A stretch of DNA of 64,000 nucleotides from Escherichia coli (lineage in GTDB: Bacteria; Pseudomonadota; Gammaproteobacteria; Enterobacterales; Enterobacteriaceae): assembly GCF_024502345.1 (NCBI RefSeq), contig NZ_JALDNN010000001.1; one strand, written 5' to 3'. How positions within the stretch are numbered: the first letter of the stretch is position 1; each line of letters starts with the position of its first letter. This document shows, one piece after another, positions 1-64,000 of the stretch. The translations under genes and the position numbers were made by a program. The notes beneath the pieces are model-generated. The model did no database searches and was not told where the DNA came from. It saw nothing but the letters and a program-made list of their open reading frames with translations.

Positions 1-1958
1 GGCTACAAGCCGGACAGCGGGGCGAAGCGTTGCTGATGAACGGCGACGACGCGCGTCCGGTGCGTGCTTCGGACATCAGTGTGCTGGTGCGCAGCCGCCA
101 GGAGGCCGCCCAGGTGCGCGATGCCTTAACGTTGCTGGAAATCCCTTCCGTTTACCTTTCGAACCGCGACAGTGTTTTTGAAACTCTGGAAGCGCAGGAA
201 ATGCTTTGGTTGTTGCAGGCGGTGATGACGCCCGAACGTGAGAACACCCTGCGCAGTGCGCTGGCAACGTCAATGATGGGGCTGAATGCGCTGGATATTG
301 AAACGCTGAACAATGACGAACATGCGTGGGATGCGGTAGTTGAAGAGTTCGATGGTTATCGGCAAATCTGGCGCAAACGTGGCGTTATGCCGATGCTGCG
401 GGCGCTGATGTCGGCGCGTAACATTGCAGAAAACTTGCTGGCAACGGCAGGCGGTGAGCGGCGTCTTACCGATATCTTGCATATCAGCGAACTGCTTCAA
501 GAAGCCGGAACGCAGCTGGAAAGTGAACATGCGCTGGTACGCTGGTTATCGCAACATATCCTCGAGCCAGACAGTAATGCCTCCAGCCAACAAATGCGCC
601 TCGAAAGTGATAAACATCTGGTGCAGATTGTCACGATCCATAAATCAAAAGGGCTGGAATATCCGCTTGTCTGGTTGCCATTTATTACCAATTTCCGCGT
701 CCAGGATCAGGCGTTTTATCACGATCGCCACTCGTTTGAGGCTGTTCTGGATCTTAACGCTGCGCCAGAAAGTGTCGATCTCGCGGAGGCCGAACGTCTG
801 GCGGAAGATCTGCGTTTGCTTTACGTGGCGCTGACGCGTTCGGTTTGGCATTGCAGTCTCGGCGTTGCACCGCTGGTGCGCCGTCGTGGCGATAAAAAAG
901 GTGACACCGACGTCCACCAAAGTGCGCTCGGGCGTTTGCTGCAAAAAGGGGAACCGCAAGATGCGGCAGGGCTTCGCACCTGTATTGAAGCGTTATGCGA
1001 TGATGATATTGCCTGGCAAACGGCACAAACTGGTGATAACCAGCCCTGGCAGGTTAATGATGTTTTAACTGCAGAACTGAATGCGAGGACGCTACAACGA
1101 TTGCCCGGCGATAACTGGCGTGTCACCAGCTACTCCGGTTTGCAGCAGCGTGGTCACGGTATCGCTCAGGATCTGATGCCACGGCTGGATGTTGATGCCG
1201 CAGGCGTGGTCAGCGTCGTTGAAGAACCGACGTTAACACCGCATCAGTTCCCGCGCGGTGCGTCACCGGGGACATTCTTGCACAGTTTGTTTGAAGACCT
1301 CGATTTTACCCAGCCGGTTGACCCGAACTGGGTGCGGGAAAAACTGGAACTCGGCGGCTTTGAATCGCAGTGGGAACCGGTATTGACCGAGTGGATCACG
1401 GCTGTCCTCCAGGCACCTCTCAATGAAACCGGCGTAAGCCTGAGTCAACTTTCCGCCCGCAATAAACAGGTGGAGATGGAGTTTTATCTGCCGATTAGTG
1501 AACCGCTTATCGCCAGTCAGCTTGATACGTTAATCCGCCAGTTTGACCCGCTATCCGCTGGCTGCCCGCCGCTGGAGTTCATGCAGGTACGCGGCATGTT
1601 AAAAGGCTTTATCGACCTGGTGTTCCGCCACGAAGGGCGTTATTACCTGCTCGACTATAAATCCAACTGGTTGGGTGAAGACAGTTCGGCTTACACCCAA
1701 CAGGCTATGGCAGCGGCAATGCAGGCACACCGCTATGATCTGCAATATCAGCTTTATACCCTGGCGCTGCACCGTTATCTGCGCCATCGCATTGCTGATT
1801 ACGACTATGAGCGCCACTTTGGCGGCGTTATTTATCTGTTCCTGCGTGGTGTTGATAAAGAACATCCGCAACAAGGGATTTACACAACCCGCCCCAACGC
1901 CGGGTTGATTGACCTGATGGATGAGATGTTTGCCGGTATGACTCTGGAGGAGGCGTAA
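1..1958 (+). CDS. recB: Exodeoxyribonuclease V beta subunit RecB, C-terminal part (5' end lies outside the window)
   Basis: ORF 30..1958 is open back to the window edge in the same frame; translation recognised as the RecB C-terminal nuclease domain; stop overlaps the recD start (TAATGA). Confidence 0.9.
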
Positions 1959-3784
1959 TGAAATTGCAAAAGCAATTACTGGAAGCTGTGGAGCACAAAC
2001 AGCTACGCCCGCTGGACGTGCAGTTTGCCCTGACCGTGGCGGGAGATGAACATCCTGCCGTCACCCTCGCGGCGGCACTGTTAAGTCATGATGCCGGAGA
2101 GGGACACGTTTGTTTGCCGCTTTCACGACTGGAAAATAATGAGGAGTCGCATCCGCTGTTGGCGACCTGTGTCAGTGAAATCGGTGAGCTACAAAATTGG
2201 GAAGAATGCTTGCTGGCTTCACAAGCGGTCAGCCGGGGAGATGAACCCACGCCGATGATCCTCTGTGGCGATCGTCTTTATTTGAATCGCATGTGGTGTA
2301 ACGAGCGGACGGTAGCGCGCTTCTTCAATGAGGTGAATCATGCCATCGAGGTGGATGAAGCCTTGTTGGCGCAAACCCTGGATAAACTCTTTCCGACTGG
2401 TGATGAAATTAACTGGCAAAAAGTGGCGGCAGCAGTGGCGCTGACGCGGCGGATCTCGGTGATTTCCGGCGGCCCTGGCACCGGTAAAACGACCACCGTA
2501 GCGAAGTTGCTGGCAGCGTTAATTCAAATGGCCGACGGCGAACGCTGCCGTATCCGTCTGGCTGCACCAACGGGTAAAGCTGCCGCGCGCTTAACCGAAT
2601 CTCTCGGCAAGGCTTTGCGACAGTTACCGCTGACCGATGAACAAAAGAAACGCATTCCGGAAGATGCCAGTACTTTGCACCGATTGCTGGGTGCGCAGCC
2701 GGGTAGCCAGCGTTTACGTCATCATGCCGGTAACCCGCTGCATCTTGATGTGCTGGTGGTAGATGAAGCGTCAATGATCGATCTGCCTATGATGTCGAGA
2801 CTGATCGACGCCTTGCCCGATCATGCGCGAGTGATCTTTCTCGGCGATCGTGATCAACTGGCCTCGGTTGAGGCTGGGGCTGTGCTGGGCGATATCTGCG
2901 CTTATGCCAATGCCGGCTTTACCGCCGAGCGTGCCGGGCAGCTAAGCCGCCTGACGGGAACTCACGTTCCGGCAGGAACTGGCACAGAAGCGGCATCTTT
3001 GCGCGACAGTCTCTGCCTGCTGCAAAAAAGCTATCGTTTCGGCAGCGATTCTGGCATTGGTCAGTTAGCTTCGGCGATCAACCGTGGTGACAAAACGGCA
3101 GTGAAAACCGTTTTTCAGCAGGATTTTACTGATATTGAAAAACGGCTTTTACAGAGCGGCGAAGATTATATTGCGATGCTTGAGGAAGCTCTTGCGGGTT
3201 ATGGACGTTATCTGGATCTGCTGCAAGCGCGTGCCGAGCCGGATTTAATCATTCAGGCGTTCAATGAGTACCAACTTTTGTGCGCCCTGCGGGAAGGGCC
3301 GTTTGGCGTGGCTGGACTGAATGAGCGAATTGAGCAGTTTATGCAACAGAAGCGCAAAATTCATCGTCATCCGCACTCTCGTTGGTACGAAGGCCGACCG
3401 GTGATGATTGCCCGTAATGACAGCGCGCTTGGGTTGTTTAATGGCGATATCGGTATTGCGCTGGATCGCGGGCAGGGGACGCGCGTTTGGTTTGCGATGC
3501 CGGACGGCAATATTAAGTCTGTGCAACCGAGCCGCCTGCCAGAGCACGAAACGACGTGGGCGATGACGGTACATAAATCGCAGGGATCGGAGTTCGACCA
3601 TGCGGCGTTGATTTTACCGAGCCAACGCACGCCGGTAGTAACGCGAGAGCTGGTTTACACCGCAGTGACCCGCGCGCGTCGCCGTCTGTCGCTGTATGCC
3701 GATGAGCGTATATTAAGTGCGGCAATCGCCACTCGTACTGAGCGGCGCAGTGGTCTGGCGGCGTTGTTTAGTTCGCGGGAATAA
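1958..3784 (+). CDS. recD: Exodeoxyribonuclease V alpha subunit RecD (608 aa)
   Basis: 608-aa ORF with Walker A motif GGPGTGKTT and helicase motifs; start overlaps the recB stop. Confidence 0.93.
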
Positions 3785-3792
3785 ACGTAATT

Positions 3793-3833
3793 GCCGGATG
3801 CGACGTACGAGTGTTACGCATGTCGCATCCGGC
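3793..3833. terminator. REP-like GC-rich hairpin between convergent recD and argA; probable bidirectional terminator
   Basis: Inverted repeat gccggatgcgac...gtcgcatccggc seen directly in the sequence. Confidence 0.5.
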
Positions 3834-3845
3834 GATTTTCGTCGC

Positions 3846-5177
3846 TTACCCCAAATCCGCCATCAACACTTTGGATTTACGCTGGTAGTTGTACAACTGC
3901 TTTTTGCTCTCGGGCAGTAAATCAATATCCACTGGGGTAAATCCACGTTCCTGGAACCAGTGAATACTGCGCGTGGTCAGCACAAACAATTTGCTTAAGC
4001 CGCTCTGCTTCGCCTGAGCGGCAATGCGTTCCAGCAGAACCTCGCCCCGTGATGAGCTGCGGTAATCCGGGTGAACTGCCACACAGGCCATTTCCCCAAT
4101 CTTCTCTTCCGGGAACGGATAGAGCGCGGCGCAGGCAATAGTCGTGTTATCGCGCTGAATAATGGTGAATTTGTCGATTTCCATCTCCAGCTGCTCGCGA
4201 GAACGGCGCACCAGAATACCTTGCTGCTCCAGCGGGCGAATCAACTCCAGAATACCGCCAATATCGTTGATTGTTGCGCGACGAATCTGCTCGGCGCTTT
4301 CCATCACAATCTGCGTACCGATACCGTCGCGTGAGAACAACTCTTGCAACAGCGCGCCATCTTCCTGATAACTGATTAAATGACAGCGACGCACGCCGCT
4401 GCGGCAGGCTTTCACTGCGCCACGCAAAAAGCGCACCGTACCGGAGTTGTAATCGCCTTTCTCTTCCTGGGCTTCTACCCGTGCTTGCGCTTCGTTAGGG
4501 AAAAGTTCGGAGACAATATCACCGTCGTCATTAGTGACGCCTTGGGAAGAGCAAAAACCAATCATCTTTTCAGCTTTCAGTTTGATGGCCAGTTGAGTAG
4601 CAATCTCTTCCGAGGTCAGATTAAAGCTCTCGCCAGTGACTGAAACAGCGACCGGCCCCATTAGCACTATTGCACCGCTGTCCAGTTGACGATGGATCGC
4701 GTCTTCATCAATCCGCCGGATACGCCCGCTATGGCAGTAATCCACGCCGTCATCGACGCCCAGCGGCTGGGCGATAATAAAATTGCCACTGACGACGTTG
4801 ATATGCGCGCCCTGTAGCGGCGTGTTATTGAGACTCATCGACAGGCGAGCAGTAATATCCAGTTGCAATGTTCCCGCAGCCTGCTTCACCAGTTCCAGTG
4901 TTTTGGCGTCGGTCACACGTATATTCTTGTGATACAGCGGTTCGTGGTGATGCGCAGCCAGATTTGCGTCGATCTGCGGACGTGCGCCATAGACCACCAC
5001 CAGACGGATGCCGAGGCTGTGCAATAACCCGATATCATTAACGATACTGGAGAAATTCTCATGCTCAATGGCTTCACCGCCGAGCATGATGACAAACGTT
5101 TTTCCCCGGTGGGTATTGATATAGGGAACCGAATGGCGGAATCCCTCGACCAACTCGGTTTTACGTTCCTTTACCAC
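3846..5177 (-). CDS. argA: N-acetylglutamate synthase (443 aa, GTG start)
   Basis: ORF 3846..5243; protein [41 protein letters not shown]... recognised as ArgA; start placed at the in-frame GTG to give 443 aa. Confidence 0.9.
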
Positions 5178-5190
5178 GGCACACCTCTTT

Positions 5191-5226
5191 GCATGATTAT
5201 TCGAAATTAGTGTATTTTTATTCTGT
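5191..5226 (-). promoter_or_regulatory. Putative tandem ARG boxes (ArgR operator) in the argA promoter
   Basis: Two adjacent 18-bp AT-rich palindrome-like sites (minus strand ACAGAATAAAAATACACT and AATTTCGAATAATCATGC) 14-49 bp upstream of the argA start; resemble the ArgR consensus. Confidence 0.5.
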
Positions 5227-5408
5227 TTTTTCGCAGGGTGCAAGTGTAAATTTTATGCGAGAGCGACTTTTTTATCAGTAATGCCGTGAATATAAAAAGA
5301 ATGTTTACCGTTTATTAGATGACAGATTATGCGTCTTTCGCTAAAGTTTCCGGTCAAATTAGTCGTTTACTTGTTACACAGCTTAGATTTCTTTTGCTCG
5401 GGAGAGGC

Positions 5409-6662
5409 ATGTCAGGATCCAACACTGCAATCAGCCGTCGTCGTTTACTGCAAGGCGCGGGTGCCATGTGGCTATTGAGCGTAAGTCAGGTCAGTCTGGC
5501 TGCGGTCAGCCAGGTCGTGGCGGTGCGCGTCTGGCCTGCGTCCAGCTACACCCGTGTGACGGTAGAATCAAATCGTCAGCTGAAATATAAGCAGTTCGCG
5601 TTGAGTAACCCTGAACGCGTGGTGGTGGATATCGAAGATGTAAACCTGAACTCGGTACTCAAGGGGATGGCGGCACAAATTCGTGCAGACGACCCGTTCA
5701 TCAAGTCGGCGCGCGTCGGGCAATTTGACCCGCAAACCGTACGGATGGTTTTTGAGTTAAAGCAAAATGTAAAACCGCAGATGTTTGCCCTCGCGCCGGT
5801 CGCCGGGTTTAAAGAACGTCTGGTGATGGACCTTTATCCGGCCAATGCTCAGGACATGCAGGACCCATTGCGGGCGCTGCTGGAAGATTACAATAAAGGC
5901 GACCTCGAAAAGCAGGTGTCGCCTGCGCAGAGTGGCCCACAGCCAGGCAAGGCCGGGCGCGATCGTCCGATTGTCATTATGCTCGACCCTGGCCACGGCG
6001 GCGAAGACTCCGGCGCGGTGGGGAAATACAAAACGCGCGAAAAAGACGTGGTATTGCAAATAGCTCGCCGTCTGCGCTCTCTGATCGAGAAAGAGGGCAA
6101 TATGAAGGTTTACATGACGCGTAATGAAGACATCTTCATTCCGTTGCAAGTGCGCGTAGCAAAAGCACAGAAACAGCGTGCTGACCTGTTTGTCTCTATC
6201 CATGCCGACGCCTTTACCAGTCGTCAGCCGAGCGGTTCCTCGGTGTTTGCGCTCTCAACCAAAGGTGCAACCAGTACTGCGGCAAAATATCTGGCACAAA
6301 CCCAGAACGCCTCGGACTTGATTGGTGGCGTGAGCAAAAGCGGTGACCGCTATGTCGACCACACCATGTTCGATATGGTGCAGTCGCTGACCATTGCCGA
6401 CAGCCTGAAGTTTGGTAAAGCGGTACTGAATAAGCTCGGTAAAATCAACAAGCTGCATAAAAATCAAGTTGAACAGGCCGGGTTTGCCGTACTAAAGGCA
6501 CCAGATATTCCCTCCATTCTGGTCGAAACGGCGTTTATCAGTAACGTTGAGGAAGAGCGTAAACTGAAAACGGCGACCTTCCAGCAGGAAGTTGCGGAGT
6601 CTATTCTTGCAGGGATTAAAGCGTATTTTGCCGATCGGGCGACGCTGGCGAGAAGGGGATGA
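5409..6662 (+). CDS. amiC: N-acetylmuramoyl-L-alanine amidase AmiC (417 aa, Tat signal)
   Basis: ORF 5319..6662; start chosen at [23 protein letters not shown] (twin-arginine signal) with a GGAGAG RBS upstream; amidase_3 domain recognised. Confidence 0.9.
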
Positions 6663-6665
6663 TAA

Positions 6666-6689
6666 AAAGGCGCTGAATGGCGCTTTTTT
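6666..6689 (+). terminator. Rho-independent terminator of amiC
   Basis: Hairpin aaaggcgc-tgaatg-gcgctt followed by a T-run, immediately after the amiC stop. Confidence 0.7.
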
Positions 6690-6705
6690 ATAGGAGACCA
6701 GAAAC

Positions 6706-6728
6706 AAAAAAACACCCGTTAGGGTGTT
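6706..6728 (-). terminator. Rho-independent terminator of the initiator-tRNA operon
   Basis: On the minus strand a hairpin acaccc/gggtgt followed by a T7 run, just 3' of the last tRNA copy. Confidence 0.65.
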
Positions 6729-6735
6729 CAATAAT

Positions 6736-6812
<77 letters not shown>

Positions 6813-6844
6813 TCACCGTACTGCTTTATTTCATTAAATTTGAT

Positions 6845-6921
<77 letters not shown>

Positions 6922-6954
6922 TCACCGTACTGCTTTACTTCATCAAATTTTAAT

Positions 6955-7031
<77 letters not shown>

Positions 7032-7239
7032 TCCGTGGATGCGCACTATACTCCGCTCGCGTTTTCATGCAACCTTTTTTTTACCCCGATCACGGATTTA
7101 GCATGATTTTGAACAAAAACAAACCACTAAAGCCTATTTTTTGTGCAAAATTTGCGTCAGGGAGAGGCTGCTCATTTCATTAAACGCGGCGGTTTGTTAT
7201 CTTCGTTGCGCCTTATTTTTTAACCTGAAGAAGAGAACA

Positions 7240-8337
7240 ATGAAAGGACGTTGGGTAAAGTACCTTCTTATGGGCACGGTTGTGGCAATGCTTGCCGCCT
7301 GCTCTTCCAAACCAACCGATCGCGGACAGCAATATAAAGACGGGAAATTTACCCAGCCTTTCTCTCTGGTGAACCAGCCAGATGCCGTTGGCGCGCCGAT
7401 TAACGCCGGTGATTTTGCCGAGCAAATTAACCATATCCGTAATTCGTCACCGCGTCTGTATGGCAACCAGAGTAATGTTTATAACGCGGTGCAAGAGTGG
7501 CTGCGCGCAGGCGGTGATACCCGCAATATGCGCCAGTTCGGCATTGATGCCTGGCAGATGGAAGGTGCCGACAACTATGGTAACGTGCAGTTTACAGGCT
7601 ATTACACGCCGGTAATTCAGGCGCGCCATACCCGCCATGGCGAGTTCCAGTATCCTATTTACCGTATGCCGCCAAAACGTGGTCGTCTGCCGTCTCGTGC
7701 GGAGATCTACGCGGGGGCATTGGGCGATAAATACATCCTCGCTTACAGCAACTCTCTGATGGATAACTTCATTATGGATGTGCAGGGTAGTGGGTATATC
7801 GACTTTGGTGATGGCAGTCCGCTTAACTTTTTCAGCTATGCAGGGAAAAACGGTCATGCCTATCGCAGCATTGGTAAGGTGCTGATCGACCGTGGCGAAG
7901 TGAAAAAAGAAGATATGTCGATGCAGGCGATTCGTCATTGGGGCGAAACACACAGTGAAGCCGAGGTTCGCGAGCTGCTGGAACAGAACCCGTCTTTCGT
8001 CTTCTTTAAACCGCAATCTTTTGCACCGGTGAAAGGGGCAAGTGCGGTGCCGCTGGTTGGCCGTGCTTCTGTTGCCTCCGATCGTTCAATTATTCCGCCA
8101 GGTACTACCTTGCTGGCAGAAGTGCCGCTGCTGGATAATAACGGCAAATTTAACGGTCAGTACGAATTGCGTCTGATGGTGGCGTTGGATGTCGGGGGCG
8201 CAATCAAAGGCCAACACTTCGATATCTATCAAGGGATCGGGCCGGAAGCCGGACACCGCGCAGGTTGGTACAACCACTATGGACGTGTCTGGGTGCTGAA
8301 AACCGCCCCGGGCGCAGGTAACGTCTTTAGCGGCTGA
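7240..8337 (+). CDS. mltA: Membrane-bound lytic murein transglycosylase A (365 aa, lipoprotein)
   Basis: ORF 7141..8337; start set at MKGRWVKYLLMGTVVAMLAACSS (lipobox LAAC); MltA recognised. Confidence 0.9.
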   Translation: MKGRWVKYLLMGTVVAMLAACSSKPTDRGQQYKDGKFTQPFSLVNQPDAVGAPINAGDFAEQINHIRNSSPRLYGNQSNVYNAVQEWLRAGGDTRNMRQFGIDAWQMEGADNYGNVQFTGYYTPVIQARHTRHGEFQYPIYRMPPKRGRLPSRAEIYAGALGDKYILAYSNSLMDNFIMDVQGSGYIDFGDGSPLNFFSYAGKNGHAYRSIGKVLIDRGEVKKEDMSMQAIRHWGETHSEAEVRELLEQNPSFVFFKPQSFAPVKGASAVPLVGRASVASDRSIIPPGTTLLAEVPLLDNNGKFNGQYELRLMVALDVGGAIKGQHFDIYQGIGPEAGHRAGWYNHYGRVWVLKTAPGAGNVFSG

Positions 8338-8424
8338 TGTGATATTCTGTATGCCGTTTTTACGGATATGACAGGGTGAGGGGTAACCTCACATCCTGAT
8401 TATTGACTAAGTGCGCGTTGTTCA

Positions 8425-8524
8425 TGCCGGATGCGGCGTGAACGCCTTATCCGGCCCACAAATCATGCAAATCCAAAATATTGCAGGAGTTATGTAGGCC
8501 TGATAAGCGTAGCGCATCAGGCAT
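8425..8524. repeat. BIME: two inverted REP (palindromic unit) elements
   Basis: gccggatgcggcgtgaacgccttatccggcc and gtaggcctgataagcgtagcgcatcaggc match the E. coli REP consensus. Confidence 0.8.
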
Positions 8525-8533
8525 TTATGCGTT

Positions 8534-8561
8534 TAGGGTGAGGGAAAACCTCACCCTTTTT
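8534..8561 (+). terminator. Terminator-like hairpin with T-run, 15 bp upstream of the tcdA start
   Basis: 9-bp stem agggtgagg/cctcaccct, loop gaaaa, followed by ttttt. Confidence 0.55.
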
Positions 8562-8575
8562 AATTCTGAGGTGCT

Positions 8576-9382
8576 ATGTCTGTGGTAATTAGTGATGCAT
8601 GGCGTCAGCGTTTTGGTGGCACAGCGCGTCTGTATGGTGAAAAAGCGTTGCAACTGTTTGCTGACGCGCATATTTGTGTGGTTGGTATCGGTGGTGTCGG
8701 TTCCTGGGCGGCGGAAGCGCTGGCGCGCACGGGGATTGGCGCAATCACGCTTATCGATATGGATGATGTGTGCGTCACCAATACCAATCGGCAAATTCAT
8801 GCCCTGCGCGATAACGTTGGGCTGGCAAAAGCGGAAGTCATGGCGGAACGTATTCGCCAGATTAACCCGGAGTGCCGTGTAACGGTGGTGGATGATTTCG
8901 TGACGCCGGATAACGTAGCGCAGCATATGAGCGTGGGTTATTCGTACGTGATTGATGCCATTGATAGTGTACGGCCCAAAGCGGCGCTGATTGCTTATTG
9001 TCGGCGCAATAAAATCCCGCTGGTCACGACCGGTGGCGCGGGTGGGCAGATTGACCCAACGCAGATTCAGGTTACCGATCTGGCGAAAACGATTCAGGAC
9101 CCGCTGGCGGCGAAGTTGCGCGAGCGCCTGAAAAGCGATTTTGGCGTAGTGAAAAACAGTAAAGGTAAGCTCGGCGTGGATTGCGTGTTTTCTACTGAAG
9201 CGCTGGTGTACCCGCAGTCAGACGGTACGGTGTGTGCGATGAAAGCCACGGCAGAAGGGCCGAAGCGGATGGATTGTGCATCTGGATTTGGCGCGGCAAC
9301 GATGGTGACCGCCACCTTTGGGTTTGTTGCGGTTTCTCATGCGCTGAAGAAGATGATGGCGAAAGCGGCGCGTCAGGGTTAA
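8576..9382 (+). CDS. tcdA: tRNA threonylcarbamoyladenosine dehydratase TcdA (CsdL/YgdL), E1-like (268 aa)
   Basis: 268-aa ORF with ThiF/MoeB-type nucleotide-binding motif VVGIGGVGSW. Confidence 0.88.
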   Translation: MSVVISDAWRQRFGGTARLYGEKALQLFADAHICVVGIGGVGSWAAEALARTGIGAITLIDMDDVCVTNTNRQIHALRDNVGLAKAEVMAERIRQINPECRVTVVDDFVTPDNVAQHMSVGYSYVIDAIDSVRPKAALIAYCRRNKIPLVTTGGAGGQIDPTQIQVTDLAKTIQDPLAAKLRERLKSDFGVVKNSKGKLGVDCVFSTEALVYPQSDGTVCAMKATAEGPKRMDCASGFGAATMVTATFGFVAVSHALKKMMAKAARQG

Positions 9383-9389
9383 ACAATCA

Positions 9390-9421
9390 GGTCGGATGCG
9401 ACGCGAACGTCTTATCCGACC
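9390..9421. repeat. REP-like palindromic element between convergent tcdA and csdE
   Basis: ggtcggatgcgacgcgaacgtcttatccgacc. Confidence 0.6.
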
Positions 9422-9432
9422 TGGTTCTGTGC

Positions 9433-9876
9433 TTAAACCTGCTTCGCCGCAGCGATAATTGCCTCGCTTAACGCATTCAACCCCTGGCTGCGTGAGGCGC
9501 TAAGCTGCCCACGCAATCCCAGCTCATCAAACAATGCCAGCGGCGACTGTGCCTGTAATTCGGCGGCGGTTTTCCCCTCAACGGCAGTCAACAACACCGC
9601 CAACAGGCCGCGCACAATGCGCCCTTCGCTGTCGCCAAAGAAGTGCATTTTACCGTTTTCAGCCACGGTATATCCCAGCCAGACGCGGTTTTCGCATCCG
9701 GCAATCTCTTTAGCCTGCGCTTTTAACTCGTCTGGCAAAGCCGGAAGCTGTTTCCCCAGCATGATCAACTGGCGATATTTATCTTCCCATTGCGTCAACG
9801 GTGCGAAGGTATTGCGTAACGTTTCTGCGGTTACGGTTGTGCCGAACGGATGTCCGGCGAATTGCGGGTTTGTCAT
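9433..9876 (-). CDS. csdE: Sulfur acceptor protein CsdE (SufE-like, 147 aa)
   Basis: 147-aa ORF recognised as CsdE/YgdK; its start overlaps the csdA stop. Confidence 0.88.
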
Positions 9877-11081
9877 TAATCCACCAATAATTCCAGCGCA
9901 CGGTCAACGGCATTCACCAGCGCATCCACATCACTCTTTGTATTATATGGCGCAAAAGAGGCGCGCAGTGTGCCGGTTACGCCTAATTCTGCCAGTAGCG
10001 GCTGAGCGCAATGTTGCCCGGCCCGCAAGGCAATACCGTACTCCGCCAGTAGCGTCACCATATCGCTGTGATGAACGCCAGCAAAATCAAAGGCCAGCAG
10101 GCTGGAATCCTGGCAGCGGAATGAACGAAAGCCTGGACGTTTCGCCAGCGCATCTTCCGCCAGCGTTGCTAAGCTATGGCTCCAGTTTTCGGCCTGGTTG
10201 ATATCGTAATCTGCCAGCCATTCCAGCGCCGCGCTTAATCCTATGACACCAGCCACATTTGGCGTTCCTGCTTCCAGTTTCCACGGCGCAGATTGAGTCG
10301 TGAAGCCGTCAAAACTCACTTCGTGAATCATTTTGCCGCCACCCAGCCAGGGCGACATCGCTTCCAGCAGTTCTGATTTGCCATACAGCACGCCGATACC
10401 CGTCGGGCCATACAGTTTGTGACCAGAGAAAGCATAGAAATCGATATCCAGTTGCTGAACATCCGCGGGGAAATGCACCGCCCCCTGAGCACCATCAACC
10501 ATCACCACCATCCCTGCTGAATGAGCAAAGGTAATCGCTCGCGCCAGATCCGGGCAACCGCCAGTAACGTTCGACATCTGACTCAACGCCAGAATCCGAC
10601 TACGGGGAGTAATCAGTTCTGGCAACAAATCGACATCCGGCAGTCGCTGCGCATTAAGCGGCAATTTCACCACTTTGGCTCCAGTTTGTTGGGCGACCAT
10701 CAGCCAGGGGACGAGGTTGGCGTGGTGTTCTGCCACGCTGACAATAATCTCATCGCCCGGTTGCAGACGCGGACGCGCATAGCATTGTGCCACCATGTTG
10801 ATGGATTCAGTGGTGCCGCGCGTCCAGACGATAGTTTTATCATCCGGTGCATTCAGTAATTGCGCCACTTTCTCTCGTGCAGCTTCATAACGCGCGGTCA
10901 GGCGTTGGGCTTCGGCAAACTGGCTGCGATGGACGTTTCCGGCGCTCAGGCTGTAAAACTGTCGAGTGGCTTCAACCACGGCTTCAGGTTTAAGCGCGGT
11001 CGCGGCGCTGTCGAGATAGACGCCCGCATCCTGTAGTGCGGGAAACTGGGCGCGAAACTGCGCGGGATTAAAAACGTTCAT
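9876..11081 (-). CDS. csdA: Cysteine sulfinate desulfinase / cysteine desulfurase CsdA (401 aa)
   Basis: ORF 9876..11117; start set at [16 protein letters not shown]; class V aminotransferase with PLP-binding SGHKLYGP motif. Confidence 0.9.
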
Positions 11082-11272
11082 GGTACTCCTCGGCTTGATG
11101 CACCGATCGTGACGCAAAATTCACTTTGATACAAGGAGAGTGCTAACCATCAGAATTATCTGGATATCCTGGCGAAGCCGCGTCAGTAACATATGCTGAA
11201 TAGTGTTAGGCGTTAATTTTAGCCTGTTAATCAATACTATTAAGATTTATTAATCGCTTTAAGGAGAAGATG

Positions 11273-11500
11273 ATGAAAAAGACTGCCGCAATTATTTCTG
11301 CCTGTATGCTGACTTTTGCCCTGAGCGCCTGTTCCGGTTCGAACTATGTGATGCACACCAATGACGGACGTACCATCGTCTCTGACGGCAAACCACAGAC
11401 TGATAACGATACCGGTATGATTTCGTATAAAGACGCTAATGGCAACAAACAGCAGATCAACCGTACCGACGTGAAAGAGATGGTCGAACTGGATCAGTAA
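11273..11500 (+). CDS. ygdI: Small lipoprotein YgdI (DUF903, 75 aa)
   Basis: [23 protein letters not shown] lipoprotein signal; short ORF. Confidence 0.8.
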
Positions 11501-11516
11501 TTCGCGATCGCAAGGT

Positions 11517-11722
11517 AAAAAAAAGCACCGCAATTAGGCGGTGCTACATTAATCACTATGGACAGACAGGGTAAATGTACAGGAAGTGAAAAAAGGTAGC
11601 TTTGCTACCATGGTCTGAATCGCAGACCAATTGCAAACACAACAACACAACATCACAACCGTAAGCCAAAAGTTCACCAGAACACGCATTCCGATAAAAC
11701 TTTTCGTTCCGGCTCAGGAAGT
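11517..11722 (-). ncRNA. gcvB: GcvB small regulatory RNA (about 206 nt)
   Basis: Minus strand reads ACTTCCTGAGCCGGAACGAAAAG...GTTGTGATGTTGTGTTGTTGTGTTTGCAATTGG... and ends in a hairpin GCACCGCCTAATTGCGGTGC plus U-run; recognised as E. coli GcvB, divergent from gcvA. Confidence 0.9.
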
Positions 11723-11850
11723 GCCGCCACTATAGGTATTTGCTGGTAGAAGCTCAACGGACAATTTATAATGGCTCAGATTAAAAAAACTAATAGGTTA
11801 CACAGTGTAATCTAATTGTTAAATTCATTTAACATCAAAGTTTAAAAGCC

Positions 11851-12768
11851 ATGTCTAAACGATTACCACCGCTAAATGCCTTACGAGTTTTTGATGCCGC
11901 AGCACGCCATTTAAGTTTCACTCGCGCAGCAGAAGAGCTTTTTGTGACCCAGGCCGCAGTAAGTCATCAAATCAAGTCTCTTGAGGATTTTTTGGGGCTA
12001 AAACTGTTCCGCCGCCGTAATCGTTCACTCCTGCTGACCGAGGAAGGGCAAAGCTATTTCCTCGATATCAAAGAGATATTTTCGCAATTAACCGAAGCGA
12101 CGCGTAAACTCCAGGCCCGTAGCGCCAAGGGGGCGTTGACGGTCAGTTTACTCCCCAGTTTCGCCATTCATTGGTTGGTTCCGCGACTTTCCAGCTTTAA
12201 TTCAGCTTATCCGGGAATTGACGTTCGAATCCAGGCGGTTGATCGTCAGGAAGATAAACTGGCGGATGATGTTGATGTGGCAATTTTTTATGGCCGGGGC
12301 AACTGGCCGGGGCTACGGGTGGAAAAACTGTACGCCGAATATTTATTGCCGGTGTGTTCGCCGCTACTGCTGACTGGCGAAAAACCCTTGAAGACCCCGG
12401 AAGATCTGGCTAAACATACGCTATTACATGATGCGTCACGCCGTGACTGGCAGACATATACCCGACAGTTGGGGTTAAATCATATCAACGTTCAGCAAGG
12501 GCCAATTTTTAGCCATAGCGCCATGGTGCTGCAAGCGGCTATCCACGGGCAGGGAGTGGCGCTGGCAAATAACGTGATGGCGCAATCTGAAATTGAAGCC
12601 GGACGTCTTGTTTGCCCGTTTAATGATGTTCTGGTCAGTAAAAACGCTTTTTATCTGGTTTGTCATGACAGCCAGGCAGAACTGGGTAAAATAGCCGCCT
12701 TTCGCCAATGGATCCTGGCGAAAGCCGCTGCTGAACAAGAAAAATTCCGCTTTCGTTATGAACAATAA
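11851..12768 (+). CDS. gcvA: Glycine cleavage system transcriptional activator GcvA (LysR family, 305 aa)
   Basis: 305-aa ORF with LysR-type N-terminal HTH; recognised as GcvA. Confidence 0.93.
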   Translation: MSKRLPPLNALRVFDAAARHLSFTRAAEELFVTQAAVSHQIKSLEDFLGLKLFRRRNRSLLLTEEGQSYFLDIKEIFSQLTEATRKLQARSAKGALTVSLLPSFAIHWLVPRLSSFNSAYPGIDVRIQAVDRQEDKLADDVDVAIFYGRGNWPGLRVEKLYAEYLLPVCSPLLLTGEKPLKTPEDLAKHTLLHDASRRDWQTYTRQLGLNHINVQQGPIFSHSAMVLQAAIHGQGVALANNVMAQSEIEAGRLVCPFNDVLVSKNAFYLVCHDSQAELGKIAAFRQWILAKAAAEQEKFRFRYEQ

Positions 12769-12786
12769 TTTACGTAGGGTACGACC

Positions 12787-13182
12787 ATGACCAGCCGTTT
12801 TATGCTGATTTTCGCCGCCATTAGCGGCTTCATTTTTGTGGCACTGGGCGCTTTTGGTGCGCATGTGTTAAGTAAAACCATGGGGGCCGTTGAGATGGGC
12901 TGGATCCAAACCGGTCTCGAATACCAGGCGTTTCATACGCTGGCGATCTTAGGTCTGGCGGTGGCAATGCAGCGTCGCATCAGTATCTGGTTTTACTGGA
13001 GTAGCGTTTTCCTCGCGTTAGGCACGGTGCTATTCAGCGGCAGCCTTTATTGCCTGGCACTGTCCCATCTGCGTTTGTGGGCGTTTGTCACTCCGGTTGG
13101 CGGCGTGAGCTTCCTTGCGGGCTGGGCGTTAATGTTAGTTGGTGCTATCCGTTTAAAGCGCAAGGGCGTAAGTCATGAATAA
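12787..13182 (+). CDS. ygdD: Inner membrane protein YgdD (DUF423, 131 aa)
   Basis: Hydrophobic 131-aa ORF; 8-bp overlap with the rlmM start. Confidence 0.85.
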
Positions 13183-14275
13183 GATTGTATTGCTGTGCCG
13201 TCCGGGCTTTGAAAAAGAGTGCGCCGCAGAAATTACCGATAAAGCCGGCCAGCGGGAAATTTTCGGTTTTGCCCGCGTGAAAGAGAATGCGGGTTATGTC
13301 ATTTATGAATGTTATCAACCTGATGATGGCGATAAGTTAATCCGTGAGCTGCCGTTCAGTTCATTAATTTTTGCCCGCCAGTGGTTTGTGGTGGGGGAAC
13401 TCTTGCAGCATTTGCCGCCAGAAGATCGTATTACCCCCATTGTCGACATGTTGCAGGGCGTAGTAGAGAAGGGCGGTGAACTGCGTGTTGAAGTTGCCGA
13501 TACCAACGAAAGCAAAGAGTTGCTGAAATTCTGCCGTAAATTTACTGTTCCGCTACGCGCTGCCTTGCGCGATGCGGGGGTGCTGGCGAACTATGAAACG
13601 CCGAAGCGTCCGGTTGTGCATGTATTCTTTATTGCACCAGGCTGCTGCTATACCGGTTACTCATACAGCAACAATAATTCGCCGTTCTATATGGGCATTC
13701 CGCGCCTGAAATTTCCGGCAGATGCGCCGAGTCGTTCCACGCTCAAACTGGAAGAGGCATTTCATGTGTTTATTCCTGCGGATGAGTGGGATGAACGCCT
13801 GGCGAACGGGATGTGGGCGGTGGATTTGGGCGCTTGCCCAGGCGGCTGGACCTACCAACTGGTGAAGCGCAACATGTGGGTTTATTCCGTCGACAACGGC
13901 CCGATGGCGCAAAGTCTGATGGATACCGGGCAGGTGACGTGGCTACGGGAAGACGGGTTCAAATTCCGTCCGACACGCAGCAATATCTCCTGGATGGTAT
14001 GCGATATGGTTGAAAAACCGGCGAAAGTTGCGGCATTGATGGCGCAGTGGCTGGTTAATGGCTGGTGTCGTGAAACCATTTTCAACCTCAAACTGCCGAT
14101 GAAAAAACGCTACGAAGAAGTGTCACACAATCTGGCGTATATTCAGGCACAGCTTGATGAACATGGCATAAATGCTCAGATTCAGGCGCGGCAGTTGTAT
14201 CACGATCGCGAAGAAGTGACGGTGCACGTCCGCCGCATCTGGGCTGCGGTGGGGGGGCGTCGCGACGAGCGATAA
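13175..14275 (+). CDS. rlmM: 23S rRNA 2'-O-ribose C2498 methyltransferase RlmM (YgdE, 366 aa)
   Basis: 366-aa ORF; recognised as RlmM. Confidence 0.88.
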
Positions 14276-14318
14276 CAGGCAAGGCCGGGGCGTCGTTTCC
14301 GGCCTGCTACCCTTTCCG

Positions 14319-15050
14319 TCAGGCTGTTACCAAAGAAGTTGCAACCTGGCGTTCATCAGAAATAATGTGCGTTACCTCATCCAGATGCCCGATGCGGGCT
14401 TCCCCTGAACGATTAAATTTACTTTTATCAATCAATAACAACGATTGCGCGGCGCGTTTTAATAGCATTGATTTGTAATCAGCGTTGATAGCATTGGAGT
14501 CCCACAGTGCGCCGCTGCTATCGATCCCTTCACAAGAAAAAATAAACAGATCGATTTCCAGCGATTTAAGTTGGGAAATCAGCGAGGGATTGACGTAACA
14601 GCCATATTTGCGCTCAAGTGTGCCGCCGGAACTGATCAGTTGAATGCGTTCGCGTTTACCGAGTTCATGGCAAATCGGATGGCTATTGGTGAAGACCTGA
14701 ATGTTGATGTCAGGCAACTGGCGTGCCAGATACCAGCAGGTTGAACTGGCGTCTAAGGCTATCACCATCCCTTCTTCAATCCACGCGAGCGCCTCGCGCG
14801 CGATATCTGCTTTATGCGCATAATGGCTTTTCAGCCGGATGTGAAAGGGATCGCCACTGTCTTGATTTTGACGGTGGATATATTTAGCGCGTCCATGATT
14901 GCGCAGAATTTTACCCTGCGTCTGTAATTCATTGAGATCGCGACGAATGGTTTCTTTACTGACCTTTAGCTGTTCAGAGAGAGCTTCCGTGGTCAGGCTG
15001 GTATGGTTCAGCAGCAGGTCGACTATCGCTTGCTGGCGTGCCGCTTTCAT
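14319..15050 (-). CDS. fucR: L-fucose operon activator FucR (DeoR family, 243 aa)
   Basis: ORF 14319..15059; start set at MKAARQQAIVDLLL; DeoR HTH. Confidence 0.9.
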   Translation of the reverse strand: MKAARQQAIVDLLLNHTSLTTEALSEQLKVSKETIRRDLNELQTQGKILRNHGRAKYIHRQNQDSGDPFHIRLKSHYAHKADIAREALAWIEEGMVIALDASSTCWYLARQLPDINIQVFTNSHPICHELGKRERIQLISSGGTLERKYGCYVNPSLISQLKSLEIDLFIFSCEGIDSSGALWDSNAINADYKSMLLKRAAQSLLLIDKSKFNRSGEARIGHLDEVTHIISDERQVATSLVTA

Positions 15051-15107
15051 ATTTTTCACCCCATCATTCGATAACCGCCCGCGTCATGCGGGCGTACCGG
15101 TATGAGA

Positions 15108-15530
15108 TTACGGTGTTACCCCTTTTTTTAAAAGAATATTCCCGTACTTCGCTCGTTCGCCTGTGATAACGATCGCAAAGGCTTTTTGCGCCCGTTCATA
15201 AAACGCAAAACGATTGATGCGGATGATGTCAGGACACGGGACTTGTAGTGAAAGCGCATTACGGTAACGTCGTTCTACTTCAGGATCGAGAGTGTCACCT
15301 TCTACCGCTGCCATCATCACCAGCGGCGGTGCATAACTGTCCAGCTCAAATAACGGGATAATCGCCTGGAGCAAGTCGCTCACCAACAGGCCATCAGCGC
15401 GGATCACCTGCGGTCCCATCGAATGGGCGGGAAAGTGAGCATCGGAAAAAATAATTTCATCTCCATGTCCCATCTCTGCCAGCACTTTCAATAGTTCGGG
15501 AGAAATTAACGGCGAAATTGTTTTCAGCAT
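15108..15530 (-). CDS. fucU: L-fucose mutarotase FucU (140 aa)
   Basis: 140-aa ORF, RbsD/FucU family; position in the fuc operon. Confidence 0.9.
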
Positions 15531-15531
15531 T

Positions 15532-16950
15532 TCACACTTCCTCTATAAATTCAGGTTCAGTTTGCGGGTAGAAATAACGGTACTGATAATGAATCTGTGC
15601 ACGGGCTTCTTCCGGGCTGTTAAATTCCCCTACGCCATACCAACCGAACAGCGCAGCTCCTGCGACGGTCGTTTCGGCATCGTCGAGAACTTTTACCGGA
15701 ATATCAAGCATATTGGCTTTAATCTGATTCCACAATGTGTTGCGACTTCCTCCACCGACTAACAATAATTTAGAGGCTTTAAAGTGCCCGATTTTTTCCA
15801 GCATCTGTAGATTGCGCTGTAATTGCGCAGTTAACCCTTCCAGCGCCGCGCGATAGAAATGCCCCCGCGTGGTATTAAGCGTCACTCCTTGCCAGCCAGC
15901 GTTCTGACACGACAATAAATCACACTGCATTTTCACGCCATCCGCGCCAGGCGCGATCAGACGAGCCTCTTCAATCAACATTTGCCAAGGTGTTTCAGCC
16001 GTCCAGAACAGTTTTCTCACCCATTCCAGCACGCCGGATGCCAGCCATTGCATACCTGGGTTATACAACCCTGCCTGGCTATCCAGTTCGCAGGTGGAAC
16101 CGGCGTACTGACTTAACAGCGAAGTATCAACCTGGGCGCTACGGACCATTAAAATTTCCCATGTACCGGAAGAGAGCACGGGTTCATTTTGGTCGGCACC
16201 AGCGCCAAAAAGGGCGAACTGGGTATCGTGACCTGCGGAAATCACCGGTATGCCAACGGGTAAGCCGAGCATTGCTGCGGCGCTGTTCTGTAGCGTACCA
16301 ATCTGTTCACCCGCTTCCACCAGACGAGGGAAGAGTCGGCGTGGAATACCGGTGGCTTGTAAAATTTGCGGACTGAAATCGCGTTGCTGGATATCCAGCA
16401 TCTGGCTGGTTCCGGCCATCGTGATATCAGTAGTGAATTCGCCGGTTAAACGGTGGTTAATCAGCGACGAAATAAAGAGCCAGGCGTGCGCGCGTTCCAG
16501 CAGTTGTGGATGATTTTCTTTCAACCACACCAACTTATATAACGTATTGAAACTAAAGGCTCCGACGCCAGAAATAGCCTGCAACCGCTGTGCGGAGATC
16601 AACTGTTCAATATTGTCCATAACCGCTGCTGTTCGCGGACATTTCCAGCTAATGATCGGATAGAGCAGATTACCTTGCTTATCTACCAGAGCGCCATCCA
16701 CACCAAAGGTGGTGACGGCGATACCGCGGATGTGGCATTCAGTCAGTTCACTATTGATTTGCCGACAGCAATCAGCAAAGCGTTGCAAAATGGCGTCTAA
16801 AGACCACTGGTGCCAGGTGTTGTTTTCCATCGCGATATCGCTGGCATTAGGCGTTGAGGCGCGGGCAACAATTTTTCCCTGCCGATTAACCGCGATGGCC
16901 CTGACATTGGTCGCGCCACAGTCGAGTACCAGGATAACTTCTTGTTTCAT
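15532..16950 (-). CDS. fucK: L-fuculokinase FucK (FGGY kinase, 472 aa)
   Basis: 472-aa FGGY-family ORF in the fuc operon. Confidence 0.9.
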
Positions 16951-17058
16951 AATCGCTCCTGCAATATAGCCGGATAATATTGCTTATCCGGCTAACCACT
17001 CTTGCTTGTTCAGGCCCGGTAGCCGGAGCGACCGGGCATCACATCAGGGAGTAATGTA

Positions 17059-18834
17059 TTAACGCTTGTACAACGGCCCGTAGTTCTGGCAAGCGCGGTA
17101 ATCCTGGCCTTCAATATCCATGCCGTGCGCAGCCCAGGCAGAAGGACGATACACTTTGGTCTCTTCAACGTTGTGCATACATACCGGGATACGCAGCATG
17201 GAGGCGAGAGTGATAAAGTCTGCGCCAACGTGGCCGATGGTCAGAACCCCATGGTTAGCGCCCCAGTTCGCCATTACCGAGTACACATCCGTAAACGGCC
17301 CTTTACCGGTGAGGCGCGGTGCAAACCAGGTGGTTGGCCAGGTTGAGTTGGTGCGTTTGTTGAGGATGTCATGCACATCCTTCGGCAATTCCACGCTCCA
17401 GCCTTCCGCGATTTGCAGTACCGGTCCCAGGCCTTTGATGATGTTGACACGAGTCATGGTGAACGGGACGCCGCCTTCGGTAAGGAAGCGGGAAGAGTAA
17501 CCGCCGCCACGGAAGTATTCGTGGATCGCCGGGCACCATTCGGTAGCGGCGAGGCAAGCGTCAGCCTCTTGCTGAGAGATTTCCCAGTGTGGCTTCATCG
17601 TCGGGTTACCTTCGCTGTCGCGTTGTTTACAGGAACCGTCCAGCGCAGCAGAACCTGAGTTGATCAAATGGATGATGCCGTGTTCTGCCAGTCCATCGAG
17701 TTTATGCCCCGTTACACGCTCAATTGCTTCTGGTGACCAGTAGGTACGCACATCGGCAAATACCTGAGCGGTGCCGGTGAGCTGGTGACCCATTAGCATT
17801 GCCACGCCGTTAAGACTGTCGTTTTCAGTCGCCACGACAAAGGGTTCGCGCACGCCATTCCAGTCAAATGAACTGTTAAGGAGCGCTTCGGCGGTGTCGC
17901 CATTGGGATATTGATCGGTCCAGTGGCGTTGTCCCTGGAAGCCCGCAGCGATGGCGTTGTAGCCAAGTGATTCTTCCACGCGACCAATATCGGCCAGTTT
18001 GCTGTTGCCTTGCATCATGTCGCGGATACACATCGCCATCAGTAAACTTTCGCGCAGAACTGCGCGGCTTTGCTCGGCATTGCGTTGATACTGTTTGTTA
18101 TTTTCATCTTCGCCATAGCGGAAGTTTTTATCAGCCCAGGCCAGCGCCATTTCCAGTTCGGCTTCGTCGTAAATCTTCTGATCGATACGGCGACGCAGTT
18201 CGGTCATATCCACCGCCTGGACTTTCATTCCCAGCCAGGATTCAAAGAAGTTGTGATCAACAATAGAACCGGCGATACCCATCGAAACGCCGCCCAGCGA
18301 CAGATAGCTTTTACCTTTCATGCTGGCGACGGCCAAACCGGCGCGGGCAAAGCGCAGCAGTTTTTCTTCAACATCGGCAGGAATCGATGTGTCATCGGCA
18401 TCCTGAACGTCATGACCGTAAATGGAGAATGCCGGGATGCCTTTCTGGCTGTGAGCTGCCAGAGCCGCTGCCAGGTAAACAGCGCCGGGACGTTCAGTGC
18501 CGTTAAAGCCCCAAATGGCTTTCGGGCGGGTTGGATCCATGTCGATGGTTTCACTGCCATAGCACCAGCAAGGCGTTACCGTAATGGTGAGGCCTACATT
18601 CTGGCTGCTGAATTTTTCTTCGCAAGCAGCGGCTTCAGCCATACCCGCGATACAGGTATCGGAAATGACACACTCGACGGCAGCTCCGCAGGCATGGCGC
18701 AGTTTCTCGGTCAGCAGTGCGGCCGTAGCTTTCGCCATATTCATTGTTTGTTCTTCAAGCGACTCACGAACACCCATGCGACGACCGTCAATAACCGGGC
18801 GGATACCAATTTTCGGTAAGCTGATTTTTTTCAT
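17059..18834 (-). CDS. fucI: L-fucose isomerase FucI (591 aa)
   Basis: 591-aa ORF recognised as FucI. Confidence 0.93.
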
Positions 18835-18866
18835 TACAGATTCCTCACTTTATTCGGAAAATATGT

Positions 18867-20183
18867 TCAGTTAGTTGCCGTTTGAGAACGGAAACGGGCA
18901 AAGATAAAGATGACCGCGAAGCAGAGTGCGGGGATCAGTTCAGCAGTGGGGATGTTGCCCGCCGCGTCACTGACAAAACCCATGACCGGAGTGACAATAC
19001 CGCCGCCAATGATGGTCATAACGATGAAGGACGAACCGTATTTGGTGTCCTGGCCGAGATTCTTAATGCCCAGCGAGAAGATTGTTGGGTACTGAATCGA
19101 CATAAAGGCGCTGCATAAAGTCAGGGCTATTAAGCCCACATGACCGCCAGCGAAGGCTGAGATCAGGCACAGTGCCATAGCGATTAATGCGTAGGCGGCC
19201 AGGACTTTGTGTGGTGCGAAGCGACTGATGAGCCTGGTACCGGTGAAACGACCAATAAAGAAGCACACCATGGTTCCGGTTAAATAGTTAGCGGCAAAGC
19301 CTGCAGTCATACCTGGAATTTCTTCTACAGCGTAGCGAATCAAATAGCTCCAGCAGGCCGTTTGTGCGCCAACGTAGCAGAATTGCGCTAATACTGCCCA
19401 GCGCCAGTGGCGAATACGCGCCAGGCGAGAAAGCGATGCGGAGAACGATCCTTGTTTGGCGTCACTGTGATTATCACTCTGCAATGCCGGGAATTTCGTC
19501 AGCATGATCAGCAGGGCGACCAGTAACACGATAGCCACGATGATCATATAAGGTGTCTGTACCGATAATACCAGGCTGTGTTTATACGCACTCAATTGCT
19601 CTGGAGACATTTTATCGAGAACGTCTTGCGATTGATGTGGCACGTTAGACAAAATAAGACTTTGCCCAAAGACAACCGCGATAATTGCGCCAAATGAGTT
19701 AAATGTTTGCGCAAGATTTAAGCGGAAGTGACCACTGCTTTCCGGCCCTAATACCGTAACAAAAGGGTTTGCGGCAGTTTCCAGACAACCTAATCCGGCT
19801 GCAATAATAAATAGGCCAACTAAAAATAAGGTGTAGTTCATTATTTCTGCCGCGGGCCAGAATAATGCAGCACCCAAGGCATATAAAAATAACCCGGTAA
19901 TAATCCCTGCTTTATAACTGAGTTTTTTCATCAATATCCCAGCAGGAATTGGGATAATGAAATAACCAAAGTAAAAGGCCGATTGGATCAGGCCAGCCTG
20001 GAAATTTGTCAGCGTAAAAGCCTGCTGGAATTGAGGTAATAAAATGTCGTTAAGGTTATTGGCTACCGCCCAAAGAAAAAACAGTGAGCACAGCAGCGCG
20101 AATGGAATAATGTAACTTCTGCTTTGCCCTGCATCTTTATCTACCGCACGGTAACTCTGCGTTTGTATTGATGTGTTTCCCAT
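18867..20183 (-). CDS. fucP: L-fucose:H+ symporter FucP (MFS, 438 aa)
   Basis: 438-aa polytopic membrane ORF recognised as FucP. Confidence 0.93.
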   Translation of the reverse strand: MGNTSIQTQSYRAVDKDAGQSRSYIIPFALLCSLFFLWAVANNLNDILLPQFQQAFTLTNFQAGLIQSAFYFGYFIIPIPAGILMKKLSYKAGIITGLFLYALGAALFWPAAEIMNYTLFLVGLFIIAAGLGCLETAANPFVTVLGPESSGHFRLNLAQTFNSFGAIIAVVFGQSLILSNVPHQSQDVLDKMSPEQLSAYKHSLVLSVQTPYMIIVAIVLLVALLIMLTKFPALQSDNHSDAKQGSFSASLSRLARIRHWRWAVLAQFCYVGAQTACWSYLIRYAVEEIPGMTAGFAANYLTGTMVCFFIGRFTGTRLISRFAPHKVLAAYALIAMALCLISAFAGGHVGLIALTLCSAFMSIQYPTIFSLGIKNLGQDTKYGSSFIVMTIIGGGIVTPVMGFVSDAAGNIPTAELIPALCFAVIFIFARFRSQTATN

Positions 20184-20371
20184 AGCATCCTCTTAGGTTC
20201 AGAAGCTTAAGCACGTAATCGGTTATGTTTTCAAAAGTGCAAAACCAGCGAGTTCGGGCTTCATATCAGTGAATATTTGCCTGTCTGAAATGAACTCATG
20301 GATTCATTTTCAAATAAAAAACGCTCTGTAATATGACGGCGGTCACACTTATTAGCTGGAAGGTGACTTTA

Positions 20372-20387
20372 TGTGACTACCATCACT
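20372..20387. promoter_or_regulatory. CRP-like site in the fucPIKUR / fucAO divergent control region
   Basis: TGTGA-ctacca-TCACt, one mismatch to TGTGA-N6-TCACA. Confidence 0.35.
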
Positions 20388-20729
20388 TTAATAATCGAAA
20401 TTTCATGCCCGTTTCAGAAAATAAATCATAAAAAACACAAACCAGATGACCGTATTAATTGTTTATGCCGAAAACGGGCATTCCTGGCTTAGGTGAATAG
20501 AAAAATGACCGTTTTGATAAATATTTTTAAGAGCGGTCATTTTTAATGGGGTTATAAAAAGAGAACTTGCAGTTATTTGCTGTGATTAGTTGAGCCAGGT
20601 CACAAAATATAAGCTTGTGAATTTCTTTCTTGTTAATCAGGAAGAAGATGGTGGGTAATTAAACGGCTAATTCAATAGTGTGAAAGGAACAACATTATTG
20701 CCCTGTTTTGAATCAGAGAGAGGTAGCTA

Positions 20730-21377
20730 ATGGAACGAAATAAACTTGCTCGTCAGATTATTGACACTTGCCTGGAAATGACCCGCCTGGGACTGAACCA
20801 GGGGACAGCGGGGAACGTCAGTGTACGTTATCAGGATGGGATGCTGATTACGCCTACAGGCATTCCATATGAAAAACTGACGGAGTCGCATATTGTCTTT
20901 ATTGATGGCAACGGTAAACATGAGGAAGGAAAGCTCCCCTCAAGCGAATGGCGTTTCCATATGGCGGCCTATCAAAGCAGACCGGATGCCAACGCGGTTG
21001 TTCACAATCATGCCGTTCATTGCACAGCAGTTTCCATTCTTAACCGACCGATCCCCGCTATTCACTACATGATTGCGGCGGCAGGTGGTAATTCTATTCC
21101 TTGCGCGCCTTATGCGACCTTTGGAACACGCGAACTTTCTGAACATGTTGCGCTGGCTCTCAAAAATCGTAAGGCAACTTTGTTACAACATCATGGGCTT
21201 ATCGCTTGTGAGGTGAATCTGGAAAAAGCGTTATGGTTGGCGCATGAAGTTGAAGTGCTGGCGCAACTTTACCTGACGACCCTGGCGATTACGGACCCGG
21301 TGCCAGTGCTGAGCGATGAAGAGATTGCCGTAGTGCTGGAGAAATTCAAAACCTATGGGTTACGGATTGAAGAGTAA
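20730..21377 (+). CDS. fucA: L-fuculose-1-phosphate aldolase FucA (215 aa)
   Basis: 215-aa class II aldolase ORF. Confidence 0.93.
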   Translation: MERNKLARQIIDTCLEMTRLGLNQGTAGNVSVRYQDGMLITPTGIPYEKLTESHIVFIDGNGKHEEGKLPSSEWRFHMAAYQSRPDANAVVHNHAVHCTAVSILNRPIPAIHYMIAAAGGNSIPCAPYATFGTRELSEHVALALKNRKATLLQHHGLIACEVNLEKALWLAHEVEVLAQLYLTTLAITDPVPVLSDEEIAVVLEKFKTYGLRIEE

Positions 21378-21401
21378 TTTCGTAAAGCAACAAGGAGAAG
21401 G

Positions 21402-22553
21402 ATGATGGCTAACAGAATGATTCTGAACGAAACGGCATGGTTTGGTCGGGGTGCTGTTGGGGCTTTAACCGATGAGGTGAAACGCCGTGGTTATCAGAAG
21501 GCGCTGATCGTCACCGATAAAACGCTGGTGCAATGCGGCGTGGTGGCGAAAGTGACCGATAAGATGGATGCTGCAGGGCTGGTATGGGCGATTTACGACG
21601 GCGTAGTGCCCAACCCAACAATTACTGTCGTCAAAGAAGGGCTCGGTGTATTCCAGAATAGCGGCGCGGATTACCTGATCGCTATTGGTGGTGGTTCTCC
21701 ACAGGATACTTGTAAAGCGATTGGCATAATCAGCAACAACCCGGAGTTTGCCGATGTGCGTAGCCTGGAAGGGCTTTCCCCGACCAATAAACCCAGTGTA
21801 CCGATTCTGGCAATTCCTACCACAGCAGGTACTGCGGCAGAAGTGACCATTAACTACGTGATCACTGACGAAGAGAAACGGCGCAAGTTTGTTTGCGTTG
21901 ATCCGCATGATATCCCGCAGGTGGCGTTTATTGACGCTGACATGATGGATGGTATGCCTCCAGCGCTGAAAGCTGCGACGGGTGTCGATGCGCTCACTCA
22001 TGCTATTGAGGGGTATATTACCCGTGGCGCGTGGGCGCTAACCGATGCACTGCACATTAAAGCGATTGAAATCATTGCTGGGGCGCTGCGAGGATCGGTT
22101 GCTGGTGATAAGGATGCCGGAGAAGAAATGGCGCTCGGGCAGTATGTTGCGGGTATGGGCTTCTCGAATGTTGGGTTAGGGTTGGTGCATGGTATGGCGC
22201 ATCCACTGGGCGCGTTTTACAACACTCCACACGGTGTTGCGAACGCCATCCTGTTACCGCATGTCATGCGCTATAACGCTGACTTTACCGGTGAGAAGTA
22301 CCGCGATATCGCGCGCGTTATGGGCGTGAAAGTGGAAGGTATGAGCCTGGAAGAGGCGCGTAATGCCGCTGTTGAAGCGGTGTTTGCTCTCAACCGTGAT
22401 GTCGGTATTCCGCCACATTTGCGTGATGTTGGTGTACGCAAGGAAGACATTCCGGCACTGGCGCAGGCGGCACTGGATGATGTTTGTACCGGTGGCAACC
22501 CGCGTGAAGCAACGCTTGAGGATATTGTAGAGCTTTATCATACCGCCTGGTAA
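21402..22553 (+). CDS. fucO: Lactaldehyde reductase / propanediol oxidoreductase FucO (iron-containing ADH)
   Basis: 383-aa ORF (true start may be the second Met at 21405); Fe-ADH family. Confidence 0.93.
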   Translation: MMANRMILNETAWFGRGAVGALTDEVKRRGYQKALIVTDKTLVQCGVVAKVTDKMDAAGLVWAIYDGVVPNPTITVVKEGLGVFQNSGADYLIAIGGGSPQDTCKAIGIISNNPEFADVRSLEGLSPTNKPSVPILAIPTTAGTAAEVTINYVITDEEKRRKFVCVDPHDIPQVAFIDADMMDGMPPALKAATGVDALTHAIEGYITRGAWALTDALHIKAIEIIAGALRGSVAGDKDAGEEMALGQYVAGMGFSNVGLGLVHGMAHPLGAFYNTPHGVANAILLPHVMRYNADFTGEKYRDIARVMGVKVEGMSLEEARNAAVEAVFALNRDVGIPPHLRDVGVRKEDIPALAQAALDDVCTGGNPREATLEDIVELYHTAW

Positions 22554-22572
22554 ATGCGCTGATGTGATAATG

Positions 22573-22601
22573 CCGGATACGACGTTTGCGGCGTATCCGG
22601 C
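22573..22601. terminator. REP-like hairpin between convergent fucO and xni
   Basis: gccggatacg...cgtatccggc inverted repeat. Confidence 0.5.
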
Positions 22602-22607
22602 TCGCCG

Positions 22608-23474
<867 letters not shown>

Positions 23475-24842
23475 TTAATCGCAGGCAACGATCTTCATTG
23501 CCAGGCCGCCGCGAGAGGTTTCGCGGTACTTGGCGTTCATATCTTTACCTGTTTCGTACATGGTTTCGATAACTTTATCGAGGCAGACGCGCGGCTCGCT
23601 GGTACGGCGCAGCGCCATACGTGCGGCGTTCACCGCTTTTACTGCCGCAATGGCGTTACGCTCGATGCATGGCACCTGTACCTGTCCGGCGACCGGGTCA
23701 CACGTCAGACCGAGGTTGTGCTCCATGGCGATTTCCGCCGCGATGCACACCTGCGCCGGGCTTGCACCTAACAGTTCTGCCAGACCAGCCGCCGCCATTG
23801 AGCACGCCACACCAACTTCACCCTGGCAACCCACTTCGGCACCAGAAATCGACGCGTTCATCTTATAAAGAGAACCAATGGCGCTGGCTACCAGCAGGTA
23901 ACGAGCCAGTGAGTTAGCGTTCACTTCGCGGATAAACTTATCGTAGTACGCCAGCACTGCCGGGATAATCCCGCACGCACCGTTAGTCGGCGCAGTCACC
24001 ACGCGACCGCCAGCAGCGTTCTCTTCGTTCACTGCCAGTGCAAACATGTTGATCCAGTCAACAACCGCCATCGGGTCAGTGGTGGTTTTATCCTGGCTGA
24101 CCAGCATCCGGCGTAGTGCCGCAGCACGGCGTGGAACACGCAGTTTGCCAGGTAACACACCTTCGGTGGAAATACCGCGCTCAATACCGCCACGCATCAC
24201 TTCCCAGACGTTCGCCAGGTGCTGTTCCAGCTCTTCTTTGCTGTGCAGCGCCAGCTCGTTTTTCATCATCAGGCCAGAGAGTGACAGCCCGGTTTCCTGA
24301 CAATGTTTTTGCAGATCGGCTGCTGAACTGTACGGATAAGGAACTTCAACCGGTGCGCTATCCTGCTGGCCAAAATGCTCTTCATCAACGATAAAGCCAC
24401 CGCCAATAGAGTAGTAAGTCTGACTGTAAACGACTTTATCACCCGCCAGCGCGGTAATGCGCATACCGTTTTCATGCAGAGAAAGGTTGTCGGCATGGAA
24501 GTTCATGCACTGATCAACCGGGAACTCCACTTCATGCTGACCGTTTGCCAGCATCAGGCGACCATGAGTATTCACATCCTGAATAAAACCGGGGATGGAA
24601 TCGATATCCACGGTATCCGGCAGGTTACCCGCCAGGCCCATAATAATGGCGATATCAGTGTGGTGGCCTTTACCAGTCAGAGAGAGCGAGCCGTACACGT
24701 CAACCACCACGCGGGTCACGTCTTTAAGCAGGTTACGGGCAATCAGATCGTCGGTAAATTGTTTACCCGCTTTCATTGGTCCAACGGTATGAGAACTGGA
24801 AGGGCCAATGCCGATTTTGAAAATATCGAATACGCTAATCAT
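23475..24842 (-). CDS. sdaB: L-serine dehydratase 2 SdaB (455 aa)
   Basis: 455-aa ORF recognised as an Fe-S L-serine dehydratase; downstream of sdaC. Confidence 0.92.
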   Translation of the reverse strand: MISVFDIFKIGIGPSSSHTVGPMKAGKQFTDDLIARNLLKDVTRVVVDVYGSLSLTGKGHHTDIAIIMGLAGNLPDTVDIDSIPGFIQDVNTHGRLMLANGQHEVEFPVDQCMNFHADNLSLHENGMRITALAGDKVVYSQTYYSIGGGFIVDEEHFGQQDSAPVEVPYPYSSAADLQKHCQETGLSLSGLMMKNELALHSKEELEQHLANVWEVMRGGIERGISTEGVLPGKLRVPRRAAALRRMLVSQDKTTTDPMAVVDWINMFALAVNEENAAGGRVVTAPTNGACGIIPAVLAYYDKFIREVNANSLARYLLVASAIGSLYKMNASISGAEVGCQGEVGVACSMAAAGLAELLGASPAQVCIAAEIAMEHNLGLTCDPVAGQVQVPCIERNAIAAVKAVNAARMALRRTSEPRVCLDKVIETMYETGKDMNAKYRETSRGGLAMKIVACD

Positions 24843-24899
24843 AGGAAATACATCGCGTTAAAACGGAGGAAGCGCCGCCCGAAAGCGGCGCGAAAGGAC

Positions 24900-26189
24900 T
24901 TAGCTGAACAGAGAGTAGAAGATTGCAGAGATTGCAATCAGACCCATCACGACAACGAATACGTTGCTGATGTGACCGCTGTACTTACGCATTGCCGGTA
25001 CTTTCTGAATTGCGTACATCGGCATCAGGAACAGGATCATCGCGATGATTGGGCCGCCCAGGGTTTCAATCATACCCAGGATGCTCGGGTTCAGGGTGGC
25101 AACAATCCAGGTCGTTACCAGCATGAACAGCGCAGTGATACGGTTCAGCTTGTTGATTTCAATAGACTTACCTTTACCACGCAGAGATTTAATCACCATA
25201 CCGTTGAAGCCTTCACGTGCGCCCAGGTAGTGGCCGAGGAAGGATTTGGTGATAGCGATAATCGCGATAATCGGAGCCATCCACGCGATGATCGGCGCGT
25301 TAAAGTGGTTAGCCAGGTAAGACAGAATCGAGATGTTCTGCTCTTTAGCCGCAGCCAGGTCTGCCGGAGTCAGGCTCAGTACGCAGCTGAATACGAAGAA
25401 CATTACGGTCAGCACCATCATGATGTGTGCGAATGCCAGGATCTTCGAGCATTTCTGTTCTGCCATATCGCCGTACTCTTCACGCTTCGCAACGGCGAAA
25501 GAAGAGATGATCGGAGAGTGGTTGAACGAGAACACCATTACCGGAATTGCCAGCCACAGGGTCATCCACAGACCGTTTCCGGTTGCAGATGCAGTGTCCA
25601 GAGACAGCGTTTCCAGTGCTGCGCCGTTCCACTGCGGGATCAGGTACAGAGCCAGCAGCATCAGTACGCCAACAAACGGGAATACCAGAATACTCATCGC
25701 TTTAACGATCATCTGTTCACCAAAGCGAACGATGGTCATCATACCCACGATCAGGATCAGCGACAGAATCGCACGCGGCGGTGGCGTCATACCCAGCTGG
25801 TGAGACATGAAGCTTTCAACTGTATTGGTGATTGCCACGCTATAAACCAGCAGGATCGGGTAGATAGCGAAGAAGTAGAGCAGGGTAATCAGTTTACCTG
25901 CGCCAATACCAAAGTGTTCTTCTACAACCTCGGTGATGTCTTCGCCCGGGTTTTTACCAGACAGTACGAAGCGAGTCAGGCCGCGGTGAGCAAAAAACGT
26001 CATCGGGAACGCAAGGATAGCCATGATGATCAGCGGGATCATACCGCCAACACCGGCGTTGATTGGCAGGAACAGCACGCCCGCGCCGATTGCCGTGCCG
26101 TAAAGGCCCAGCATCCACATGGTGTCTGTCTTGCGCCAGGCACTACGAGAGTCTTTCGACGCAATCGTGCTGGTTTGAGTCGTTTCCAT
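24900..26189 (-). CDS. sdaC: Serine:H+ symporter SdaC (429 aa)
   Basis: 429-aa polytopic membrane ORF (HAAAP family). Confidence 0.92.
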
Positions 26190-26745
26190 CTATTTCTCCT
26201 GGAGGAATGCAAATAATTCAGCTTTTAGCCAGTTCAGCCCGGGAAGGTGCCTGACCGTAAAAATGAAATCTGTCTATCGGCGATGGCTTAATCATTTACC
26301 GCCGTAATAATTTGAGGGCGGAAAGATACACACAAGTTATGTATCTATCAGTGATCTTGATCCCAAATACAATAATCTACTTGGAAGATAGATTATCCCA
26401 ACGCTTTACTCTGTAAATCAAAAGTAAAAGAGAATTTAAGGGCAATATTTGCCCATTAAACGACATCTGACTTCTTCCTGGGCGCGCAATATATGTAGGT
26501 TGAACTGAAAAAATCAATACTTTTAGTTAATCATGGCGATAATTTCTTTTTCATAGCGATAAAATACGGTTTATGAAAATAGGGAAACGTTTCCGTTGCA
26601 ACATAAATTGTATGACATATTAACTGTGATGATGTTTATCATCTGAGGATGGTGAGAAACATTCATATAACAAATGAAAAAAAATGATGAGTAAGTGACC
26701 AAAAACGAGAAAACCCGGCAACAAACGTCACCGGGGGAGGGGAGA

Positions 26746-28110
26746 TTACGTGCAGATTTCGTAGCAAGGGATGTAGGCTGAGCCTGGCAACTTCATACGA
26801 TGCTGGGCAACAAAACCCTGTAGCAGGTCGTCCATACGACGCATAATCTCTTTATCGCCGTTGATTTTGTAAGGACCAAACTCTTCAATGGCGCGAATAC
26901 CGACTTCTTTTACGTTACCCGCCACAATACCGGAGAACGCACGGCGCAGGTCGGCAGCCAGCACTTCAACAGGTTGATCCGGGTAAAGCTTCAGATTAGC
27001 CATATTCTCGTGAGACGGCTCAAACGGCATTTGCAAATCTGGTGCAATGCGCATTGACCAGTTAAAGCTGTAAGCGTCACCGGTGTCGCGGCGATTTTCT
27101 TTCACCAGCGGCATCGATTTTTTCATCTGACGAGCGACTTCAGCGGCGTCATCAATGATGATGCGGTAATGGCGGCGCGCGTTTTCACCCAGCGTATGCA
27201 CGACAAACTCGTCCAGTACGCGGAAGTAGTCGGCGCTCTCTTTCGGGCCGGTGAGGATCAATGGTAAAACCTGATCTTTGTTGGCCGGGTTCATTAAAAT
27301 TCCCAGCAAATACAGCAACTCTTCTGCCGTACCCACACCGCCAGGGAAGATAATGATACCGTGAGCGATACGGACAAACGCTTCCAGACGTTTTTCGATA
27401 TCTGGCATGATGATCAATTCGTTGACCAGCGGGTTAGGCGGTTCAGCGGCGATAATCGACGGCTCTGTCATACCAATAAAACGACTGTCTTTGTAACGCT
27501 GCTGCGCGTGTCCGACCGCAGCACCTTTCATCGGCGCTTCCATCGCTCCCGGACCACAGCCGGTGCAGATATTCAGCTCACGCAGGCCCAGCTGGTTTCC
27601 GACGCGACGGGCATACAAATACTCATTTTCGTTAATTGAGTGACCGCCCCAGCAGACCACCATATTTGGCGCTTCACCCACATGCAGCGCGCGAGCGTTA
27701 CGCAAGATGGAAAAGACCAGGTTAGTGATGTGTACGGAGTTGTCGAGATTCAGGTTGGGAAAACGAACGATGTTATGGATTTGCCCGTAAACGAAGAGAA
27801 TGTCTCGCAGAACCGCGAACAAGTTGGCCTGCAAAGCGCGAATAATTCGCCCATCGACAAAAGCCTCTTCCGGGGGATTAATCAGTTCCAGCTTTACGCC
27901 GCGTTCACGGCGCAGGACGTTAATATCGAAATTTTCAAAACGAGACAGCAATTCTTTGCTGTTATCGGTCAAACTACCGGAGTTCAGTACGGCAAGTGAA
28001 CAGTTGCGAAACAGTTGATAGAGGTCGCTGCTGGCGGTGCGTTTAAGCATATCCACTTCCAGCTGCGACAACATATCCATGGAGCCAAGCGGGCTAATAT
28101 GTGTAATCAA
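26746..28110 (-). CDS. ppnN: Pyrimidine/purine nucleotide 5'-monophosphate nucleosidase PpnN (YgdH, LOG family, 454 aa)
   Basis: 454-aa ORF with LOG-family motif region (GGYGTMEEL-like [10 protein letters not shown]). Confidence 0.85.
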
Positions 28111-28221
28111 GAAAAACTCCTTATGGGACGAATATCGTCATTCCCTTTGATTACAATAGCCCTGCCTGATGACCTTTCACAACCTTCTGCGTGAATCCAG
28201 CACGCAAAATTGAGAAAAAAT

Positions 28222-29070
28222 TTATTGCCGAACCAGTCTTGTGGTCGATGGGACAAAATCGCTATTACTGCGCCACGGGTTAATGTCCAGACCGCCACGA
28301 CGGGTATAACGTGCGTAAACGCTCAATTTTTCTGGCTGGCAGAAGCGTAACAGGTCATTAAAGATGCGTTCCACGCACTGTTCGTGGAACTCGTTGTGAT
28401 GACGGAATGAGACCAGGTAACGCAGCAGTTTTTCTCTGTCAATTTGGCGTCCACGATACTGAATTTGGATCGAACCCCAATCTGGTTGATGGGTGATCAG
28501 GCAGTTTGATTTCAGCAGGTGGCTGACAAGCGTCTCTTCCACTACTTTTTCACCACAGGTGGCATTCTCCAGATAGTCAGTAGTGAATTCATAGTTATCG
28601 ATAGTGATATCCTGGTCATCAATGCAAGTGCCATTAAAATGACCTATCGGCTGGCCTTCCAGTTCATCAAGACGATATAACGCCACGCTAACCTTACCCT
28701 GGGCGCAAGTGCTTAAGTCGCGCTCCAGCGTCTGGCGCACCTCATCCCAGTTATTAAAACGCGTCTGGTTAAAACTGTTGAGATAGAGCTTAAAACTCTT
28801 CGACTCAATCAGATTTGCGCTGGTGTAATCAAGTTCAACGTGACCGACGGCAACCTGCGGCAAACCTTTCGCATTCAGCCAGGAAAGTTCATACAGCGTC
28901 CAGATATCCGTACCGTGAAAAGGCAGGTTATCCGCTTTCAGACCCAGCGGGTCGCGATTCAGGCTGCGTGGAACGCCTTGCAGTAGGCTGGCGTCATAGG
29001 TATCCCGGTAATCGGTTGATTTTCCAAGAGTCAGGCCCGCAAGTGCCTGATGGTTTGCATAAGAAGACAT
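28222..29070 (-). CDS. queF: NADPH-dependent 7-cyano-7-deazaguanine reductase QueF (YqcD, 282 aa)
   Basis: 282-aa ORF recognised as two-domain QueF. Confidence 0.88.
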
Positions 29071-29137
29071 GTTTCACCGTCATAAACCAGATAAACTAAA
29101 CGACAAGTGTATCTGGTTTAAGTGAAGAGAGAAATTA

Positions 29138-29683
29138 GTGGACGATTTGACCGCACAAGCCCTGAAAGATTTTACTGCACGCTACTGCGATGCGTGGCAT
29201 GAAGAGCATAAAAGCTGGCCGTTAAGTGAGGAACTGTACGGTGTTCCTTCACCGTGCATTATTTCAACTACCGAAGATGCCGTATACTGGCAACCCCAGC
29301 CGTTTACCGGGGAACAAAATGTAAACGCGGTTGAACGCGCTTTTGATATTGTGATACAACCCACAATTCATACCTTTTATACGACTCAGTTTGCCGGGGA
29401 TATGCACGCGCAGTTTGGCGATATCAAACTGACATTGCTGCAAACCTGGAGTGAAGACGACTTCCGTCGGGTGCAGGAAAATCTGATTGGTCATCTGGTG
29501 ACTCAGAAAAGGCTAAAACTGCCGCCCACGCTATTTATCGCGACGCTGGAAGAAGAGTTAGAGGTCATCTCGGTGTGTAATCTCTCCGGTGAAGTGTGCA
29601 AAGAGACGCTGGGAACACGTAAACGGACGCATTTAGCCTCAAATCTTGCGGAATTCCTTAATCAACTTAAGCCTCTTCTGTAA
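29138..29683 (+). CDS. syd: SecY-interacting protein Syd (181 aa)
   Basis: 181-aa ORF recognised as Syd. Confidence 0.88.
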
Positions 29684-29702
29684 TCCAAATACCCCATCTG
29701 GT

Positions 29703-29720
29703 TGTGAGAGATCTCTTACA
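29703..29720. promoter_or_regulatory. UvrY (SirA)-type 18-bp palindrome upstream of csrB
   Basis: TGTGAGAGATCTCTTACA near-perfect palindrome about 175 bp upstream of the CsrB start. Confidence 0.7.
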
Positions 29721-29894
29721 GACTCTGTAGGAGATCGCCAGGAAATAAGCGAATACTTAAAAAGATAAGAATCGTTATTTTCATTTAAAATCAAAATGTT
29801 GATTGTTAATTCTTAACTTTCATATGAAATTTTCCTTAAGGCATTGTCTGTAAGCGCCTTGTAAGACTTCGCGAAAAAGACGATTCTATCTTCG

Positions 29895-30259
29895 TCGACA
29901 GGGAGTCAGACAACGAAGTGAACATCAGGATGATGACACTTCTGCAGGACACACCAGGATGGTGTTTCAGGGAAAGGCTTCTGGATGAAGCGAAGAGGAT
30001 GACGCAGGACGCGTTAAAGGACACCTCCAGGATGGAGAATGAGAACCGGTCAGGATGATTCGGTGGGTCAGGAAGGCCAGGGACACTTCAGGATGAAGTA
30101 TCACATCGGGGTGGTGTGAGCAGGAAGCAATAGTTCAGGATGAACGATTGGCCGCAAGGCCAGAGGAAAAGTTGTCAAGGATGAGCAGGGAGCAACAAAA
30201 GTAGCTGGAATGCTGCGAAACGAACCGGGAGCGCTGTGAATACAGTGCTCCCTTTTTTT
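29895..30259 (+). ncRNA. csrB: CsrB regulatory RNA (CsrA-sequestering, multiple GGA motifs)
   Basis: About 365 nt with roughly 18 repeated CAGGA(U)G/AGGA motifs and a terminal hairpin GGGAGCGCTGTGAATACAGTGCTCCC plus U-run. Confidence 0.9.
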
Positions 30260-30304
30260 ATTCCTGCTATCCTTCGCGGCAGTTTTTCTTATTGAGGTTG
30301 CTTT

Positions 30305-30634
30305 ATGACCACTCATGACCGCGTTCGTCTCCAGTTGCAGGCGCTTGAAGCGTTACTGCGTGAACATCAGCACTGGCGAAACGATGAACCCCAGCCGCAT
30401 CAATTTAATAGTACCCAACCGTTCTTTATGGACACCATGGAACCACTGGAGTGGTTGCAGTGGGTGCTGATCCCGCGAATGCACGATTTGTTAAATAACA
30501 ACCAGCCGTTACCGGGCGCTTTTGCTGTTGCACCCTATTATGAAATGGCGCTGGCGACGGACCATCCGCAACGCGCGCTTATTCTGGCTGAGTTGGAAAA
30601 ACTGGATGCTCTTTTTGCGGATGATGCGAGCTAA
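30305..30634 (+). CDS. yqcC: DUF446 protein YqcC (109 aa)
   Basis: 109-aa ORF immediately upstream of and abutting truC. Confidence 0.8.
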   Translation: MTTHDRVRLQLQALEALLREHQHWRNDEPQPHQFNSTQPFFMDTMEPLEWLQWVLIPRMHDLLNNNQPLPGAFAVAPYYEMALATDHPQRALILAELEKLDALFADDAS

Positions 30635-31416
30635 TGCTGGAAATACTCTATCAGGATGAATGGCTGGTTGCGGTAAATAAACCCTCCGGCTGGCTGGTTC
30701 ACCGTAGCTGGCTGGATCGCGACGAGAAAGTAGTGGTCATGCAAACCGTGCGTGACCAGATAGGACAGCATGTTTTTACTGCTCATCGTCTGGACCGACC
30801 CACTTCTGGTGTGTTGTTGATGGGATTATCCAGCGAGGCCGGACGGCTGCTGGCACAACAGTTTGAACAGCACCAAATCCAGAAACGTTACCATGCGATT
30901 GTGCGCGGCTGGTTGATGGAAGAAGCGGTGCTGGATTATCCACTGGTGGAAGAACTGGACAAAATCGCTGATAAATTTGCCCGCGAAGATAAAGGCCCGC
31001 AGCCAGCAGTGACGCATTATCGCGGTCTGGCGACCGTAGAAATGCCGGTAGCGACCGGACGTTACCCGACCACGCGCTACGGCCTGGTGGAACTGGAGCC
31101 GAAAACCGGACGCAAACATCAGCTTCGCCGACATCTTGCCCATTTGCGTCATCCGATTATTGGCGATAGCAAACATGGCGATTTACGCCAGAATCGCAGC
31201 GGTGCTGAGCATTTTGGCCTCCAGCGGTTAATGCTACATGCCAGTCAGTTGTCATTGACTCATCCTTTTACTGGCGAGCCGCTGACTATTCACGCGGGCC
31301 TGGACGACACCTGGATGCAGGCGTTATCACAATTTGGCTGGCGCGGTCTGCTTCCTGAAAATGAAAGGGTTGAGTTCAGTGCGCCATCGGGTCAGGATGG
31401 AGAGATAAGTTCCTAA
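30634..31416 (+). CDS. truC: tRNA pseudouridine(65) synthase TruC (YqcB, 260 aa)
   Basis: 260-aa ORF with RluA-family catalytic motif HRLDRPTSG. Confidence 0.88.
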
Positions 31417-31433
31417 TCCAGGGAGAAAACGGT

Positions 31434-31883
31434 ATGGCGGAAATTGGTATTTTTGTCGGCACCATGTACGGAAATTCGCTGTTAGTGGCGGAAGAAGCAG
31501 AAGCAATTCTGACCGCACAGGGCCACAAAGCAACGGTATTTGAAGATCCTGAATTAAGCGACTGGCTGCCTTATCAGGATAAGTATGTTCTGGTGGTTAC
31601 GTCCACGACCGGGCAGGGCGACCTTCCTGATAGCATTGTGCCGCTCTTTCAGGGAATCAAAGATAGTCTGGGCTTCCAGCCGAATCTGCGTTATGGCGTG
31701 ATTGCGCTCGGCGACAGCAGTTATGTAAATTTCTGCAATGGCGGCAAACAGTTCGATGCCTTGTTGCAGGAACAGAGCGCTCAGCGGGTTGGCGAAATGC
31801 TGTTGATTGACGCCAGTGAGAACCCGGAACCGGAAACGGAATCAAATCCGTGGGTCGAACAGTGGGGCACGCTGTTGTCCTGA
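31434..31883 (+). CDS. yqcA: Flavodoxin YqcA (149 aa)
   Basis: 149-aa ORF, short-chain flavodoxin fold. Confidence 0.85.
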
Positions 31884-32316
31884 TATGTCAGCGAGCGGTA
31901 AATGTCGTTTTAGCGGTGCTGAATCGAATCTTTTCAGGCAAATGCCAGTAAAAACTGCTTCATAGCGCGGATTTTTACTGGCGTTTGCCTGGAGTCAAGC
32001 GATCCATTTCATACTCTTCTTTATTTCTTCGTTTTTACCCTTCCTTTCTTGTTCTTGTTTTCATTTCCGTGAAGTGGATTCCACCGTCCAGGGCTAATGC
32101 CAAAATCGGGCCTCATTGAACGCATTAATGTTGTGTTGTTGCACGGTGAGCCGCTATGGCGCGCTTTTTATACTGCTATTGCCAGATATAAACACGCGCC
32201 GTATTCGGCGAACGACCTATAAAAACGGCAAAAAACACCCTACGTCACCTCTGATTTCCTGGCGATGTCGCAGTCCAGAGTGAGCGTGGCTAACGCGAAT
32301 TTTCAGGAGTGCAACA

Positions 32317-33669
32317 ATGAGTTCTTTAAGTCAGGCTGCGAGCAGTGTGGAAAAACGCACGAATGCTCGTTACTGGATAGTGGTGATGTTGTTTATCGTC
32401 ACATCCTTCAACTACGGCGACCGCGCTACGCTTTCTATTGCTGGTTCGGAAATGGCCAAAGATATCGGCCTTGATCCCGTGGGAATGGGCTATGTGTTCT
32501 CTGCCTTCTCATGGGCTTATGTTATCGGGCAGATCCCTGGTGGTTGGTTGCTGGATCGTTTTGGTTCAAAACGCGTCTACTTCTGGTCGATCTTTATCTG
32601 GTCGATGTTTACCTTGCTGCAAGGCTTCGTCGATATCTTTAGTGGATTCGGCATTATCGTTGCCCTGTTTACGCTGCGCTTCCTGGTCGGGCTTGCTGAA
32701 GCGCCATCTTTCCCCGGCAACAGTCGCATTGTTGCGGCCTGGTTTCCGGCGCAGGAAAGGGGAACGGCGGTGTCGATTTTTAACTCCGCTCAATACTTCG
32801 CAACGGTGATCTTCGCGCCGATTATGGGCTGGCTGACGCATGAAGTGGGCTGGTCACACGTCTTCTTCTTTATGGGCGGTCTGGGGATTGTCATCAGCTT
32901 TATCTGGTTGAAAGTCATCCACGAGCCAAATCAACATCCGGGGGTAAATCAGAAAGAGCTGGAGTACATCGCCGCGGGTGGCGCGCTGATCAATATGGAT
33001 CAGCAAAACACCAAAGTTAAAGTGCCGTTCAGCGTGAAGTGGGGGCAGATCAAACAGCTGCTCGGGTCACGGATGATGATCGGCGTTTATATCGGTCAGT
33101 ACTGTATCAACGCCCTGACTTACTTTTTCATTACCTGGTTTCCGGTTTATCTGGTGCAGGCGCGTGGGATGTCGATTCTGAAAGCGGGCTTTGTGGCTTC
33201 CGTTCCGGCGGTTTGCGGTTTTATCGGCGGTGTGCTGGGTGGGATTATTTCCGACTGGCTGATGCGCCGCACGGGATCGCTGAACATTGCGCGTAAAACA
33301 CCGATCGTAATGGGCATGTTGCTGTCGATGGTGATGGTGTTCTGCAACTACGTCAACGTTGAGTGGATGATCATCGGCTTTATGGCGCTGGCCTTCTTCG
33401 GTAAGGGCATCGGGGCGCTGGGTTGGGCAGTAATGGCAGATACCGCGCCAAAAGAGATCAGCGGTCTTTCCGGTGGCCTGTTCAACATGTTCGGTAACAT
33501 TTCTGGCATCGTCACGCCAATCGCAATTGGTTATATCGTTGGCACGACTGGCTCCTTTAATGGGGCGCTGATTTATGTTGGTGTTCATGCCTTAATCGCG
33601 GTACTGAGCTACCTGGTGCTGGTGGGCGATATCAAGCGTATCGAGCTGAAACCTGTCGCGGGGCAATAA
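32317..33669 (+). CDS. gudP: Glucarate/galactarate MFS transporter GudP (450 aa)
   Basis: 450-aa MFS ORF at the head of the gud operon. Confidence 0.9.
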
Positions 33670-33670
33670 G

Positions 33671-35011
33671 ATGACGACACAATCCAGTCCTGTTATTACT
33701 GATATGAAAGTCATTCCGGTCGCCGGGCACGATAGCATGTTGCTTAATATTGGTGGGGCACATAACGCATATTTCACCCGCAATATTGTGGTACTCACCG
33801 ATAACGCCGGGCATACCGGCATTGGTGAAGCGCCGGGCGGAGAGGTGATTTATCAAACACTGGTCGATGCTATTCCGATGGTTCTGGGCCAGGAAGTTGC
33901 GCGCCTGAATAAAGTGGTTCAGCAGGTGCATAAAGGTAATCAGGCAGCCGATTTTGATACCTTCGGCAAAGGTGCCTGGACTTTTGAATTGCGCGTTAAT
34001 ACCGTGGCGGCGCTGGAAGCCGCCTTGCTTGACCTGCTAGGTAAGGCGCTGAATGTTCCGGTCTGCGAACTGTTGGGGCCAGGCAAGCAACGCGAGACTA
34101 TTACCGTCCTCGGTTATCTGTTTTATATCGGTGATCGGACCAAAACCGATCTTCCTTATCTGGAAAATACGCCGGGCAACCATGAGTGGTATCAGTTGCG
34201 CCATCAGAAAGCGATGAACAGCGAAGCCGTTGTGCGTCTGGCGGAAGCCTCACAGGATCGCTATGGCTTTAAAGATTTCAAACTTAAGGGCGGGGTGTTA
34301 CCTGGCGAGCAAGAAATCGACACTGTTCGTGCATTGAAGAAACGCTTCCCTGATGCGCGGATTACCGTTGATCCCAACGGTGCCTGGCTGCTTGATGAAG
34401 CCATTTCTCTATGCAAAGGGCTGAATGATGTTCTTACCTATGCCGAAGATCCATGCGGCGCAGAACAGGGTTTCTCCGGTCGTGAAGTTATGGCGGAGTT
34501 TCGGCGGGCGACCGGCTTGCCCGTCGCGACTAACATGATCGCCACCAACTGGCGCGAAATGGGTCATGCGGTGATGCTCAATGCGGTAGATATTCCACTT
34601 GCCGATCCGCACTTCTGGACGCTTTCCGGTGCAGTCCGTGTGGCGCAGCTTTGCGACGACTGGGGGCTGACCTGGGGCTGCCATTCTAATAACCATTTCG
34701 ATATCTCTCTGGCGATGTTTACCCATGTGGGCGCGGCGGCACCGGGTAATCCTACCGCTATCGATACCCACTGGATTTGGCAGGAGGGCGATTGTCGCCT
34801 GACCAAAAATCCGCTGGAGATTAAAAACGGAAAAATTGCCGTTCCTGATGCGCCCGGTCTGGGCGTGGAACTGGACTGGGAACAGGTACAAAAGGCACAT
34901 GAGGCCTATAAACGTCTGCCTGTCGGTGCGCGTAACGACGCAGGTCCGATGCAGTACCTGATCCCCGGCTGGACCTTTGACCGTAAACGTCCCGTTTTCG
35001 GCCGTCATTGA
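33671..35011 (+). CDS. gudX: Glucarate dehydratase-related protein GudX (enolase superfamily, 446 aa)
   Basis: 446-aa ORF, close paralogue of the following gene. Confidence 0.9.
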
Positions 35012-35031
35012 TTCTGAAAAAGGACATAAAT

Positions 35032-36372
35032 ATGAGTTCTCAATTTACGACGCCTGTTGTTACTGAAATGCAGGTCATCCCGGTGGCGGGTCATGACAGT
35101 ATGCTGATGAATCTGAGTGGTGCACACGCACCGTTCTTTACGCGTAATATTGTGATTATCAAAGATAATTCTGGTCACACTGGCGTAGGGGAAATTCCCG
35201 GCGGCGAGAAAATCCGTAAAACGCTGGAAGATGCGATTCCGCTGGTGGTAGGTAAAACGCTGGGTGAATACAAAAACGTTCTGACGCTGGTGCGTAATAC
35301 TTTTGCCGATCGTGATGCTGGTGGGCGCGGTTTGCAGACATTTGATTTGCGTACCACTATTCATGTAGTTACCGGGATAGAAGCGGCAATGCTGGATCTG
35401 CTGGGGCAGCATCTGGGGGTAAACGTGGCATCCCTGCTGGGCGATGGTCAACAGCGTAGCGAAGTCGAAATGCTCGGTTATCTGTTCTTCGTCGGTGATC
35501 GCAAAGCCACACCGCTGCCGTATCAAAGCCAGCCGGATGACTCATGCGACTGGTATCGCCTGCGTCATGAAGAAGCGATGACGCCGGATGCGGTGGTGCG
35601 CCTGGCGGAAGCGGCGTATGAAAAATATGGCTTCAACGATTTCAAACTGAAAGGCGGTGTACTGGCCGGGGAAGAAGAGGCCGAGTCTATTGTGGCACTG
35701 GCGCAACGCTTCCCGCAGGCGCGTATTACGCTCGATCCTAACGGTGCCTGGTCGCTGAACGAAGCGATTAAAATTGGTAAATACCTGAAAGGGTCGCTGG
35801 CTTATGCAGAAGATCCGTGTGGTGCGGAGCAAGGTTTCTCCGGGCGTGAAGTGATGGCAGAGTTCCGTCGCGCAACTGGCCTGCCGACCGCAACCAATAT
35901 GATCGCCACCGACTGGCGGCAGATGGGCCATACGCTCTCCCTGCAATCCGTTGATATCCCGCTGGCGGATCCGCATTTCTGGACGATGCAAGGTTCGGTA
36001 CGTGTGGCGCAAATGTGCCATGAATTTGGCCTGACCTGGGGTTCACACTCAAACAACCACTTCGATATTTCCCTGGCGATGTTTACCCATGTTGCCGCCG
36101 CTGCACCGGGTAAAATCACCGCGATTGATACGCACTGGATTTGGCAGGAAGGCAATCAGCGCTTGACCAAAGAACCGTTTGAGATCAAAGGCGGTCTGGT
36201 TCAGGTGCCGGAAAAACCGGGGCTGGGTGTAGAAATCGATATGGATCAAGTGATGAAAGCCCATGAGCTGTATCAGAAACACGGGCTTGGCGCGCGTGAC
36301 GATGCGATGGGAATGCAGTATCTGATTCCTGGCTGGACGTTTGATAACAAGCGCCCGTGCATGGTGCGTTAA
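35032..36372 (+). CDS. gudD: D-glucarate dehydratase GudD (446 aa)
   Basis: ORF 35008..36372; start set at [15 protein letters not shown]; enolase superfamily. Confidence 0.9.
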
Positions 36373-36495
36373 GACAGAAAACCAAAACCGGCTCTATCTG
36401 GAGCCGGCTTGAGACTGATGCTAAACGCAAAATAGCCTGTTGTGCTATGTATCAGGTCTACATCATTTTTTAATTCATTGAATTTAATTGGTTTT

Positions 36496-36530
36496 GTAGG
36501 CCGGATAAGGCGTTAACGCCGCATCCGGCA
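36496..36530. repeat. REP element between gudD and barA
   Basis: gtaggccggataaggcgttaacgccgcatccggca. Confidence 0.75.
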
Positions 36531-36603
36531 TAAACACAGGCACTTTGTCACCAATCTGAAACCAGCGTCATAAAAAGCCGATTGCTACTCGACAAGACGT
36601 CCG

Positions 36604-39360
36604 TTACCCGAGAATTTTGCTGGCTTCGCGCGCGACATTATCCATCTCGTCCAACAGTTCCAGCAGCTCCGGCTCCAAATCTTCTTCTTTAGTACCGCTA
36701 CGTAGCTGTTGTTCGATCAGTTGGCAGAGATTCTTCATACGCGGCACACCGCTATAGCCGCAACTGCCATGCAGTTTATGAATCAAATCAACCAGGCCTT
36801 CCGGGTTTTCTCCAACCAGCTGCTCCTCAACTTTGTTGCGAACTTCAGGCAGGAAATCGAGTAACATTTGCAGCATATCGCGCGCTAAATCGGTTTTTCC
36901 TGCTGCCTGGCGTAGTGCCAGTTGCCAGTCGAGGGTCGCATTCGGGTTCACCACAATTTCGTTGACTTCGGGCGTCACGACGCGAGACGAAATACCGCTG
37001 CCAGGCTTGTAGCGCAACAACAAATTATGCAATCGCTCTTCTTCAATCGGTTTCGCCAGATAATCGCTCATCCCTGCGCCAAGCAGCTTCTCTTTTTGCC
37101 CGGCCATTGCATGCGCCGTTACCGCGATAACCGGCGTTTGTTGCTGATGGGGGAGCTGGTGGATGAGCTCGCAGGCCCGAATGCCATCCATGTCAGGCAT
37201 TTGAATATCCATTAAGATCAAATCGAACGGCATCTGTTTCGCCCGTTCAACCGCCTGATGCCCGCTATCGCAAAGTTCCATATGTTGCACCATATCTTCC
37301 AGCAATGCGCCGATAAGTTTCAGGTTAGCGGGGTTGTCATCAACTGCCATGACTGTCATTGCCAGCTTGCTTTCATCGGTTACAGGCAAAAGCGTGTTTT
37401 GTTTGTGATGACAAAATTCCGTCAGGGCAGGCAACAGGCGCGTAGGTGTTAATGGTTTCAGCAGACACGCGCCGATACCATCTTGCTTGAGTTTTTCTGC
37501 ATTGACTTGTGCATGGCAAGGAAGTGCCAGCATCAGGAAATCGGTCATCGATACCGCTTTCGCTAATCGCTCATGTTGCATTGTTAGCGGCTCGCGGAAG
37601 GTCACCGCGATGCCTAACAACATCATGTCGTAATGCGCGGGAGGCAGCGCGGAGAACGTTGGGCTATAAACCACTTCCAGCGGCGTTTCACTTAAAATAT
37701 CCAGCGTGCATTGCGCTGCTGCGGAGTTTGGTTCGACATAGGCCAGGCGCTTACCGGCGAGGCACTGGGTGGATGGCCCTTCGATAATAATGTTCGGGTT
37801 CAGATCGAGATTAATGTGGAACCAGAAAGTTGAACCGCGATTCGGCTGGCTATGGAACGAAATATCGCCGCCCATTTCATTAACCAGTTTTTGTGTAATC
37901 ACCAGCCCCAGACCGGTGCCACCATGACGGCGGGAAATACTGGCATCAGCCTGTCGGAAGGCCTGGAATAAGCGCGATTGATCGCGTTCAGGAATACCAA
38001 TGCCGGTATCCCGAATCTGCACTTCAATCTGCACTTTGGTATTACTCAGCGCACGTTTTTCTACCAGAATATCAATGTTGCCATTCTCGGTGAATTTAAT
38101 TGCATTCCCCACCAGGTTAGTGATGATTTGCTGTAATCGCAGTGGGTCGCCGATCACGTTATCAGGCACGTCGCTTTTAATATTGAGCGTCAGTTCCAAC
38201 CCTTTATCGTGAGAAGAATGTGCCAGCAGAGTAACGACTTCATCCAGCGTGCTGCGTAGTGGGAATGGAATACTTTCCAGAATCAGCTTACCTGCTTCCA
38301 GTTTCGAGAAGTCGAGAACATCATTAATAATTGCCAGCAAATTATTTGCCGAACGTTCAATCGTATTCAGGTGATCGCGCTGCGTTGGTGTTAATTCTGT
38401 TTTCAGCGTCAGGCGGGTAAAGCCAATAACACCATTCAGTGGTGTACGCAGCTCGTGTGACATATTTGCCAGAAACTCGGATTTAATACGCGCCGCTTCC
38501 TGGGCGCGCTTTTTCGCCAGATCTAACTCAACGTTCTGAATTTCCATCTGCTCCAGCGTTTCACGCAGATCGGACGTCGCCTGGTCGATATTGTGCTGCA
38601 TCTCTTCGTGATAAGCAGCCAGCGACATTGCCATCGAGTTGATACCGTTTTTCAGCATATCCAGCTCGCCGAGCATAAATCCTTCCACCCGGCTGTCGAG
38701 TTGCCCGCGACGGATGCGGTCGACGGTATTCACCATGTTGCGAATCGGACCGGTTACATCGCGCATTAAGCGCCAGCCAAAAATAAGCGCAATACCGATA
38801 CAAAACAGCATCATCACGCTGGAAATAAAGATCTCTTTATATTGCTGCAAGCGAACCGATTTAAGATCCAGCTCCAGCGCAATATATCCCAACATATTTT
38901 GACTATTTTTGGCATCGCTACTGGGCGATTCGTCGGGGGAGTAACTCTCAGAAATAATCGGCGTGCGGAGGATCATAATATCGCCGTCACGAGTGACAGT
39001 GAGCTGGCGAGGAAACGGCACGTTGCTGCCGAGCTGCATTGATGAGGGATCAAGATGAAAATTGGAGGTGACAAAGAGTCGGTTATTTTCATCATAAACC
39101 GAAATCGCGCGAACAATATCGGAATGGCGACGATGCAGTACGCTTATTAACTGACCGATAGATTCGCGATTTTGCAGGCTCATGCCATATTCAGTAGAAA
39201 CTGCAAGCGGCTCAATAATGCTGGCACCGGCATCTTCCAGTTGACGCTGCAAGTCGTTATAGCGATGCACGACGAAAAAGATACTCAGCAATAAACCAAT
39301 AAGGACGGTCGGTGCCAGGATCAGAATCATCATGCGTGCGCGCAGGCTGTAGTTGGTCAT
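36604..39360 (-). CDS. barA: Tripartite sensor histidine kinase BarA (918 aa)
   Basis: 918-aa ORF with HAMP, HisKA/HATPase, receiver and HPt domains; recognised as BarA. Confidence 0.93.
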
Positions 39361-39416
39361 GGAGTTCCGTTATGGGACAATTAAGGTCACACTGTTAAAT
39401 TGAGAAAGTCTCGCCA

Positions 39417-40718
39417 ATGGCGCAATTCTACTCTGCAAAACGACGCACGACGACGCGTCAGATCATAACCGTTTCAGTCAACGACCTCGACTCTTTTGGT
39501 CAGGGCGTGGCGCGACATAACGGCAAAACGTTATTTATCCCCGGATTATTGCCGCAGGAAAACGCGGAAGTTGCTGTTACTGAAGATAAAAAACAGTATG
39601 CCCGCGCTAAAGTCGTACGCCGGTTAAGCGATAGCCCGGAACGCGAAACGCCACGCTGTCCTCATTTTGGCGTATGCGGCGGCTGTCAGCAACAACACGC
39701 CAGCGTGGATTTACAGCAGCGAAGCAAAAGTGCGGCACTCGCCCGATTAATGAAACACGATGTCTCTGAAGTGATCGCCGATGTTCCCTGGGGCTATCGC
39801 CGCCGCGCGCGTTTAAGTCTGAACTACTTACCGAAAACACAGCAACTTCAGATGGGGTTTCGCAAAGCGGGCTCCAGTGACATTGTCGACGTTAAACAAT
39901 GCCCCATTTTAGTGCCCCAACTTGAAGCATTGCTGCCCAAAGTCAGGCCATGCCTGGGCAGCTTACAAGTTATGCGCCATCTTGGTCATGTTGAACTGGT
40001 ACAGGCAACCAGCGGCACGCTGATGATTTTGCGCCATACCGCACCGCTAAGTTCGGCAGATCGCGAAAAACTGGAACGCTTTTCGCATTCTGAAGGCCTG
40101 GATCTGTATCTCGCCCCCGATAGTGAGATACTCGAAACCGTCTCTGGTGAGATGCCCTGGTATGACTCAAACGGGTTGCGCTTAACTTTTAGCCCGCGCG
40201 ATTTTATTCAGGTCAATGCGGGTGTGAACCAAAAAATGGTAGCGCGTGCGTTGGAATGGCTGGATGTGCAACCTGAAGATCGCGTACTGGATCTGTTCTG
40301 CGGTATGGGCAACTTTACACTGCCATTGGCGAAACAAGCAGCCAGTGTGGTCGGTGTAGAAGGTGTTCCGGCGCTGGTGGAAAAAGGCCAGCAGAATGCG
40401 CGTCTTAATGGTTTACAGAATGTGACGTTTTATCACGAAAATCTTGAAGAAGATGTCACAAAGCAGCCGTGGGCGAAAAACGGCTTCGATAAAGTGTTGC
40501 TGGACCCGGCGCGAGCAGGTGCCGCAGGTGTTATGCAGCAAATTATAAAACTGGAACCTATTCGTATAGTTTATGTATCCTGTAACCCTGCAACGCTGGC
40601 TCGGGATAGCGAAGCGTTATTAAAAGCAGGATATACCATTGCGCGACTGGCGATGCTGGATATGTTCCCACACACGGGACATCTGGAATCGATGGTACTT
40701 TTCTCGCGCGTTAAATAG
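39417..40718 (+). CDS. rlmD: 23S rRNA m5U1939 methyltransferase RlmD (RumA, 433 aa)
   Basis: 433-aa ORF with TRAM domain and Fe-S cysteine cluster. Confidence 0.9.
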
Positions 40719-40765
40719 TTACGATTTGCCGATTTCGGCAGGTCTGGTCCCTAAAGGAGAGGACA

Positions 40766-43000
40766 ATGGTTGCGGTAAGAAGTGCACATATCAATAAGGC
40801 TGGTGAATTTGATCCGGAAAAATGGATCGCAAGTCTGGGTATTACCAGCCAGAAGTCGTGTGAGTGCTTAGCCGAAACCTGGGCGTATTGTCTGCAACAG
40901 ACGCAGGGGCATCCGGATGCCAGTCTGTTATTGTGGCGTGGTGTTGAGATGGTGGAGATCCTCTCGACATTAAGTATGGACATTGACACGCTGCGGGCGG
41001 CGCTGCTGTTCCCTCTGGCCGATGCCAACGTAGTCAGCGAAGATGTGCTGCGTGAGAGCGTCGGTAAGTCTGTCGTTAACCTTATTCACGGCGTGCGTGA
41101 TATGGCGGCGATCCGCCAGCTGAAAGCGACGCACACTGATTCTGTTTCCTCCGAACAGGTCGATAACGTTCGCCGGATGTTATTGGCGATGGTCGATGAT
41201 TTTCGCTGCGTGGTCATCAAACTGGCGGAGCGTATTGCTCATCTGCGCGAAGTAAAAGATGCGCCGGAAGATGAACGCGTACTGGCGGCAAAAGAGTGCA
41301 CCAATATCTACGCGCCGTTGGCGAACCGTCTTGGGATTGGGCAACTGAAATGGGAGCTGGAAGATTACTGCTTCCGTTATCTGCACCCGACCGAATACAA
41401 ACGCATCGCAAAACTGCTGCATGAACGCCGTCTCGACCGCGAACACTATATCGAAGAGTTTGTCGGTCATCTGCGCGCTGAGATGAAAGCTGAAGGCGTT
41501 AAAGCTGAAGTGTATGGCCGTCCGAAACACATCTACAGCATCTGGCGCAAAATGCAGAAAAAGAACCTCGCCTTCGATGAGCTGTTTGATGTGCGTGCGG
41601 TACGTATTGTCGCCGAGCGTTTACAGGATTGTTATGCCGCACTGGGGATAGTGCACACTCACTATCGCCACCTGCCGGATGAGTTTGACGATTATGTCGC
41701 TAACCCGAAACCAAACGGTTATCAGTCTATTCATACCGTGGTTCTGGGGCCAGGTGGCAAAACCGTTGAGATCCAAATCCGCACCAAACAGATGCATGAA
41801 GATGCAGAGTTGGGTGTTGCTGCGCACTGGAAATATAAAGAGGGCGCGGCAGCTGGCGGCGCACGTTCGGGACATGAAGACCGGATTGCCTGGCTGCGTA
41901 AACTGATTGCGTGGCAGGAAGAGATGGCTGATTCCGGCGAAATGCTCGACGAAGTACGCAGCCAGGTCTTTGACGACCGGGTGTATGTCTTTACGCCGAA
42001 AGGTGATGTCGTTGATTTGCCTGCGGGATCAACGCCGCTGGACTTCGCTTACCACATCCACAGTGATGTCGGACACCGCTGCATCGGGGCAAAAATTGGC
42101 GGGCGCATTGTGCCGTTCACCTACCAGCTGCAGATGGGCGACCAGATTGAAATTATCACCCAGAAACAGCCGAACCCCAGCCGTGACTGGTTAAACCCAA
42201 ACCTCGGTTACGTCACAACCAGCCGTGGGCGTTCGAAAATTCACGCCTGGTTCCGTAAACAGGACCGTGACAAAAACATTCTGGCTGGGCGGCAAATCCT
42301 TGACGACGAGCTGGAACATCTGGGGATCAGCCTGAAAGAAGCAGAAAAACATCTGCTGCCGCGTTACAACTTTAATGATGTCGACGAGTTGCTGGCGGCG
42401 ATTGGTGGCGGGGATATCCGTCTCAATCAGATGGTGAACTTCCTGCAATCGCAATTTAATAAGCCGAGTGCCGAAGAGCAGGACGCCGCCGCGCTGAAGC
42501 AACTTCAGCAAAAAAGCTACACGCCGCAAAACCGCAGTAAAGATAACGGTCGCGTGGTAGTCGAAGGTGTTGGCAACCTGATGCACCACATCGCGCGCTG
42601 CTGCCAGCCGATTCCTGGAGATGAGATTGTCGGCTTCATTACCCAGGGGCGCGGTATTTCAGTACACCGCGCCGATTGCGAACAACTGGCGGAACTGCGC
42701 TCCCATGCGCCAGAACGCATTGTTGACGCGGTATGGGGTGAGAGCTACTCCGCCGGATATTCGCTGGTGGTCCGCGTGGTGGCTAATGATCGTAGTGGGT
42801 TGTTACGTGATATCACGACCATTCTCGCCAACGAGAAGGTGAACGTGCTTGGCGTTGCCAGCCGTAGCGACACCAAACAGCAACTGGCGACCATCGACAT
42901 GACCATTGAGATTTACAACCTGCAAGTGCTGGGGCGCGTGCTGGGTAAACTCAACCAGGTGCCGGATGTTATCGACGCGCGTCGGTTGCACGGGAGTTAG
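40766..43000 (+). CDS. relA: GTP pyrophosphokinase RelA, (p)ppGpp synthetase I (744 aa)
   Basis: 744-aa ORF recognised as RelA. Confidence 0.95.
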   Translation: MVAVRSAHINKAGEFDPEKWIASLGITSQKSCECLAETWAYCLQQTQGHPDASLLLWRGVEMVEILSTLSMDIDTLRAALLFPLADANVVSEDVLRESVGKSVVNLIHGVRDMAAIRQLKATHTDSVSSEQVDNVRRMLLAMVDDFRCVVIKLAERIAHLREVKDAPEDERVLAAKECTNIYAPLANRLGIGQLKWELEDYCFRYLHPTEYKRIAKLLHERRLDREHYIEEFVGHLRAEMKAEGVKAEVYGRPKHIYSIWRKMQKKNLAFDELFDVRAVRIVAERLQDCYAALGIVHTHYRHLPDEFDDYVANPKPNGYQSIHTVVLGPGGKTVEIQIRTKQMHEDAELGVAAHWKYKEGAAAGGARSGHEDRIAWLRKLIAWQEEMADSGEMLDEVRSQVFDDRVYVFTPKGDVVDLPAGSTPLDFAYHIHSDVGHRCIGAKIGGRIVPFTYQLQMGDQIEIITQKQPNPSRDWLNPNLGYVTTSRGRSKIHAWFRKQDRDKNILAGRQILDDELEHLGISLKEAEKHLLPRYNFNDVDELLAAIGGGDIRLNQMVNFLQSQFNKPSAEEQDAAALKQLQQKSYTPQNRSKDNGRVVVEGVGNLMHHIARCCQPIPGDEIVGFITQGRGISVHRADCEQLAELRSHAPERIVDAVWGESYSAGYSLVVRVVANDRSGLLRDITTILANEKVNVLGVASRSDTKQQLATIDMTIEIYNLQVLGRVLGKLNQVPDVIDARRLHGS

Positions 43001-43015
43001 GCCGAAATTTGCTCG

Positions 43016-43058
43016 TATCTACAATGTAGATTGATATATACTGTATCTACATATGATA
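43016..43058 (+). promoter_or_regulatory. mazEF promoter region with alternating palindrome
   Basis: Perfect palindrome ATCTACAATGTAGAT followed by overlapping TGTATCTACAT immediately upstream of mazE. Confidence 0.65.
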
Positions 43059-43077
43059 GCGGTTTGAGGAAAGGGTT

Positions 43078-43326
43078 ATGATCCACAGTAGCGTAAAGCG
43101 TTGGGGAAATTCACCGGCGGTGCGGATCCCGGCTACGTTAATGCAGGCGCTCAATCTGAATATTGATGATGAAGTGAAGATTGACCTGGTGGATGGCAAA
43201 TTAATTATTGAGCCAGTGCGTAAAGAGCCCGTATTTACGCTTGCTGAACTGGTCAACGACATCACGCCGGAAAACCTCCACGAGAATATCGACTGGGGAG
43301 AGCCGAAAGATAAGGAAGTCTGGTAA
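43078..43326 (+). CDS. mazE: Antitoxin MazE (82 aa)
   Basis: 82-aa [30 protein letters not shown], AbrB/SpoVT-type fold. Confidence 0.95.
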
Positions 43327-43661
43327 TGGTAAGCCGATACGTACCCGATATGGGCGATCTGATTTGGGTTGATTTTGACCCGACAAAAGGTAGCGAGCAA
43401 GCTGGACATCGTCCAGCTGTTGTCCTGAGTCCTTTCATGTACAACAACAAAACAGGTATGTGTCTGTGTGTTCCTTATACAACGCAATCAAAAGGATATC
43501 CGTTCGAAGTTGTTTTATCCGGTCAGGAACGTGATGGCGTAGCGTTAGCTGATCAGGTAAAAAGTATCGCCTGGCGGGCAAGAGGAGCAACGAAGAAAGG
43601 AACAGTTGCCCCAGAGGAATTACAACTCATTAAAGCCAAAATTAACGTACTGATTGGGTAG
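43326..43661 (+). CDS. mazF: Toxin MazF, ACA-specific mRNA interferase (111 aa)
   Basis: 111-aa ORF overlapping the mazE stop; recognised as MazF. Confidence 0.95.
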   Translation: MVSRYVPDMGDLIWVDFDPTKGSEQAGHRPAVVLSPFMYNNKTGMCLCVPYTTQSKGYPFEVVLSGQERDGVALADQVKSIAWRARGATKKGTVAPEELQLIKAKINVLIG

Positions 43662-43731
43662 TGTTACTAACTCACTTCTATTCTGGTCACAGGTTTCCAC
43701 CTGATAGACCCGCAATTTTCAGGACAATTCA

Positions 43732-44523
43732 ATGAATCAAATCGACCGTTTGCTCACTATTATGCAGCGCCTGCGCGATCCGGAAAACGGCTGCCCGTGG
43801 GATAAAGAGCAGACATTTGCCACCATTGCGCCTTACACCCTTGAAGAAACCTACGAAGTGCTGGACGCCATCGCCCGTGAAGATTTTGACGATCTTCGCG
43901 GTGAACTGGGCGATCTGCTATTCCAGGTGGTGTTTTACGCGCAAATGGCTCAGGAAGAAGGGCGCTTTGACTTTAATGATATTTGCGCTGCTATTAGCGA
44001 TAAATTAGAGCGTCGCCATCCGCATGTTTTTGCTGATAGTTCTGCCGAAAACAGTAGTGAAGTGCTTGCCCGTTGGGAGCAAATCAAAACCGAAGAGCGC
44101 GCGCAGAAAGCGCAGCATTCGGCGCTGGACGATATTCCTCGTAGTTTACCGGCTTTAATGCGTGCGCAAAAAATCCAGAAACGTTGCGCCAACGTTGGCT
44201 TCGATTGGACGACGCTTGGTCCGGTAGTCGATAAAGTCTACGAAGAGATCGACGAGGTGATGTACGAAGCGCGGCAGGCTGTTGTCGACCAGGCTAAACT
44301 GGAGGAGGAAATGGGGGACCTGCTGTTTGCCACGGTCAATCTGGCTCGTCATTTAGGGACAAAAGCGGAAATCGCATTGCAAAAAGCGAACGAAAAATTT
44401 GAGCGTCGTTTTCGCGAAGTGGAGCGTATTGTTGCCGCGCGTGGACTGGAAATGACAGGTGTTGACCTCGAAACAATGGAAGAAGTCTGGCAACAGGTAA
44501 AACGGCAGGAAATTGATCTCTAA
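43732..44523 (+). CDS. mazG: Nucleoside triphosphate pyrophosphohydrolase MazG (263 aa)
   Basis: 263-aa ORF with tandem MazG domains. Confidence 0.92.
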   Translation: MNQIDRLLTIMQRLRDPENGCPWDKEQTFATIAPYTLEETYEVLDAIAREDFDDLRGELGDLLFQVVFYAQMAQEEGRFDFNDICAAISDKLERRHPHVFADSSAENSSEVLARWEQIKTEERAQKAQHSALDDIPRSLPALMRAQKIQKRCANVGFDWTTLGPVVDKVYEEIDEVMYEARQAVVDQAKLEEEMGDLLFATVNLARHLGTKAEIALQKANEKFERRFREVERIVAARGLEMTGVDLETMEEVWQQVKRQEIDL

Positions 44524-44735
44524 GGGAATTACGCGGTCAAGCGCCATTTGTGTCATTTTTTAAATGACAAGCGCTTGATTTGCGTCAAAAACATTTACCC
44601 CAAAGGGGCTATTTTCTCACTCCTGATTTCAATAGTGCGCTGGCGAAGAGGAGGGATAATGAAAGTTTGTGGCACAGGTCATGTTCGGGTATACTGCTTT
44701 CCCGTCCTGGTTATTCCATCGTCTTTTCAACCTAA

Positions 44736-46388
<1,653 letters not shown>

Positions 46389-46460
46389 GTAAAAAAGTTA
46401 GAACGGCAACGCGTACCCTGGGTACGCGTTGTTTGTCTGGAGTTTCAGTTTAACTAGTGA

Positions 46461-47774
<1,314 letters not shown>

Positions 47775-47796
47775 GACTGACTTTATCTGATTTAAA

Positions 47797-47824
47797 AATG
47801 CCAGCCTCCGGGCTGGCATTTTTT
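47797..47824 (+). terminator. Rho-independent terminator of eno
   Basis: 10-bp stem aatgccagcc/ggctggcatt followed by a T-run. Confidence 0.8.
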
Positions 47825-47833
47825 ATGGTTGAG

Positions 47834-48706
47834 TTACCAGCGGCCGGATGCGCCGCCACCTCCAGAAGAACCGCCACCGCCGCTAAATCCGCCGCCACTT
47901 GAGCCTCCACCGGAACCGCTGTTATCTGAATGATAACTTTTACCTGATGCTCTTTTCTGAAGTACACATAAACAGGTAAAGACCATAAATATGGTGAAAG
48001 TAAAAAAGAAGGAAAATACAGCAATGGAAAAAATTTTATCGGAGAACAGGAATAAATCTAAAAGATAGATTGCTGAAATATAGACTCCACTTTTACATGC
48101 GCGACAAAAATTACTGCCTTGATGAAAAAACCAGAAAGGGAAGAACATCACTGCAAATACCCAAAAAATAGCAAAGTAATAATGATCACTGGAAGACGCT
48201 GATTCACTTTCTGAAGGATTAGTCGGATATTGGTGTTGTGAAGTGAGTTGGTTATTCAAAGCGTTTATAGCTAGCTCTAATCCCTGAGCAAATTTTTGTT
48301 GTTTAAATGCGGGTATCATGTTGCTACGGATGATATCTCCAGCCAGAGCATCGGTTACCTTTTCTTCCAGCCCATAACCTACCTGGATGCGGACAGTACG
48401 ATCTGACCAGGCAACAATGATCAGTATCCCATCATTACGTTTGGCATCTCCTAAACGCCAATTGTCAAAAACTCTTGTAGCATATTGTTCAATTGTCTCG
48501 TCTTTGGTTGTGGGAACAATTAATACAGCAATTTGCACTTGGGTATTATTGAAAATAGATTCTAACTTGTGCGTCAGTTCTTTCTTTTCTTGTGAGTTTA
48601 AGCTACTCGTAAGATCCGTAACTTGTTGCTGTAATTGTGGGACAATAGTTGGTTGGGCTGCAACAAAGGAACATACGAAAGTGAACATTAGTATGAAATA
48701 GCGCAT
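47834..48706 (-). CDS. ygcG: TPM-domain protein YgcG with signal peptide and Gly-rich C-terminus (290 aa)
   Basis: ORF 47834..48775; start set at [18 protein letters not shown]; C-terminal [16 protein letters not shown] tail. Confidence 0.8.
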
Positions 48707-48998
48707 TATAAATTTCTCATTAAATCTGGATAAATAAATTGACGGCGGCATCGGTAATTTTAGATTCGTTATCATTAAAAACTAATACAGAAAAAATAAA
48801 TATAATTTTGGTGAATGTTTTGACATGATTAAATCCATTTTCTTTATTTTCTTCTGACATAATACGTTACTCCCTTTAATTATTAACGATATGTTTCGCA
48901 TTTTTCTTTAAATCTGCCTGTAACAGAATGTTAATAAGACATGATTGTTGTGGCAGGATCTGCAATAATTAACAATTATCCACTTCACAGAGAATGCT

Positions 48999-49670
48999 AT
49001 GCAGTACCCGATTAACGAGATGTTCCAGACCCTGCAAGGTGAGGGTTACTTTACCGGCGTCCCCGCCATTTTTATTCGTTTACAGGGATGCCCGGTTGGC
49101 TGTGCCTGGTGCGACACCAAACACACCTGGGAAAAGCTTGAGGATCGGGAAGTCTCCCTTTTCAGCATTCTGGCGAAGACCAAAGAGAGTGATAAGTGGG
49201 GGGCGGCGAGCAGTGAAGACTTGTTGGCTGTCATTAGTCGCCAGGGATACACCGCGCGGCATGTGGTGATTACGGGTGGTGAGCCTTGCATTCATGATTT
49301 GCTACCACTGACTGATCTGCTCGAAAAGAACGGTTTTAGCTGCCAGATCGAAACCAGTGGTACTCATGAGGTACGCTGCACACCGAATACCTGGGTTACC
49401 GTATCACCAAAGCTGAACATGCGCGGCGGCTATGAAGTGTTGTCACAGGCACTGGAGCGAGCCAACGAAATCAAGCATCCAGTGGGGCGCGTACGTGATA
49501 TTGAAGCACTGGATGAACTACTGGCAACGCTGACCGATGATAAACCGCGAGTCATTGCACTGCAGCCGATTAGCCAAAAGGATGATGCCACACGTTTGTG
49601 CATTGAAACCTGCATTGCGCGTAATTGGCGTTTGTCGATGCAAACACATAAATATCTAAATATTGCCTGA
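48999..49670 (+). CDS. queE: 7-carboxy-7-deazaguanine synthase QueE (YgcF, radical SAM, 223 aa)
   Basis: 223-aa ORF with radical-SAM cysteine motif CPVGCAWCDT. Confidence 0.9.
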   Translation: MQYPINEMFQTLQGEGYFTGVPAIFIRLQGCPVGCAWCDTKHTWEKLEDREVSLFSILAKTKESDKWGAASSEDLLAVISRQGYTARHVVITGGEPCIHDLLPLTDLLEKNGFSCQIETSGTHEVRCTPNTWVTVSPKLNMRGGYEVLSQALERANEIKHPVGRVRDIEALDELLATLTDDKPRVIALQPISQKDDATRLCIETCIARNWRLSMQTHKYLNIA

Positions 49671-49689
49671 TTAAACATTTATAAGCGTT

Positions 49690-50009
49690 ATAAATGGGTG
49701 GAACCTGTAAAGACTTCTACTCATTTATATTGTTTGTCGCCTCTGAAAACTCCTCCATTTTACCCATCCAGGGCTAATCATTAGCATTCTCTACAAATTC
49801 TGTGGCATTAATTTTTCGCTGGAGTGAAAATTATTGCGGTAAAGTTTGGTAGATTTTAGTTTGTATAGAGTTATTTTAAATATTTACCTTTTTAATCAAT
49901 GGATTAAGTGCTCTTTAACATAATGGATGTGTTGTTTGTGTGATACTATAAAGTTGGTAGATTGTGACTGGCTTAAAAAATCATTAATTAATAATAGGTT
50001 ATGTTTAGA
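49690..50009 (+). promoter_or_regulatory. AT-rich CRISPR leader
   Basis: AT-rich non-coding stretch directly abutting the first repeat, on the side opposite the degenerate terminal repeat. Confidence 0.6.
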
Positions 50010-50832
50010 GTGTTCCCCGCGCCAGCGGGGATAAACCGCGCGATTTGTTAGCGCCCGTTGCGCCTGGTGGGTGTTCCCCGCGCCAGCGGGGATAAACCGC
50101 GCGAGTTCGTGCGCATGGGGCGCATTTTTGGCGTGTTCCCCGCGCCAGCGGGGATAAACCGCGGCGTTCATGCCCTCCAGCACTGTTACGCGGGTGTTCC
50201 CCGCGCCAGCGGGGATAAACCGTAGTCAAGCGGTAATTCATCGCCTGCAGATCCGAGTTCCCCGCGCCAGCGGGGATAAACCGGCTAATTTACGTAATTT
50301 ACGTGCTATTGCACTGAGTTCCCCGCGCCAGCGGGGATAAACCGTGGGTCATGCCGGTGATCGCCTGCCCGTCGTGGAGTTCCCCGCGCCAGCGGGGATA
50401 AACCATCACCACCGCTTGTCATAAAATTAGCGTCATAGAGTTCCCCGCGCCAGCGGGGATAAACCGGGGAGTGGCACTTCTGGGGTAGCGGCGGCCCTGA
50501 GTTCCCCGCGCCAGCGGGGATAAACCGTCAACGCGCTCAGACGTTGCGTGAGTGAACCAGAGTTCCCCGCGCCAGCGGGGATAAACCGAAATATCCAGGG
50601 CTGGGCTGGAGGCAGACGGCGAGTTCCCCGCGCCAGCGGGGATAAACCGGCGTTGATGTTCTTGCGGGTGTTGCAAATATTGAGTTCCCCGCGCCAGCGG
50701 GGATAAACCGTTTCAGCAGTTCAGCGTAACACCGACGGTCACGAGTTCCCCGCGCCAGCGGGGATAAACCGCCCGGAATGCATTCTGAAGGTTTGCTGTA
50801 TATGAGTTCCCCGCGCCAGCGGGGATAAACCA
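50010..50832 (+). CRISPR. Type I-E CRISPR array: 14 repeats of 29 bp, 13 spacers (32-33 bp)
   Basis: Repeat GAGTTCCCCGCGCCAGCGGGGATAAACCG at strict 61-62 bp periodicity from 50010 to 50804; the first 3 repeats carry a GTG variant, and repeats 7 and 14 end in A. Confidence 0.97.
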
Positions 50833-51286
50833 CCATATAACCCGTTATCTCTTTCTCAAGTTTTTATATTAGCAGTACTTGTAATAAGCAACATATCCAC
50901 GTAACACCTCATGTTCAAAATAGTTCTCCATGCCAGAGAGGTTCACAATTATCGATACAAAAAATTAAATTTAATCAAAGTGTTATTTGTATGACTCTTA
51001 AATCGTTAAGAAATTTTAATCTATTATTTTTTTAATATTGAATTAATGCCTGTTAATTTTTTCTTTAGAATAACAGTATATTTTTTAAGCTTGTTATTCA
51101 TTGGTTAAGTAATAAATCTGGAAGTTTGTCTTTGTTTTGAGGCTAATGAGTGGTTTTACATAACCGCCTCTATACGCTGTTGATGAATAGTTCTTATGAA
51201 TAAAGATATCCAGTTCATACTTTAAGTGAAAATTGATAAAGTGCGATTCGTATTGTCTTTAATTCTAAAGACATCGAGTGTAGTTA

Positions 51287-51425
51287 ATATTCCTTGTAAA
51301 AACAGGGATAAACCGAACTAGTTAAAGTTTTTATTATGTTCCCTGCATCAGCGGGGATAAACCGGACTTGTTATCATTTTTTAAGTTGTCGAACTTATGT
51401 TCCCCGCGTCAGCGGGGATAACCAT
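51287..51425 (+). CRISPR. Degenerate CRISPR remnant (about 3 diverged repeats)
   Basis: ATGTTCCCTGCATCAGCGGGGATAAACCG and ATGTTCCCCGCGTCAGCGGGGATAACCAT separated by a 32-bp spacer, preceded by a partial ...CAGGGATAAACCG copy. Confidence 0.75.
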
Positions 51426-51437
51426 TTAGGTATGTTC

Positions 51438-51463
51438 AGGCCGGGCAGTTTTCCGCCCGGCCT
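51438..51463. terminator. GC-rich hairpin downstream of ygcE (no clear T-run)
   Basis: 9-bp stem aggccgggc/gcccggcct with an 8-nt loop. Confidence 0.4.
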
Positions 51464-51470
51464 ACCTCAT

Positions 51471-52949
51471 TCACGCATTCGACCAGCTCTGGATCGAATC
51501 CACATTCCCCAATTCCCCATGCATCACTTCATACGATTTTTTCAGGATCACATCAGTATGTTTGGTTAGGTCTTTGAAAATGCCTTTATTCATCGCGTCG
51601 TAGCGTTTGGCATTGCTCTCAATCGGTATAAAGATATCTTTCACGCGAACCATCTTATCAACAGCCGTTGCGTAATCCGGGTATAGCCCCAGACCTACCG
51701 CTGTATTAATCGCTGCTCCCAGACTTGCACAACCGTTAATGGCGTTACGGCGTGCCGGAAGGTTGAACACGTCGGCAAAAATTTGCATAAACAGATCGCT
51801 GTTCGAACCGCCGCCAGTAATGATCACATGCTTCGCAAAGTGATTCATTTCATTACACATATTGTCGTAATTGTTCTTCAGCGTTAGCGCCACGCTTTCC
51901 AATATCGAACGATATATCCATGCGTAATCCATGCTGGAATCAAAGCCGATCATAATCCCGCGTTTGTACGGTTCCCACGGATTGGTCAGCCAGTCCAGCA
52001 CCGTCATCAGCCCATTACAGCCAGGTGGCACACTAGAGGCTTTCTTGTTGAGTAAATCTTCCGGTGAAAGATCCTGCGCCCTGGCATCCTGAATTAACGA
52101 CTCGCCTAACATGTCACGCAGCCAGCTCACCGTCCACATACCTTTGCGAATACCGTAACCTTCATACAGCAATGTTTGCGGAATAGAAGACATAATCGGC
52201 CAGTACGCCACCGGATCTTTCGGCAGTGCTTTGCCGTTCATCATCAATGCGATGTAAGTGCCAAGAGAAATTACCGCAGTTTCATCATCCAGTAATCCGG
52301 CCCCCAGAGCTTCTACCGGTTTATCACTGGTGGTACAAACAACCGGCAGTCCTGCCGGGAAATGTGTCGCCAGTGCGGCTTGTGGTGTGATATGTCCGAG
52401 GACGGTGCCAGGCATTTGCACATCAAACAGCATATGACGGGGGATATTAAACTTATCCATTACCGCAGCATCTTCGCTCCATGCCCAGCTCTTATAATCC
52501 ACCGGCCACTGACCAAAATAGTTGGCGATATTGTCTTTAAACTCGCCGGTTAAGCGATGCGTCAGATAACCCGAAAAAGAGGTGACATACGCCACGTCAG
52601 GATTCGTATGTTCGTAAGGGCGTGTAACGCGTGCATCCTGCCAGCTAATCAACGGCGCAGCTGGCGTGCCGTCGGCTTTCAATAACGCACGGCAGCAACG
52701 GATGGAGCCCAGGCCGATGCCAACAATATCTTCTTTATTCCCGGCAAACTGGCTCATCAAATCGTGACCTGCAAAACATAATGATGCCCATAAATCGTCG
52801 TCAGGATGTTCTGCAGTATCGGCATAAGGCGTGTGCATCGGCTGTAATAAGCCTTTACCTTCGCAAACCACATTACCTTCCAGATCGTACATCACCACTT
52901 TTGTGCTCTGACTTCCGCCATCAATCCCTATGATGTATTTTTTCGACAT
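51471..52949 (-). CDS. ygcE: FGGY-family carbohydrate kinase YgcE (492 aa)
   Basis: 492-aa ORF MSKKYIIGIDGGSQSTKVVMYD... with actin-like ATPase motifs. Confidence 0.85.
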   Translation of the reverse strand: MSKKYIIGIDGGSQSTKVVMYDLEGNVVCEGKGLLQPMHTPYADTAEHPDDDLWASLCFAGHDLMSQFAGNKEDIVGIGLGSIRCCRALLKADGTPAAPLISWQDARVTRPYEHTNPDVAYVTSFSGYLTHRLTGEFKDNIANYFGQWPVDYKSWAWSEDAAVMDKFNIPRHMLFDVQMPGTVLGHITPQAALATHFPAGLPVVCTTSDKPVEALGAGLLDDETAVISLGTYIALMMNGKALPKDPVAYWPIMSSIPQTLLYEGYGIRKGMWTVSWLRDMLGESLIQDARAQDLSPEDLLNKKASSVPPGCNGLMTVLDWLTNPWEPYKRGIMIGFDSSMDYAWIYRSILESVALTLKNNYDNMCNEMNHFAKHVIITGGGSNSDLFMQIFADVFNLPARRNAINGCASLGAAINTAVGLGLYPDYATAVDKMVRVKDIFIPIESNAKRYDAMNKGIFKDLTKHTDVILKKSYEVMHGELGNVDSIQSWSNA

Positions 52950-52975
52950 GATTTTTCTCCTGTAATTTTCCTGGC

Positions 52976-54253
52976 TTACTTGCTGCTAGCCATTGCGGGG
53001 GCGCTATCAGCAGTACGAATTTTTTGGAACAGCAAAAAGGTAAAGACAATCACCATGGCAAGCGCCGCCATTCCCATCAGCCACATATTGCGGTAGGCTT
53101 CTGCTGCGGGCAGGGTGTCTTGCCAGTGGCCGATAATCGGGTAAACGAAGACATCCGGCAGGAATCCAATCACCGAACAAATACCTACCGTGGTGCCCAT
53201 AATGTAAGACGGTGTTCTCGCTTCGCCAGGGCAGGCCCAGTACAGCCCGCGTGAGGCGTAACAGGTGAATCCCAGCAGTAAAATCAGGCCAATCCCCATC
53301 GCGACCGATTGCGGGTTAGAGTTCGTGACGAGCAGGGCAGTTAACGCCAGCAGGTCGAGTACGGAAAGGATTTGGATCACGCGGGTAGGGGATTTCACTT
53401 TACTGTAGGTGGTGATAATGCCGCCAAGTGGGCCGCACAGCGCGCGGAAGATTTTGTTGATCACAATCCCCATGTAGCTCGCTGCCACCAGCGACATGCC
53501 GTACATTTCGGTCAGATAGTTGGTGGAGTAACTCAGAATGGCGTAGATTGTGAAGACACCAAAAATCACCATGCTGCAATACCAGGTGGTGCTGATACGC
53601 AAAACGGCAAGGATGTCGCTAAGCTGGAATGACTGTTTTTCTTCGTTATTGGCACTGCGCAGGTTGTTGTTATCGCTAACAAAAAACCAGCACAGAATCC
53701 CCAACAAGATGTAAACCACACTGTAGATGATAATGACTGTTTTCAGGCTGGCGCTGTCATCCGGTGCAAAGCGAGAAAAGACCCACATGGTAAACACCGC
53801 CAGCGACATTACACCGACGCCGCGCAGCCCTTCCATCCAGCCCATAATTTTCCCTTGCTCACTATGATCGCCCAGCAACGAGGCGGCTTTAATCGACACC
53901 GACCACAGCATTAAAATCGTCGTTATCGCAAAGGCGACCTGAATACAGAGCATTACCCACAGCGGTGGATACGTTGCCATTAACAGACCCAGTAATCCGG
54001 TAATGATCATCGCGGAAGTAATCATTTTGCGGTGTGAAAATTTATCGGCAATAACGCCGCTGGGGGCATAAAGAATAATAGCCGCAATACCAAAGGTACT
54101 CATTATTAAACCTATCTCGGTATTGCTGAATCCCATAAATTTCGCCATGGGAATTTGATAAATATAACGTAAATAAGCCAGGTCAAAACTAACGCCGCCG
54201 CTAAAACTAATTATCGCGAGGGTTATCCAACGGCGATATGAGTTGTGTTGCAT
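52976..54253 (-). CDS. yqcE: MFS transporter YqcE (425 aa)
   Basis: 425-aa 12-TM-like ORF directly upstream of ygcE on the same strand. Confidence 0.8.
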   Translation of the reverse strand: MQHNSYRRWITLAIISFSGGVSFDLAYLRYIYQIPMAKFMGFSNTEIGLIMSTFGIAAIILYAPSGVIADKFSHRKMITSAMIITGLLGLLMATYPPLWVMLCIQVAFAITTILMLWSVSIKAASLLGDHSEQGKIMGWMEGLRGVGVMSLAVFTMWVFSRFAPDDSASLKTVIIIYSVVYILLGILCWFFVSDNNNLRSANNEEKQSFQLSDILAVLRISTTWYCSMVIFGVFTIYAILSYSTNYLTEMYGMSLVAASYMGIVINKIFRALCGPLGGIITTYSKVKSPTRVIQILSVLDLLALTALLVTNSNPQSVAMGIGLILLLGFTCYASRGLYWACPGEARTPSYIMGTTVGICSVIGFLPDVFVYPIIGHWQDTLPAAEAYRNMWLMGMAALAMVIVFTFLLFQKIRTADSAPAMASSK

Positions 54254-54431
54254 ATCGTATTCCCATTTGTAATAGAAAAAAAAAAGAGAAAAGTAAGCCG
54301 CCCTTTCAGGTGGATTACTTTTCTCAGGTCTCTAGTAATTGCAATAAGAAATAACATGGAAAGCAGAGGTGTTGTGTGAGAGTAATCACGCTTCTGCTTT
54401 TTAAAACTATTTGACAATACGAATATCACAC

Positions 54432-54447
54432 TGTGATTACGATCACA
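54432..54447. promoter_or_regulatory. Consensus CRP site in the yqcE / ygcW divergent intergenic region
   Basis: TGTGA-ttacga-TCACA, perfect match to both half-sites. Confidence 0.6.
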
Positions 54448-54498
54448 TTAGCAGTTATGCCGTTATGCTAAAAATTATCTCCAGTTACCAGAGATAAT

Positions 54499-54547
54499 GA
54501 GAAAGGTAACTTCCCTCTCGCGGGGGAAGTTACCTTTCTTTTTTTTT
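54499..54547 (+). terminator. Strong intrinsic-terminator-like hairpin in the ygcW leader (candidate attenuator)
   Basis: Perfect 16-bp stem agaaaggtaacttccc/gggaagttacctttct, loop tctcgcg, then a T9 run; ends 25 bp before the ygcW ATG. Confidence 0.7.
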
Positions 54548-54571
54548 GCCTTACGGAAATTGGAGCTAACT

Positions 54572-55357
54572 ATGTCAATCGAATCTCTCAATGCGTTCTC
54601 AATGGATTTTTTCTCACTGAAAGGTAAAACCGCAATTGTTACCGGTGGGAATAGCGGTTTAGGCCAGGCATTTGCCATGGCGTTGGCCAAAGCTGGCGCA
54701 AATATCTTTATTCCTAGTTTCGTCAAAGATAACGGCGAAACAAAGGAAATGATTGAAAAACAGGGTGTTGAGGTGGACTTCATGCAGGTGGATATCACCG
54801 CAGAAGGCGCGCCGCAGAAGATTATCGCTGCTTGCTGTGAGCGTTTCGGTACAGTTGATATTCTGGTAAACAATGCCGGTATTTGTAAGCTGAATAAGGT
54901 GCTGGACTTCGGTCGTGCCGACTGGGATCCGATGATTGATGTGAACCTGACCGCCGCATTCGAGTTAAGCTATGAAGCGGCAAAAATTATGATCCCGCAG
55001 AAAAGCGGCAAAATTATTAATATCTGTTCATTGTTCTCTTACTTAGGTGGACAATGGTCACCTGCATATTCTGCCACTAAACATGCTCTTGCCGGATTCA
55101 CCAAAGCTTATTGTGATGAACTAGGTCAATATAATATTCAGGTAAATGGTATTGCCCCTGGCTATTATGCAACAGATATTACGCTGGCGACACGCAGTAA
55201 TCCAGAAACCAATCAGCGCGTTCTTGATCATATTCCGGCAAACCGTTGGGGCGATACTCAGGATTTAATGGGCGCAGCTGTATTCCTCGCAAGTCCGGCT
55301 TCAAATTATGTCAATGGGCATTTATTAGTGGTCGATGGTGGTTATTTAGTGCGCTAA
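54572..55357 (+). CDS. ygcW: Short-chain dehydrogenase/reductase YgcW (261 aa)
   Basis: ORF 54497..55357; start set at MSIESLNAF after a GGAG RBS; SDR motif TGGNSGLG. Confidence 0.85.
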   Translation: MSIESLNAFSMDFFSLKGKTAIVTGGNSGLGQAFAMALAKAGANIFIPSFVKDNGETKEMIEKQGVEVDFMQVDITAEGAPQKIIAACCERFGTVDILVNNAGICKLNKVLDFGRADWDPMIDVNLTAAFELSYEAAKIMIPQKSGKIINICSLFSYLGGQWSPAYSATKHALAGFTKAYCDELGQYNIQVNGIAPGYYATDITLATRSNPETNQRVLDHIPANRWGDTQDLMGAAVFLASPASNYVNGHLLVVDGGYLVR

Positions 55358-55426
55358 TCCATAACGGTGGTTTCTGTTTTCTCTTATTAATGATTATTCC
55401 ATTTTTATTATCAGGAAGGAATTACT

Positions 55427-56881
55427 ATGTCTTTATCTCGCGCAGCGATTGTCGACCAACTAAAGGAAATTGTTGGTGCAGATCGCGTAATTACCGATGA
55501 AACAGTATTAAAGAAGAACAGTATTGACCGTTTTCGTAAATTTCCGGATATTCATGGCATTTATACTTTGCCGATTCCGGCAGCGGTCGTAAAACTCGGT
55601 TCCACAGAGCAAGTATCCCGTGTGCTGAATTTTATGAATGCGCACAAAATTAACGGTGTGCCGCGTACCGGTGCTTCCGCCACCGAAGGTGGGCTGGAAA
55701 CTGTTGTAGAAAACTCGGTGGTGCTCGACGGTTCCGCCATGAATCAAATCATTAATATTGATATTGAGAATATGCAGGCGACGGCGCAATGTGGCGTTCC
55801 CCTGGAAGTGCTGGAAAATGCGTTGCGTGAAAAAGGTTACACCACGGGGCATTCTCCGCAGTCAAAGCCGCTGGCGCAGATGGGCGGCCTGGTAGCAACC
55901 CGCAGTATCGGGCAGTTCTCCACACTCTACGGCGCAATCGAAGATATGGTCGTTGGTCTGGAGGCAGTGTTGGCAGATGGCACCGTCACACGCATTAAAA
56001 ACGTGCCACGCCGCGCGGCTGGCCCGGACATTCGTCACATCATCATCGGCAACGAAGGTGCATTGTGCTATATCACTGAAGTAACAGTGAAAATCTTTAA
56101 ATTCACCCCGGAAAACAACCTCTTCTACGGCTATATCCTGGAAGACATGAAAACCGGCTTCAACATCCTGCGTGAAATCATGGTGGAAGGGTATCGTCCG
56201 TCGATCGCTCGTTTGTATGACGCTGAAGATGGCACCCAACACTTCACCCATTTTGCCGACGGTAAATGTGTGCTGATCTTTATGGCTGAAGGCAATCCTC
56301 GCATTGCGAAGGCGACGGGCGAAGGGATTGCGGAAATCGTTGCCCGCTACCCGCAGTGCCAGCGCGTGGACAGCAAACTGATCGAAACCTGGTTTAACAA
56401 CCTGAACTGGGGACCGGATAAAGTGGCTGCCGAACGTGTGCAGATCCTCAAAACCGGCAACATGGGCTTTACCACTGAAGTGTCCGGCTGCTGGAGCTGC
56501 ATCCACGAAATCTACGAAAGCGTTATTAACCGTATTCGTACTGAGTTCCCGCACGCCGACGACATCACCATGCTGGGCGGTCACTCCTCTCATAGCTATC
56601 ATAACGGCACCAACATGTACTTCGTCTACGATTACAACGTCGTTGACTGTAAGCCGGAAGAGGAAATCGACAAGTACCACAATCCGCTCAACAAGATCAT
56701 CTGTGAAGAAACCATTCGCCTCGGCGGTTCGATGGTGCACCACCACGGTATCGGTAAACATCGCGTTCACTGGAGCAAACTGGAACACGGCAGCGCGTGG
56801 GCGTTGCTGGAAGGGCTGAAAAAGCAGTTCGATCCTAATGGCATTATGAATACGGGTACTATCTATCCGATTGAAAAATAA
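55427..56881 (+). CDS. ygcU: FAD-linked oxidoreductase YgcU (GlcD/vanillyl-alcohol-oxidase superfamily, 484 aa)
   Basis: 484-aa ORF with FAD-binding PCMH-type domain features. Confidence 0.8.
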   Translation: MSLSRAAIVDQLKEIVGADRVITDETVLKKNSIDRFRKFPDIHGIYTLPIPAAVVKLGSTEQVSRVLNFMNAHKINGVPRTGASATEGGLETVVENSVVLDGSAMNQIINIDIENMQATAQCGVPLEVLENALREKGYTTGHSPQSKPLAQMGGLVATRSIGQFSTLYGAIEDMVVGLEAVLADGTVTRIKNVPRRAAGPDIRHIIIGNEGALCYITEVTVKIFKFTPENNLFYGYILEDMKTGFNILREIMVEGYRPSIARLYDAEDGTQHFTHFADGKCVLIFMAEGNPRIAKATGEGIAEIVARYPQCQRVDSKLIETWFNNLNWGPDKVAAERVQILKTGNMGFTTEVSGCWSCIHEIYESVINRIRTEFPHADDITMLGGHSSHSYHNGTNMYFVYDYNVVDCKPEEEIDKYHNPLNKIICEETIRLGGSMVHHHGIGKHRVHWSKLEHGSAWALLEGLKKQFDPNGIMNTGTIYPIEK

Positions 56882-56974
56882 TGTGTCAGGCAGCGTTCCG
56901 CGATGACGGGGCGTTGCCTTTTCGGCTTCTCAGGCGAGAAGCCGTTCTTATTACCGGACAATGAAGGGGTAAAG

Positions 56975-58312
56975 ATGAACACTTCACCGGTGCGAATGGA
57001 TGATTTACCGCTTAACCGTTTTCACTGCCGCATTGCTGCGCTCACTTTCGGCGCACACCTGACCGACGGTTATGTTCTCGGCGTCATTGGTTACGCCATT
57101 ATTCAGCTTACGCCCGCCATGCAACTGACGCCGTTTATGGCGGGAATGATCGGCGGCTCGGCGCTCCTTGGTTTGTTTCTTGGCAGCCTGGTTCTTGGGT
57201 GGATCTCCGACCATATTGGTCGGCAAAAAATCTTCACCTTCAGCTTTTTGCTGATTACGCTCGCTTCGTTCTTGCAATTTTTTGCCACCACGCCAGAGCA
57301 TCTTATTGGGCTGCGCATTTTGATCGGCATTGGGCTGGGAGGCGATTACTCAGTTGGTCACACCTTGCTGGCTGAATTTTCCCCGCGCCGCCATCGCGGT
57401 ATTTTGCTGGGCGCATTCAGCGTGGTGTGGACCGTAGGTTATGTGCTGGCAAGTATTGCCGGACATCACTTTATTTCCGAAAACCCGGAGGCCTGGCGCT
57501 GGCTGCTGGCATCGGCAGCTCTGCCCGCATTGTTGATTACGTTATTACGCTGGGGAACGCCAGAATCGCCACGCTGGCTACTGCGCCAGGGGCGTTTTGC
57601 AGAAGCTCACGCTATCGTGCATCGCTATTTTGGTCCCCATGTTTTACTGGGCGATGAAGTGGCAACGGCGACCCATAAACACATCAAAACCTTGTTCTCT
57701 TCGCGCTACTGGCGGCGTACGGCGTTTAACAGCGTCTTCTTTGTCTGCCTCGTAATTCCATGGTTTGTGATTTATACCTGGCTGCCAACTATCGCCCAGA
57801 CTATTGGACTGGAAGATGCGCTGACTGCCAGCCTGATGCTTAATGCGTTGTTAATTGTGGGCGCGCTGCTGGGATTAGTTCTGACGCACCTGCTGGCACA
57901 TCGCAAGTTTTTGCTGGGAAGTTTTTTGCTGCTGGCGGCAACGCTGGTAGTGATGGCCTGTTTGCCTTCCGGCAGTTCATTAACGCTACTGCTTTTTGTT
58001 CTCTTCAGCACCACCATTTCGGCAGTCAGTAATCTGGTGGGCATTTTGCCTGCGGAAAGTTTTCCTACTGACATTCGCTCGCTGGGCGTCGGTTTTGCCA
58101 CCGCCATGAGTCGGTTGGGGGCGGCGGTAAGTACTGGCCTGCTGCCGTGGGTGCTGGCGCAGTGGGGAATGCAAGTTACCTTATTGATCCTGGCGGCAGT
58201 GTTGTTAGTTGGTTTTGTCGTGACCTGGCTATGGGCACCAGAAACCAAAGCACTCCCGCTGGTGGCGGCGGGAAATGTAGGAGGTGCGAATGAACATTCT
58301 GTTAGCGTTTAA
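56975..58312 (+). CDS. ygcS: MFS sugar-porter-like transporter YgcS (445 aa)
   Basis: ORF 56903..58312; start set at MNTSPVRMDDLPLNRF; sugar-porter-like motifs. Confidence 0.8.
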   Translation: MNTSPVRMDDLPLNRFHCRIAALTFGAHLTDGYVLGVIGYAIIQLTPAMQLTPFMAGMIGGSALLGLFLGSLVLGWISDHIGRQKIFTFSFLLITLASFLQFFATTPEHLIGLRILIGIGLGGDYSVGHTLLAEFSPRRHRGILLGAFSVVWTVGYVLASIAGHHFISENPEAWRWLLASAALPALLITLLRWGTPESPRWLLRQGRFAEAHAIVHRYFGPHVLLGDEVATATHKHIKTLFSSRYWRRTAFNSVFFVCLVIPWFVIYTWLPTIAQTIGLEDALTASLMLNALLIVGALLGLVLTHLLAHRKFLLGSFLLLAATLVVMACLPSGSSLTLLLFVLFSTTISAVSNLVGILPAESFPTDIRSLGVGFATAMSRLGAAVSTGLLPWVLAQWGMQVTLLILAAVLLVGFVVTWLWAPETKALPLVAAGNVGGANEHSVSV

Positions 58313-59069
58313 AGCCGAACCGGATGCCGGAATGCTGGCGGAAAAAGAGTGGCAGGCGGCGGCTCAGGGTAATAGCGGACCGGATGTTTCGCTACTGCGA
58401 AGTTTACTCGGTGCTGATGAACAGGCTGCCGCCGCGCTGCTGTTGGCGCAGATAAAAAACGGTACGCCGATGTCTTTAACCGCGTTGAGCATGGGGGATG
58501 AACGGGCGTTACACTGGCTGCGCTATCTCATGGCTCTTGGGTTTGAGGAAGCTGTATTGCTGGAGACGGCGGCAGATCTGCGCTTTGCACCGGAATTTGT
58601 CGCTCGCCATATTGCCGAATGGCAGCGTCAGAATCCGCTGGATCTGATAATTACCGGCTGCCAAAGCAGCGAAGGGCAGAATTGGCAAACGCCATTTTTG
58701 CTGGCGGAAATGCTGGGCTGGCCCTGCTTCACCCAGGTGGAGCGTTTCACTCTCGACGCGCCGTTTATCACCCTCGAACAGCGTACTGAACATGGGTTGC
58801 GTTGTTGCCGGGTTCGCTTGCCTGCGGTGATTGCCGTGCGCCAGTGTGGTGAAGTGGCCTTGCCAGTACCGGGAATGCGCCAGCGAATGGCTGCGGGGAA
58901 AGCGGAAATTATCCGTAAAACTGTTGCTGCCGAATTGCCAGCGATGCAGTGTCTGCAACTGGCAAGAGCAGAGCAACGACGCGGAGCGACGCTGATTGAT
59001 GGGAAAACGGTAGCAGAAAAAGCGCAAAAGCTATGGCAGGACTATTTACGCCAAAGGATGCAGCCATGA
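58290..59069 (+). CDS. ygcR: Electron transfer flavoprotein beta-subunit-like protein YgcR (FixA-like)
   Basis: 259-aa ORF overlapping the ygcS 3' end; ETF-beta-like. Confidence 0.75.
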   Translation: MNILLAFKAEPDAGMLAEKEWQAAAQGNSGPDVSLLRSLLGADEQAAAALLLAQIKNGTPMSLTALSMGDERALHWLRYLMALGFEEAVLLETAADLRFAPEFVARHIAEWQRQNPLDLIITGCQSSEGQNWQTPFLLAEMLGWPCFTQVERFTLDAPFITLEQRTEHGLRCCRVRLPAVIAVRQCGEVALPVPGMRQRMAAGKAEIIRKTVAAELPAMQCLQLARAEQRRGATLIDGKTVAEKAQKLWQDYLRQRMQP

Positions 59070-59926
59070 ATATCGCAATTGTGACAATAAATCAGGAGAA
59101 TGCCGCATTAGCGGGCTGGCTGGCGGCGCAGGATTTCAGCGGTTGTACCCTGGCGCACTGGCAAATAGAACCACAGCCCGTAGTGGTGGAACAGGTGCTG
59201 GATGCGCTGGTGGAACAGTGGAAGCGAACGCCTACGGACGTTGTTCTCTTTCCGCAGGGAACGTTTGGCGATGAACTGTCGACCCGGCTGGCCTGGCGTT
59301 TACATGGTGCAAGCATCTGCCAGGTGACTTCGTTAGATATTCCAACCGTAAGCGTGCGCAAATCCCACTGGGGAAATGCGCTAACGGCGACGCTGCAAAC
59401 AGAAAAACGCCCGCTATGCCTTTCCCTGGCGCGTCAGGCGGGAGCAGAGAAAAACGCCACGTTGCCCTCTGGTATGCAGCAACTGAACATTGTCCCAGGT
59501 GCGCTTCCCGACTGGCTGGTTAGCATAGAGAATCTGAAAAATGTTAGCCGCGACCCATTAGCTGAAGCCAGACGGGTGCTGGTGGTGGGGCAGGGCGGAG
59601 AGGCAGATAACCAGGAAATCGCTATGCTGGCAGAAAAGCTGGGAGCCGAAGTGGGCTACAGTCGGGCGCGAGTGATGAACGGTGGCGTTGATGCTGAAAA
59701 AGTGATTGGTATTTCCGGACATCTGCTGGCACCTGAGGTGTGTATTGTTGTTGGCGCTTCTGGCGCAGCAGCGTTAATGGCGGGCGTACGCAATAGCAAG
59801 TTTGTGGTGGCGATTAATCATGACGCCAGCGCAGCGGTATTTTCACAGGCAGATGTTGGCGTGGTTGATGACTGGAAAGTGGTGCTGGAGGCACTGGTGA
59901 CAAACATTGACGCAGAATGCCAATAA
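59066..59926 (+). CDS. ygcQ: Electron transfer flavoprotein alpha-subunit-like protein YgcQ (FixB-like, 286 aa)
   Basis: ORF 59033..59926; start set at MNIAIVTINQ, overlapping the ygcR stop (ATGA). Confidence 0.75.
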   Translation: MNIAIVTINQENAALAGWLAAQDFSGCTLAHWQIEPQPVVVEQVLDALVEQWKRTPTDVVLFPQGTFGDELSTRLAWRLHGASICQVTSLDIPTVSVRKSHWGNALTATLQTEKRPLCLSLARQAGAEKNATLPSGMQQLNIVPGALPDWLVSIENLKNVSRDPLAEARRVLVVGQGGEADNQEIAMLAEKLGAEVGYSRARVMNGGVDAEKVIGISGHLLAPEVCIVVGASGAAALMAGVRNSKFVVAINHDASAAVFSQADVGVVDDWKVVLEALVTNIDAECQ

Positions 59927-59970
59927 CGTGCTGCCGGATGATCCTGCCTACGGTTCTGGACTGGGGACCT

Positions 59971-60007
59971 GTAGGCCTGATAAGACGCGTTAAGCGTCGC
60001 ATCAGGC
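59971..60007. repeat. REP element between convergent ygcQ and ygcP
   Basis: gtaggcctgataagacgcgttaagcgtcgcatcaggc. Confidence 0.75.
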
Positions 60008-60072
60008 GCTGAAGGTCGGATGTGGCATGCAGCCTACAAATCACACAAATTCAATTCGTTACGATTATCCCG

Positions 60073-60648
60073 TCAAAGCAATTTTTTAGCTAACGTCCAG
60101 ACTCCGGTATTCGTGGTGGAAAGCGCCACGACACCCGCGTTAATCGCATTACGCGCATTTTCTTCATCGCATACCAGCCCGCCAGCAATCAGCGGTTGAC
60201 GGATTTTCTCCGTCACCCAGCCCAGCACTTTGGGCATACAGCCAGGCAGGATCTCAATACAATCCGGATTCGATTGCGCAACTTGCTTATCAATGTTGTG
60301 AAACGAAATTGAATCAACAATAAACAGGCGATGAATACAGAAAAAACCTTCCGCTCTTGCCGCTTTCAGCATTGAGGCTTTGGTACTGATAATTCCGTCC
60401 GCCTCGGTCACCAGTTTCAAAAACTGAATCACGACTTCTTTATTTGACGCGCCTTCCAGCAAATCAACATGAATAAAAGCATATTTCCCGGCGTTCTTAA
60501 TCTTTTTAACGATATTACTGATGGTGCAGATATTGCCGTACAACACGGAAATAAACTGGCATTCAGAGTCGATTGCCAGTTGCAGGCTGGCATTATCTTT
60601 AACGGCAGCAATCACCGGATTCTGGCGGAGCAGGTGTAAGAGGGGCAT
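60073..60648 (-). CDS. ygcP: GlpP-family putative RNA-binding antiterminator YgcP (191 aa)
   Basis: 191-aa ORF recognised as belonging to the glycerol-3-phosphate responsive antiterminator (GlpP) family. Confidence 0.75.
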   Translation of the reverse strand: MPLLHLLRQNPVIAAVKDNASLQLAIDSECQFISVLYGNICTISNIVKKIKNAGKYAFIHVDLLEGASNKEVVIQFLKLVTEADGIISTKASMLKAARAEGFFCIHRLFIVDSISFHNIDKQVAQSNPDCIEILPGCMPKVLGWVTEKIRQPLIAGGLVCDEENARNAINAGVVALSTTNTGVWTLAKKLL

Positions 60649-60664
60649 AAATTATCCTTTTTAC

Positions 60665-60925
60665 TTATCCAAAGCGGTAGGTGATGCCGAATCCGGAAGG
60701 CGGATAGCGCCACTGTTGTAGTGTTTTTTCGTCGCACAGCAAACGGCAGGTGCCACACTCCAGGCAGCCGTGATAATCAACGCGTAAGTCACCTTCCGGT
60801 GTGAGCGAAAAAAGACCAGCCGGACAAGCGTTAATCAACCGTTGTACCGTCTGGCGCTCAACGGAGTCAGCCGGAACAATGTGCGGCGCATCGGCAACGC
60901 GCCAGAGATTACGGGCTACAGACAT
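60665..60925 (-). CDS. ygcO: Ferredoxin-like protein YgcO (FixX-like, 86 aa)
   Basis: Cys-rich short ORF (CPAGLF...CLECGTC); overlaps the ygcN 3' end. Confidence 0.75.
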   Translation of the reverse strand: MSVARNLWRVADAPHIVPADSVERQTVQRLINACPAGLFSLTPEGDLRVDYHGCLECGTCRLLCDEKTLQQWRYPPSGFGITYRFG

Positions 60926-62187
60926 CGAACACTCCTGATAACATCGCCCGCCAGATGCCACAGGCCATGACGACGTAAATGACGCCAGAGTAACTGGCGC
61001 AGCGGTGGAACAGGTTTATCACCCTGATCCCATAAATCGCGGGAAATATCCTGCATTAACGCAGGCCACGTACGGTACCATCCCGGGCGTTGCAAAAGCG
61101 CCGGAACATGCTGATAACGCTGTAGAACATCCCACAGCAGGCTGCGCTCGACGTTGTGATGATAAAGCGGAAACAGATTTTGCGGCTCGCGGTGCTGGCA
61201 GGCGCTTATCAGTGTTTGTGCCGCCGCCTGCGCGCCAGTTAGCGCCGTATCCATGCCGCGCACGGAAATTCCGGTATTGACGCAACTGCGCAACGCATCG
61301 CCTACCAGCAGCCAGCCGTTACCGGCGTATTGCACTGGCATACTGTGCAAGCCACCTTCTGGCACCAGATGCGCACCATACTCCAGTGATTCCGTGTTTT
61401 TGATAAGCGGGCGCACTGCCGGATGCGTTTTAAAGCGAGCCAGCAGCTCGCTTGCCGGAACACGACTTTGCGTAAGGGAAGAGAGCGGGCAAACAATCCC
61501 TAACGAGAGCGTTTGTTGATTAGTATAAAGAAATGCGCCGCCGGGAAAGTCATCACAGATTCCGCCGCTGAACAGCAACGCTGCGCCTTCGTTATTCTCC
61601 AGATGAAAACGTTCTTCAATAGCGGATGTTTCCAGCGACAGCACTTCTTTGATCCCCAACGCCATCGCTTCGCCAGCAGGACGAGTCACTAATCCGTGAC
61701 GTTCAGCCAGGACGCTGTTGGCACCTTCTGCCAGCACCACATAACGGGCGCGGAGAATATCGTCACCACAAATGACACCACACACCCTGCCGTTTTCTTC
61801 ATACAGTGCATTCACCGTCGCTCCGGGGATGCATTCGACACCTTCTTTTTCGGCTTCGGCAACCAGCCACGGATCGAACCGTGCACGTAATACACTCCAG
61901 GATTCACCGCCGGGCTGTAAGCTGGAAAATGTCGTTACGCCATCGGGCGTTAACAGGGAAAGGCTTTCGTGAGTGATGCGTCGTTCAAGAGGCGCGGTCA
62001 GATGAAATTGCGGGAGGAGTTCCGCGAGTGCATGGGTATATAACCGCCCGCCGGAAAGATTTTTGCTGCCGGGGATTTCAGCGCGTTCCAGTAACAAAAC
62101 GGATAAACCCGCTCGCGCGCAGCGTAACGCGCAAGCGGTGCCTGCAATACCGGCACCAATAATAATAATGTCGCAGTCGTCTTCCAT
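60916..62187 (-). CDS. ygcN: FAD-dependent oxidoreductase YgcN (FixC/ETF-QO-like, 423 aa)
   Basis: ORF 60916..62217; start set at MEDDCDIIIIGAGIAG (Rossmann FAD motif). Confidence 0.8.
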   Translation of the reverse strand: MEDDCDIIIIGAGIAGTACALRCARAGLSVLLLERAEIPGSKNLSGGRLYTHALAELLPQFHLTAPLERRITHESLSLLTPDGVTTFSSLQPGGESWSVLRARFDPWLVAEAEKEGVECIPGATVNALYEENGRVCGVICGDDILRARYVVLAEGANSVLAERHGLVTRPAGEAMALGIKEVLSLETSAIEERFHLENNEGAALLFSGGICDDFPGGAFLYTNQQTLSLGIVCPLSSLTQSRVPASELLARFKTHPAVRPLIKNTESLEYGAHLVPEGGLHSMPVQYAGNGWLLVGDALRSCVNTGISVRGMDTALTGAQAAAQTLISACQHREPQNLFPLYHHNVERSLLWDVLQRYQHVPALLQRPGWYRTWPALMQDISRDLWDQGDKPVPPLRQLLWRHLRRHGLWHLAGDVIRSVRCL

Positions 62188-62264
62188 GTCATGCCCCAGA
62201 TATCCAGAACACAACACCCTAACATAGCGTTACTTAAGGGAAATTGACCGCCGACACACTCTTA

Positions 62265-62630
62265 TCATTCGCCGCGATAGATACAACCAGCGGTGCAGGT
62301 TTCTTTTACCATCACCGCACTTAACAGCGGCACAACGGGTTTAACCTGATCCCAAATCCATTTTGCTAAAACTTCGCTGGTCGGGTTTTCCAGGCCTGGA
62401 ATATCATTGAGATAATGGTGATCGAGGCGCTCATAAGTTGGCTTAAACGCTGCTTTCAGTTCAGCGAAATCGATAACCCAGCCCGTATGCGGATCGACTT
62501 CCCCGGTAATTTCCAGTCGCACCATAAAGGAATGCCCGTGCAGGCGACCACATTTATGCCCTTCCGGGACGTGTGGTAAGCGGTGAGCGGCTTCGAAGGT
62601 GAAATCTTTAAATAACGTGGTGGACATCAT
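62265..62630 (-). CDS. queD: 6-carboxy-5,6,7,8-tetrahydropterin synthase QueD (YgcM, 121 aa)
   Basis: ORF 62265..62714; start set at [33 protein letters not shown] (zinc-binding CxxxHGH). Confidence 0.88.
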
Positions 62631-62945
62631 AATTTCTCTACAGGACGATAAAACCGCCGTAGAGTACCGGAAAGGCTGTTTTTTCGCATTATCTAAAACG
62701 ACTTTGTTGCGCAAAATCGCTGATTTATCTTAATGATTGGCTAAATTCATTTGTTTTTCATTAGGTTGGTTAATCTATTTTGTTGTTAAAGACTATTGCT
62801 AAAACAGGTTAGTCGATTTGGTTATTAGTTATCGCTATCCCGTCTTTAATCCACACCGTTCACCCCGTTAACCTTACCTTCTCTTCTGTTTTATGGGCGC
62901 TGACAGGGCGCAGAAACAGCTTTGCTTACTGGAACATAACGACGC

Positions 62946-64000
62946 ATGACGACACAGGTCCCACCTTCCGCGTTGCTTCCGTTGAACCCGGAGCAACTGG
63001 CACGCCTTCAGGCGGCCACGACCGATTTAACTCCCACCCAGCTTGCCTGGGTTTCTGGCTATTTCTGGGGCGTGCTCAATCAGCAGCCTGCTGCGCTTGC
63101 AGCAACGCCAGCGCCAGCCGCAGAAATGCCGGGTATAACTATTATCTCCGCCTCGCAAACCGGCAATGCGCGCCGGGTTGCTGAAGCATTACGTGATGAT
63201 TTATTAGCGGCAAAACTGAACGTTAAGCTGGTGAACGCGGGCGACTATAAATTCAAACAAATCGCCAGCGAAAAACTGCTTATCGTGGTGACGTCAACGC
63301 AAGGAGAAGGGGAACCGCCGGAAGAAGCCGTCGCGCTGCATAAGTTCCTGTTCTCCAAAAAAGCGCCGAAGCTGCAAAACACCGCATTTGCCGTGTTTAG
63401 CCTCGGCGATAGCTCTTATGAATTTTTCTGCCAGTCCGGGAAAGATTTTGACAGCAAGCTGGCGGAACTGGGCGGTGAACGCCTGCTCGACCGTGTCGAT
63501 GCCGACGTTGAATACCAGACCGCTGCCAGCGAGTGGCGCGCTCGCGTGGTTGATGCGCTTAAATCGCGTGCGCCTGTCGCGGCACCTTCGCAATCCGTCG
63601 CTACTGGCGCGGTAAATGAAATCCACACCAGCCCGTACAGCAAAGACTCGCCGCTGGTGGCGAGCCTCTCTGTTAACCAGAAAATTACCGGGCGTAACTC
63701 TGAAAAAGACGTTCGCCATATCGAAATTGACTTAGGTGACTCGGGCCTGCGTTACCAGCCGGGTGACGCGCTGGGCGTCTGGTATCAGAACGATCCGGCA
63801 CTGGTGAAAGAACTTGTCGAACTGCTGTGGCTGAAAGGCGATGAACCTGTCACCGTCGAGGGCAAAACGTTGCCTCTGAACGAAGCGCTACAGTGGCACT
63901 TCGAACTGACCGTCAACACCGCCAATATTGTTGAGAACTATGCCACGCTTACCCGCAGCGAAACGCTGTTGCCGCTGGTGGGCGATAAAGCGAAGTTACA
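62946..64000 (+). CDS. cysJ: Sulfite reductase [NADPH] flavoprotein alpha-component CysJ, N-terminal part (3' end outside the window)
   Basis: ATG at 62946; hand translation [42 protein letters not shown]... stays open to the window edge; absent from the ORF track only because it has no stop in the window. Confidence 0.9.

Follow-up and report, generated by a model that had tools for sequence, protein, structure and literature searches.

An ArgR operator formed by two ARG boxes with a 3-bp spacer upstream of argA in Escherichia coli

The stretch of DNA that we analysed, referred to here as the window, comprises 64 kb of the Escherichia coli chromosome. Of 5426 complete E. coli genomes, 5425 match positions 4900-5700 of the window with 95-99.9% identity and carry annotations of argA and amiC there, and the gene order of the window, mltA-metZWV-amiC-argA-recD, is that of K-12 MG1655. 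The argA gene, which encodes N-acetylglutamate synthase, and the cell-wall amidase gene amiC are transcribed divergently from a 231-bp intergenic region with a GC content of 36% (Table 1). The start position of argA is occupied by GTG or ATG across the related loci. A mechanical extension of the argA open reading frame to a TTG at 5243 was rejected as an artefact, since annotation and conservation both place the start at the GTG at 5177. The possibility of an RNA element in the intergenic region or the leader was also considered; the argA-amiC interval gives no match to any Rfam family, and the arg genes of E. coli are stated not to be controlled by attenuation (PMC6245113).

Table 1. Features of the argA-amiC divergent region, in window coordinates.
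Feature	Position	Strand	Evidence or remark
argA coding sequence (N-acetylglutamate synthase)	3846..5177	-	GTG start 5177-5175, stop 3846; K-12 annotation b2818
Shine-Dalgarno GAGG of argA	5184..5187	-	Sequence inspection; GAGG or AAGG kept in related loci
ARG box 2, promoter-proximal, TTCGAATAATCATGCAAA	5188..5205	-	11.5 bits, 3 mismatches to consensus
Spacer AAT between the boxes	5206..5208	-	3 bp is the best-scoring arrangement in the window
ARG box 1, promoter-distal, ACAGAATAAAAATACACT	5209..5226	-	16.6 bits, 2 mismatches to consensus WNTGAATWWWWATTCANW
Putative -10 hexamer TAAAAA of argA, inside ARG box 1	5215..5220	-	Position relative to the conserved -35; within the invariant box 1 block
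Putative -35 hexamer TTGCAC of argA	5238..5243	-	CTTGC (5244-5240) invariant in 78 distinct sequences aligned
amiC	start 5409	+	Divergent from argA

On the amiC side of the region, a promoter-like arrangement, ATGACA-17-TAAAGT, lies on the plus strand at 5319-5347. It is accompanied by a block, AATGTTTACC..TTATTAGATGACAG..TATGCGTC, which is strongly conserved in Enterobacteriaceae, above the level of the DNA between the block and the argA -35. The 5319-5347 region is likely to contain the amiC promoter together with a putative regulatory site.

An earlier note, made from the sequence alone, had proposed that two adjacent 18-bp imperfect palindromes resembling ARG boxes overlap the argA promoter immediately upstream of its GTG start and mediate arginine repression by ArgR. 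We examined this proposal with an ARG-box weight matrix built from the K-12 upstream regions of carAB, argF, argI, argECBH, argD, argR, argG, artJ and artP, from which argA was excluded. The matrix was seeded with the consensus in the published arrangement of 18+3+18 and then iterated, and the whole 64 kb was scanned. Within the window, the distal box gives the highest single-box score, and the pair at 5188-5226 gives the highest pair score, 28.05, against 12.25 for the next pair with a spacer of 3 bp. The comparison of the matrix score with the background, which the earlier note had set beforehand as the refuting test of its reading, therefore came out in favour of an ArgR operator. When the intergenic region was shuffled with its dinucleotides preserved, none of 20,000 shuffles attained the score of the pair, and the maximum among them was 25.75. 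In a leave-one-out comparison, eight established E. coli operators score between 22.2 and 38.7, a range that includes the 28.0 of argA. One member of the training set, the argR autoregulatory operator, contributes an unconvincing pair of 10.9 bits; when the matrix was rebuilt without this site, the argA pair scored 27.9-28.0 and ranked first as before. Moreover, K-12 MG1655 has exactly the same 60 nt on the 5' side of the argA start codon.

The operator reads ACAGAATAAAAATACACT-AAT-TTCGAATAATCATGCAAA on the minus strand. Since it consists of two 18-bp boxes and a 3-bp spacer, the site measures 39 bp, and the centres of its boxes are 21 bp apart, corresponding to two helical turns. This anatomy corrects the earlier description in several respects. 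The distal box had been placed exactly, and the proximal box had been drawn directly against it at 5191-5208, a frame that scores -15.85 bits with 8 mismatches; the true box is offset by the spacer, so that the two boxes are not adjacent. The term palindrome applies only loosely, considering that box 1 has four of nine self-complementary pairs and box 2 has six of nine. No strand had been given, and because argA lies on the minus strand, the boxes are upstream of it only in the minus-strand reading. The position immediately upstream of the GTG was right: 10 nt separate the proximal box from the start codon, and the ribosome-binding site, GAGG, abuts the box directly. Taken as a positive control, the case indicates that a reader working from sequence only placed a true transcription-factor binding site within 3 bp.

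We scanned one genome per species and thereby collected 80 argA loci of Enterobacteriaceae, from genera including Citrobacter, Salmonella, Enterobacter, Klebsiella, Raoultella, Kosakonia, Kluyvera, Buttiauxella, Cedecea and Erwinia. The operator is deeply conserved among them. The pair is kept at the same place in all 80 loci, always with 3 bp as the best spacer and with scores of 21.9-33.6, and in the 77 loci with a correctly set start it precedes the start codon by 10-14 nt (in L086-L088 the start was set 3 nt off). The core of box 1, GAATAAAAATACA, is present in 80 of 81 distinct sequences, the sole exception being L088 with GCATAAAAATACA. In the alignment of 78 distinct sequences, the core of box 2, CGAATAA..AT.CA, is, like that of box 1, essentially invariant, and most other intergenic columns are 30-60% conserved.

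Variation within E. coli follows the same pattern. In a spread sample of lineages, substitutions are confined to the spacer and to degenerate positions of the boxes, and the GAAT and ATxCA cores are intact. The single-base variants found in other lineages include ACACT to ACAAT, the spacer AAT to AAA, and C11 of box 2 to A; the last of these, present in O157:H7 and others, is a change toward the consensus. Of the 80 loci, that of E. coli SCPM-O-B-8794 (L010) has the most diverged operator, ACAGAATAAAAATACAAT-AAA-TTCGAATAACCATGCAAA (pair score 21.9), and its T-to-C change at the centre of box 2 leads away from the consensus. Judging from the sequence, the operator of this strain and the C11-to-A variant could modulate the strength of repression. 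A 171-bp query matches 5423 of 5426 E. coli genomes. The 39-bp operator itself matches 2419 of 5426 genomes by megablast, a count that is low because the search requires an exact word of 28 bases and does not indicate absence of the operator.

The comparative data also bear on the promoter. Of 80 distinct sequences, 75 have a distance of 17 bp from TTGCAC to TAAAAA, although the spacer itself exists in 73 versions. Accordingly, the conservation of TTGC and of the 17-bp spacing supports an overlap between box 1 and the -10 of argA, as the earlier note had suggested in more general terms, and gives independent support for a promoter whose -10 lies in the distal box. We infer that the argA promoter is TTGCAC-17-TAAAAA; transcription is predicted to start at about 5207-5208 and to produce a leader of about 31 nt. 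The putative -10 hexamer is without the usual final T, the -35 hexamer has three of six consensus matches, and this arrangement was not among the sites reported by a generic consensus promoter scan. An alternative -10, AAAAAT at 5219-5214, would have an 18-bp spacer.

The properties of ArgR described in the literature agree with the arrangement found here. Cho et al. (PMC4381063) give the ArgR motif as two 18-bp palindromes and a 3-bp spacer, 39 bp in all. Their study and a second source (PMC6245113) describe tandem boxes at a fixed spacing of 2-3 bp, with centres 21 bp apart on one face of the helix, on which a single arginine-loaded hexamer binds both boxes cooperatively and bends the DNA by 70-90 degrees. 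Repression is attributed there mainly to steric exclusion of RNA polymerase. By ChIP-exo, all 15 previously characterised ArgR regions were covered, and argA is not named in the main text of that study (PMC4381063). ArgR occupancy in vivo and arginine-dependent repression at argA are taken from the literature (PMC8282354, PMC3658269). Occupancy measured by IPOD-HR is strong at the known ArgR sites 5' of argA, and upstream of argA it is weaker in arginine-poor medium and gone in an argR deletion (PMC8282354); an argA promoter-GFP fusion was modelled as ArgR-repressed, and its activity rises on arginine depletion (PMC3658269). The enzyme is described as controlled both by feedback inhibition and, at transcription, by ArgR (PMC1413537).

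On these grounds, we consider that 5188-5226 is the argA operator, at which bound ArgR excludes RNA polymerase and represses argA, with a probability of about 0.95. The distal box would hold the -10 of the argA promoter, and the proximal box would cover the predicted start of transcription and about 20 nt of the early leader, as far as the ribosome-binding site. When arginine is plentiful, ArgR would occupy both boxes and arginine biosynthesis would be shut off at its first committed step, argA. With the boxes lying over the -10 and the start, bound ArgR would keep the polymerase away from the promoter; steric exclusion as the mode of repression at argA depends on the placement of these two predicted elements.

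A different arrangement would keep the operator and move the promoter. The only minus-strand intergenic site returned by the consensus promoter scan is CTGATA-17-TAAAAT at 5278..5250, which would start transcription near 5243, so that the boxes would lie downstream of it at about +17 to +55 and ArgR would block transcription or promoter escape as a roadblock. ArgR sites downstream of promoters are described for 11 genes by Cho et al. (PMC4381063). However, CTGATA is poorly conserved among the relatives, with column identities of 0.3-0.6, and TAAAAT reads GAAAAT, TGAAAT, GCAAAT or GGAAAT in most of them, so that the essential A at position 2 is often lost; what is conserved instead is TTGC and its 17-bp spacing to TAAAAA. 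Therefore, we regard transcription from the upstream site as unlikely, although its presence qualifies the promoter overlap claimed earlier. It is extremely improbable that the 39 bp are not a specific ArgR operator, representing only an AT-rich core promoter and leader or a site for Lrp, IHF or H-NS. The low GC content of the region would agree with such a compositional origin, as would moderate single-box scores at other AT-rich places of the window, such as 12.9 at 38089 and 12.4 at 28209, and part of the conservation could be owed to the promoter elements that the boxes overlap. A canonical Lrp ChIP peak has also been assigned to the argA promoter (PMC10127797), which means that ArgR is not the sole protein on this AT-rich region. 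On the other hand, composition-matched shuffling did not reproduce the pair score, no other site of the window comes close to it with 3-bp spacing, the conserved positions are the core positions of the ARG box, and the occupancy in vivo depends on argR.

We also weighed a second role of the ArgR site, in which expression of amiC, or binding of Lrp, would be coupled to arginine status. The idea arises from the position of the site, considering that its proximal box abuts the ribosome-binding site and that the divergent amiC promoter is no more than about 95 bp away. The wrapped ArgR-DNA complex measured by ChIP-exo covers about 93 bp. An extension of the footprint by at most about 47 bp would reach about 5273, short of the amiC -35 at 5319, and the geometry thus argues against this second role, which we hold to be very improbable.

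Returning to the argA operator as the preferred reading, it is the long-known ArgR operator of this gene and an ordinary one. The K-12 operator is the same element in another strain, and the 60 nt, the gene neighbourhood and the 18+3+18 arrangement are all alike, with no difference between them. For the ARG boxes of the K-12 arginine regulon, Cho et al. (PMC4381063) cite Charlier et al. 1992, Tian et al. 1992 and Maas 1994. Accordingly, the result carries little weight as a discovery, being a textbook pair of repressor and operator in the best-studied bacterium.

Comparison with other K-12 operators places the argA site within the regulon. The second box of the argECBH operator, TATGAATAAAAATACACT, has the 15-nt run GAATAAAAATACACT in common with box 1 of argA; the two operators share the 3-bp spacing and have similar pair scores (29.8 in the leave-one-out comparison vs 28.0 for argA). 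They differ in position, since the argC start is 88 nt away from the argECBH operator, which belongs to the divergent control region of argE and argCBH, whereas the argA operator abuts the ribosome-binding site at 10 nt from the start. The operator of carAB P2 is likewise a tandem pair with a 3-bp spacer that ends 10 nt before the start codon; it overlaps promoter elements, as the argA operator is predicted to do, and binding of ArgR and of RNA polymerase is mutually exclusive there (PMC6245113). On the other hand, carAB has two tandem promoters and its boxes overlap the -35 of the second one, whereas the distal box of argA overlaps the putative -10 of an apparently single promoter. Beside the ARG boxes of K-12 argF (2276-2371 of the upstream record, L003), a small open reading frame, argL, annotated as 'putative translational regulatory protein ArgL', overlaps the argF start; no small open reading frame comparable to argL is annotated upstream of argA.

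Elsewhere in the window, the second-best ARG-like tandem lies at 29778-29815, where TTTTCATTTAAAATCAAA-AT-GTTGATTGTTAATTCTTA, with a 2-bp spacer, scores 22.3. It is situated in AT-rich intergenic DNA between syd and csrB and precedes csrB (Rfam CsrB, 29903-30262) by about 90 nt. The match probably reflects base composition or an AT-rich element of the IHF type. Just upstream of it, at 29704-29721, stands a perfect 18-bp palindrome, TGTGAGAGATCTCTTACA, which we take to be the UvrY site.

Closer to argA, three identical initiator tRNA-Met genes, metZWV, occupy the minus strand at 6739-7031, followed by the region upstream of mltA (to 7140). A new ArgR association by ChIP-exo was assigned to 'mltA / one of six methionine tRNAs' by Cho et al. 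2015 (PMC4381063). In the metZWV-mltA region, 6739-7140, the matrix found only weak boxes, of which the one at 6828 scores best (6.5 bits) and another, at 7098, reaches 3.6 bits; if the association is real, there is no good ARG-box pair in this region to explain it.

A stretch at 48300-51300 is low in GC (39.8% over 48001-50000), shows about 92% identity to its best matches and contains many weak AT-rich ARG-like hits. In other E. coli, a CRISPR array flanked by queE, ygcG and yqcG is annotated there. A second low-GC stretch is found at 54001-56000 (43.9%). The Rfam search also returned two small RNAs that are expected in this part of the E. coli chromosome, GcvB at 11517-11722 on the minus strand (199 bits) and ES036/CssrF at 8459-8501 on the plus strand (46.5 bits).

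Follow-up and report, generated by a model that had tools for sequence, protein, structure and literature searches.

Two copies of one terminator hairpin flank a BIME-1 unit between mltA and tcdA of Escherichia coli and may record its insertion and loss

The 64,000-nt stretch of E. coli DNA that was analysed (the window) carries, in this order, amiC (+), three initiator tRNA genes (-), mltA (+), tcdA (+), and csdE and csdA (-). The mltA coding sequence in the list of open reading frames lies at 7240..8337 (+), and RefSeq annotation of identical loci gives it the same stop and a length of 1098 nt. The tcdA gene (= ygdL), which codes for the enzyme that forms ct6A in tRNA, occupies 8568..9382 (+), with the ribosome-binding site GAGG at 8568-8571 and the coding sequence at 8576-9382, as placed by the list of open reading frames and by conservation across genera; the block TTTTTA(A/C)(T/A)T(C/T)TGAGGT-N3-ATG that precedes the gene was kept across genera. 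Strain AMSHJX01 was 100% identical to the window over the queried 501 nt at 8200-8700. The spacer between mltA and tcdA measures about 238-246 nt in this allele, hereafter the long allele, and as a whole it folds much more stably than shuffled sequences do (z = -5.7).

Two related stem-loops flank a pair of inverted REPs in this spacer, as a sequence-only reading of the window had stated. The first, hairpin 1 (8372..8398, +), was recognised from a direct repeat and from folding. That reading had put it at 8374-8390; the hairpin is there, with a core 6-bp stem (GTGAGG/CCTCAC) at 8376-8392, so that its 3' arm had been drawn 2 nt short. The full fold at 8372-8398 has 10 bp, interrupted by a bulge of 2 nt (AT), at -14.7 kcal/mol (z = -3.1), and consists of a repeat copy (8373-8392), an AT insertion (8393-8394) and CCT (8395-8397). 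The left copy of E. albertii forms the full hairpin, uninterrupted. On the sense strand, hairpin 1 of the window has no U-tract, its stem being followed by AUUAUUGACUAAG; it was not called by a terminator scan, and Adams et al. 2021 list no 3' end for the sense strand at this place. An antisense 3' end of K-12, at 2946050(+), which corresponds to window position 8368, does lie just past it in another growth-condition sheet (PMC7815308), and hairpin 1 may therefore stop or protect an antisense RNA.

Hairpin 2, together with its T-run, occupies 8535..8561 (+), as defined by folding and Term-seq. The 9-bp stem and T-run noted by the sequence-only reading, 15 nt before the tcdA ATG, are both present: the stem (8535-8557) is perfect, with 6 GC pairs, arms AGGGTGAGG/CCTCACCCT and loop GAAAA, its energy is -17.6 kcal/mol (z = -4.6), and the T-run (TTTTT) is at 8557-8561. 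The two hairpins share a 20-nt direct repeat (8373-8392 and 8535-8554; 18/20 identity, 162-nt spacing). The pattern GGGTGAGGN5CCTCAC gave three strand-wise matches in the 64 kb window, where 0.01 would be expected; all of them were at these two hairpins, the right one matching on both strands. The likeness of hairpins 1 and 2 is far beyond chance. We also considered the GGGTGAGG hairpin as a dispersed repeat family, and rejected this because it occurred nowhere else in the 64 kb window. When the full mltA 3' UTR was folded, the 5' arm of hairpin 1 was able to pair with the 3' arm of hairpin 2, enclosing the REPs. The hairpin stem was invariant across 23 sequences apart from single wobble-compatible changes, and so is uninformative on pairing by covariation.

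A complete BIME-1 unit fills the 137 nt at 8398-8534: it has a single REP of each type, y and z1, oriented inversely to each other, a long L linker between them, and a single extragenic occurrence. From left to right, all on the + strand, it contains the left outer motif GATTATTGACTAAGTGCGCGTTGTTC (8398..8423), which is conserved beside the y REP in paralogs; an inverted REP of the y type (iREP-y, 8424..8460), identified by its inverted repeat, a weak naRNA4 hit, and alignment of strains and paralogs; a 32-nt L linker (8461..8492), identified by its match to Rfam ES036; a REP of the z1 type, TGTAGGCCTGATAAGCGTAGCGCATCAGGCAT (8493..8524), identified by inverted repeats and identical in the fepA-entD paralog; and the right outer motif TTATGCGTTT (8525..8534), which comparison with other copies showed to be truncated. 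The REPs, typed as in PMC3333891, are identical in other BIME-1 copies; the y REP here has CCAC in place of the conserved CTAC. The ES036 match extends over 8459-8501 with 46.5 bits (gathering score 37.6), the same family matches the linkers of three other BIME-1 copies, and the ES036 'sRNA' family is in effect the centre of BIME-1. Binding of IHF to the mltA-tcdA linker is uncertain because its IHF-type core has two substitutions relative to other copies (ATCCAAAATATTG vs ATTCAATATATTG).

The right junction at mltA-tcdA is atypical, because the right end stops 12 nt short: GTCATCAGTCTC, which other copies have there, is absent. The left outer motif was kept beside the y REP at fepA-entD, barA-gudD, rlmC-artJ, mscK-rsmS, yqjF-yqjG and yvcK-uvrB, and in six copies the left end was identical at 9-13 of 16 positions to the reverse complement of the right end, whose terminus is the part absent at mltA-tcdA. 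The two outer motifs thus form an imperfect inverted pair, the left one being a putative terminal inverted repeat. In strains that lack the insert, its best match was the fepA-entD paralog (89% over 137 nt, positions 6-142, including both outer motifs). The window itself holds a second BIME-1 at about 36430-36560 (-), between barA and gudD.

Hairpin 2 was one of only two terminator-like sites that the terminator scan found in 7000-9600, and its GC-rich stem is followed directly by a U-tract, as in intrinsic terminators. Term-seq of K-12 MG1655 mapped a 3' end to 2945855(-), which corresponds to window position 8563 (Adams et al. 2021, PMC7815308), 6 nt past the stem and 13 nt 5' of the tcdA start codon; the sequence printed for this end is that of the right hairpin, and the second A of CCCTTTTTAA marks the end (PMC7815308). 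The end was detected in one of three growth conditions (LB, OD 0.4; average count 32,337), has an intrinsic-terminator score of 12.2 (threshold 3) and a Rho score of 0.55, lies outside the Rho termination regions, and was classed by Adams et al. as 'orphan / upstream ORF -13' (PMC7815308). Given this mapped, Rho-independent 3' end and its intrinsic score, we conclude that hairpin 2 is a working Rho-independent terminator of mltA. The sequence-only reading had described the second hairpin as a terminator abutting tcdA and had held that a lack of 3' ends at the hairpin would count against it; the published Term-seq data contain such an end. Exonuclease trimming, too, can leave a 3' end at a stable hairpin.

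This terminator appears to be leaky. DirectRNA-seq values, taken over 800 nt to either side of the 3' end, were 107 upstream and 65 downstream without bicyclomycin and 152 and 51 with it (PMC7815308); without the drug, coverage past hairpin 2 was still about 60-61% of that upstream, a crude ratio in which read-through and re-initiation are inseparable. We collected TcdA-anchored loci from 80 enterobacterial species, 79 of which could be examined, and mltA was directly upstream of tcdA in all 79. It is plausible that tcdA is reached by read-through of hairpin 2, given the coverage ratio, this constant adjacency, the spacers of only 10-19 nt that leave no room for a promoter in four species, and the short E. 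coli allele, in which just 76 nt, mostly hairpin, separate mltA and tcdA.

Alternatively, tcdA might be transcribed from a promoter inside the mltA 3' end or the BIME, in which case hairpin 2 would be a 5'-UTR attenuator of tcdA and not mainly the mltA terminator. The label given by Adams et al., the 61% of upstream coverage that persists downstream of hairpin 2, and a stem that is unusually invariant across genera, beyond the need of a plain terminator, are in keeping with such an arrangement. However, a promoter scan of 7000-9600 on both strands found no site (the scan was insensitive, as it missed the mltA promoter too), and neither the 10-19-nt spacers of the four species nor the 76-nt short allele would accommodate the promoter readily. 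Furthermore, Rfam at E <= 1 matched only tRNA, ES036 and, weakly, naRNA4, with no riboswitch or leader family, and in both MFE and centroid folds only the duplicate hairpin arm competed with the terminator stem; no alternative antiterminator pairing of the kind expected of a riboswitch or leader attenuator was seen. The supplements of the Cappable-seq and SMRT-Cappable-seq studies had no entries for the mltA-tcdA locus. We regard a separate tcdA promoter as the strongest competitor of the reading in which hairpin 2 terminates mltA and is partly read through, albeit clearly the less probable of the two.

The spacer is polymorphic in E. coli. When 8200-8700 was searched against 5,426 complete E. 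coli genomes, 2,751 had full-length 501-nt matches, and the rest had a locus exactly 162 bp shorter; in a second search, 60 evenly spaced rows comprised 30 short and 30 long alleles. This natural polymorphism, close to 50:50, alters both the mltA 3' UTR and the sequence just 5' of tcdA. We aligned four short and three long alleles. The short allele, which has no REPs, contains a single hairpin, AGGGTGAGGG(G/A)TAACCTC(A/G)CCCT; TTTT, the ribosome-binding site and the ATG come next. It follows that the long allele carries this one hairpin twice, the 162 bp corresponding to the insert plus one repeat copy.

Outside E. coli, the same hairpin occurred without REPs in at least eight other enterobacterial genera. 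A single hairpin with a T-run and an unchanged distance to the ribosome-binding site, in a spacer of 70-77 nt, was found in Citrobacter amalonaticus, Phytobacter massiliensis, four Enterobacter species and two Leclercia, and the hairpin together with other upstream inserts was found in Salmonella diarizonae, Lelliottia, Huaxiibacter and others. As the outgroups have it in single copy, the single hairpin is the ancestral architecture. E. albertii and two divergent Escherichia lineages carried the long allele with an identical right junction, in which TTATGCGTTT adjoins AGGGTGAGG, which indicates that the insertion is older than E. coli.

The sequences of the short alleles bear on how they arose. 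In the largest short class, to which ST131 belongs and which accounts for about 20% of genomes, the loop carries a G found otherwise only in the left copy of the E. coli long allele; another short class, of about 12%, has a stem G private to the right copy. In addition, the short strain Nord58 and the long strain VTB96959v differed at only 2 of 473 positions in the left flank and at 8 in the right. Because short alleles bear variants private to one or the other copy, the simplest reading would be that at least two independent precise deletions took place, with different crossover points inside the repeat. A further short class has an ancestral-type hairpin, GGGATAACCTCACCC, and could be an uninserted allele, either retained or brought back in by recombination, so that the direction of change within E. 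coli may not be the same for every short allele.

It is conceivable that the polarity is the reverse, the short allele being the ancestral state of E. coli and the long allele having spread by insertion or horizontal transfer without recurrent deletions. This would fit the short architecture of other genera, the short class with the ancestral-type hairpin, and the common presence/absence polymorphism of BIME-1 (PMC1187871). However, all three non-coli Escherichia representatives (3/3) were long and had the same truncated right junction, the short classes S1 and S3 carry the substitutions private to the left or right long-allele copy, and long and short alleles were found on near-identical flanking haplotypes. 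We consider reversed polarity improbable, and somewhat more so than a separate tcdA promoter. That the short alleles arose by deletion, and not by retention, is part of the explanation that we prefer and that, taken as a whole, we hold to be likely: one ancestral mltA terminator would have been duplicated by the insertion of BIME-1, with recurrent precise loss thereafter.

We looked for the same arrangement at other BIME-1 loci, which were gathered in two steps: metagenome data were scanned for the left motif, and the known units were then compared by BLAST with all the DNA collected. Six of nine distinct loci had the unit between two copies of a locus-specific terminator-like hairpin. The repeats were AGGGTGAGG..CCTCAC at mltA-tcdA (20-23 nt), AAGCCGC-loop-GCGGCTT at rlmC-artJ (18 nt), GGCGACATTTAG..GCCCC at mscK-rsmS (19 nt), and AAAACGAGG..CCTCGTTT at yqjF-yqjG (26 nt), with further repeats of 21 nt at yvcK-uvrB of a divergent lineage (L197) and of 23 nt at a locus on contig L145. 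Local alignment of the left flank to the right flank of the same locus gave scores of 24-38 at the six loci, and controls that set the left flank of one locus against the right flank of another had a mean of 13.3 (sd 2.8, maximum 22, n = 88). At all six, the left copy adjoins the start of the unit, (C)AGATTG..., and the right copy retains a T-run. The bases at the left junction differed (CTT/CAG, CCC/GAG, TTT/CAG and CCT/GAT, the slash marking the junction), and the duplication lengths of 18, 19, 20-23, 21, 23 and 26 nt each equalled the local stem-loop and were not fixed. The hairpin-BIME-1-hairpin footprint recurs across loci: where the element has entered at the 3' foot of a terminator hairpin, the entire stem-loop is present twice, and the duplication tracks the hairpin, not a fixed number.

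Element-free alleles with one hairpin were found at rlmC-artJ, mscK-rsmS, yqjF-yqjG and yvcK-uvrB, with gaps of 170, 170, 177 and 154 bp, respectively. K-12 is itself element-free at yqjF-yqjG, where the element was present in only 89 of 5,425 genomes; this rarity indicates a recent gain with duplication. The fepA-entD locus had no flanking hairpin repeat, and barA-gudD had a decayed trace only. At these loci the element is near-fixed (98.5% and 96% of genomes, respectively), as would be expected if the repeats are what permits precise loss. The yvcK-uvrB locus was considered as a counter-example, since the common E. coli allele lacks the right copy; this was set aside because L197 has both copies, and the right copy was probably lost secondarily.

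The recurrence of the footprint also bears on the suggestion of the sequence-only reading that the structure is a REP-associated regulatory or RNA-stabilising one. In its full form, the suggestion would be that the hairpins and the BIME are one evolved regulatory or stabilising module and that hairpin 2 is not a simple terminator. The stability of the whole spacer fold (z = -5.7) and the ability of the arms of hairpins 1 and 2 to pair around the BIME would suit such a module, as would a report that documents REPs as combined partial terminators and stabilisers (10.64898/2026.03.23.713779), and the listing of the ygdL (= tcdA) upstream region, with artJ, in a predicted BIME-type 'attenuator cluster' (Naville & Gautheret 2010). 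However, about half of E. coli and at least eight other genera have kept the block of hairpin, T-run and ribosome-binding site with no REP beside it, and in both place and score the mapped 3' end is that of a plain intrinsic terminator; the bracket also recurs at other loci with unrelated hairpins, which therefore points to a mode of insertion, not to a locus-specific design. We consequently give the module little credence; on the reading we prefer, the two hairpins are alike because the target hairpin was duplicated when BIME-1 inserted, not because they form a designed bracket. The least probable alternative, to which we attach almost no weight, is that slippage first duplicated the hairpin in tandem, as it is known to do with short palindromes, and that the BIME later entered between the copies, since tandem hairpins without a BIME occurred in no E. 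coli sample and in none of 79 species, and the two steps would be needed independently at six loci with unrelated hairpins.

The sequence of events that we propose, in which one terminator is duplicated by insertion and the insert is then lost repeatedly, would run as follows. Ancestrally, mltA would have ended in one intrinsic terminator, AGGGTGAGG-loop-CCTCACCCT plus TTTTT, situated 10-15 nt before the tcdA ribosome-binding site, and in the ancestral 76-nt spacer this terminator would have served both as the mltA transcript end and as a leaky gate before tcdA. Before the split of E. coli and E. albertii, a complete 137-nt BIME-1 would have inserted at the 3' foot of the hairpin, duplicating the whole 23-nt hairpin. 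The left copy would have stayed on the mltA side, lost its U-tract and gained the 2-nt bulge, so that sense termination is not expected of it; the right copy would have kept the T-run and remained the terminator, leaving mltA with a BIME-1 in its 3' UTR and tcdA to be expressed by read-through. The insert would then have been lost precisely and repeatedly, probably by replication slippage, because direct repeats of 20-23 nt enclose it and it forms a large palindrome of its own; that DNA between short direct repeats can be deleted is well established. Each loss would restore the single hairpin, which would account for the approximately 50:50 split in E. coli.

How a whole hairpin might be duplicated can be stated with low confidence only: this outcome would be expected if an extruded hairpin or cruciform were nicked in staggered fashion at both its feet and the gaps then filled in. 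The form of the footprint could also reflect selection in favour of insertions that leave a terminator on each side. Microhomology-mediated template switching was rejected, because the right junction has no more than 2 nt (AG) in common and the left junction has none. A more general proposal, which we put forward tentatively and with somewhat less than even confidence, is that BIME-1, about 150 bp long and bounded by imperfect terminal inverted repeats of 16 nt, is MITE-like, that it targets intrinsic-terminator hairpins and generates a structure-defined duplication of 18-26 bp, that the bracketing hairpins keep termination intact, and that the repeats permit frequent precise excision. If true, this would be the first sequence-level footprint of REP/BIME insertion. 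A 1997 Genetics paper by Bachellier et al. reportedly speaks of 'excisions of a whole BIME-1', and the footprint may already have been described in part, for example there. Neither a whole-hairpin duplication flanking BIME-1 nor its recurrence is mentioned in PMC3333891, PMC2817692, PMC3337134 or PMC1187871, and, according to Ton-Hoang et al. 2012, both how and how often BIMEs move is unknown.

Taken as a locus, mltA-tcdA is ordinary, and its components (an intrinsic terminator, a BIME-1, presence/absence among strains, a mapped 3' end and a predicted attenuator) are of known kinds; its interest, which we judge to be moderate, is in the footprint as a clue to BIME-1 insertion and excision. Terminator hairpins become a concrete candidate target, and a duplication of palindrome length a testable product. 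The footprint would explain how BIME-1 can reside at the 3' ends of transcription units without loss of termination, and why its presence or absence so frequently varies among strains. The long and short alleles of mltA-tcdA also offer a ready test of the effect of BIME-1 on mRNA stability and read-through.

As a terminator, hairpin 2 resembles the leaky intrinsic terminators found inside operons, with a GC-rich 9-bp stem, a 5-nt loop and U5, and, like them, it is insensitive to bicyclomycin, has an in vivo 3' end and leaves partial coverage downstream. It departs from usual intrinsic terminators in that no more than 10 nt lie between its end and the next gene's ribosome-binding site, and in that its stem is near-invariant in at least nine genera while the loop varies, which is more conservation than terminators usually show. 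The REP325 spacer of the yjdMN operon likewise separates tandem genes of which the upstream one is the more highly expressed; in contrast to REP325, termination at mltA-tcdA maps to a canonical hairpin and U-tract, is Rho-independent, and is older than the REPs.

The insert agrees with BIME-1 (RIP/RIB) as described, which has inverted y and z1 REPs and a 32-nt L linker, occurs as a single copy of about 140 bp, lies outside genes at a gene 3' end, and is present or absent among isolates (PMC3333891, PMC1187871). It differs from those descriptions in sitting between two copies of a local terminator hairpin and in lacking the right outer 12 nt. In the REPIN/RAYT (TnpA-REP) system, too, the REP doublet is the unit, and in vitro the E. 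coli TnpA-REP protein both cuts BIME DNA and joins it again, with hairpins as its recognition elements (PMC3333891). The tnpA-REP (yafM) locus is outside the 64 kb window. Published models of TnpA-REP and BIME describe no target duplication, and insertion of the IS200/IS605 type produces none (PMC2817692), unlike BIME-1, which is flanked by a duplication of a whole hairpin and has variable bases at its left junction. The closest likeness in form is to MITEs with target-site duplications, since BIME-1 is also small and non-coding, with flanking direct repeats and clean empty sites, and has candidate terminal inverted repeats, imperfect over about 16 nt (9-13/16). To our knowledge, no DDE transposase is associated with BIMEs, and the duplication around BIME-1, unlike that around MITEs, is 18-26 bp long and is set by the target hairpin, not by a transposase.

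Just before tcdA, we compared the 48 nt that precede its ATG across genera (window 8535-8575 and the enterobacterial tcdA loci L007-L066) and found that the terminator stem GGGTGAG/CTCACCC, the run of five T residues and the spacing to the ribosome binding site were nearly invariant in at least nine genera, and that the loop was variable in both sequence and length (4-8 nt). Judged from these alignments, the sequence conservation of this stem exceeds what a plain terminator would need. At the other hairpin of the mltA-tcdA spacer, the Term-seq data of Adams et al. 2021 (PMC7815308) include a 3' end on the strand opposite the terminal part of mltA, at K-12 position 2946050(+) with a count of about 1,960, in a growth-condition sheet other than that which holds the sense-strand end. 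This position corresponds to window ~8368 on the minus strand, just past the left hairpin when the opposite strand is read, and the left hairpin copy thus seems to be the stop point of antisense transcripts that span tcdA and the BIME.

The BIME-1 between these hairpins carries a variant y iREP. At window 8456-8459, alignment showed CCCACA in the lineage of this strain, as compared to CCTACA in other strains. The GTAG/CTAC tetranucleotide is conserved in REPs and has been reported to be important for TnpA-REP cleavage; the substitution therefore mutates this conserved element in the y iREP of the window. In all the BIME-1 copies that we tested, at window 8459-8501 (plus strand) and in the fetched loci L096 (835-877), L087 (1264-1305) and L008 (1385-1426), the L linker scored above the gathering score for the Rfam family RF02751, annotated as 'ES036 (CssrF) sRNA'. 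What this family describes therefore appears to be the central part of a dispersed repeat rather than one sRNA gene. Downstream, tcdA and csdE are convergent, and the 50-nt gap between their stop codons holds a single REP-like palindrome (window 9377-9421, minus strand), with a weak naRNA4 match of 29 bits, below the gathering score.

A second BIME-1 unit, with a degenerate z1 REP, lies in the window between barA and gudD (~36430-36560, minus strand), and 96% of E. coli genomes have it. The terminator hairpin AAGCCGGCTC..GAGCCGGTTTT follows this unit, and before it stands AATCGGCT..GACGCTGGTTT, which looks like a decayed copy of that hairpin. At yqjF-yqjG, the allele of E. coli strain N96 (match H119) measured 817 bp, as compared to 639 bp for the BIME-1-containing query, so extra sequence is inserted at the hairpin site. 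Seven metagenome contigs (the L152 cluster) join an mscK-rsmS left flank to a fepA-entD right flank with BIME-1 between them; these are most likely assembly chimeras made by the repeat, and such joins call for caution when short-read contigs are used.

The mltA-tcdA spacer also holds other inserts in other genera. In Enterobacteriaceae bacterium UBA5654 (L033) the spacer measures 639 nt, and a 110-nt unit occurs there in 4.3 tandem copies (862-1316). Every copy includes a CCCTCTCCC/GGGAGAGGG palindromic repeat and the last ~27 nt of mltA, stop codon included, so that the 3' end of this target gene has been duplicated several times together with the inserted repeat. In further genera, CCCTCTCC...GGAGAGGG palindromes are inserted immediately beside the GGGTGAGGG arm, or repeats CCCTCTCCC..GGGAGAGGGTTAGGGTGAGGG are found instead (L020, L023, L035, L054 (just 5' of the hairpin); L024, L070, L079). 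The title of PMC4666352 names a class of intrastrand-triplex repeats, of which these inserts may be members. Finally, Kosakonia sp. S29 (L026, ~1290-1500) and locus L017 carry a ~150-nt insert between two GGGTGAGG hairpin copies, apparently an independent case of the hairpin-insert-hairpin arrangement at the same mltA-tcdA hairpin. The REP-like palindromes of this insert differ from those of BIME-1; its left end, CAGATTTTTGACAAAG, is similar to the left outer motif of BIME-1.

Follow-up and report, generated by a model that had tools for sequence, protein, structure and literature searches.

The minus strand of positions 11517..11722 in the stretch of Escherichia coli DNA analyzed here (64,000 nucleotides, hereafter termed the window) is almost certainly the gcvB gene, with the promoter, ends and mechanism proposed below. 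GcvB of E. coli is already known, and the present locus is that known gene itself, which makes this a correct but ordinary find. When window positions 9000..14500 were scanned against all 4227 Rfam families, the sole strong match was to GcvB (RF00022), located exactly at 11517..11722 on the minus strand with a score of 199 bits and an E-value of 9.6e-48; the gathering score for this family is 42 bits. The match spans model positions 1-204 of 204 and is not truncated. In addition, the interval is identical at 206 of 206 nucleotides to the curated gcvB gene (b4443) of strain MG1655 (NC_000913.3 2942696..2942901), whose annotated ends are also both ends of the window interval. This identity provides the conversion used throughout for mapped positions (window position = 2954418 - MG1655 coordinate). 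The gap of 16 nt that separates gcvB from the ygdI stop codon in MG1655 is the same in the window, and the minus strand of the interval reads ACTTCCTGAGCC...GCGGTGCTTTTTTTT. The coordinates of the gene and its associated features are collected in the table.

Features of the gcvB locus, in window positions, with mapped 3′ ends of GcvB and ygdI transcripts
Feature	Position	Strand	Details	Basis
ygdI CDS	11273..11500	+	DUF903 lipoprotein, 75 aa; convergent on gcvB	RefSeq annotation
ygdI 3′ UTR	11501..11548	+	ends 3 nt past hairpin	Term-seq
ygdI primary 3′ end	11548	+	MG1655 2942870 (-); LB OD 0.4; score 36,630	Term-seq
ygdI primary 3′ end	11549	+	MG1655 2942869 (-); LB OD 2.0; score 1,164,820	Term-seq
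ygdI primary 3′ end	11548	+	MG1655 2942870 (-); M63; score 441,780	Term-seq
gcvB (GcvB sRNA)	11517..11722	-	206 nt; +1 at 11722, last U at 11517	Rfam, MG1655 identity
GcvB 3′ end at t2	11524	-	MG1655 2942894 (+); LB OD 0.4 only; score 134,815	Term-seq
Terminator t2	11517..11545	-	8-bp hairpin 11545..11524 and U tail 11523..11517	terminator scan
R3 seed region	11559..11572	-	ACCCUGUCUGUCCA; nt 151-164; G156, G160, C162	invariant columns
R2 conserved region	11579..11588	-	CACUUCCUGU; nt 135-144	invariant in 55 sequences
Stem-loop 3 and U6, internal terminator-like site t1	11589..11609	-	nt 114-134	terminator scan
Stem-loop 2	11611..11629	-	nt 94-112	Rfam structure, MFE fold
R1 GU-rich single-stranded seed	11634..11659	-	nt 64-89; between stem-loops 1 and 2	exact string
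Stem-loop 1	11664..11714	-	GcvB nt 9-59	Rfam consensus structure
gcvB sigma-70 promoter	11729..11757	-	-35 TTGAGC 11757..11752; -10 TATAGT 11734..11729	consensus scan
Conserved upstream block	11753..11795		CTATTAGTTTTTTTAATCTGAGCCATTATAAATTGTCCG; ~-31 to -74 from gcvB +1; 90-100% column identity	Enterobacterales
gcvA CDS	11851..12768	+	LysR-type activator of gcvB and gcvTHP; divergent from gcvB	RefSeq annotation

An earlier note on this DNA had placed a GcvB sRNA at this interval and had proposed an Rfam scan and a comparison with published GcvB ends as checks. Both bear the proposal out, the scan by a full-model RF00022 match of 199 bits at the interval and the comparison by 5′ and 3′ ends that coincide with 11722 and 11517. 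The note had also named the lack of an Rfam GcvB match as the outcome that would speak against its reading; because the match covers the whole model at exact coordinates, the opposite was found. A match to Hrs13 at 11517..11588, which scores 28.1 bits and falls below the gathering score of 52, extends over the 3′ 72 nt and might suggest that the GcvB match is only a chance or partial resemblance, for example to the terminator, and that the locus encodes another sRNA such as Hrs13. We give this possibility virtually no credence. The GcvB match takes in all 204 model positions, the locus is identical to curated gcvB in sequence and gene order, and the Hrs13 match is both below threshold and centered on the terminator. 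It was therefore rejected as terminator similarity only, and the reading is refuted by the Rfam result and the MG1655 identity. There is no evidence against GcvB identity.

Relative to GcvB of E. coli K-12 (b4443; RF00022), the sequence, ends, promoter, divergent gcvA and convergent ygdI are identical, and the R1, R2 and R3 regions and two terminators are likewise the same, with zero differences inside the gene. The flanks differ slightly, as MG1655 contains no exact copy of a 900-nt segment around gcvB. Several other E. coli chromosomes, including that of strain SK1144, are 100% identical to the locus over a 701-nt stretch. The gene is nearly universal in the species: it and the 701-nt stretch are each found in 5425 of 5426 complete E. 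coli genomes, and identity over the 206 nt is ≥99% in 5389 of them. Most PGAP-annotated E. coli genomes carry no feature named gcvB; this missing label is an annotation gap and not evidence of gene absence. Among the 5429 gcvB matches in the same collection, one is on a plasmid-typed record, and one of the 5426 genomes has no match. In E. coli OkiPb01677, a natural isolate (NZ_AP042483.1 3137861..3139400), an IS4-like element, ISVsa5, is inserted within gcvB after nt 125, parting R1 from R2, R3 and the terminator.

Elsewhere in the window, just downstream of csdE, a sub-threshold match to naRNA4/CssrE was observed at 9377..9421 on the minus strand (29.4 bits against 59.5). This sequence resembles a REP-type palindrome, GGTCGGATAAGACG...CGTCGCATCCGACC.

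The RNA exhibits the anatomy expected from the Rfam consensus structure. The GU-rich string GTTGTGATGTTGTGTTGTTGTGTTTG, quoted in the earlier note as the single-stranded R1 region on the minus strand, occurs only once in the 64-kb window, at the R1 position given in the table, where none is expected (100 shuffles). The Rfam structure leaves it unpaired, and the MFE and centroid folds largely do so too, in agreement with that description. Within R1 lies an 8-nt UUGUGUUG expansion that the Rfam model treats as an insert. When the Rfam structure is placed on the sequence, R2 is followed by a stem-loop 4 region with R3, and then by terminator t2 (nt 178-199) and the U tail. R2 is a named seed in PMC9299463, the same study in which R3 was defined by the mutations G156C, G160C and C162G; the mutated positions correspond to G156, G160 and C162 of R3 CCCUGUCUGUCC in the window. 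The MFE fold of GcvB is more stable than those of shuffled sequences (z = -3.6), with none of 200 shuffles being as stable.

A mechanical ORF call identifies an ATG-to-stop reading frame of 46 codons within the GcvB transcript (11549..11689, minus strand), and it could be argued that the locus encodes a 46-aa small protein instead of, or beside, a non-coding RNA. However, the ATG resides inside a paired stem of stem-loop 1 and lacks a properly spaced Shine-Dalgarno sequence. Among related species, R1 varies by an indel of 8 nt, and stem-loops 2 and 3 vary by indels of 1-3 nt; each of these falls within the ORF and destroys the reading frame. GcvB RNAs are also reported to be untranslated (PMC1557403). 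We consider translation of this frame exceedingly improbable, and the ORF was rejected on the grounds of the buried ATG, the frame-breaking indels and the published observation.

To establish how this RNA varies among relatives, an exact-pattern scan (the end of R1, a gap of 30-60 nt, and R2) was run with one genome per species. It gave at least 120 loci, from which 119 of Enterobacterales were retained. A Paenibacillus locus (L040) was left out as a chance match, since it has no gcvA, no terminator and no Rfam match. All seven other loci that were tested reach the Rfam gathering score, with values of 131-190 bits. Among the matches listed, a divergent gcvA is present upstream in every one of the 119 Enterobacterales loci with enough upstream flank.

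In an alignment of 55 sequences, 86.7% of cells are paired according to the Rfam structure, compared to 34-50% in controls with the 3′ partners shifted by 1-3 columns. Changes on both sides are seen in 16 pairs, a count that is reached by none of 500 shuffles. The base helix of stem-loop 1 is 100% paired and its apical helix has compensatory double changes in 9 of 14 pairs, and stem-loop 3 is 95.4% paired with double changes in two pairs. The apex of stem-loop 1 and stem-loop 3 thus provide most of the covariation support. Stem-loop 2 is 63.9% paired, a count made unreliable by MAFFT having shifted the helix outside Enterobacteriaceae. Across the same 55 sequences, almost no variation is seen in the 5′ leader, R1, the terminator stem or the 45 nt extending from R2 to R3, with columns T134-T144 (R2) and A151-C162 (R3) being invariant. 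The invariance of R2 is partly due to ascertainment because R2 is part of the search pattern, and R3 is not in that pattern.

The t2 stem (GCACCGC/GCGGTGC) is invariant while its loop varies freely in 118 Enterobacterales loci among the matches listed (L003-L122), and the stem is therefore uninformative for covariation. Since it is invariant even where ygdI is not adjacent, the constraint acts on the sequence itself, beyond base-pairing, and does not derive from ygdI. The convergent neighbor is more variable in its placement. Among the matches listed, ygdI is convergent on gcvB in 77 loci, and the gap from hairpin to ygdI stop codon is ≤35 nt in 61 of these, which belong to Enterobacteriaceae and some Serratia. 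Yersinia, Rahnella and Hafnia have wider gaps of 50-287 nt, and in the Morganellaceae and Edwardsiella loci gcvB has no adjacent ygdI.

GcvB RNAs of Yersinia, Serratia and Morganellaceae retain the same architecture and the divergent gcvA, with invariant 5′ leader, R2-R3 block and terminator stem. They differ in that R1 is 8 nt shorter and lacks the UUGUGUUG repeat, and in the apex of stem-loop 1. Of the loci sampled, those of Enterobacteriaceae have this R1 expansion and those of Yersiniaceae, Hafniaceae and Morganellaceae do not. In this comparison ygdI lies 50-287 nt off or is non-adjacent, and thus the terminator is not shared there. An insertion of ~20-30 nt in the apical part of stem-loop 1 was noted in Xenorhabdus indica (L086:5575-5804), X. 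innexi (L089) and a MAG (L024). The two Xenorhabdus RNAs have a total length of 228-230 nt, and L086 and L024 still score 145-150 bits against Rfam GcvB.

The earlier note's statement that gcvB is divergent from gcvA is likewise correct. GcvA, encoded at 11851..12768 on the plus strand, matches NCBIfam NF008352 with 512.8 bits (cut-off 288), and the region between gcvA and the gcvB +1 (11722, minus strand) is 128 nt long. On the opposite side, the ygdI product matches NCBIfam NF033216 at 113 bits. The genes ygdI and gcvA point in the same direction (11273..12768, plus strand), and gcvB occupies the opposite strand between them. If ygdI transcription ran on beyond the hairpin, it would cross all of gcvB in the antisense direction and enter the gcvA promoter region.

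The candidate gcvB promoter has nine of 12 consensus matches and a 17-nt spacer, with the -10 element ending 6 nt before +1. It is supported because this -35/-10 geometry fits the annotated +1. In 98 distinct upstream sequences from Enterobacterales, both hexamers lie inside a block of 80-100% conservation that reaches ~75 nt upstream of +1. The portion at 11753..11795 is presumed to be the GcvA activation site. Putative GcvA binding sites have been described within -90 to +1 of gcvB (PMC1557403), and conservation over ~75 nt upstream of +1 is consistent with that statement.

The note's claim of a strong terminator at the minus-strand 3′ end is well supported. The t2 hairpin, AGCACCGC-CUAAUU-GCGGUGCU, comprises an 8-bp stem with six G-C pairs and a 6-nt loop, is followed by eight U residues, and has a predicted energy of -14.3 kcal/mol on the gcvB strand. 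Together with its U tail, this hairpin presumably constitutes the Hfq-binding 3′ module. Mapped 3′ ends were taken from the Term-seq data of Adams et al. 2021 (PMC7815308, supplementary file 1), in which GcvB (MG1655 2942894, window 11524) ends on the first U, 7 nt before the annotated terminus.

Two terminators, t1 and t2, have been described for gcvB, with t1 yielding a 130-nt RNA and lacZ fusions indicating ~90% termination at t1 in E. coli (PMC1557403). No 3′ end at t1 or near GcvB nt 130 is listed in any of the three Term-seq conditions (PMC7815308), a discrepancy that may arise if the short form of GcvB is unstable. Term-seq does reveal GcvB 3′ ends inside R1 on the minus strand, one at window position 11650 (nt 73) in LB at OD 2.0 with a score of 132,094, and a second at 11655 (nt 68) in M63 with a score of 1,692. 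No GcvB terminator 3′ end is listed in either LB at OD 2.0 or M63 (PMC7815308). The R1-internal ends suggest a stable 5′ decay fragment formed during GcvB turnover.

A Rho termination region has been mapped to MG1655 2943134 (+), which is window position ~11284 on the minus strand, antisense to the 5′ end of ygdI (PMC7815308, supplementary file 2). It has a Rho score of 10.25 (p = 2e-71), with downstream coverage of 44 without and 355 with bicyclomycin. Because the 800-nt upstream span used in this measurement includes gcvB, transcription that escapes the GcvB terminator seems to be halted by Rho in antisense ygdI.

The earlier note further described the terminator as bidirectional and shared with ygdI, and this claim holds in part. 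The primary 3′ end of ygdI and the GcvB end at t2 lie on opposite sides of one hairpin, with the ygdI end mapped there in all three Term-seq conditions, and thus the claim of a shared terminator is sound as regards the positions of the ends. The overlap of the two transcripts, which spans the hairpin (11524..11545), amounts to 25-32 nt, depending on whether GcvB ends at 11524 or at the annotated 11517. The hairpin is 23 nt from the ygdI stop codon, and no other structure is present within these 23 nt. On the ygdI strand, the hairpin has a predicted energy of -15.4 kcal/mol, with eight A residues before it and the tail ACAUUAAUCA after it. It is the canonical terminator in the ygdI direction that fails. 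The tail (ACATTAATCACT, ACATTAATCA) contains no U tract, with three T residues in its first 8 nt, and the consensus scan calls terminators exclusively on the minus strand and none on the ygdI strand. The canonical features of a hairpin and U tract are thus not found in both directions, and this was the only tested feature to fail. The failure concerns the label "bidirectional intrinsic terminator" and not the identity of GcvB.

Given these features, the hairpin may terminate ygdI transcription or may just protect and stabilize a trimmed mRNA 3′ end, two routes that look alike in steady-state Term-seq. One possibility is that the hairpin terminates gcvB alone, and that ygdI transcripts read through it, stop downstream where they are antisense to gcvB, and are trimmed back. 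By this account, 3′-to-5′ exonucleases would digest the ygdI mRNA as far as the stable hairpin, which would serve as a 3′ stabilizer. We assign this possibility an appreciable but minority chance. The lack of a U tract on the ygdI strand is in its favor, with no more than four T residues in the first 8 nt of the tail across 77 ygdI loci among the matches listed. The ygdI-side tail is fixed by the GcvB sequence itself, and because that sequence, AGUGAUUAAUGU, is conserved, the tail is never U-rich. Intrinsic termination typically leaves a 3′ end 7-9 nt past the stem, and the ygdI end, at only 3 nt past it, is closer than this. However, the Term-seq 3′ end of GcvB is also near the stem, at the first U, and so stem-near ends may be general in these data rather than specific to ygdI. 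Furthermore, the published data include no Rho termination region downstream of ygdI on the strand of that gene, and hairpins lacking U tracts have been reported as bidirectional terminators (bioRxiv 10.1101/2022.10.23.513370).

Direct termination of ygdI at the hairpin could proceed, by analogy with those elements, through pausing and polymerase collision, as reported for hairpins without U tracts that act between convergent E. coli genes (bioRxiv 10.1101/2022.10.23.513370). The ygdI-gcvB arrangement resembles the class identified by SEnd-seq (Ju et al. 2019), as described in that preprint, in having convergent transcripts that overlap across one hairpin element, and in having at least one direction without canonical intrinsic features and with no Rho region called there. 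The present locus differs in that the gcvB direction is served by a textbook intrinsic terminator. It also differs in having a ygdI end that is strong in both stationary phase and minimal medium, two conditions with no listed GcvB terminator end, and this speaks against collisions with gcvB polymerases being strictly required.

The expected function of the RNA follows published work on GcvB. Its transcription runs divergently from gcvA, with GcvA and GcvR as regulators and glycine as inducer (PMC9299463); regulation by GcvA and GcvR is also described in PMC1557403. The sigma-70 promoter (-35 at 11757..11752 and -10 at 11734..11729) would drive transcription leftwards from 11722 on the minus strand, and, according to the literature, GcvA would activate it when glycine is abundant, with GcvR counteracting. 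The product would be a 206-nt non-coding, Hfq-dependent RNA that ends at the intrinsic terminator, whose hairpin also marks the 3′ end of the convergent ygdI mRNA. Together with Hfq, GcvB blocks translation initiation by binding to C/A-rich sites in the 5′ UTRs of gltI and other mRNAs (PMC4474525), and repression of oppA and dppA requires the 206-nt form (PMC1557403). In the window's RNA, R1 (nt 64-89) would accordingly be predicted to pair with C/A-rich sequence in or just upstream of ribosome-binding sites of mRNAs for amino-acid and peptide transport and metabolism, including dppA, oppA, gltI and cycA. Such pairing would block translation initiation and promote mRNA decay, with R2 and R3 probably acting as additional seeds. 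R1, R2 and R3 are the established seeds of GcvB, which is degraded by RNase E after pairing with SroC (PMC9299463), and RNase E would likewise be expected to remove this RNA once it has paired with the SroC sponge.

R1 is complementary to dppA from -44 to -11 (-27.1 kcal/mol) and to oppA from -10 to +15 (-23.1 kcal/mol), values that are equaled by 0.8-3.6% of shuffles (4-18 of 500). Both sites are of the kind that has been published for these mRNAs. The duplex-energy test is poorly specific for so GU-rich a seed, as values down to -30 kcal/mol are also obtained for the start regions of spurious long ORFs in the window. The case for target pairing is accordingly that of the published experiments and not of computation. 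The identity, ends, structure and conservation of the RNA, its gene order, and its complementarity to dppA and oppA are observations of the present analysis. Control by GcvA, dependence on Hfq, target repression, turnover through SroC and RNase E, and the mapped 3′ ends are taken from the literature.

In the Term-seq data, stationary phase and minimal medium give a very high ygdI 3′-end signal, and GcvB is dominant in exponential growth in rich medium. It is conceivable that the convergent pair forms a reciprocal regulatory unit beyond sharing a hairpin, in which transcription of either gene would lower the output of the other through collision at the hairpin or through the 25-32-nt complementary 3′ overlap. 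We consider this unlikely.

Few bacterial small RNAs have been studied as thoroughly as GcvB, whose regulon is one of the largest known, and the recovery of GcvB here confirms that this RNA, exact ends included, is recognizable from raw sequence. The manner in which the ygdI 3′ end is formed, and any coupling between ygdI and gcvB, would represent a small addition to work on bidirectional terminators rather than a system of a new kind. If the two genes do interfere with each other reciprocally, this would be of modest interest.

Follow-up and report, generated by a model that had tools for sequence, protein, structure and literature searches.

The control region between the two divergent L-fucose operons of Escherichia coli is already known in detail, having been dissected experimentally in strain K-12 in 2024-2025. 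In that strain, the 546-bp region between fucPIK and fucAO carries four Crp-cAMP sites together with FucR sites and integrates both controls (PMC11011485; PMC11894529). OCrp0 and OCrp1 lie near the fucPIK promoter and are important for fucPIK, and OCrp2 and OCrp3 belong to PfucAO; K-12 deletion analysis found OCrp0 and OCrp1 to be dispensable for PfucAO (PMC11011485). Mutation of OCrp2 (printed as ttagtTGAaccaggTCACAaaa) gave a 14- to 350-fold loss, marking the site as essential, and mutation of OCrp3 (printed as tagTGTGAaaggaacaACAtta) gave a loss of ∼30%, marking it as accessory (PMC11011485). OCrp0 is printed as taaTaTGAcggcggTCACActt, and the CTAG target of the insertion element IS5 is placed between OCrp0 and OCrp1 (PMC11894529). 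Binding of cAMP-CRP and loss of activation upon mutation have been reported for K-12 in work cited in PMC11011485 and PMC11894529.

The FucR boxes mutated in K-12 are OFucR2 and OFucR3 (PMC11011485). Mutation of the former, printed as CCGAAAACGGTCATT, cuts induced PfucAO activity by ∼30%; mutation of the latter (TTAAGAGCGGTCATT) causes a >50-fold drop, making this box essential for fucose induction (PMC11011485). Four FucR sites are known, two of them listed as "putative" for fucPIKUR (PMC11894529). The fucA transcription start was located by 5′RACE in K-12 at a C at position -63 (PMC11011485), and the fucP leader is said to contain a published SrsR site (PMC11011485). What the work of others in K-12 has established thus comprises the four CRP sites, OFucR2 and OFucR3, the start of fucA, and the requirement for both Crp and FucR.

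The locus examined here lies in a 64-kb stretch of E. coli DNA (referred to here as the window). A preliminary description of this DNA had proposed a 546-bp, AT-rich divergent interval between fucPIKUR and fucAO, and both properties are borne out: the exact ends of the open reading frames and RefSeq annotation define a gap of 546 bp (positions 20184 to 20729) between fucP, the first gene of fucPIKUR, and fucA, the first gene of fucAO, and the G+C content is 36.1% in the gap, 48 to 49% in the flanking genes, and 50.8% in the window as a whole. The gene order is identical to that of K-12 BW25113 (rlmM, fucR, fucU, fucK, fucI, and fucP on one side; fucA, fucO, xni, sdaB, and sdaC on the other), and all seven fuc proteins are intact, with 99 to 100% identity to those of K-12 (243/243 residues for FucR). 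The reference-strain alignment that had been suggested as a check for insertions is gap free: the K-12 region has the same length and matches 536 of 546 positions (98% identity), leaving 10 substitutions and no indel, and no insertion is present. The K-12 region corresponds to the window in locus, length, flanking genes, the four Crp sites, both validated FucR sites, their offsets, and the -10 element as well as the start base of PfucAO; it differs by ten substitutions, which include positions in the IS5 target, OFucR2, and the OCrp2 spacer. At the level of sequence, this comparison confirms that the window has the standard, uninterrupted wild-type form of the fuc control region. Feature coordinates are collected in Table 1.

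Table 1. Features of the fucP-fucA interval and its flanking genes, in window coordinates. Conservation is the mean identity to the window base over 45 regions; for CRP sites, the value refers to the half-sites.
Feature	Position	Strand	Sequence or basis	Conservation
fucP, L-fucose:H+ symporter	18867-20183	-	438-aa ORF; 437/438 identical to K-12 FucP; RefSeq annotation of matches	
fucP 5′ leader (predicted), ∼116 nt	20184-20299	-	+1 placed from -10-like hexamer	
OCrp0, promoter-proximal CRP site of PfucPIKUR	20329-20350		TAATATGACGGCGGTCACACTT; identical to printed OCrp0; 1 core mismatch	0.97
K-12 IS5 target CTAG position	20356-20359		-374 to -371 from fucA ATG; CTGG here	
OCrp1, upstream CRP site of PfucPIKUR	20369-20390		Contains 20372-20387; 1 core mismatch; assigned by position	0.99
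FucR box A (putative), orphan half-site	20404-20418	-	TCTGAAACGGGCATG; 12/15	0.88
FucR box B (putative), left half of inverted pair B-C	20445-20459	-	ATTAATACGGTCATC; 14/15	0.80
FucR box C = OFucR2	20468-20482	+	CCGAAAACGGGCATT; in K-12, ...CGGTCATT; 14/15	0.86
FucR box D (putative), left half of inverted pair D-E	20504-20518	-	ATCAAAACGGTCATT; 15/15, best in gap	0.91
FucR box E = OFucR3	20527-20541	+	TTAAGAGCGGTCATT; 12/15; identical to printed sequence	0.67
OCrp2, essential PfucAO CRP site	20586-20607		TTAGTTGAGCCAGGTCACAAAA; printed OCrp2 except a→g in spacer	0.89
PfucAO -10 element AATTAA; start C	20657-20662; 20667	+	K-12 5′RACE, -63 from fucA ATG; verified in window	
OCrp3, accessory CRP site in fucA 5′ leader	20676-20697		TAGTGTGAAAGGAACAACATTA; identical to printed OCrp3; 2 core mismatches	0.22
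fucA, L-fuculose-phosphate aldolase	20730-21377	+	215-aa ORF, ATG at 20730; 214/215 identical to K-12; RefSeq annotation of matches	
Rest of gap	20208-20715			0.48

The interval is almost certainly the canonical two-way control region that governs the L-fucose regulon of E. coli through activation by CRP and FucR. The preliminary description had expected integration of these two regulators, and this expectation is supported by strongly positive motif scans for both as well as by the literature (PMC11011485; PMC11894529). The evidence contributed here is that the sequence is collinear with, and nearly identical to, that of K-12, that binding sites are statistically enriched, and that those sites are conserved across species. 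Within E. coli, a megablast search using positions 20084 to 20829 (746 bp; the gap plus 100-bp flanks) retrieved the segment from 5,041 of 5,426 complete genomes, with coverage of at least 80% in 5,011; the segment was chromosomal in every place but one, and among the matches listed, RefSeq annotation showed it flanked by fucP and fucA. The result matters little beyond correct annotation; the region is a textbook case of combined global (cAMP-CRP) and specific (FucR) catabolic control.

CRP sites were scanned as 22-bp, twofold-symmetric sites with the core TGTGA-N6-TCACA. The near-consensus pair of half-sites noted earlier at 20372 to 20387 (TGTGACTACCATCACT) reads TGTGA-N6-TCACT, which matches 9 of the 10 core bases and leaves a single mismatch. 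The window contains 6 sites with at most one mismatch, whereas shuffles predict 1.83; two of these 6 fall within the gap, at 20332 to 20347 and 20372 to 20387, 40 bp apart, where ∼0.016 would be expected. With up to two core mismatches allowed, the scan was again strongly positive, giving four sites in the gap against the 0.24 expected from the window-wide density. These four coincide with the printed sequences of OCrp0, OCrp2, and OCrp3 and with the described position of OCrp1. The assignment of 20372 to 20387 as OCrp1 of the fucPIKUR promoter is one by position: no other CRP-like site lies between the position of the IS5 target and OCrp2, the interval in which the papers place OCrp1. Since K-12 deletions leave PfucAO independent of OCrp0 and OCrp1 (PMC11011485), the motif serves fucPIKUR. 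The single CRP site of the preliminary description is thus real, but the gap holds four, and the one that had been noticed acts on fucPIKUR rather than on fucAO.

FucR boxes were scored against the 15-nt, DAP-seq-derived consensus RYSMRHW-CGG-K-CA-W-B, with CGGKCAT as the core heptamer; the consensus used in PMC11011485 comes from Baumgart et al. 2021. The proposed FucR scan uncovered five boxes in the gap (A to E), two of which are the validated OFucR2 and OFucR3. The core heptamer occurs 23 times in the 64-kb window (21 expected overall), and 5 of these occurrences lie within the 136 bp from 20405 to 20540; for the gap, ∼0.18 would be expected. Sites scoring at least 14/15 number nine in the window, three of them in the gap. 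The degenerate 15-nt consensus is loose, with 82 sites in the window reaching 11/15 or more, and we therefore go by the enrichment of high-scoring sites, the core heptamer, and conservation instead of by the scores of single sites. As PMC11894529 already has four FucR sites, at most one of the five boxes in the gap is new. Elsewhere in the window, five CGGTCAT heptamers occur at 18201 to 19146, across the 5′ end of fucI and the 3′ half of fucP; three of these score 11 to 13 of 15 and two score below 11, and they may be due to chance or be codon driven.

The arrangement of the boxes is regular. B with C and D with E form inverted pairs of the type ATGACCG-N22-CGGKCAT, each with a 22-bp spacer and with the two pairs 59 bp apart, and the fit of the putative left halves, B and D, to the consensus equals or exceeds that of the validated right halves, C and E. 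With five half-sites between 20404 and 20541, four of them in two inverted pairs, the boxes probably form a shared FucR array situated between the two CRP-dependent promoters. From this pattern we infer that FucR would bind boxes A, B, and D as well and that the boxes would act as paired operators. The functional FucR operator may then be a 36-bp inverted unit, ATGMCCG-N22-CGGKCAT, in which B and D are true contacts, with the array serving both promoters.

To obtain a cross-species footprint, one genome per species was scanned with FucA, which yielded 80 loci. In 47 of these, fucP and fucA diverge across a gap of 419 to 665 bp; the long gap is ancestral and no oddity of this strain. Three Edwardsiella loci, in which the upstream transporter is only 45 to 49% identical to FucP, were left out. 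The remaining 30 loci lack a divergent fucP within 2.5 kb upstream (L025, L032-L039, L043-L045, L047, L049, L051-L053, L055-L064, L066-L068, and L071; many from Citrobacter, Atlantibacter, Buttiauxella, and Enterobacter) and appear to carry either an additional fucA-like gene or another operon organization. After removal of two near-duplicate Escherichia loci, 45 regions from Enterobacterales species were aligned (the window and 44 loci), with genera including Escherichia, Salmonella, Citrobacter, Klebsiella, Raoultella, Kluyvera, Hafnia, Rahnella, Yersinia, and Photorhabdus. These species are related, and the site counts that follow are therefore not independent events.

The tandem OCrp0-OCrp1 pair, with a center-to-center distance of 39 to 40 bp, is present in 42 of the 45 species, and a CRP site occupies the OCrp2 position in 41. 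OCrp3, on the other hand, was detected in Escherichia loci only, and its conservation (22%) lies below the gap background of 48%. FucR cores total 171 across the 45 regions, compared to 5.1 in shuffles. Among 47 pairs of (-)/(+) cores lying within 60 bp of each other, the spacer is 22 bp in 45 and 23 bp in 2, and at least one 22-bp pair is found in the fucP/fucA gaps of 35 of 45 species (loci L004-L081 and the window). Box A lies 25.5 bp from the OCrp1 center in 34 of 45 species, and in four of six Photorhabdus loci (L075, L078, L080, and L081) it is paired with a partner at the 22-bp spacing. In the window, the only moderately conserved stretch left unassigned, at ∼20430 to 20440 between boxes A and B, falls where the partner of A would be expected and may be a degenerate remnant of that half-site.

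Outside the CRP and FucR sites, conservation peaks at a fucP ribosome-binding/leader block (20184 to 20207), the fucP core promoter (20290 to 20322), the area around the PfucAO promoter, and the ribosome-binding site of fucA; the strongly conserved blocks in the 45 species all map to CRP, FucR, promoter, or ribosome-binding elements. The footprint thus backs the published sites, suggests a paired FucR operator architecture, and marks OCrp3 as Escherichia specific.

On the fucPIKUR side, a GAAAAT hexamer resembling a -10 element is located on the minus strand at 20311 to 20306. Judged from this hexamer, transcription of fucP would start at ∼20299, a geometry that would center OCrp0 at -40.5 and OCrp1 at -80.5. 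Activating CRP sites are centered at -41.5, -61.5, -71.5, -81.5, and so on. A genetic observation is of interest here: the insertion of a single T just on the promoter side of OCrp0 restores a Fuc+ phenotype in an IS5 mutant, and in this suppressed mutant IS5 had displaced OCrp1 and the FucR sites from the fucP promoter (PMC11894529). The 1-bp suppressor fits a shift of OCrp0 from -40.5 to -41.5, which is optimal for a class II site. For the leftward promoter, then, cAMP-CRP would activate from the tandem OCrp0 (∼-40.5) and OCrp1 (∼-80.5) sites upstream of a start at ∼20299, and FucR-fuculose-1-phosphate bound to the central boxes would add to this activation.

On the fucAO side, the start at 20667 places the center of OCrp2 at -70.5, a class I-like position, and that of OCrp3 at +20.5; the FucR sites lie at -130 to -260 from this start. 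Rightward transcription from PfucAO would accordingly begin at 20667, with CRP acting through OCrp2 as the essential site and OCrp3 as the accessory one, and with FucR required at OFucR3 for induction and playing an accessory part at OFucR2. According to the published model, FucR would aid CRP occupancy of OCrp2, and CRP would then recruit RNA polymerase. One detail of the published annotation does not match the window: the -35 element of PfucAO is quoted as TTGtgA at -96 to -91 from the fucA ATG (PMC11011485), and the window reads TAATCA at that position (20634 to 20639), with TTGTGA at -115 to -110 (20615 to 20620) and TTGTTA at -100 to -95.

Three of the ten substitutions relative to K-12 fall in named elements, and the remaining seven are in less conserved spacer DNA. 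The change of T to G at 20478 lies inside OFucR2, at a consensus position that permits T or G, and the change of A to G at 20594 lies in the OCrp2 spacer. The third, A to G at 20358, converts CTAG to CTGG. K-12 mutants acquire IS5 at CTAG, the target defined in PMC11894529 and PMC5493358 and the single one in all propanediol-positive mutants (PMC11894529; PMC5493358). The 546-bp gap contains no CTAG at all, and its alignment with K-12 reveals no IS5 or other insertion, so this is not the IS5-activated fucAO allele. Among 4,359 complete genomes with a match, the exact 57-mer with CTGG, as in the window, is found in 2,479 and that with CTAG, as in K-12, in 1,140; the K-12 hot spot is therefore the rarer of the two exact alleles. 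If CTAG is a minority allele, the IS5 "adaptive switch" at fucAO might fail, or act elsewhere, in most natural strains. Taken jointly, a 36-bp paired FucR operator and a minority CTAG target form a proposal to which we give slightly less than an even chance.

Several other readings of the region deserve consideration. Partial TGTGA/TCACA matches do arise in AT-rich DNA, and most of the 28 window sites with up to two core mismatches are probably nonfunctional; a chance match without any regulatory role is nevertheless a very improbable account of the CRP-like motif. Two one-mismatch sites stand 40 bp apart, their tandem spacing of 39 to 40 bp recurs in 42 of 45 species, the half-sites are 99% conserved over a background of 48%, and two CRP sites important to the activation of fucPIK are located here according to the literature (PMC11011485; PMC11894529). 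The near-consensus pair first noticed is thus well above chance, and conservation has effectively refuted the chance reading already. We consider it just as far-fetched that the length of the gap stems from an inserted mobile element, an unrecognized small gene, or a noncoding RNA, even though 546 bp is a long intergenic distance for E. coli and K-12 mutants gain IS5 here (PMC11894529; PMC5493358). The absence of indels relative to K-12, the maintenance of a 419- to 665-bp gap in the 45 aligned regions, and the fact that the conserved blocks are all explained by binding sites, promoters, and ribosome-binding sites argue against each of these origins. Insertion or rearrangement was ruled out by the gap-free K-12 alignment. 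The longest open reading frame within the gap encodes 39 amino acids and spans the conserved CRP and FucR sites, and it was rejected as a small gene. An Rfam scan of 19500 to 21500 at an E value of ≤1 returned no match and so gives no known small RNA or riboswitch. Generic scans of 20100 to 20800 found no terminator-like sites and no sigma-70 promoter-like sites; the latter result is uninformative, as both promoters are activator dependent and match the consensus poorly.

A different reading would see the gap mainly as a silencing patch for a nucleoid protein (e.g., H-NS), with CRP and FucR acting as antisilencers rather than as direct recruiters of polymerase. The G+C content of 36% would suit such a patch, a broad zone destabilized by superhelical stress has been mapped here (PMC5493358), and the fuc chromosomal context is repressive, with the lac locus supporting 14- to 66-fold higher activity of PfucAO and 3.5-fold higher activity of Ptet (PMC11011485). 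Direct recruitment is favored by the predicted class II-like position of OCrp0 and the class I position of OCrp2, as well as by the ability of OCrp0 alone to drive a class I fusion promoter (PMC11894529); moreover, a silencer protein for the fuc locus does not appear in PMC11011485, PMC11894529, or PMC5493358. We thus regard silencing as an unlikely principal mechanism. It is compatible with activation by CRP and FucR, which it would complement or modify rather than replace.

Additional CRP-like sites were observed in other parts of the window. A perfect core (TGTGATTACGATCACA) and a one-mismatch site occur at 54375 to 54390 and 54432 to 54447, 57 bp apart, within a segment (53800 to 55000) annotated with yqcE (major facilitator superfamily [MFS] transporter) and ygcW (short-chain dehydrogenase/reductase [SDR] oxidoreductase). 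This pair may mark another CRP-controlled region, possibly located between yqcE and ygcW. A further one-mismatch site (TGTGATAACGATCGCA) lies inside fucU at 15162 to 15177, with the start codon of fucR ∼110 bp downstream, and this putative CRP site may be tied to an internal fucR promoter.

In a broader context, the fuc region resembles class III (tandem-site) CRP promoters that use a sugar-specific coactivator, such as araBAD (AraC and CRP), malK/malE (MalT and CRP), and rhaBAD/rhaSR; class III CRP-dependent promoters were reportedly treated by Busby and Ebright in 1999. Like the fuc region, these are divergent catabolic regions in which CRP works with a pathway-specific activator that senses a pathway intermediate, with the sites for this activator located upstream of those for CRP. 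The fuc region differs from araBAD, malK, and rhaBAD in that its activator is of the DeoR family and in that the FucR sites are far upstream, at -130 to -260. Members of the DeoR family are for the most part repressors. DeoR, GlpR, and AgaR resemble FucR in having repeated operator half-sites distributed across >100 bp, a layout suggestive of oligomeric binding. FucR is set apart from these three proteins in that it activates rather than represses and in that its inverted half-sites, separated by 22 bp (29 bp from center to center), do not form compact palindromes.

Follow-up and report, generated by a model that had tools for sequence, protein, structure and literature searches.

The 556-bp region between ppnN and sdaC of Escherichia coli as a probable composite regulatory region for sdaCB

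The 556-bp gap between ppnN and sdaC in an Escherichia coli chromosome is best explained as the composite regulatory region of sdaCB, an operon for the uptake and deamination of serine, with no separate gene inside it, a reading to which we assign a probability of about 0.85. In the direction of transcription the region would begin with the intrinsic terminator of ppnN, followed by an AT-rich upstream module carrying two sites for the activator YieP and a PurR operator, with a reported Lrp site lying further downstream. A distal sigma-70 promoter (P1), apparently specific to Escherichia and near relatives, would come next, and some 165 bp further on a CRP site and a -10 hexamer would constitute a class II promoter (P2) conserved across the Enterobacteriaceae. 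Transcription from P2 would yield an unstructured leader of about 126 nt, in which the ribosome binding site would be masked by the Hfq-dependent small RNA ArcZ. The sdaCB operon governs how serine is taken up and detoxified. Signals for carbon (CRP), purines (PurR), amino acids (Lrp), YieP and oxygen/ArcZ converge on its control region, which is largely already known and is an ordinary, densely regulated one. What is added here is a family-wide core, the proposed class II CRP promoter, distinct from the lineage-restricted distal promoter treated in recent E. coli papers.

The window referred to below is the whole stretch of DNA that was analysed (64,000 nucleotides), and the features discussed are listed in Table 1. 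The genes ppnN (28110..26746), sdaC (26189..24900), and sdaB (24842..23475) are co-directional, all on the minus strand, and the gap occupies positions 26190..26745. Its GC content is 37.2%, compared with 50.8% for the window, and is 30% in the segment 26520-26705. The longest open reading frames within it have 46, 43, and 34 codons, TTG starts predominate, and no frame is conserved. The first-pass annotation of this DNA had described an AT-rich gap of about 555 bp lacking a credible open reading frame, a description that holds; it had also judged the gap to exceed a minimal promoter, and a terminator, regulator sites, promoters, and a leader do all map inside it. Among the ~44 inter-feature gaps in 50 kb of K-12 annotation around this locus, the sdaC gap ranks second, the only larger one being that between ygcE and queE (1372 bp). 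The divergent fucA-fucP control region in the same window is about equal in length (546 bp versus 556 bp) and is likewise AT-rich, CRP-dependent, and served by several promoters and regulators, whereas the sdaC region is co-directional with its upstream gene and also houses the terminator of that gene.

Table 1. Positions of the elements described in the text; coordinates are those of the window unless a locus is named
Feature	Coordinates	Strand	Sequence and remarks
ppnN intrinsic terminator	26701..26735	-	hairpin CCCGGTGACGTTTGTTGCCGGG then T-tract; terminator scan
YieP site 1	26661..26675	-	ATTTGTTATATGAAT; same as the K-12 site mutated in lacZ reporters (Freddolino 2021)
YieP site 2	26606..26620	-	ATATGTCATACAATT; same as the K-12 site under the IPOD-HR/ChIP-exo peak (Freddolino 2021)
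PurR operator	26581..26596	-	ACGGAAACGTTTCCCT in the window; ACGCAAACGTTTCCCT in K-12
Distal sigma-70 promoter P1 (predicted)	26488..26517	-	TTGATT, 18-bp spacer, TATATT, discriminator GCGCGCC; promoter scan
Candidate 29-codon upstream ORF	26377..26466	-	MSFNGQILPLNSLLLLIYRVKRWDNLSSK; 5' end of P1 leader; unsupported
CRP site	26347..26368	-	ATTTGGGATCAAGATCACTGAT; core TGGGA-N6-TCACT; centre between 26358 and 26357
P2 -10-like hexamer	26323..26328	-	TATCTT; fixed spacing from CRP centre
Inverted repeat	26299..26321	-	CCGCC-N13-GGCGG; overlaps predicted P2 discriminator and start
sdaC leader from P2 (predicted)	26190..26316	-	no conserved secondary structure
Shine-Dalgarno region, ArcZ pairing site	26191..26202	-	CCAGGAGAAATA; -13..-2 of sdaC
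24-nt block of other genera	L045:2236-2259, L007:2236-2259, L016:2255-2278		aligned with window ~26457-26434

Species-representative genomes were scanned and yielded 80 loci of Enterobacteriaceae encoding SdaC (identity 87-100%). In 76 of these ppnN lies directly upstream of sdaC, with a gap of 436-648 bp. Because a long gap and the gene order are kept in 76 relatives, we regard the length as a conserved property of the family and not as a local accident. Counts out of 77 given below refer to the window and these 76 syntenic Enterobacteriaceae.

Of 5426 complete E. coli genomes, 5425 carry a match to a 661-nt query that covers the gap, with identities of 90-99%. The sdaCB control region of K-12 (ppnN/ygdH-sdaC; 2927673-2928228) is equal in length and about 98% identical over the 661-nt query. 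The alignment with K-12 MG1655 is free of indels within the gap, and K-12 coordinates correspond to 2954418 minus the window coordinate. Both YieP sites, the P1 hexamers, the TATCTT hexamer, and the ArcZ target are identical in the two sequences, whereas the PurR box has a C to G substitution at 26593 relative to K-12 and one CRP half-site reads TGGGA against TGAGA. Some 14 of the ~20 differences over the 661 aligned nt are concentrated on the flanks of YieP site 1 (26636-26690); the core of that site is unchanged.

The ppnN terminator has a 9-bp stem with six GC pairs followed by a T-tract, as is typical of intrinsic terminators, and its use is documented experimentally in K-12, where Term-seq places an RNA 3' end at 2927709 (window 26709), inside the T-tract (Adams 2021 supplement). 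The next same-strand 3' end is located 121 nt inside sdaC, and there are none from K-12 2927710 to 2928350, so that no premature end falls in the sdaC leader (Adams 2021). The ppnN 3' end (26708-26709, minus strand; K-12 2927709/2927710) is also present in a second table of Adams 2021, at ~2.2-fold and p ~8e-10. We take this to be the bicyclomycin-response table, and if it is, Rho restricts part of the read-through from ppnN towards sdaC.

The best conserved non-coding block in the gap (26380-26296) includes the CRP site, the core of which is found in all 77 loci. In the window it reads TGGGA-TCAAGA-TCACT, agreeing with TGTGA-N6-TCACA at 8 of 10 core positions as a CRP site should, and no second copy of the pattern occurs in the 64 kb, where the chance expectation is 0. 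In 76/77 loci a TAnnnT hexamer follows the CRP centre at exactly 30-35 nt, as TATCTT in 68, TACATT in five, and TATCGT in three. Given this spacing, the CRP centre would fall at -41.5 of P2, the geometry of class II activation, and P2 is predicted to be a class II CRP promoter starting near 26316, approximately 126 nt upstream of sdaC. Like the class II CRP-activated promoters galP1 and melAB, it has a CRP site 30-35 nt upstream of the -10 and no recognisable -35; unlike them, its -41.5 CRP position is deduced from the hexamer spacing, and it has no properly spaced extended -10 TG.

Published work describes sdaC as CRP-dependent (Hollands 2007, as cited), and the cAMP-independent mutants selected in a cya background, described below, fit such a dependence on cAMP-CRP. 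P2 would be the CRP-dependent promoter of the operon. The exact start sites at both P1 and P2, and hence the assignment of promoters and the lengths of leaders, are predictions. The inverted repeat at the predicted P2 start forms a hairpin that most genera keep with differing arms (the mean z of 58 unique sequences is -1.36), and this conserved element lies outside the promoter model, which counts against the composite control region as a complete account of the gap.

Folding of the sdaC leader is unremarkable. Relative to shuffled sequences, the z-scores are +0.82 for a 157-nt leader and -1.48 for a 322-nt leader, and RNAalifold applied to 20 genera gave -0.56 kcal/mol with six trivial pairs, all outside the leader body, and no covariation. 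A weak hairpin, GGGCAA-ATA-TTGCCC, was considered as an attenuator and rejected, being uncalled by the terminator scan and having no Term-seq end. The first-pass annotation had also proposed an Rfam scan; at E <= 10 over 25900-27000 it returned nothing credible, only chance snoRNA-type matches below threshold, and at the gathering score there is no match inside the gap. Elsewhere in the window, gathering-level matches are CsrB (29903-30262, plus strand), GcvB (11517-11722, minus strand), three tandem tRNA genes (6739-7031, minus strand), and the small RNA ES036 (8459-8501, plus strand), all of which are expected in this part of the E. coli chromosome.

Regulation of the leader by ArcZ is described in the literature, in which ArcZ pairs at -13..-2 of sdaC and its overexpression lowers sdaC mRNA. 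The interaction is Hfq-dependent, as is that of ArcZ with STM3216, and the seed masks the Shine-Dalgarno sequence; the window does not differ from the published case. The K-12 ArcZ seed has the expected complementarity to the window sdaC, with a predicted energy of -15.3 kcal/mol over -23..-2, and the Shine-Dalgarno block is 89% conserved among the 77 loci. The earlier proposal of a long regulated 5' untranslated region therefore survives in part, in that the leader is at least ~126 nt long and carries an ArcZ target, while no structured riboswitch-like element is found in it.

Two further pairings were considered and set aside. A second ArcZ-complementary stretch at 26468-26489 (minus strand), at the P1 start, has a predicted energy of -23.6 kcal/mol, stronger than that at the known target in the ribosome binding site, and about 2% of shuffled sequences match it. 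It is probably due to chance, as it lies partly upstream of the predicted P1 start and K-12 has a mismatch in the CCAGG core; the pairing needs the A of the window, where K-12 has C. Pairing of the GcvB R1 region with the sdaC leader is no better than with shuffled sequences, although the GcvB gene is inside the window.

The distal promoter P1 would start near 26481, judging from its hexamers, and would give sdaC a leader of approximately 290 nt. According to Frendorf 2024 no promoter of sdaC has been verified experimentally, and the start given in the annotation was predicted by computation. Insertions of +A at K-12 2927924 and +ATT at 2927928 in the sdaC region were repeatedly selected in a cya strain, and they raise sdaC reporter output in a cAMP-less strain and enable growth on serine. 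These positions correspond to 26494 and 26490 in the window, and the insertions are in or abutting the -10 hexamer of P1, where they act as promoter-up mutations. P1 is invariant in four Escherichia species, and a P1-like TTGnnn-N16-18-TAnnnT pattern is present at the corresponding interval in only 8/77 family members. Between P1 and the CRP site lies a third promoter-like sequence (TTGATT-18-GATAAT, preceded by a TG; 26392-26421, minus strand), which is not conserved outside Escherichia.

We infer from these distributions an ancestral promoter under catabolite control, P2, and a cAMP-independent promoter restricted to one lineage, P1. P1 would provide CRP-independent, YieP-stimulated expression in rich medium, and P2 would provide catabolite-controlled expression. 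Such a division would account for the improvement of P1 in a cya strain, and also for the high expression of sdaC in glucose-rich defined medium; the YieP peak is strongest in that medium (Freddolino 2021).

An alternative, which we consider unlikely, is that the main sdaC transcript arises at P1 and that its ~290-nt leader is a regulatory RNA device, acting through a translated upstream open reading frame, Rho-dependent attenuation, or a structure that binds a ligand or protein. P1 is improvable by selection and unchanging in Escherichia, as this would have it, and the ppnN 3' end belongs to the presumed bicyclomycin-responsive ends; against this, the P1 pattern recurs in few relatives, and the leader has neither a Term-seq 3' end nor an Rfam match within it. 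The long leader does fold somewhat better than shuffled sequences, but its z of -1.48 is not significant, as 8 of 100 shuffles fold equally well.

The other attraction of a leader device is the 29-codon open reading frame at the 5' end of the P1 transcript, which opens ~15 nt downstream of the predicted transcription start and is preceded by a Shine-Dalgarno-like AGGAAGAAG. Two other Escherichia species keep the frame open, but in a third (locus L004) only two codons of it are left. The initial codons of the frame align, in other genera, with a block lacking any third-position excess. In 31 loci of other genera the block contains a 10-codon frame, M[VLI]AFAP.., which was rejected as coding, as it has no Shine-Dalgarno sequence and diversity across the three codon positions is flat (0.26/0.20/0.22); synonymous and nonsynonymous changes in the block (528:1142) do not follow a coding-type pattern. 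A 25-codon frame in the short leader (26295..26218) was likewise dismissed, as it occurs in Escherichia only and its changes, read off the alignments, look neutral. Neither the 29-codon nor the 25-codon frame is kept outside Escherichia.

Other genera have at the corresponding place a 24-nt block, (A/G)TGnTAGCCTTCGCGCCCnTAAAT, conserved in 55 of 73 non-Escherichia loci; in the five loci checked it precedes the CRP core by 91-92 nt. Escherichia has a small hairpin, GGGCAAATATTGCCC, instead. As a conserved sequence outside the proposed elements, the block is a second feature to which the composite control region assigns no role. That the ~290-nt P1 leader adds an unrecognised regulatory layer we regard as slightly less probable still than a leader device as the main route of expression. 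The Escherichia upstream frame, the 24-nt block of the other genera, and the covarying inverted repeat at P2 could belong to such a layer, and if so these features might couple YieP/PurR-driven transcription to occupancy of the CRP site or to translation-dependent read-through.

The first-pass annotation had also raised the possibility that the gap holds a small RNA or a small protein, and an independent gene on either strand is now very improbable. Length, AT-richness, and the presence of several frames of 25-46 codons are what such a gene would lead one to expect. However, Rfam is empty here at both permissive and gathering thresholds, the ppnN terminator is the sole terminator-like site, with no promoter-terminator pair beyond it and no internal Term-seq ends, and the plus strand is without promoter or terminator matches. 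The small frames in the gap are either not conserved or without a coding signature, the K-12 RefSeq record has no feature annotated inside the gap, and those small frames that were examined are not kept outside Escherichia. The blocks that are conserved are short and resemble binding sites.

Experimental evidence for the upstream part of that control region comes from studies in K-12. Freddolino 2021 used the sdaC promoter as a worked example and defined two YieP activator sites there by an IPOD-HR peak, DNA pulldown with mass spectrometry, EMSA, ChIP-exo, and lacZ reporters, which together establish both YieP binding and its effects on reporter expression. The same paper mentions an Lrp site in EcoCyc about 200 bp downstream of the IPOD-HR peak. 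In a different study deletion of yieP had no effect on sdaCB mRNA, a result that weighs against the composite scheme. Binding of PurR in vivo is recorded in Table 1 of Cho 2011, in which the ChIP-chip region 'sdaC-sdaB' is given with the motif AGGGAAACGTTTGCGT. The PurR box of the window agrees at 13 of 16 positions with the ideal palindrome (ACGCAAACGTTTGCGT-type, 16 bp with a central CG), as an operator would, and a GCAAACGTTTCC-type box is conserved at the aligned place in many genera (GCAAwCGwTTGC-type). The YieP and PurR sites precede the P1 start by 100-190 bp and P2 by some 270-350 bp, distances that are large for classical activation or repression and that weigh against the composite control region as we have drawn it.

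The least credible reading is that the gap is mostly a non-functional AT-rich spacer, an insertion remnant or silenced DNA, with a minimal sdaC-proximal promoter sufficing; the 5' half (26745-26600) does align poorly between genera and varies in length, but a gap of 436-648 bp is retained in all 76 synteny-keeping relatives, there are conserved islands such as the PurR-type box, and the upstream sites bind proteins and affect reporters in experiments, including the published scrambling of YieP sites.

The PurR box of the window is one base further from the PurR consensus than that of K-12, and PurR binding in the window strain might be weakened by the C to G change at 26593.

Follow-up and report, generated by a model that had tools for sequence, protein, structure and literature searches.

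csrB and its upstream UvrY site in an Escherichia coli genome, absent from the automated annotation

The csrB locus and its neighbourhood

We have analysed a stretch of 64,000 nucleotides from an Escherichia coli contig (the window in what follows), and specifically the spacer between the genes syd and yqcC. The plus strand of this spacer contains, at 29894-30262, what we consider to be the E. coli csrB gene, with a probability of about 98%. The gene is preceded by a long control region, and the gene of the sensor kinase BarA is found further downstream on the other strand. The features of the locus are the following.

29138-29683, plus strand: syd, the upstream flanking gene (NF003439, 286.7 bits; annotation)
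29703-29720, no strand assigned: 18-bp imperfect inverted repeat TGTGAGAGATCTCTTACA, the UvrY upstream activating site (exact match to the footprinted site)
29726-29736, plus strand: auxiliary half-site-like element TGTAGGAGATC (direct reading; noted in PMC4682653)
29789-29804, no strand assigned: candidate IHF site, overlapping WATCAANNNNTTR matches on both strands (AATCAAAATGTTG / AATCAACATTTTG; consensus match)
29859-29864, plus strand: candidate -35 hexamer TTGTAA (conservation of the TTG; putative)
29884-29889, plus strand: candidate -10 hexamer TTCTAT, weak (position relative to the 5' end at 29894; putative)
29894-30262, plus strand: csrB, a 369-nt non-coding RNA with 22 GGA (RF00018 and identity to K-12 b4408)
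30212-30226, plus strand: unstructured segment before the terminator, putative RNase E "necessary cleavage site" (from PMC5027483)
30227-30262, plus strand: intrinsic terminator, then TTTTTTTATT (terminator scan, Rfam terminal hairpin, predicted fold)
30305-30634, plus strand: yqcC, the downstream flanking gene (ORF; annotation)
36604-39360, minus strand: barA, coding for a tripartite hybrid sensor kinase of 918 aa, the UvrY kinase (NF008318; RefSeq and K-12 annotation)

The Rfam covariance model of CsrB (RF00018) matched 29903-30262 on the plus strand (380.4 bits, E 1.2e-110; the gathering score is 71). All 356 positions of the model (1-356) were covered, zero non-canonical pairs were flagged, and the start of the model falls on position +10 of the RNA. 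An earlier note on this DNA had proposed a non-coding CsrB RNA here and had named the failure of this very model as its own refutation test; the test was run and the match was full length. The syd-yqcC spacer was identical to that of E. coli K-12 MG1655 at 621 of 621 nt. Because the alignment is 100% identical over these 621 nt, the curated K-12 csrB (b4408, 369 nt, NC_000913.3 2924156-2924524, minus strand) maps to 29894-30262 on the plus strand of the window. The mapping gives an exact length of 369 nt in place of the roughly 365 nt suggested before, which was near. It also corrects the interval 29703-30259 at both ends, since its last position falls 3 nt short, inside the U tract, and its first one is the beginning of the palindrome and not the 5' end of the RNA.

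Judged by the complete identity and by the syd-csrB-yqcC synteny, the gene is the orthologue of K-12 csrB. The RF00018 score, the GGA richness, a non-coding unit ended by a terminator and the orthology to E. coli csrB all place it in the CsrB family. Compared with the K-12 gene (b4408, RF00018) there is no difference at the locus: the 369 nt, the syd and yqcC flanks, the 22 GGA sites and the terminator are the same. This is a known gene, neither a new member of the family nor a variant, and all the parts of the finding were already known. What we say below of its expression, 5' end, CsrA binding and UvrY binding is carried over from K-12 experiments done with the identical sequence. The gene is also nearly universal in the species: an 801-nt query around csrB matched 5425 of 5426 complete E. 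coli genomes, many of them at 100%. These matches were found at 5448 places, one of them on a plasmid record, and one of the 5426 genomes gave no match.

In the automated RefSeq record that carries the identical sequence, syd and yqcC are annotated with no feature between them, and for the ten best-matching RefSeq genomes only syd and yqcC were listed under the match. The curated K-12 record does include csrB. The previous statement that the RNA is missed by annotation is therefore right for automated RefSeq but not for the curated K-12 genome, while the remark that it is easy to overlook was borne out by the identical record and by the ten best matches.

The gene order of the region (queF, syd, csrB, yqcC, truC, yqcA, gudP, gudX, gudD, barA, rlmD) is the one found in E. 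coli RefSeq genomes. The syd stop codon (29681-29683) lies 20 nt before the UvrY site. From the 3' end of csrB (30262) to barA (36604) there are 6.3 kb, with the two genes on opposite strands, and barA was found where the earlier note had placed it. Its product scored 1621.7 bits against the NCBIfam BarA equivalog NF008318 (cut-off 890), with residues 1-917 aligned to positions 1-917 of the 920 of the profile. The Pfam domains found along the protein were sCache_4 (31-177), HAMP (198-248), HisKA (293-357), HATPase_c (404-518), Response_reg (670-780) and Hpt (828-910). As predicted from its translation, barA is intact and has the complete tripartite architecture.

The possibility that the window is simply K-12 MG1655 was considered and rejected: identity was 98.5% in one aligned block and 97.3% in the other (about 98% overall), and the window has 426 nt more than K-12, only the csrB spacer being identical. 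The extra 426 nt amount to about seven units of 61 nt, and the blastn alignment breaks inside a CRISPR array. The array is located at 50001-50834, between queE and ygcE homologues, and has 14 copies of the repeat GAGTTCCCCGCGCCAGCGGGGATAAACCG with a period of 61 nt, besides a degenerate copy at 51327-51366. From the excess length and the break inside the array it follows that the CRISPR spacer content differs from that of K-12.

Other RNA genes were detected in the window. The small RNA GcvB (11517-11722, minus strand; Rfam RF00022, 199 bits, full length) is located beside gcvA as in K-12, and in Yersinia, Serratia and Edwardsiella loci GcvB was also found within about 7 kb of CsrB. Three tandem initiator tRNA-Met genes (6739-7031, minus strand), with equal scores and a spacing of about 110 nt, correspond to metZ, metW and metV of K-12. 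A short match to the Rfam family ES036 (CssrF) at 8459-8501 (plus strand; 46.5 bits versus a gathering score of 37.6) falls in the mltA-tcdA spacer by K-12 mapping and could be no more than a terminator-like element.

The UvrY site and the control region across genomes

With ChIP-exo and DNase I footprints, Zere et al. (2015, PMC4682653) mapped the site of phosphorylated UvrY at csrB to an 18-nt inverted repeat. The repeat TGTGAGAGATCTCTTACA is, read letter for letter, this site at its published position: its centre (29711/29712) is at -183/-182 relative to the csrB start at 29894. The palindrome of the UvrY/SirA class claimed upstream of the RNA was thus exact at 29703-29720 and verbatim the published one. 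It is self-complementary at 16 of its 18 positions. A search of the 64 kb that tolerated up to 3 mismatches gave this match alone, with 0.02 expected by chance. A repeat of this kind far upstream, together with the occurrence of the box beside Csr-type RNA genes elsewhere (see below), is what we found in favor of an UvrY-activated promoter, and the barA/uvrY dependence of csrB transcription has been shown with K-12 mutants (PMC4682653).

Five bp to the promoter side of the repeat is the auxiliary element TGTAGGAGATC, which resembles its left half TGTGAGAGATC; the shorter form TGTAGGAGA occupies 29726-29734. Such an extra element beside the UvrY repeat was noted for E. coli and Salmonella only (Zere et al. 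2015, PMC4682653). Compared with the csrB repeat described for UvrY/SirA, a regulator of the GacA family, in that work, the window shows no difference: the 18 nt, the centre at -183/-182 and TGTAGGAGA 5 bp downstream are the same, and a candidate IHF site is likewise placed between the repeat and the promoter.

Further on from the UvrY site, at -105 to -90 and still short of the promoter, comes the candidate IHF site. The loose IHF consensus WATCAANNNNTTR had 8 matches in the window versus 2.8 expected, so that by itself it says little. The ATC core of the match at 29789-29804 is nearly invariant over 12 genera. Expression of csrB is IHF-dependent, and a putative IHF site has been located between two UvrY crosslinking regions (PMC4682653), which we infer to be the one at 29789-29804. 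The promoter-proximal crosslinking region runs from -56 to +25 (PMC4682653) and includes the TTG at 29859-29861 (alignment columns T167 T168 G169), invariant in the 12 genera. The motif TGTAAG appears twice near the candidate -35, at 29849-29854 and 29860-29865. A scan of 29600-30400 for consensus sigma-70 promoters gave no good match, and for this reason the candidate -35 and -10 hexamers were placed by position and cross-genus conservation only, the -10 being partly conserved as gATcTTAT in the 12-genus alignment. The absence of a consensus sigma-70 promoter is as expected for an activator-dependent promoter.

The alignment of the upstream region that we have used covers 12 enterobacterial genera chosen by the palindrome alone. 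Beyond the palindrome, a TGTnnGAnATC element, the ATC core of the IHF match, the TTG and part of gATcTTAT were conserved. In the auxiliary element T34, G35, T36, G39, A42, T43 and C46 were invariant in all the 12 genera, and these columns are outside the pattern used for the search.

We have also scanned one genome per species for the box TGTNAGAGATCTCTNACA and found at least 120 loci, among the matches listed in Enterobacterales, Vibrionaceae, Shewanella, Halomonadaceae, Alcanivorax, Kangiella and others. A GGA-dense stretch on one side was defined by a density of 14 or more GGA per 300 nt on that side and of no more than 10 on the other, the backgrounds of the loci being 2-5 per 300 nt. By this measure, 97 of the 124 box occurrences among the matches listed, sites that are phylogenetically non-independent, had a one-sided GGA-dense stretch beside the box, and the densest GGA window started at a median of 162 nt from the box (same matches). 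When 20 of the listed loci were sampled, an Rfam CsrB was found adjacent to the box in 15, from Enterobacterales and Vibrionaceae. For the 11 Enterobacterales in the sample, the distance between the outer box edge and position 1 of the RF00018 model was 181-242 nt; in this window it is 200 nt. The association between the box and decoy RNAs is general and no chance co-occurrence.

The other five sampled loci (Shewanella, Alcanivorax, Salinicola, Vreelandella and Psychrobium) had no Rfam family at gathering score beside the box, and probably carry divergent Csr/Rsm RNAs. The Shewanella gelidimarina locus (L072) has 23 GGA per 300 nt about 190 nt from an exact box (5491-5508, GGA on the minus side) and no Rfam family at gathering score. 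Its GGA-dense stretch is probably a divergent Csr-type RNA that current models cover poorly.

Several genomes have more than one box. In Photobacterium and Shewanella loci (L044, L055, L062, L093 and the adjacent contig ranges L085/L086) two UvrY-type boxes were located 0.5-1.6 kb apart. In Photobacterium aquimaris (L085) two adjacent CsrB copies were called by Rfam, and the remaining two-box Photobacterium loci have one GGA-dense stretch per box, an arrangement that suggests tandem genes of Csr decoy RNAs. At L055, from Shewanella, both boxes seem to share a single GGA-dense stretch. Several Vibrio genomes had three separate box loci each, among the matches listed.

The sites with a one-sided stretch could be oriented towards the RNA. 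Among the matches listed, a TGT[AG][AGC]G motif was found 4-5 bp from the repeat on the RNA side in 72 of the 97 oriented sites and on the far side in 2 of 97. The imperfect repeat read TGTGAG...CTTACA towards the RNA in 61 sites and the reverse in 15, and 83 of 97 shared a C located ten bases outwards from the far side (29693 in the window; both again among the matches listed). The bias of the half-site, the 61:15 orientation and the C at 83 of 97 suggest that the UvrY/GacA-type upstream site might be a directional element of three half-sites and not a simple symmetric palindrome. We present this as a tentative lead drawn from the oriented sites among the matches listed, which are phylogenetically non-independent, and think it possible rather than probable. 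With respect to the two species of Zere et al. (PMC4682653), the auxiliary half-site is extended to 72 of 97 sites among the matches listed, in Enterobacterales, Vibrionaceae and Shewanella. The extension is modest; it is a small refinement and no new kind of site.

These data also bear on a reading in which the palindrome is incidental, or bound by another factor, and in which the closeness of barA to csrB is a functional linkage in cis and not plain synteny. The core of the repeat is indeed AGATCT, of the BglII type, and operators are commonly palindromic, but this one is the experimentally footprinted UvrY site (PMC4682653) and tracks Csr-type RNAs over several orders. As to the linkage, barA is found within the flanks of csrB-type loci of E. 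albertii, Enterobacter, Cedecea and Pantoea (among the matches listed), but what lies between the two genes varies: in E. albertii barA is apparently only about 1.7 kb from csrB, leaving no room for the gud operon, compared with the 6.3 kb here. The genes between them in the window (gudPXD, yqcA, truC and yqcC) are functionally unrelated. The gene uvrY is outside this window, and in K-12 it is unlinked. We found no support in cross-genome gene order for a functional (cis) meaning of the barA-csrB linkage. We consider this double reading very improbable; the two genes are close through a shared gene order in which the content between them varies, and the palindrome is best taken as the UvrY site of csrB.

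The RNA, its GGA motifs and its relatives

The csrB interval, G+A-rich from about 29894 on and crowded with CAGGATG-like repeats, has 22 GGA triplets in its 369 nt, while the plus strand of the window has a mean of 4.98 +/- 2.52 GGA per 369 nt and its second-densest place reaches 14. The earlier note was right about the GGA richness and low in its number, about 18. This figure is the historical count of the imperfect CAGGA(U/A/C)G repeats in CsrB. Nine of the csrB GGA match the strict repeat CAGGA[ATC]G and 14 are AGGA. We have judged the enrichment by the window-wide density instead of by dinucleotide shuffles: the shuffled null (mean 15, maximum 23, against the 22 observed) was uninformative because the GG and GA dinucleotides are themselves enriched. 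The second-densest stretch, at about 1869-2237 (plus strand), belongs by K-12 mapping to coding sequence at the recB/recD junction, and its density is probably compositional.

The predicted structure exposes many of these triplets in short hairpin loops. In the Rfam consensus structure, 11 GGA are located in the loops of 11 non-terminator hairpins, which answers the proposed check of GGA motifs in predicted hairpin loops. The ViennaRNA centroid fold has the same number, 11, in hairpin loops and 6 further ones unpaired in linkers. The minimum free energy was -120.7 kcal/mol (z = -3.85 versus shuffles), that is, the RNA is predicted to be more stable than shuffled sequence. The terminator has an 11-bp stem with 7 G-C pairs and a 4-nt loop (30227-30252), followed by a U tract (T7).

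In the numbering of Vakulskas et al. (2016, PMC5027483) the GGA sites run to number 22, the last one being part of the terminator; in agreement with it, the 22nd GGA here (30228) falls in the terminator stem. The same work placed the RNase E cleavage site of CsrB directly upstream of the intrinsic terminator, beside GGA sites 20 and 21. By identity with K-12, these two sites would be 30189 and 30207, site 21 (30207) being the last single-stranded GGA, and the cleavage segment would be approximately 30212-30226.

Open reading frames of 22-71 aa overlap the csrB interval on both strands, and one could imagine that one or several encode small proteins, the GGA periodicity reflecting coding repeats. 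These frames, listed mechanically, are short, overlap each other and appear on both strands alike; no protein is called there in RefSeq or in the curated K-12 annotation, and the structure-aware RNA model explains the entire interval including the terminal hairpin and the U tract. On the ORF pattern, the annotation and the RNA model, we have rejected this coding reading, which is hardly credible. That the stretch might be another Csr/Rsm decoy, CsrC or a paralogue, was conceivable given that the CsrB, CsrC and Rsm RNAs share the Rfam clan CL00106 and all have GGA repeats, and that csrC is also UvrY-activated through a related, less symmetric repeat (PMC4682653), but the best clan member here is CsrB at 380 bits and full length, the palindrome is the csrB version and not the csrC version TGTGAGACATTGCCGATA, and with 100% identity to b4408 in the same syd-yqcC spacer this option is, on identity and synteny, already refuted and its probability practically nil.

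The gene at 29894-30262 being read as csrB, its relatives are of interest for comparison. CsrC of E. coli, RsmY/RsmZ of Pseudomonas and the CsrB-type RNAs of Vibrionaceae are likewise GGA-repeat decoys under the control of BarA/UvrY-type (GacS/GacA) systems. As in csrB, their promoters have a box of the TGTAAG...CTTACA type, which several Vibrio and Photobacterium genomes contain more than once. They differ from csrB in length, being shorter or longer, and in how many GGA sites they have. In csrC the repeat has less symmetry, and csrC activation is IHF-independent, unlike that of csrB (PMC4682653). The box loci of Alcanivorax, Vreelandella/Halomonas, Salinicola and Psychrobium had no more than about 9-15 GGA in the vicinity, and Rfam gave no match there at gathering score.

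The Csr circuit and what the locus means

Read in order, the locus consists of the UvrY box, the auxiliary half-site, the IHF-like site, a weak promoter, a multi-hairpin RNA with 22 GGA, an unstructured segment and the terminator. This order can be set against the circuit known from experiments. Formate, acetate and similar short-chain carboxylates stimulate BarA, which phosphorylates UvrY (PMC7652899, PMC4682653, PMC5027483). Once phosphorylated, UvrY binds the repeat centred at -183/-182 and, together with IHF, activates csrB transcription (PMC4682653). The RNA sequesters multiple CsrA dimers away from their mRNA targets, as established in K-12 with the identical sequence (PMC5027483, PMC7652899). 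CsrA in turn indirectly activates csrB via BarA-UvrY, closing a negative feedback loop (PMC7652899, PMC4682653, PMC5027483). Finally, the cleavage of CsrB is blocked when CsrA occupies GGA sites 20 and 21, and CsrD overcomes this block (PMC5027483).

In the strain analysed here, a carboxylate signal would act through BarA to give phosphorylated UvrY, the product of a gene outside the window, as csrA and csrD also are. Phosphorylated UvrY on TGTGAGAGATCTCTTACA, with IHF, would activate the weak csrB promoter, and IHF might do so by bending the A+T-rich spacer of about 90 bp, bringing the distant UvrY site to the promoter. The resulting CsrB RNA, with its 22 GGA, would be the CsrA-sequestering decoy. 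Its decay would begin with RNase E cleavage upstream of the terminator, with CsrA at sites 20/21 protecting the RNA and CsrD relieving the protection.

The observation made in the earlier note is confirmed and its interpretation supported, with only small numbers corrected. There is no new biology in the locus itself: csrB, its UvrY site, the IHF dependence and BarA are part of the textbook Csr global regulatory circuit. What the annotation illustrates is that a major global regulator is invisible to ORF-based and default pipelines, while a covariance-model scan recovers csrB trivially. If the tentative directional reading of the upstream site were true, it would mean an asymmetric, higher-order binding of UvrY that fixes the direction of activation across Gammaproteobacteria.

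Follow-up and report, generated by a model that had tools for sequence, protein, structure and literature searches.

An intact mazEF toxin-antitoxin module with its alternating-palindrome operator and a Tyr-51 MazF allele at the relA/mazG site of an Escherichia coli chromosome

The locus considered here, which lies within a 64,000-nucleotide stretch of Escherichia coli DNA (the window), raises three questions: whether the overlapping gene pair found between relA and mazG is the mazEF module with its self-repressing operator, whether it belongs functionally with the genes on either side, and whether it departs from the version on which the published work was done. An earlier note on this DNA had singled out positions 43016-43661, an interval that starts one base before the main palindrome and runs to the final base of the mazF stop, as overlapping mazE and mazF genes placed between relA and mazG. 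We found that both frames are open (43078-43326 and 43326-43661) and that they overlap by one base, because the mazF ATG uses the A at 43326 of the mazE TAA stop (TAATG). The genes do lie between relA (40766-43000) and mazG (43732-44523), and a search for disrupted mazE or mazF frames, which the note had named as grounds for rejecting its assignment, found both to be intact. The features of the locus are listed in Table 1.

Table 1. Features of the mazEF locus and its surroundings, in window coordinates
Feature	Position	Strand	Basis
relA (GTP diphosphokinase, 744 aa), upstream neighbour	40766..43000	+	ORF; Pfam HD_4, RelA_SpoT, TGS, ACT; annotated relA in matching genomes
mazEF cassette extent relative to mazEF-less E. 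coli	43002..43690	.	alignment with O169:H41 F6326-C1
mazEF 'cab' operator/promoter region, three MazE-dimer binding sites	43012..43060	.	published oligonucleotide CTCGTATCTACAATGTAGATTGATATATACTGTATCTACATATGATAGCG (PMC4333400); same as K-12
Core palindrome ATCTACA-A-TGTAGAT, inside published site 'c' (43015-43033)	43017..43031	.	repeat search; ITC in PMC4333400; cross-genus conservation
ATATAT palindrome, centre of published site 'a' (43031-43044)	43034..43039	.	repeat search; PMC4333400
Third arm ATCTACAT, complement of 43024-43031, inside published site 'b' (43036-43054)	43045..43052	.	repeat search; PMC3879964
Purine-rich putative ribosome-binding region GAGGAAAGGG, 5' of mazE ATG	43066..43075	+	inferred from sequence
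mazE, antitoxin and autorepressor, 82 aa	43078..43326	+	ORF; PF04014; NF007312; PDB 1MVF; K-12 identity
mazF, ACA-specific endoribonuclease toxin, 111 aa, Y51 allele (WP_000254745.1)	43326..43661	+	ORF; PF02452; NF007386; PDB
MazF codon 51 TAT (Tyr; K-12 TGT, Cys), SNP 43477 G>A, directly 5' of T52 codon ACA (43479-43481)	43476..43478	+	K-12/PDB/allele comparison
mazF-mazG spacer	43662..43731	+	sequence; K-12/divergent-allele comparison
mazG (NTP pyrophosphohydrolase, 263 aa), downstream neighbour	43732..44523	+	ORF; PF03819; NF007113; K-12 identity

The protein products were assigned from domain and family models. MazE matched Pfam PF04014 (MazE_antitoxin) at 3.5e-14 and the NCBIfam MazE equivalog NF007312 at 196 bits (cut-off 113), MazF matched PF02452 (PemK_toxin) at 1.1e-23 and the MazF equivalog NF007386 at 226 bits (cut-off 120), and MazG matched PF03819 at 1.6e-39 and the MazG equivalog NF007113 at 370 bits (cut-off 208), while the RelA frame upstream carries the complete Pfam domain set of that protein (HD_4, RelA_SpoT, TGS and ACT). 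All 82 residues of MazE are identical to those in the structures PDB 1MVF (chain 1MVF_D) and 1UB4, and 110 of the 111 residues of MazF to those in 3NFC, 5CK9 and 1UB4. When a 746-bp query covering the locus was searched against 5426 complete E. coli genomes, 4499 matched, and in 4415 of these the match covered 80% or more of the query; all matches were chromosomal, with identities of at least 97.7%, and in these 4415 genomes the same genes carry the NCBI RefSeq (PGAP) labels relA, mazE, mazF and mazG. The locus thus shows the gene order and overlap, the AbrB/SpoVT antitoxin domain, the PemK/MazF toxin fold, the key residues and the operator of an E. coli chpA-type MazEF. We conclude, with a high degree of confidence, that 43016-43661 is the canonical chromosomal mazEF (chpA) type II toxin-antitoxin module of E. 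coli, intact and at its usual relA/mazG site.

Neither the identity of this module nor that of its self-repressing operator is new, as it is among the most intensively studied loci of E. coli. The role of chromosomal mazEF is disputed nevertheless, with programmed death, stasis, defence against RNA phage and a selfish element all having been put forward (PMC1626106, PMC7167474, PMC12151602). Modest protection against RNA phage has been reported for mazEF (PMC12151602); the defence-system models of PADLOC-DB v2 gave no match to MazE, MazF or MazG. On a larger scale, a 25-kb piece of the window is 98.6-98.8% identical to the best-matching E. coli genome; much of the divergence of that piece probably lies in CRISPR spacers, in an array near 50 kb, and the rest is collinear.

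We then consider the DNA upstream of mazE, where the earlier note had described a perfect palindrome overlapped by a second inverted repeat and had judged the arrangement consistent with an autoregulatory operator. Both repeats are present. The first, ATCTACAATGTAGAT at 43017-43031, has perfect 7-nt arms (ATCTACA, 43017-43023, and TGTAGAT, 43025-43031) on either side of a single unpaired A at 43024; in the second, ATGTAGAT (43024-43031) is 100% complementary over 8 nt to ATCTACAT (43045-43052), which follows 13 nt later. The right arm of the first palindrome is therefore also the left arm of the second repeat, so that the central arm can pair either upstream or downstream. There is also a 9-nt direct repeat, GTATCTACA, with copies at 43015-43023 and 43043-43051. 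The 15-bp palindrome, the second inverted repeat and the direct repeat together are the published 'alternating palindrome' (Marianovsky et al., 2001, via PMC3879964), in which, according to the same summary, the downstream arm b overlaps the strong promoter P2 and P3 is 13 bp away; both promoters are also described in PMC1626106.

The operator interpretation of the earlier note is upheld by an exact match: positions 43012-43060 correspond base for base to the 'cab' oligonucleotide CTCGTATCTACAATGTAGATTGATATATACTGTATCTACATATGATAGCG, on which three MazE dimers were reported to bind (Zorzini et al., 2015; PMC4333400). In that study isothermal titration calorimetry (ITC) gave single-site dissociation constants for MazE of 0.6 uM at site c, 2.1 uM at site b and about 5.6 uM at site a, and MazF was found to strengthen the affinity of MazE for the operator near a 1:1 ratio and to lower it when in excess. 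It should be noted that the labels a, b and c denote palindrome arms in PMC3879964 and three oligonucleotides in PMC4333400. Because the cab oligonucleotide matches this DNA exactly, the first palindrome can be placed as the core of site c, the site of highest affinity. The whole relA-mazE spacer is unchanged relative to K-12, and among the divergent E. coli alleles sampled the leader varies at 43008, 43010, 43012, 43032, 43058 and 43060, with the repeat arms invariant. A scan for consensus sigma-70 promoters recovered no canonical promoter over the operator. It gave two weak matches, at 43053-43082 and 43181-43208, where chance predicts 1.2; neither is credible as the mazEF promoter.

Repeats that stand directly 3' of the relA stop codon, a plausible place for a terminator, could instead act at the level of RNA, as a relA terminator, an attenuator or a leader structure, or they could have arisen by chance rather than forming a protein operator. 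A lone 7-nt inverted repeat is indeed common by chance and unremarkable here, since the window holds 282 7-mers that have a reverse-complement partner no more than 30 nt downstream, as against 141 in simulations. However, 7-mers partnered on both sides within 30 nt are confined to 8 positions (6 loci) of the 64 kb, where 100 dinucleotide-matched simulations averaged 0.30 and never exceeded 2, so the three-arm arrangement would be expected 0.3 times in a stretch of this length. An RNA role fares no better. No hairpin can form from a 7-bp stem and a loop of 1 nt, and the 77-nt relA-mazE spacer folds at -14.1 kcal/mol, which is no better than shuffled sequence (z = -0.37). No terminator-like site was detected on the + strand between relA, mazEF and mazG, and no Rfam family matched within 42900-43800. 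Moreover, the same palindrome is found upstream of mazE homologues that do not adjoin relA (see below), and the binding of MazE was measured on exactly this DNA sequence (PMC4333400). The unremarkable folding of the spacer and the lack of a + strand terminator-like site fit a protein-binding role at the DNA level and the reported co-transcription. We conclude that reading these repeats as an RNA element or a product of chance is effectively refuted, and we give it next to no credence.

We also looked at homologues of the module in ten other genera, where it is found in unrelated and often mobile contexts. The Pseudescherichia MazF homologue is beside cas3 and higBA, those of Providencia and Photorhabdus are beside ParA/ParG (accompanied by Hok and transposases in the former and by VapBC in the latter), those of Kosakonia and one Salmonella are beside IS elements or a group II intron maturase, that of Klebsiella aerogenes is beside a resolvase, and that of Thorsellia is beside other toxin-antitoxin pairs. 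Across these different genera and contexts, a palindrome centred on ACA-N-TGT was found within about 80 nt upstream of mazE at 10 of 11 loci. It is identical to ATCTACAATGTAGAT in Pseudescherichia and reads ATCAACAATGTTGAT in both Providencia and Photorhabdus, TCAACATTGTTGA in Rosenbergiella, TATACAATGTATA in Pantoea, ATACAATGTAT in Thorsellia and CTACATTGTAG in Kosakonia, with a 9-1-9 version, GTATCTACACTGTAGATAC, in Klebsiella aerogenes. It can be seen from these sequences that the arms change in concert from genus to genus (TCTACA, TCAACA or TATACA). In an alignment of 13 sequences, 80% of symmetric positions are complementary, compared with 16-52% when the register is slid, changes on both sides of the arms occupy 9 cells against 4.3 expected, and the covariation score, at 0.211 against 0.096, was matched by none of 500 shuffles; these numbers overstate the case, because the sites were picked by searching for palindromes and G-T was counted as a pair. 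The three-arm design also recurs with concerted changes, since the arm variant of Photorhabdus and Rosenbergiella, GTATCAACAT, occurs once or twice more farther downstream.

By contrast with the ACA-N-TGT palindrome, the ATATAT of site a is absent from the compared loci of other genera. That an upstream repeat motif accompanies AbrB-linked MazF modules had already been reported (PMC3879964). The evidence is compatible with the 7-1-7 ACA-N-TGT palindrome of site c being the element that has been kept across genera, rather than the ATATAT of site a, from which the sole structural model of MazE with DNA was built. This pattern of conservation points to site c, which has the highest affinity in the published calorimetry, as the probable ancestral recognition element of MazE.

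The second question concerns the neighbours. The earlier note had proposed that the position of the module links the stringent response, toxin activity and NTP pyrophosphohydrolase activity in one transcriptional neighbourhood. In its strongest form this would make relA, mazEF and mazG one functional unit, with the toxin-antitoxin pair a selected part of a stringent-response circuit, and it agrees with the lack of a detected terminator between the three and with reports of co-transcription, of ppGpp-dependent repression of mazEF and of MazG lowering ppGpp and delaying death (PMC1626106, PMC7167474). However, most of the cassette is present in 4415 of the 5426 complete E. coli genomes, leaving about 19% that lack it. 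In one of these, E. coli O169:H41 F6326-C1, mazG follows relA after 95 nt with no mazEF. The alignment of this genome with the window breaks off directly behind the relA stop (43001) and picks up again at about 43691, so that approximately 690 bp, comprising the operator, mazE and mazF, are replaced by about 50 nt. The relA-mazG spacer of F6326-C1 folds strongly in place of mazEF, with a 12-bp hairpin and a second hairpin (-33.2 kcal/mol, z = -6.1). In addition, the homologues at 65-83% identity are never beside relA. A 2020 review, which also noted genomes without mazEF, concluded likewise that mazEF has no functional link to the flanking cistrons (PMC7167474). We therefore consider a single functional unit unlikely. 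Because of the empty-site genomes and the scattered contexts of the homologues, the link between stringent response, toxin and MazG is positional and transcriptional but not demonstrably functional; of the proposal in the earlier note, co-location and co-transcription stand and the functional connection does not (about 19% cassette-free genomes; PMC7167474). We conclude that mazEF is an accessory cassette whose adjacency to relA and mazG reflects its site of insertion, and that the empty sites and scattered homologues support the relA-mazEF-mazG arrangement as an accident of insertion rather than a designed circuit.

The third question was whether the module differs from the studied version. 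Within 43016-43661 a single base departs from K-12: 43477 G>A, which replaces Cys with Tyr at residue 51 of MazF, beside the catalytic T52; the earlier note made no mention of it. Of the 4379 complete E. coli genomes matching the segment, 1009, including O26:H11 11368, contain the exact 57-mer centred on this SNP, so that Y51 MazF is carried by roughly a quarter of mazF-bearing complete E. coli genomes, among them O26:H11 and O121 Shiga-toxin strains. The Y51 and C51 sequences are each present on at least 1000 contigs. The Y51 protein is RefSeq WP_000254745.1 and is the same in E. coli E2865 and CAU16175. The substitution lies on the same synonymous-variant background as K-12, and C51 is found in the more divergent E. 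coli alleles (O157:H7, EC17CM2, ExPEC XM and MRSN346595). Since all of the more divergent alleles have Cys, Y51 is derived within E. coli.

We also compared 125 full-length homologues. E24, R29, C48, P50, T52 and T53 are nearly invariant among them and all are present in the window MazF; column 51 is the sole variable position in the strongly conserved segment 48-53, with C in 76 sequences, M in 14, Y, L and T in 8 each, V in 7 and I in 4. The integrity of the catalytic residues, which the earlier note had suggested checking by alignment, is thereby established for R29, T52 and E24, of which R29 and T52 are reported to touch the scissile site of the E. coli enzyme (PMC10864209) and E24 is the residue altered in the inactive E24A mutant used in PMC5888573. 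Every homologue with Tyr-51 belongs to the E. coli type, and the 125 give no case of Tyr having arisen separately in another genus. One MazF of 77% identity that also has Tyr in this column (P0045) was considered as an independent case and rejected as coming from an error-rich assembly of E. coli type: its contig has the rlmD-relA-mazEF-mazG-pyrG-eno context with relA and pyrG fragmented, and because this is the same synteny with broken genes, we do not regard it as a separate lineage.

As C51Y is a very common natural allele and the column varies among homologues, it is probably a benign polymorphism, tolerated at a permissive position. It might alternatively leave mazEF structurally intact and yet attenuate or alter the toxin, by reducing MazF activity or by changing substrate handling or the interaction with MazE, in which case the toxin-antitoxin pair of the Y51 lineage would be weakened or in decay. 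The location of residue 51 gives this some substance, as it adjoins T52, which together with R29 makes the contacts to the scissile phosphate, and a small residue is replaced by a bulky aromatic one; Y51 is, furthermore, derived within E. coli where the divergent alleles all have Cys, Tyr at this position is confined to E. coli-type sequences, and no paper mentioning C51Y (or Cys51) was found in the searchable literature. Against this, Y51 is fixed in at least 1009 complete genomes and both ORFs are intact, column 51 accepts M, L, V, I and T, and no change is seen at the neighbouring C48, P50, T52 and T53. The MazE of both Y51 genomes that we inspected, E2865 and CAU16175, is identical to that of K-12, which argues against a dead toxin, because an intact MazE would be unexpected if the antitoxin were free to decay. 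An attenuated toxin is therefore, in our judgement, very unlikely, and a tolerated substitution remains the preferred reading. It is also unlikely that Y51 MazF is a functionally distinct natural allele in which the large tyrosine, packed against T52, alters the cleavage rate, flanking-base preference or neutralisation by MazE, although conclusions drawn from the C51 protein of K-12 would in that case not be transferable to Y51 lineages. The point matters because the biochemical and structural work has been carried out nearly entirely on C51 MazF, whereas Y51 is common in nature and appears uncharacterised.

The mechanism by which the module would operate is taken from the literature on sequences identical to those of the window; we infer the same behaviour here from the identity of the operator and of MazE, with MazF differing only by C51Y. 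The mazE and mazF genes would be co-transcribed and translationally coupled through the TAATG overlap. MazE dimers would bind the three adjacent sites of the 49-bp operator through their AbrB/SpoVT-type N-terminal domain and, since the operator overlaps the promoter, this binding would repress transcription. MazF is expected to bind the disordered tail of MazE, which would neutralise the toxin, with operator binding being stronger near a 1:1 ratio and weaker with MazF in excess. Degradation of the labile MazE by ClpAP or Lon would then release free MazF dimers, and these would cut single-stranded RNA at ACA by means of R29 and T52, their own message included.

Several of these steps can be related to the window. 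It contains two ACA triplets in mazE and nine in mazF, which are the published figures behind the cutting by MazF of its own message (PMC5888573). Ribosome-independent, ACA-specific cleavage of single-stranded RNA is predicted for the window MazF from its 99% identity to the characterised enzyme, and MazE, being the K-12 protein, would likewise be labile to ClpAP and Lon with the toxin stable; the lability of MazE and its degradation by ClpAP and Lon are described in PMC10864209 and PMC1626106. Also on record is aMEF, an antisense RNA whose non-canonical promoter lies within mazF (PMC8749433); our promoter scan found no promoter-like sites on the - strand.

Of the named systems, the closest is mazEF (chpA; chpAI/chpAK) of E. 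coli K-12 MG1655, with which the window shares the gene order, the 1-base overlap, the operator, MazE and MazG, and 110 of 111 residues of MazF. Over the 3057 bases compared there are 13 SNPs between the two, among them the one behind MazF C51Y (43477 G>A). E. coli O26:H11 11368, E2865 and CAU16175 carry the MazF allele WP_000254745.1, identical in protein to that of the window with Y51 included, and the window and E2865 show 2 differences in 2746 bases. In the mazF-mazG spacer, the window has T at 43705 where all compared genomes have C, and T was found at this position in none of the 4499 locus-bearing complete E. coli genomes.

The pemIK/parD (kis-kid) systems of plasmids R100/R1 and the E. 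coli chpB (chpS-chpBK) system have the same PemK/MazF toxin fold and an AbrB-type antitoxin, and like mazEF they are autoregulated through palindromic operators (PMC3879964). They are, however, different, paralogous systems: Kid is distant from the window MazF (E 9e-9), and the window proteins score far below the cut-offs of the ChpB and ChpS equivalogs (55 against 129 and 35 against 101, respectively). Among other Enterobacterales, the MazF proteins of Pseudescherichia, Kosakonia, Klebsiella aerogenes, Pantoea, Salmonella, Providencia, Photorhabdus, Rosenbergiella and Thorsellia are 65-83% identical to that of the window. These homologous modules resemble it in having mazE and mazF adjacent or overlapping by 1 nt and an ACA-N-TGT-centred palindrome upstream of mazE, to which Photorhabdus and Rosenbergiella, like E. 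coli, add a further downstream arm; they differ from it in their genomic contexts, in having arms with TCAACA or TATACA in place of TCTACA, and in having no ATATAT site a.

In E. coli O169:H41 strain F6326-C1, relA and mazG are separated by a spacer of only 95 nt that contains no mazEF (positions 2448-2542 of L007, the locus extracted from this genome). This spacer folds very strongly, forming hairpins of 12 bp and 9 bp with a folding energy of -33.2 kcal/mol (z = -6.1). The folded relA-mazG element is replaced by the mazEF cassette, rather than the cassette simply inserting alongside it.

In the window, the spacer between mazF and mazG carries a T at position 43705, at which K-12, E2865 and four divergent alleles have C. 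None of the 4499 complete E. coli genomes with the locus matched the 746-bp query spanning mazEF at 100%, and because of this the T at 43705 appears to be private to the source strain or its lineage.

Altered forms of the module were also encountered. The annotation of strain ExPEC XM gives mazE (189-436 of its locus, L005) a frameshift: one base is missing at the equivalent of window position 43299, which changes the last residues of MazE and leaves mazF intact. Either the missing base is a sequencing error, or this strain can live with an antitoxin whose tail is impaired. A 193-aa ORF with both MazE and PemK domains (P0021), present in one NCBI genome, is an apparent MazE-MazF fusion, which presumably arose when the TAATG junction was altered.

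When the 7-mer arrangement of the mazEF operator was sought across the window, with reverse-complement partners within 30 nt on both sides, five further places were found (3108, 16987, 49478, 49689 and 54505), those at 16987 and 54505 looking like hairpin terminators or REP-type elements. Other features of the window are listed in the table below, with Rfam matches counted at the gathering score. The best complete E. coli genome showed an identity of only 98.6-98.8% to a 25-kb piece of the window, and strain-specific CRISPR spacers are probably a large share of the cause.

RNA genes and CRISPR elements located in the window
Feature	Window position	Strand	Details
Three tandem tRNA genes	6739-7031	-	Rfam; identical
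ES036 sRNA	8459-8501	+	Rfam
GcvB sRNA	11517-11722	-	Rfam, 199 bits
CsrB sRNA	29903-30262	+	Rfam, 380 bits
CRISPR array	50012-50856		Between queE and ygcE; 29-nt repeat, GTTCCCCGCGCCAGCGGGGATAAACCG type; period 61 nt; ~14 repeats
Small degenerate CRISPR remnant	51338 to about 51450		Two repeats; ~500 bp beyond main array

In other genera, close mazEF homologues adjoin ParA/ParG partition genes in Providencia and Photorhabdus, with Hok as a further neighbour in the former and VapBC in the latter, and the homologues of Pseudescherichia and Thorsellia adjoin other toxin-antitoxin pairs (HigBA, YoeB/YefM). The surroundings of mazEF in all four genera look like toxin-antitoxin or plasmid-derived islands.
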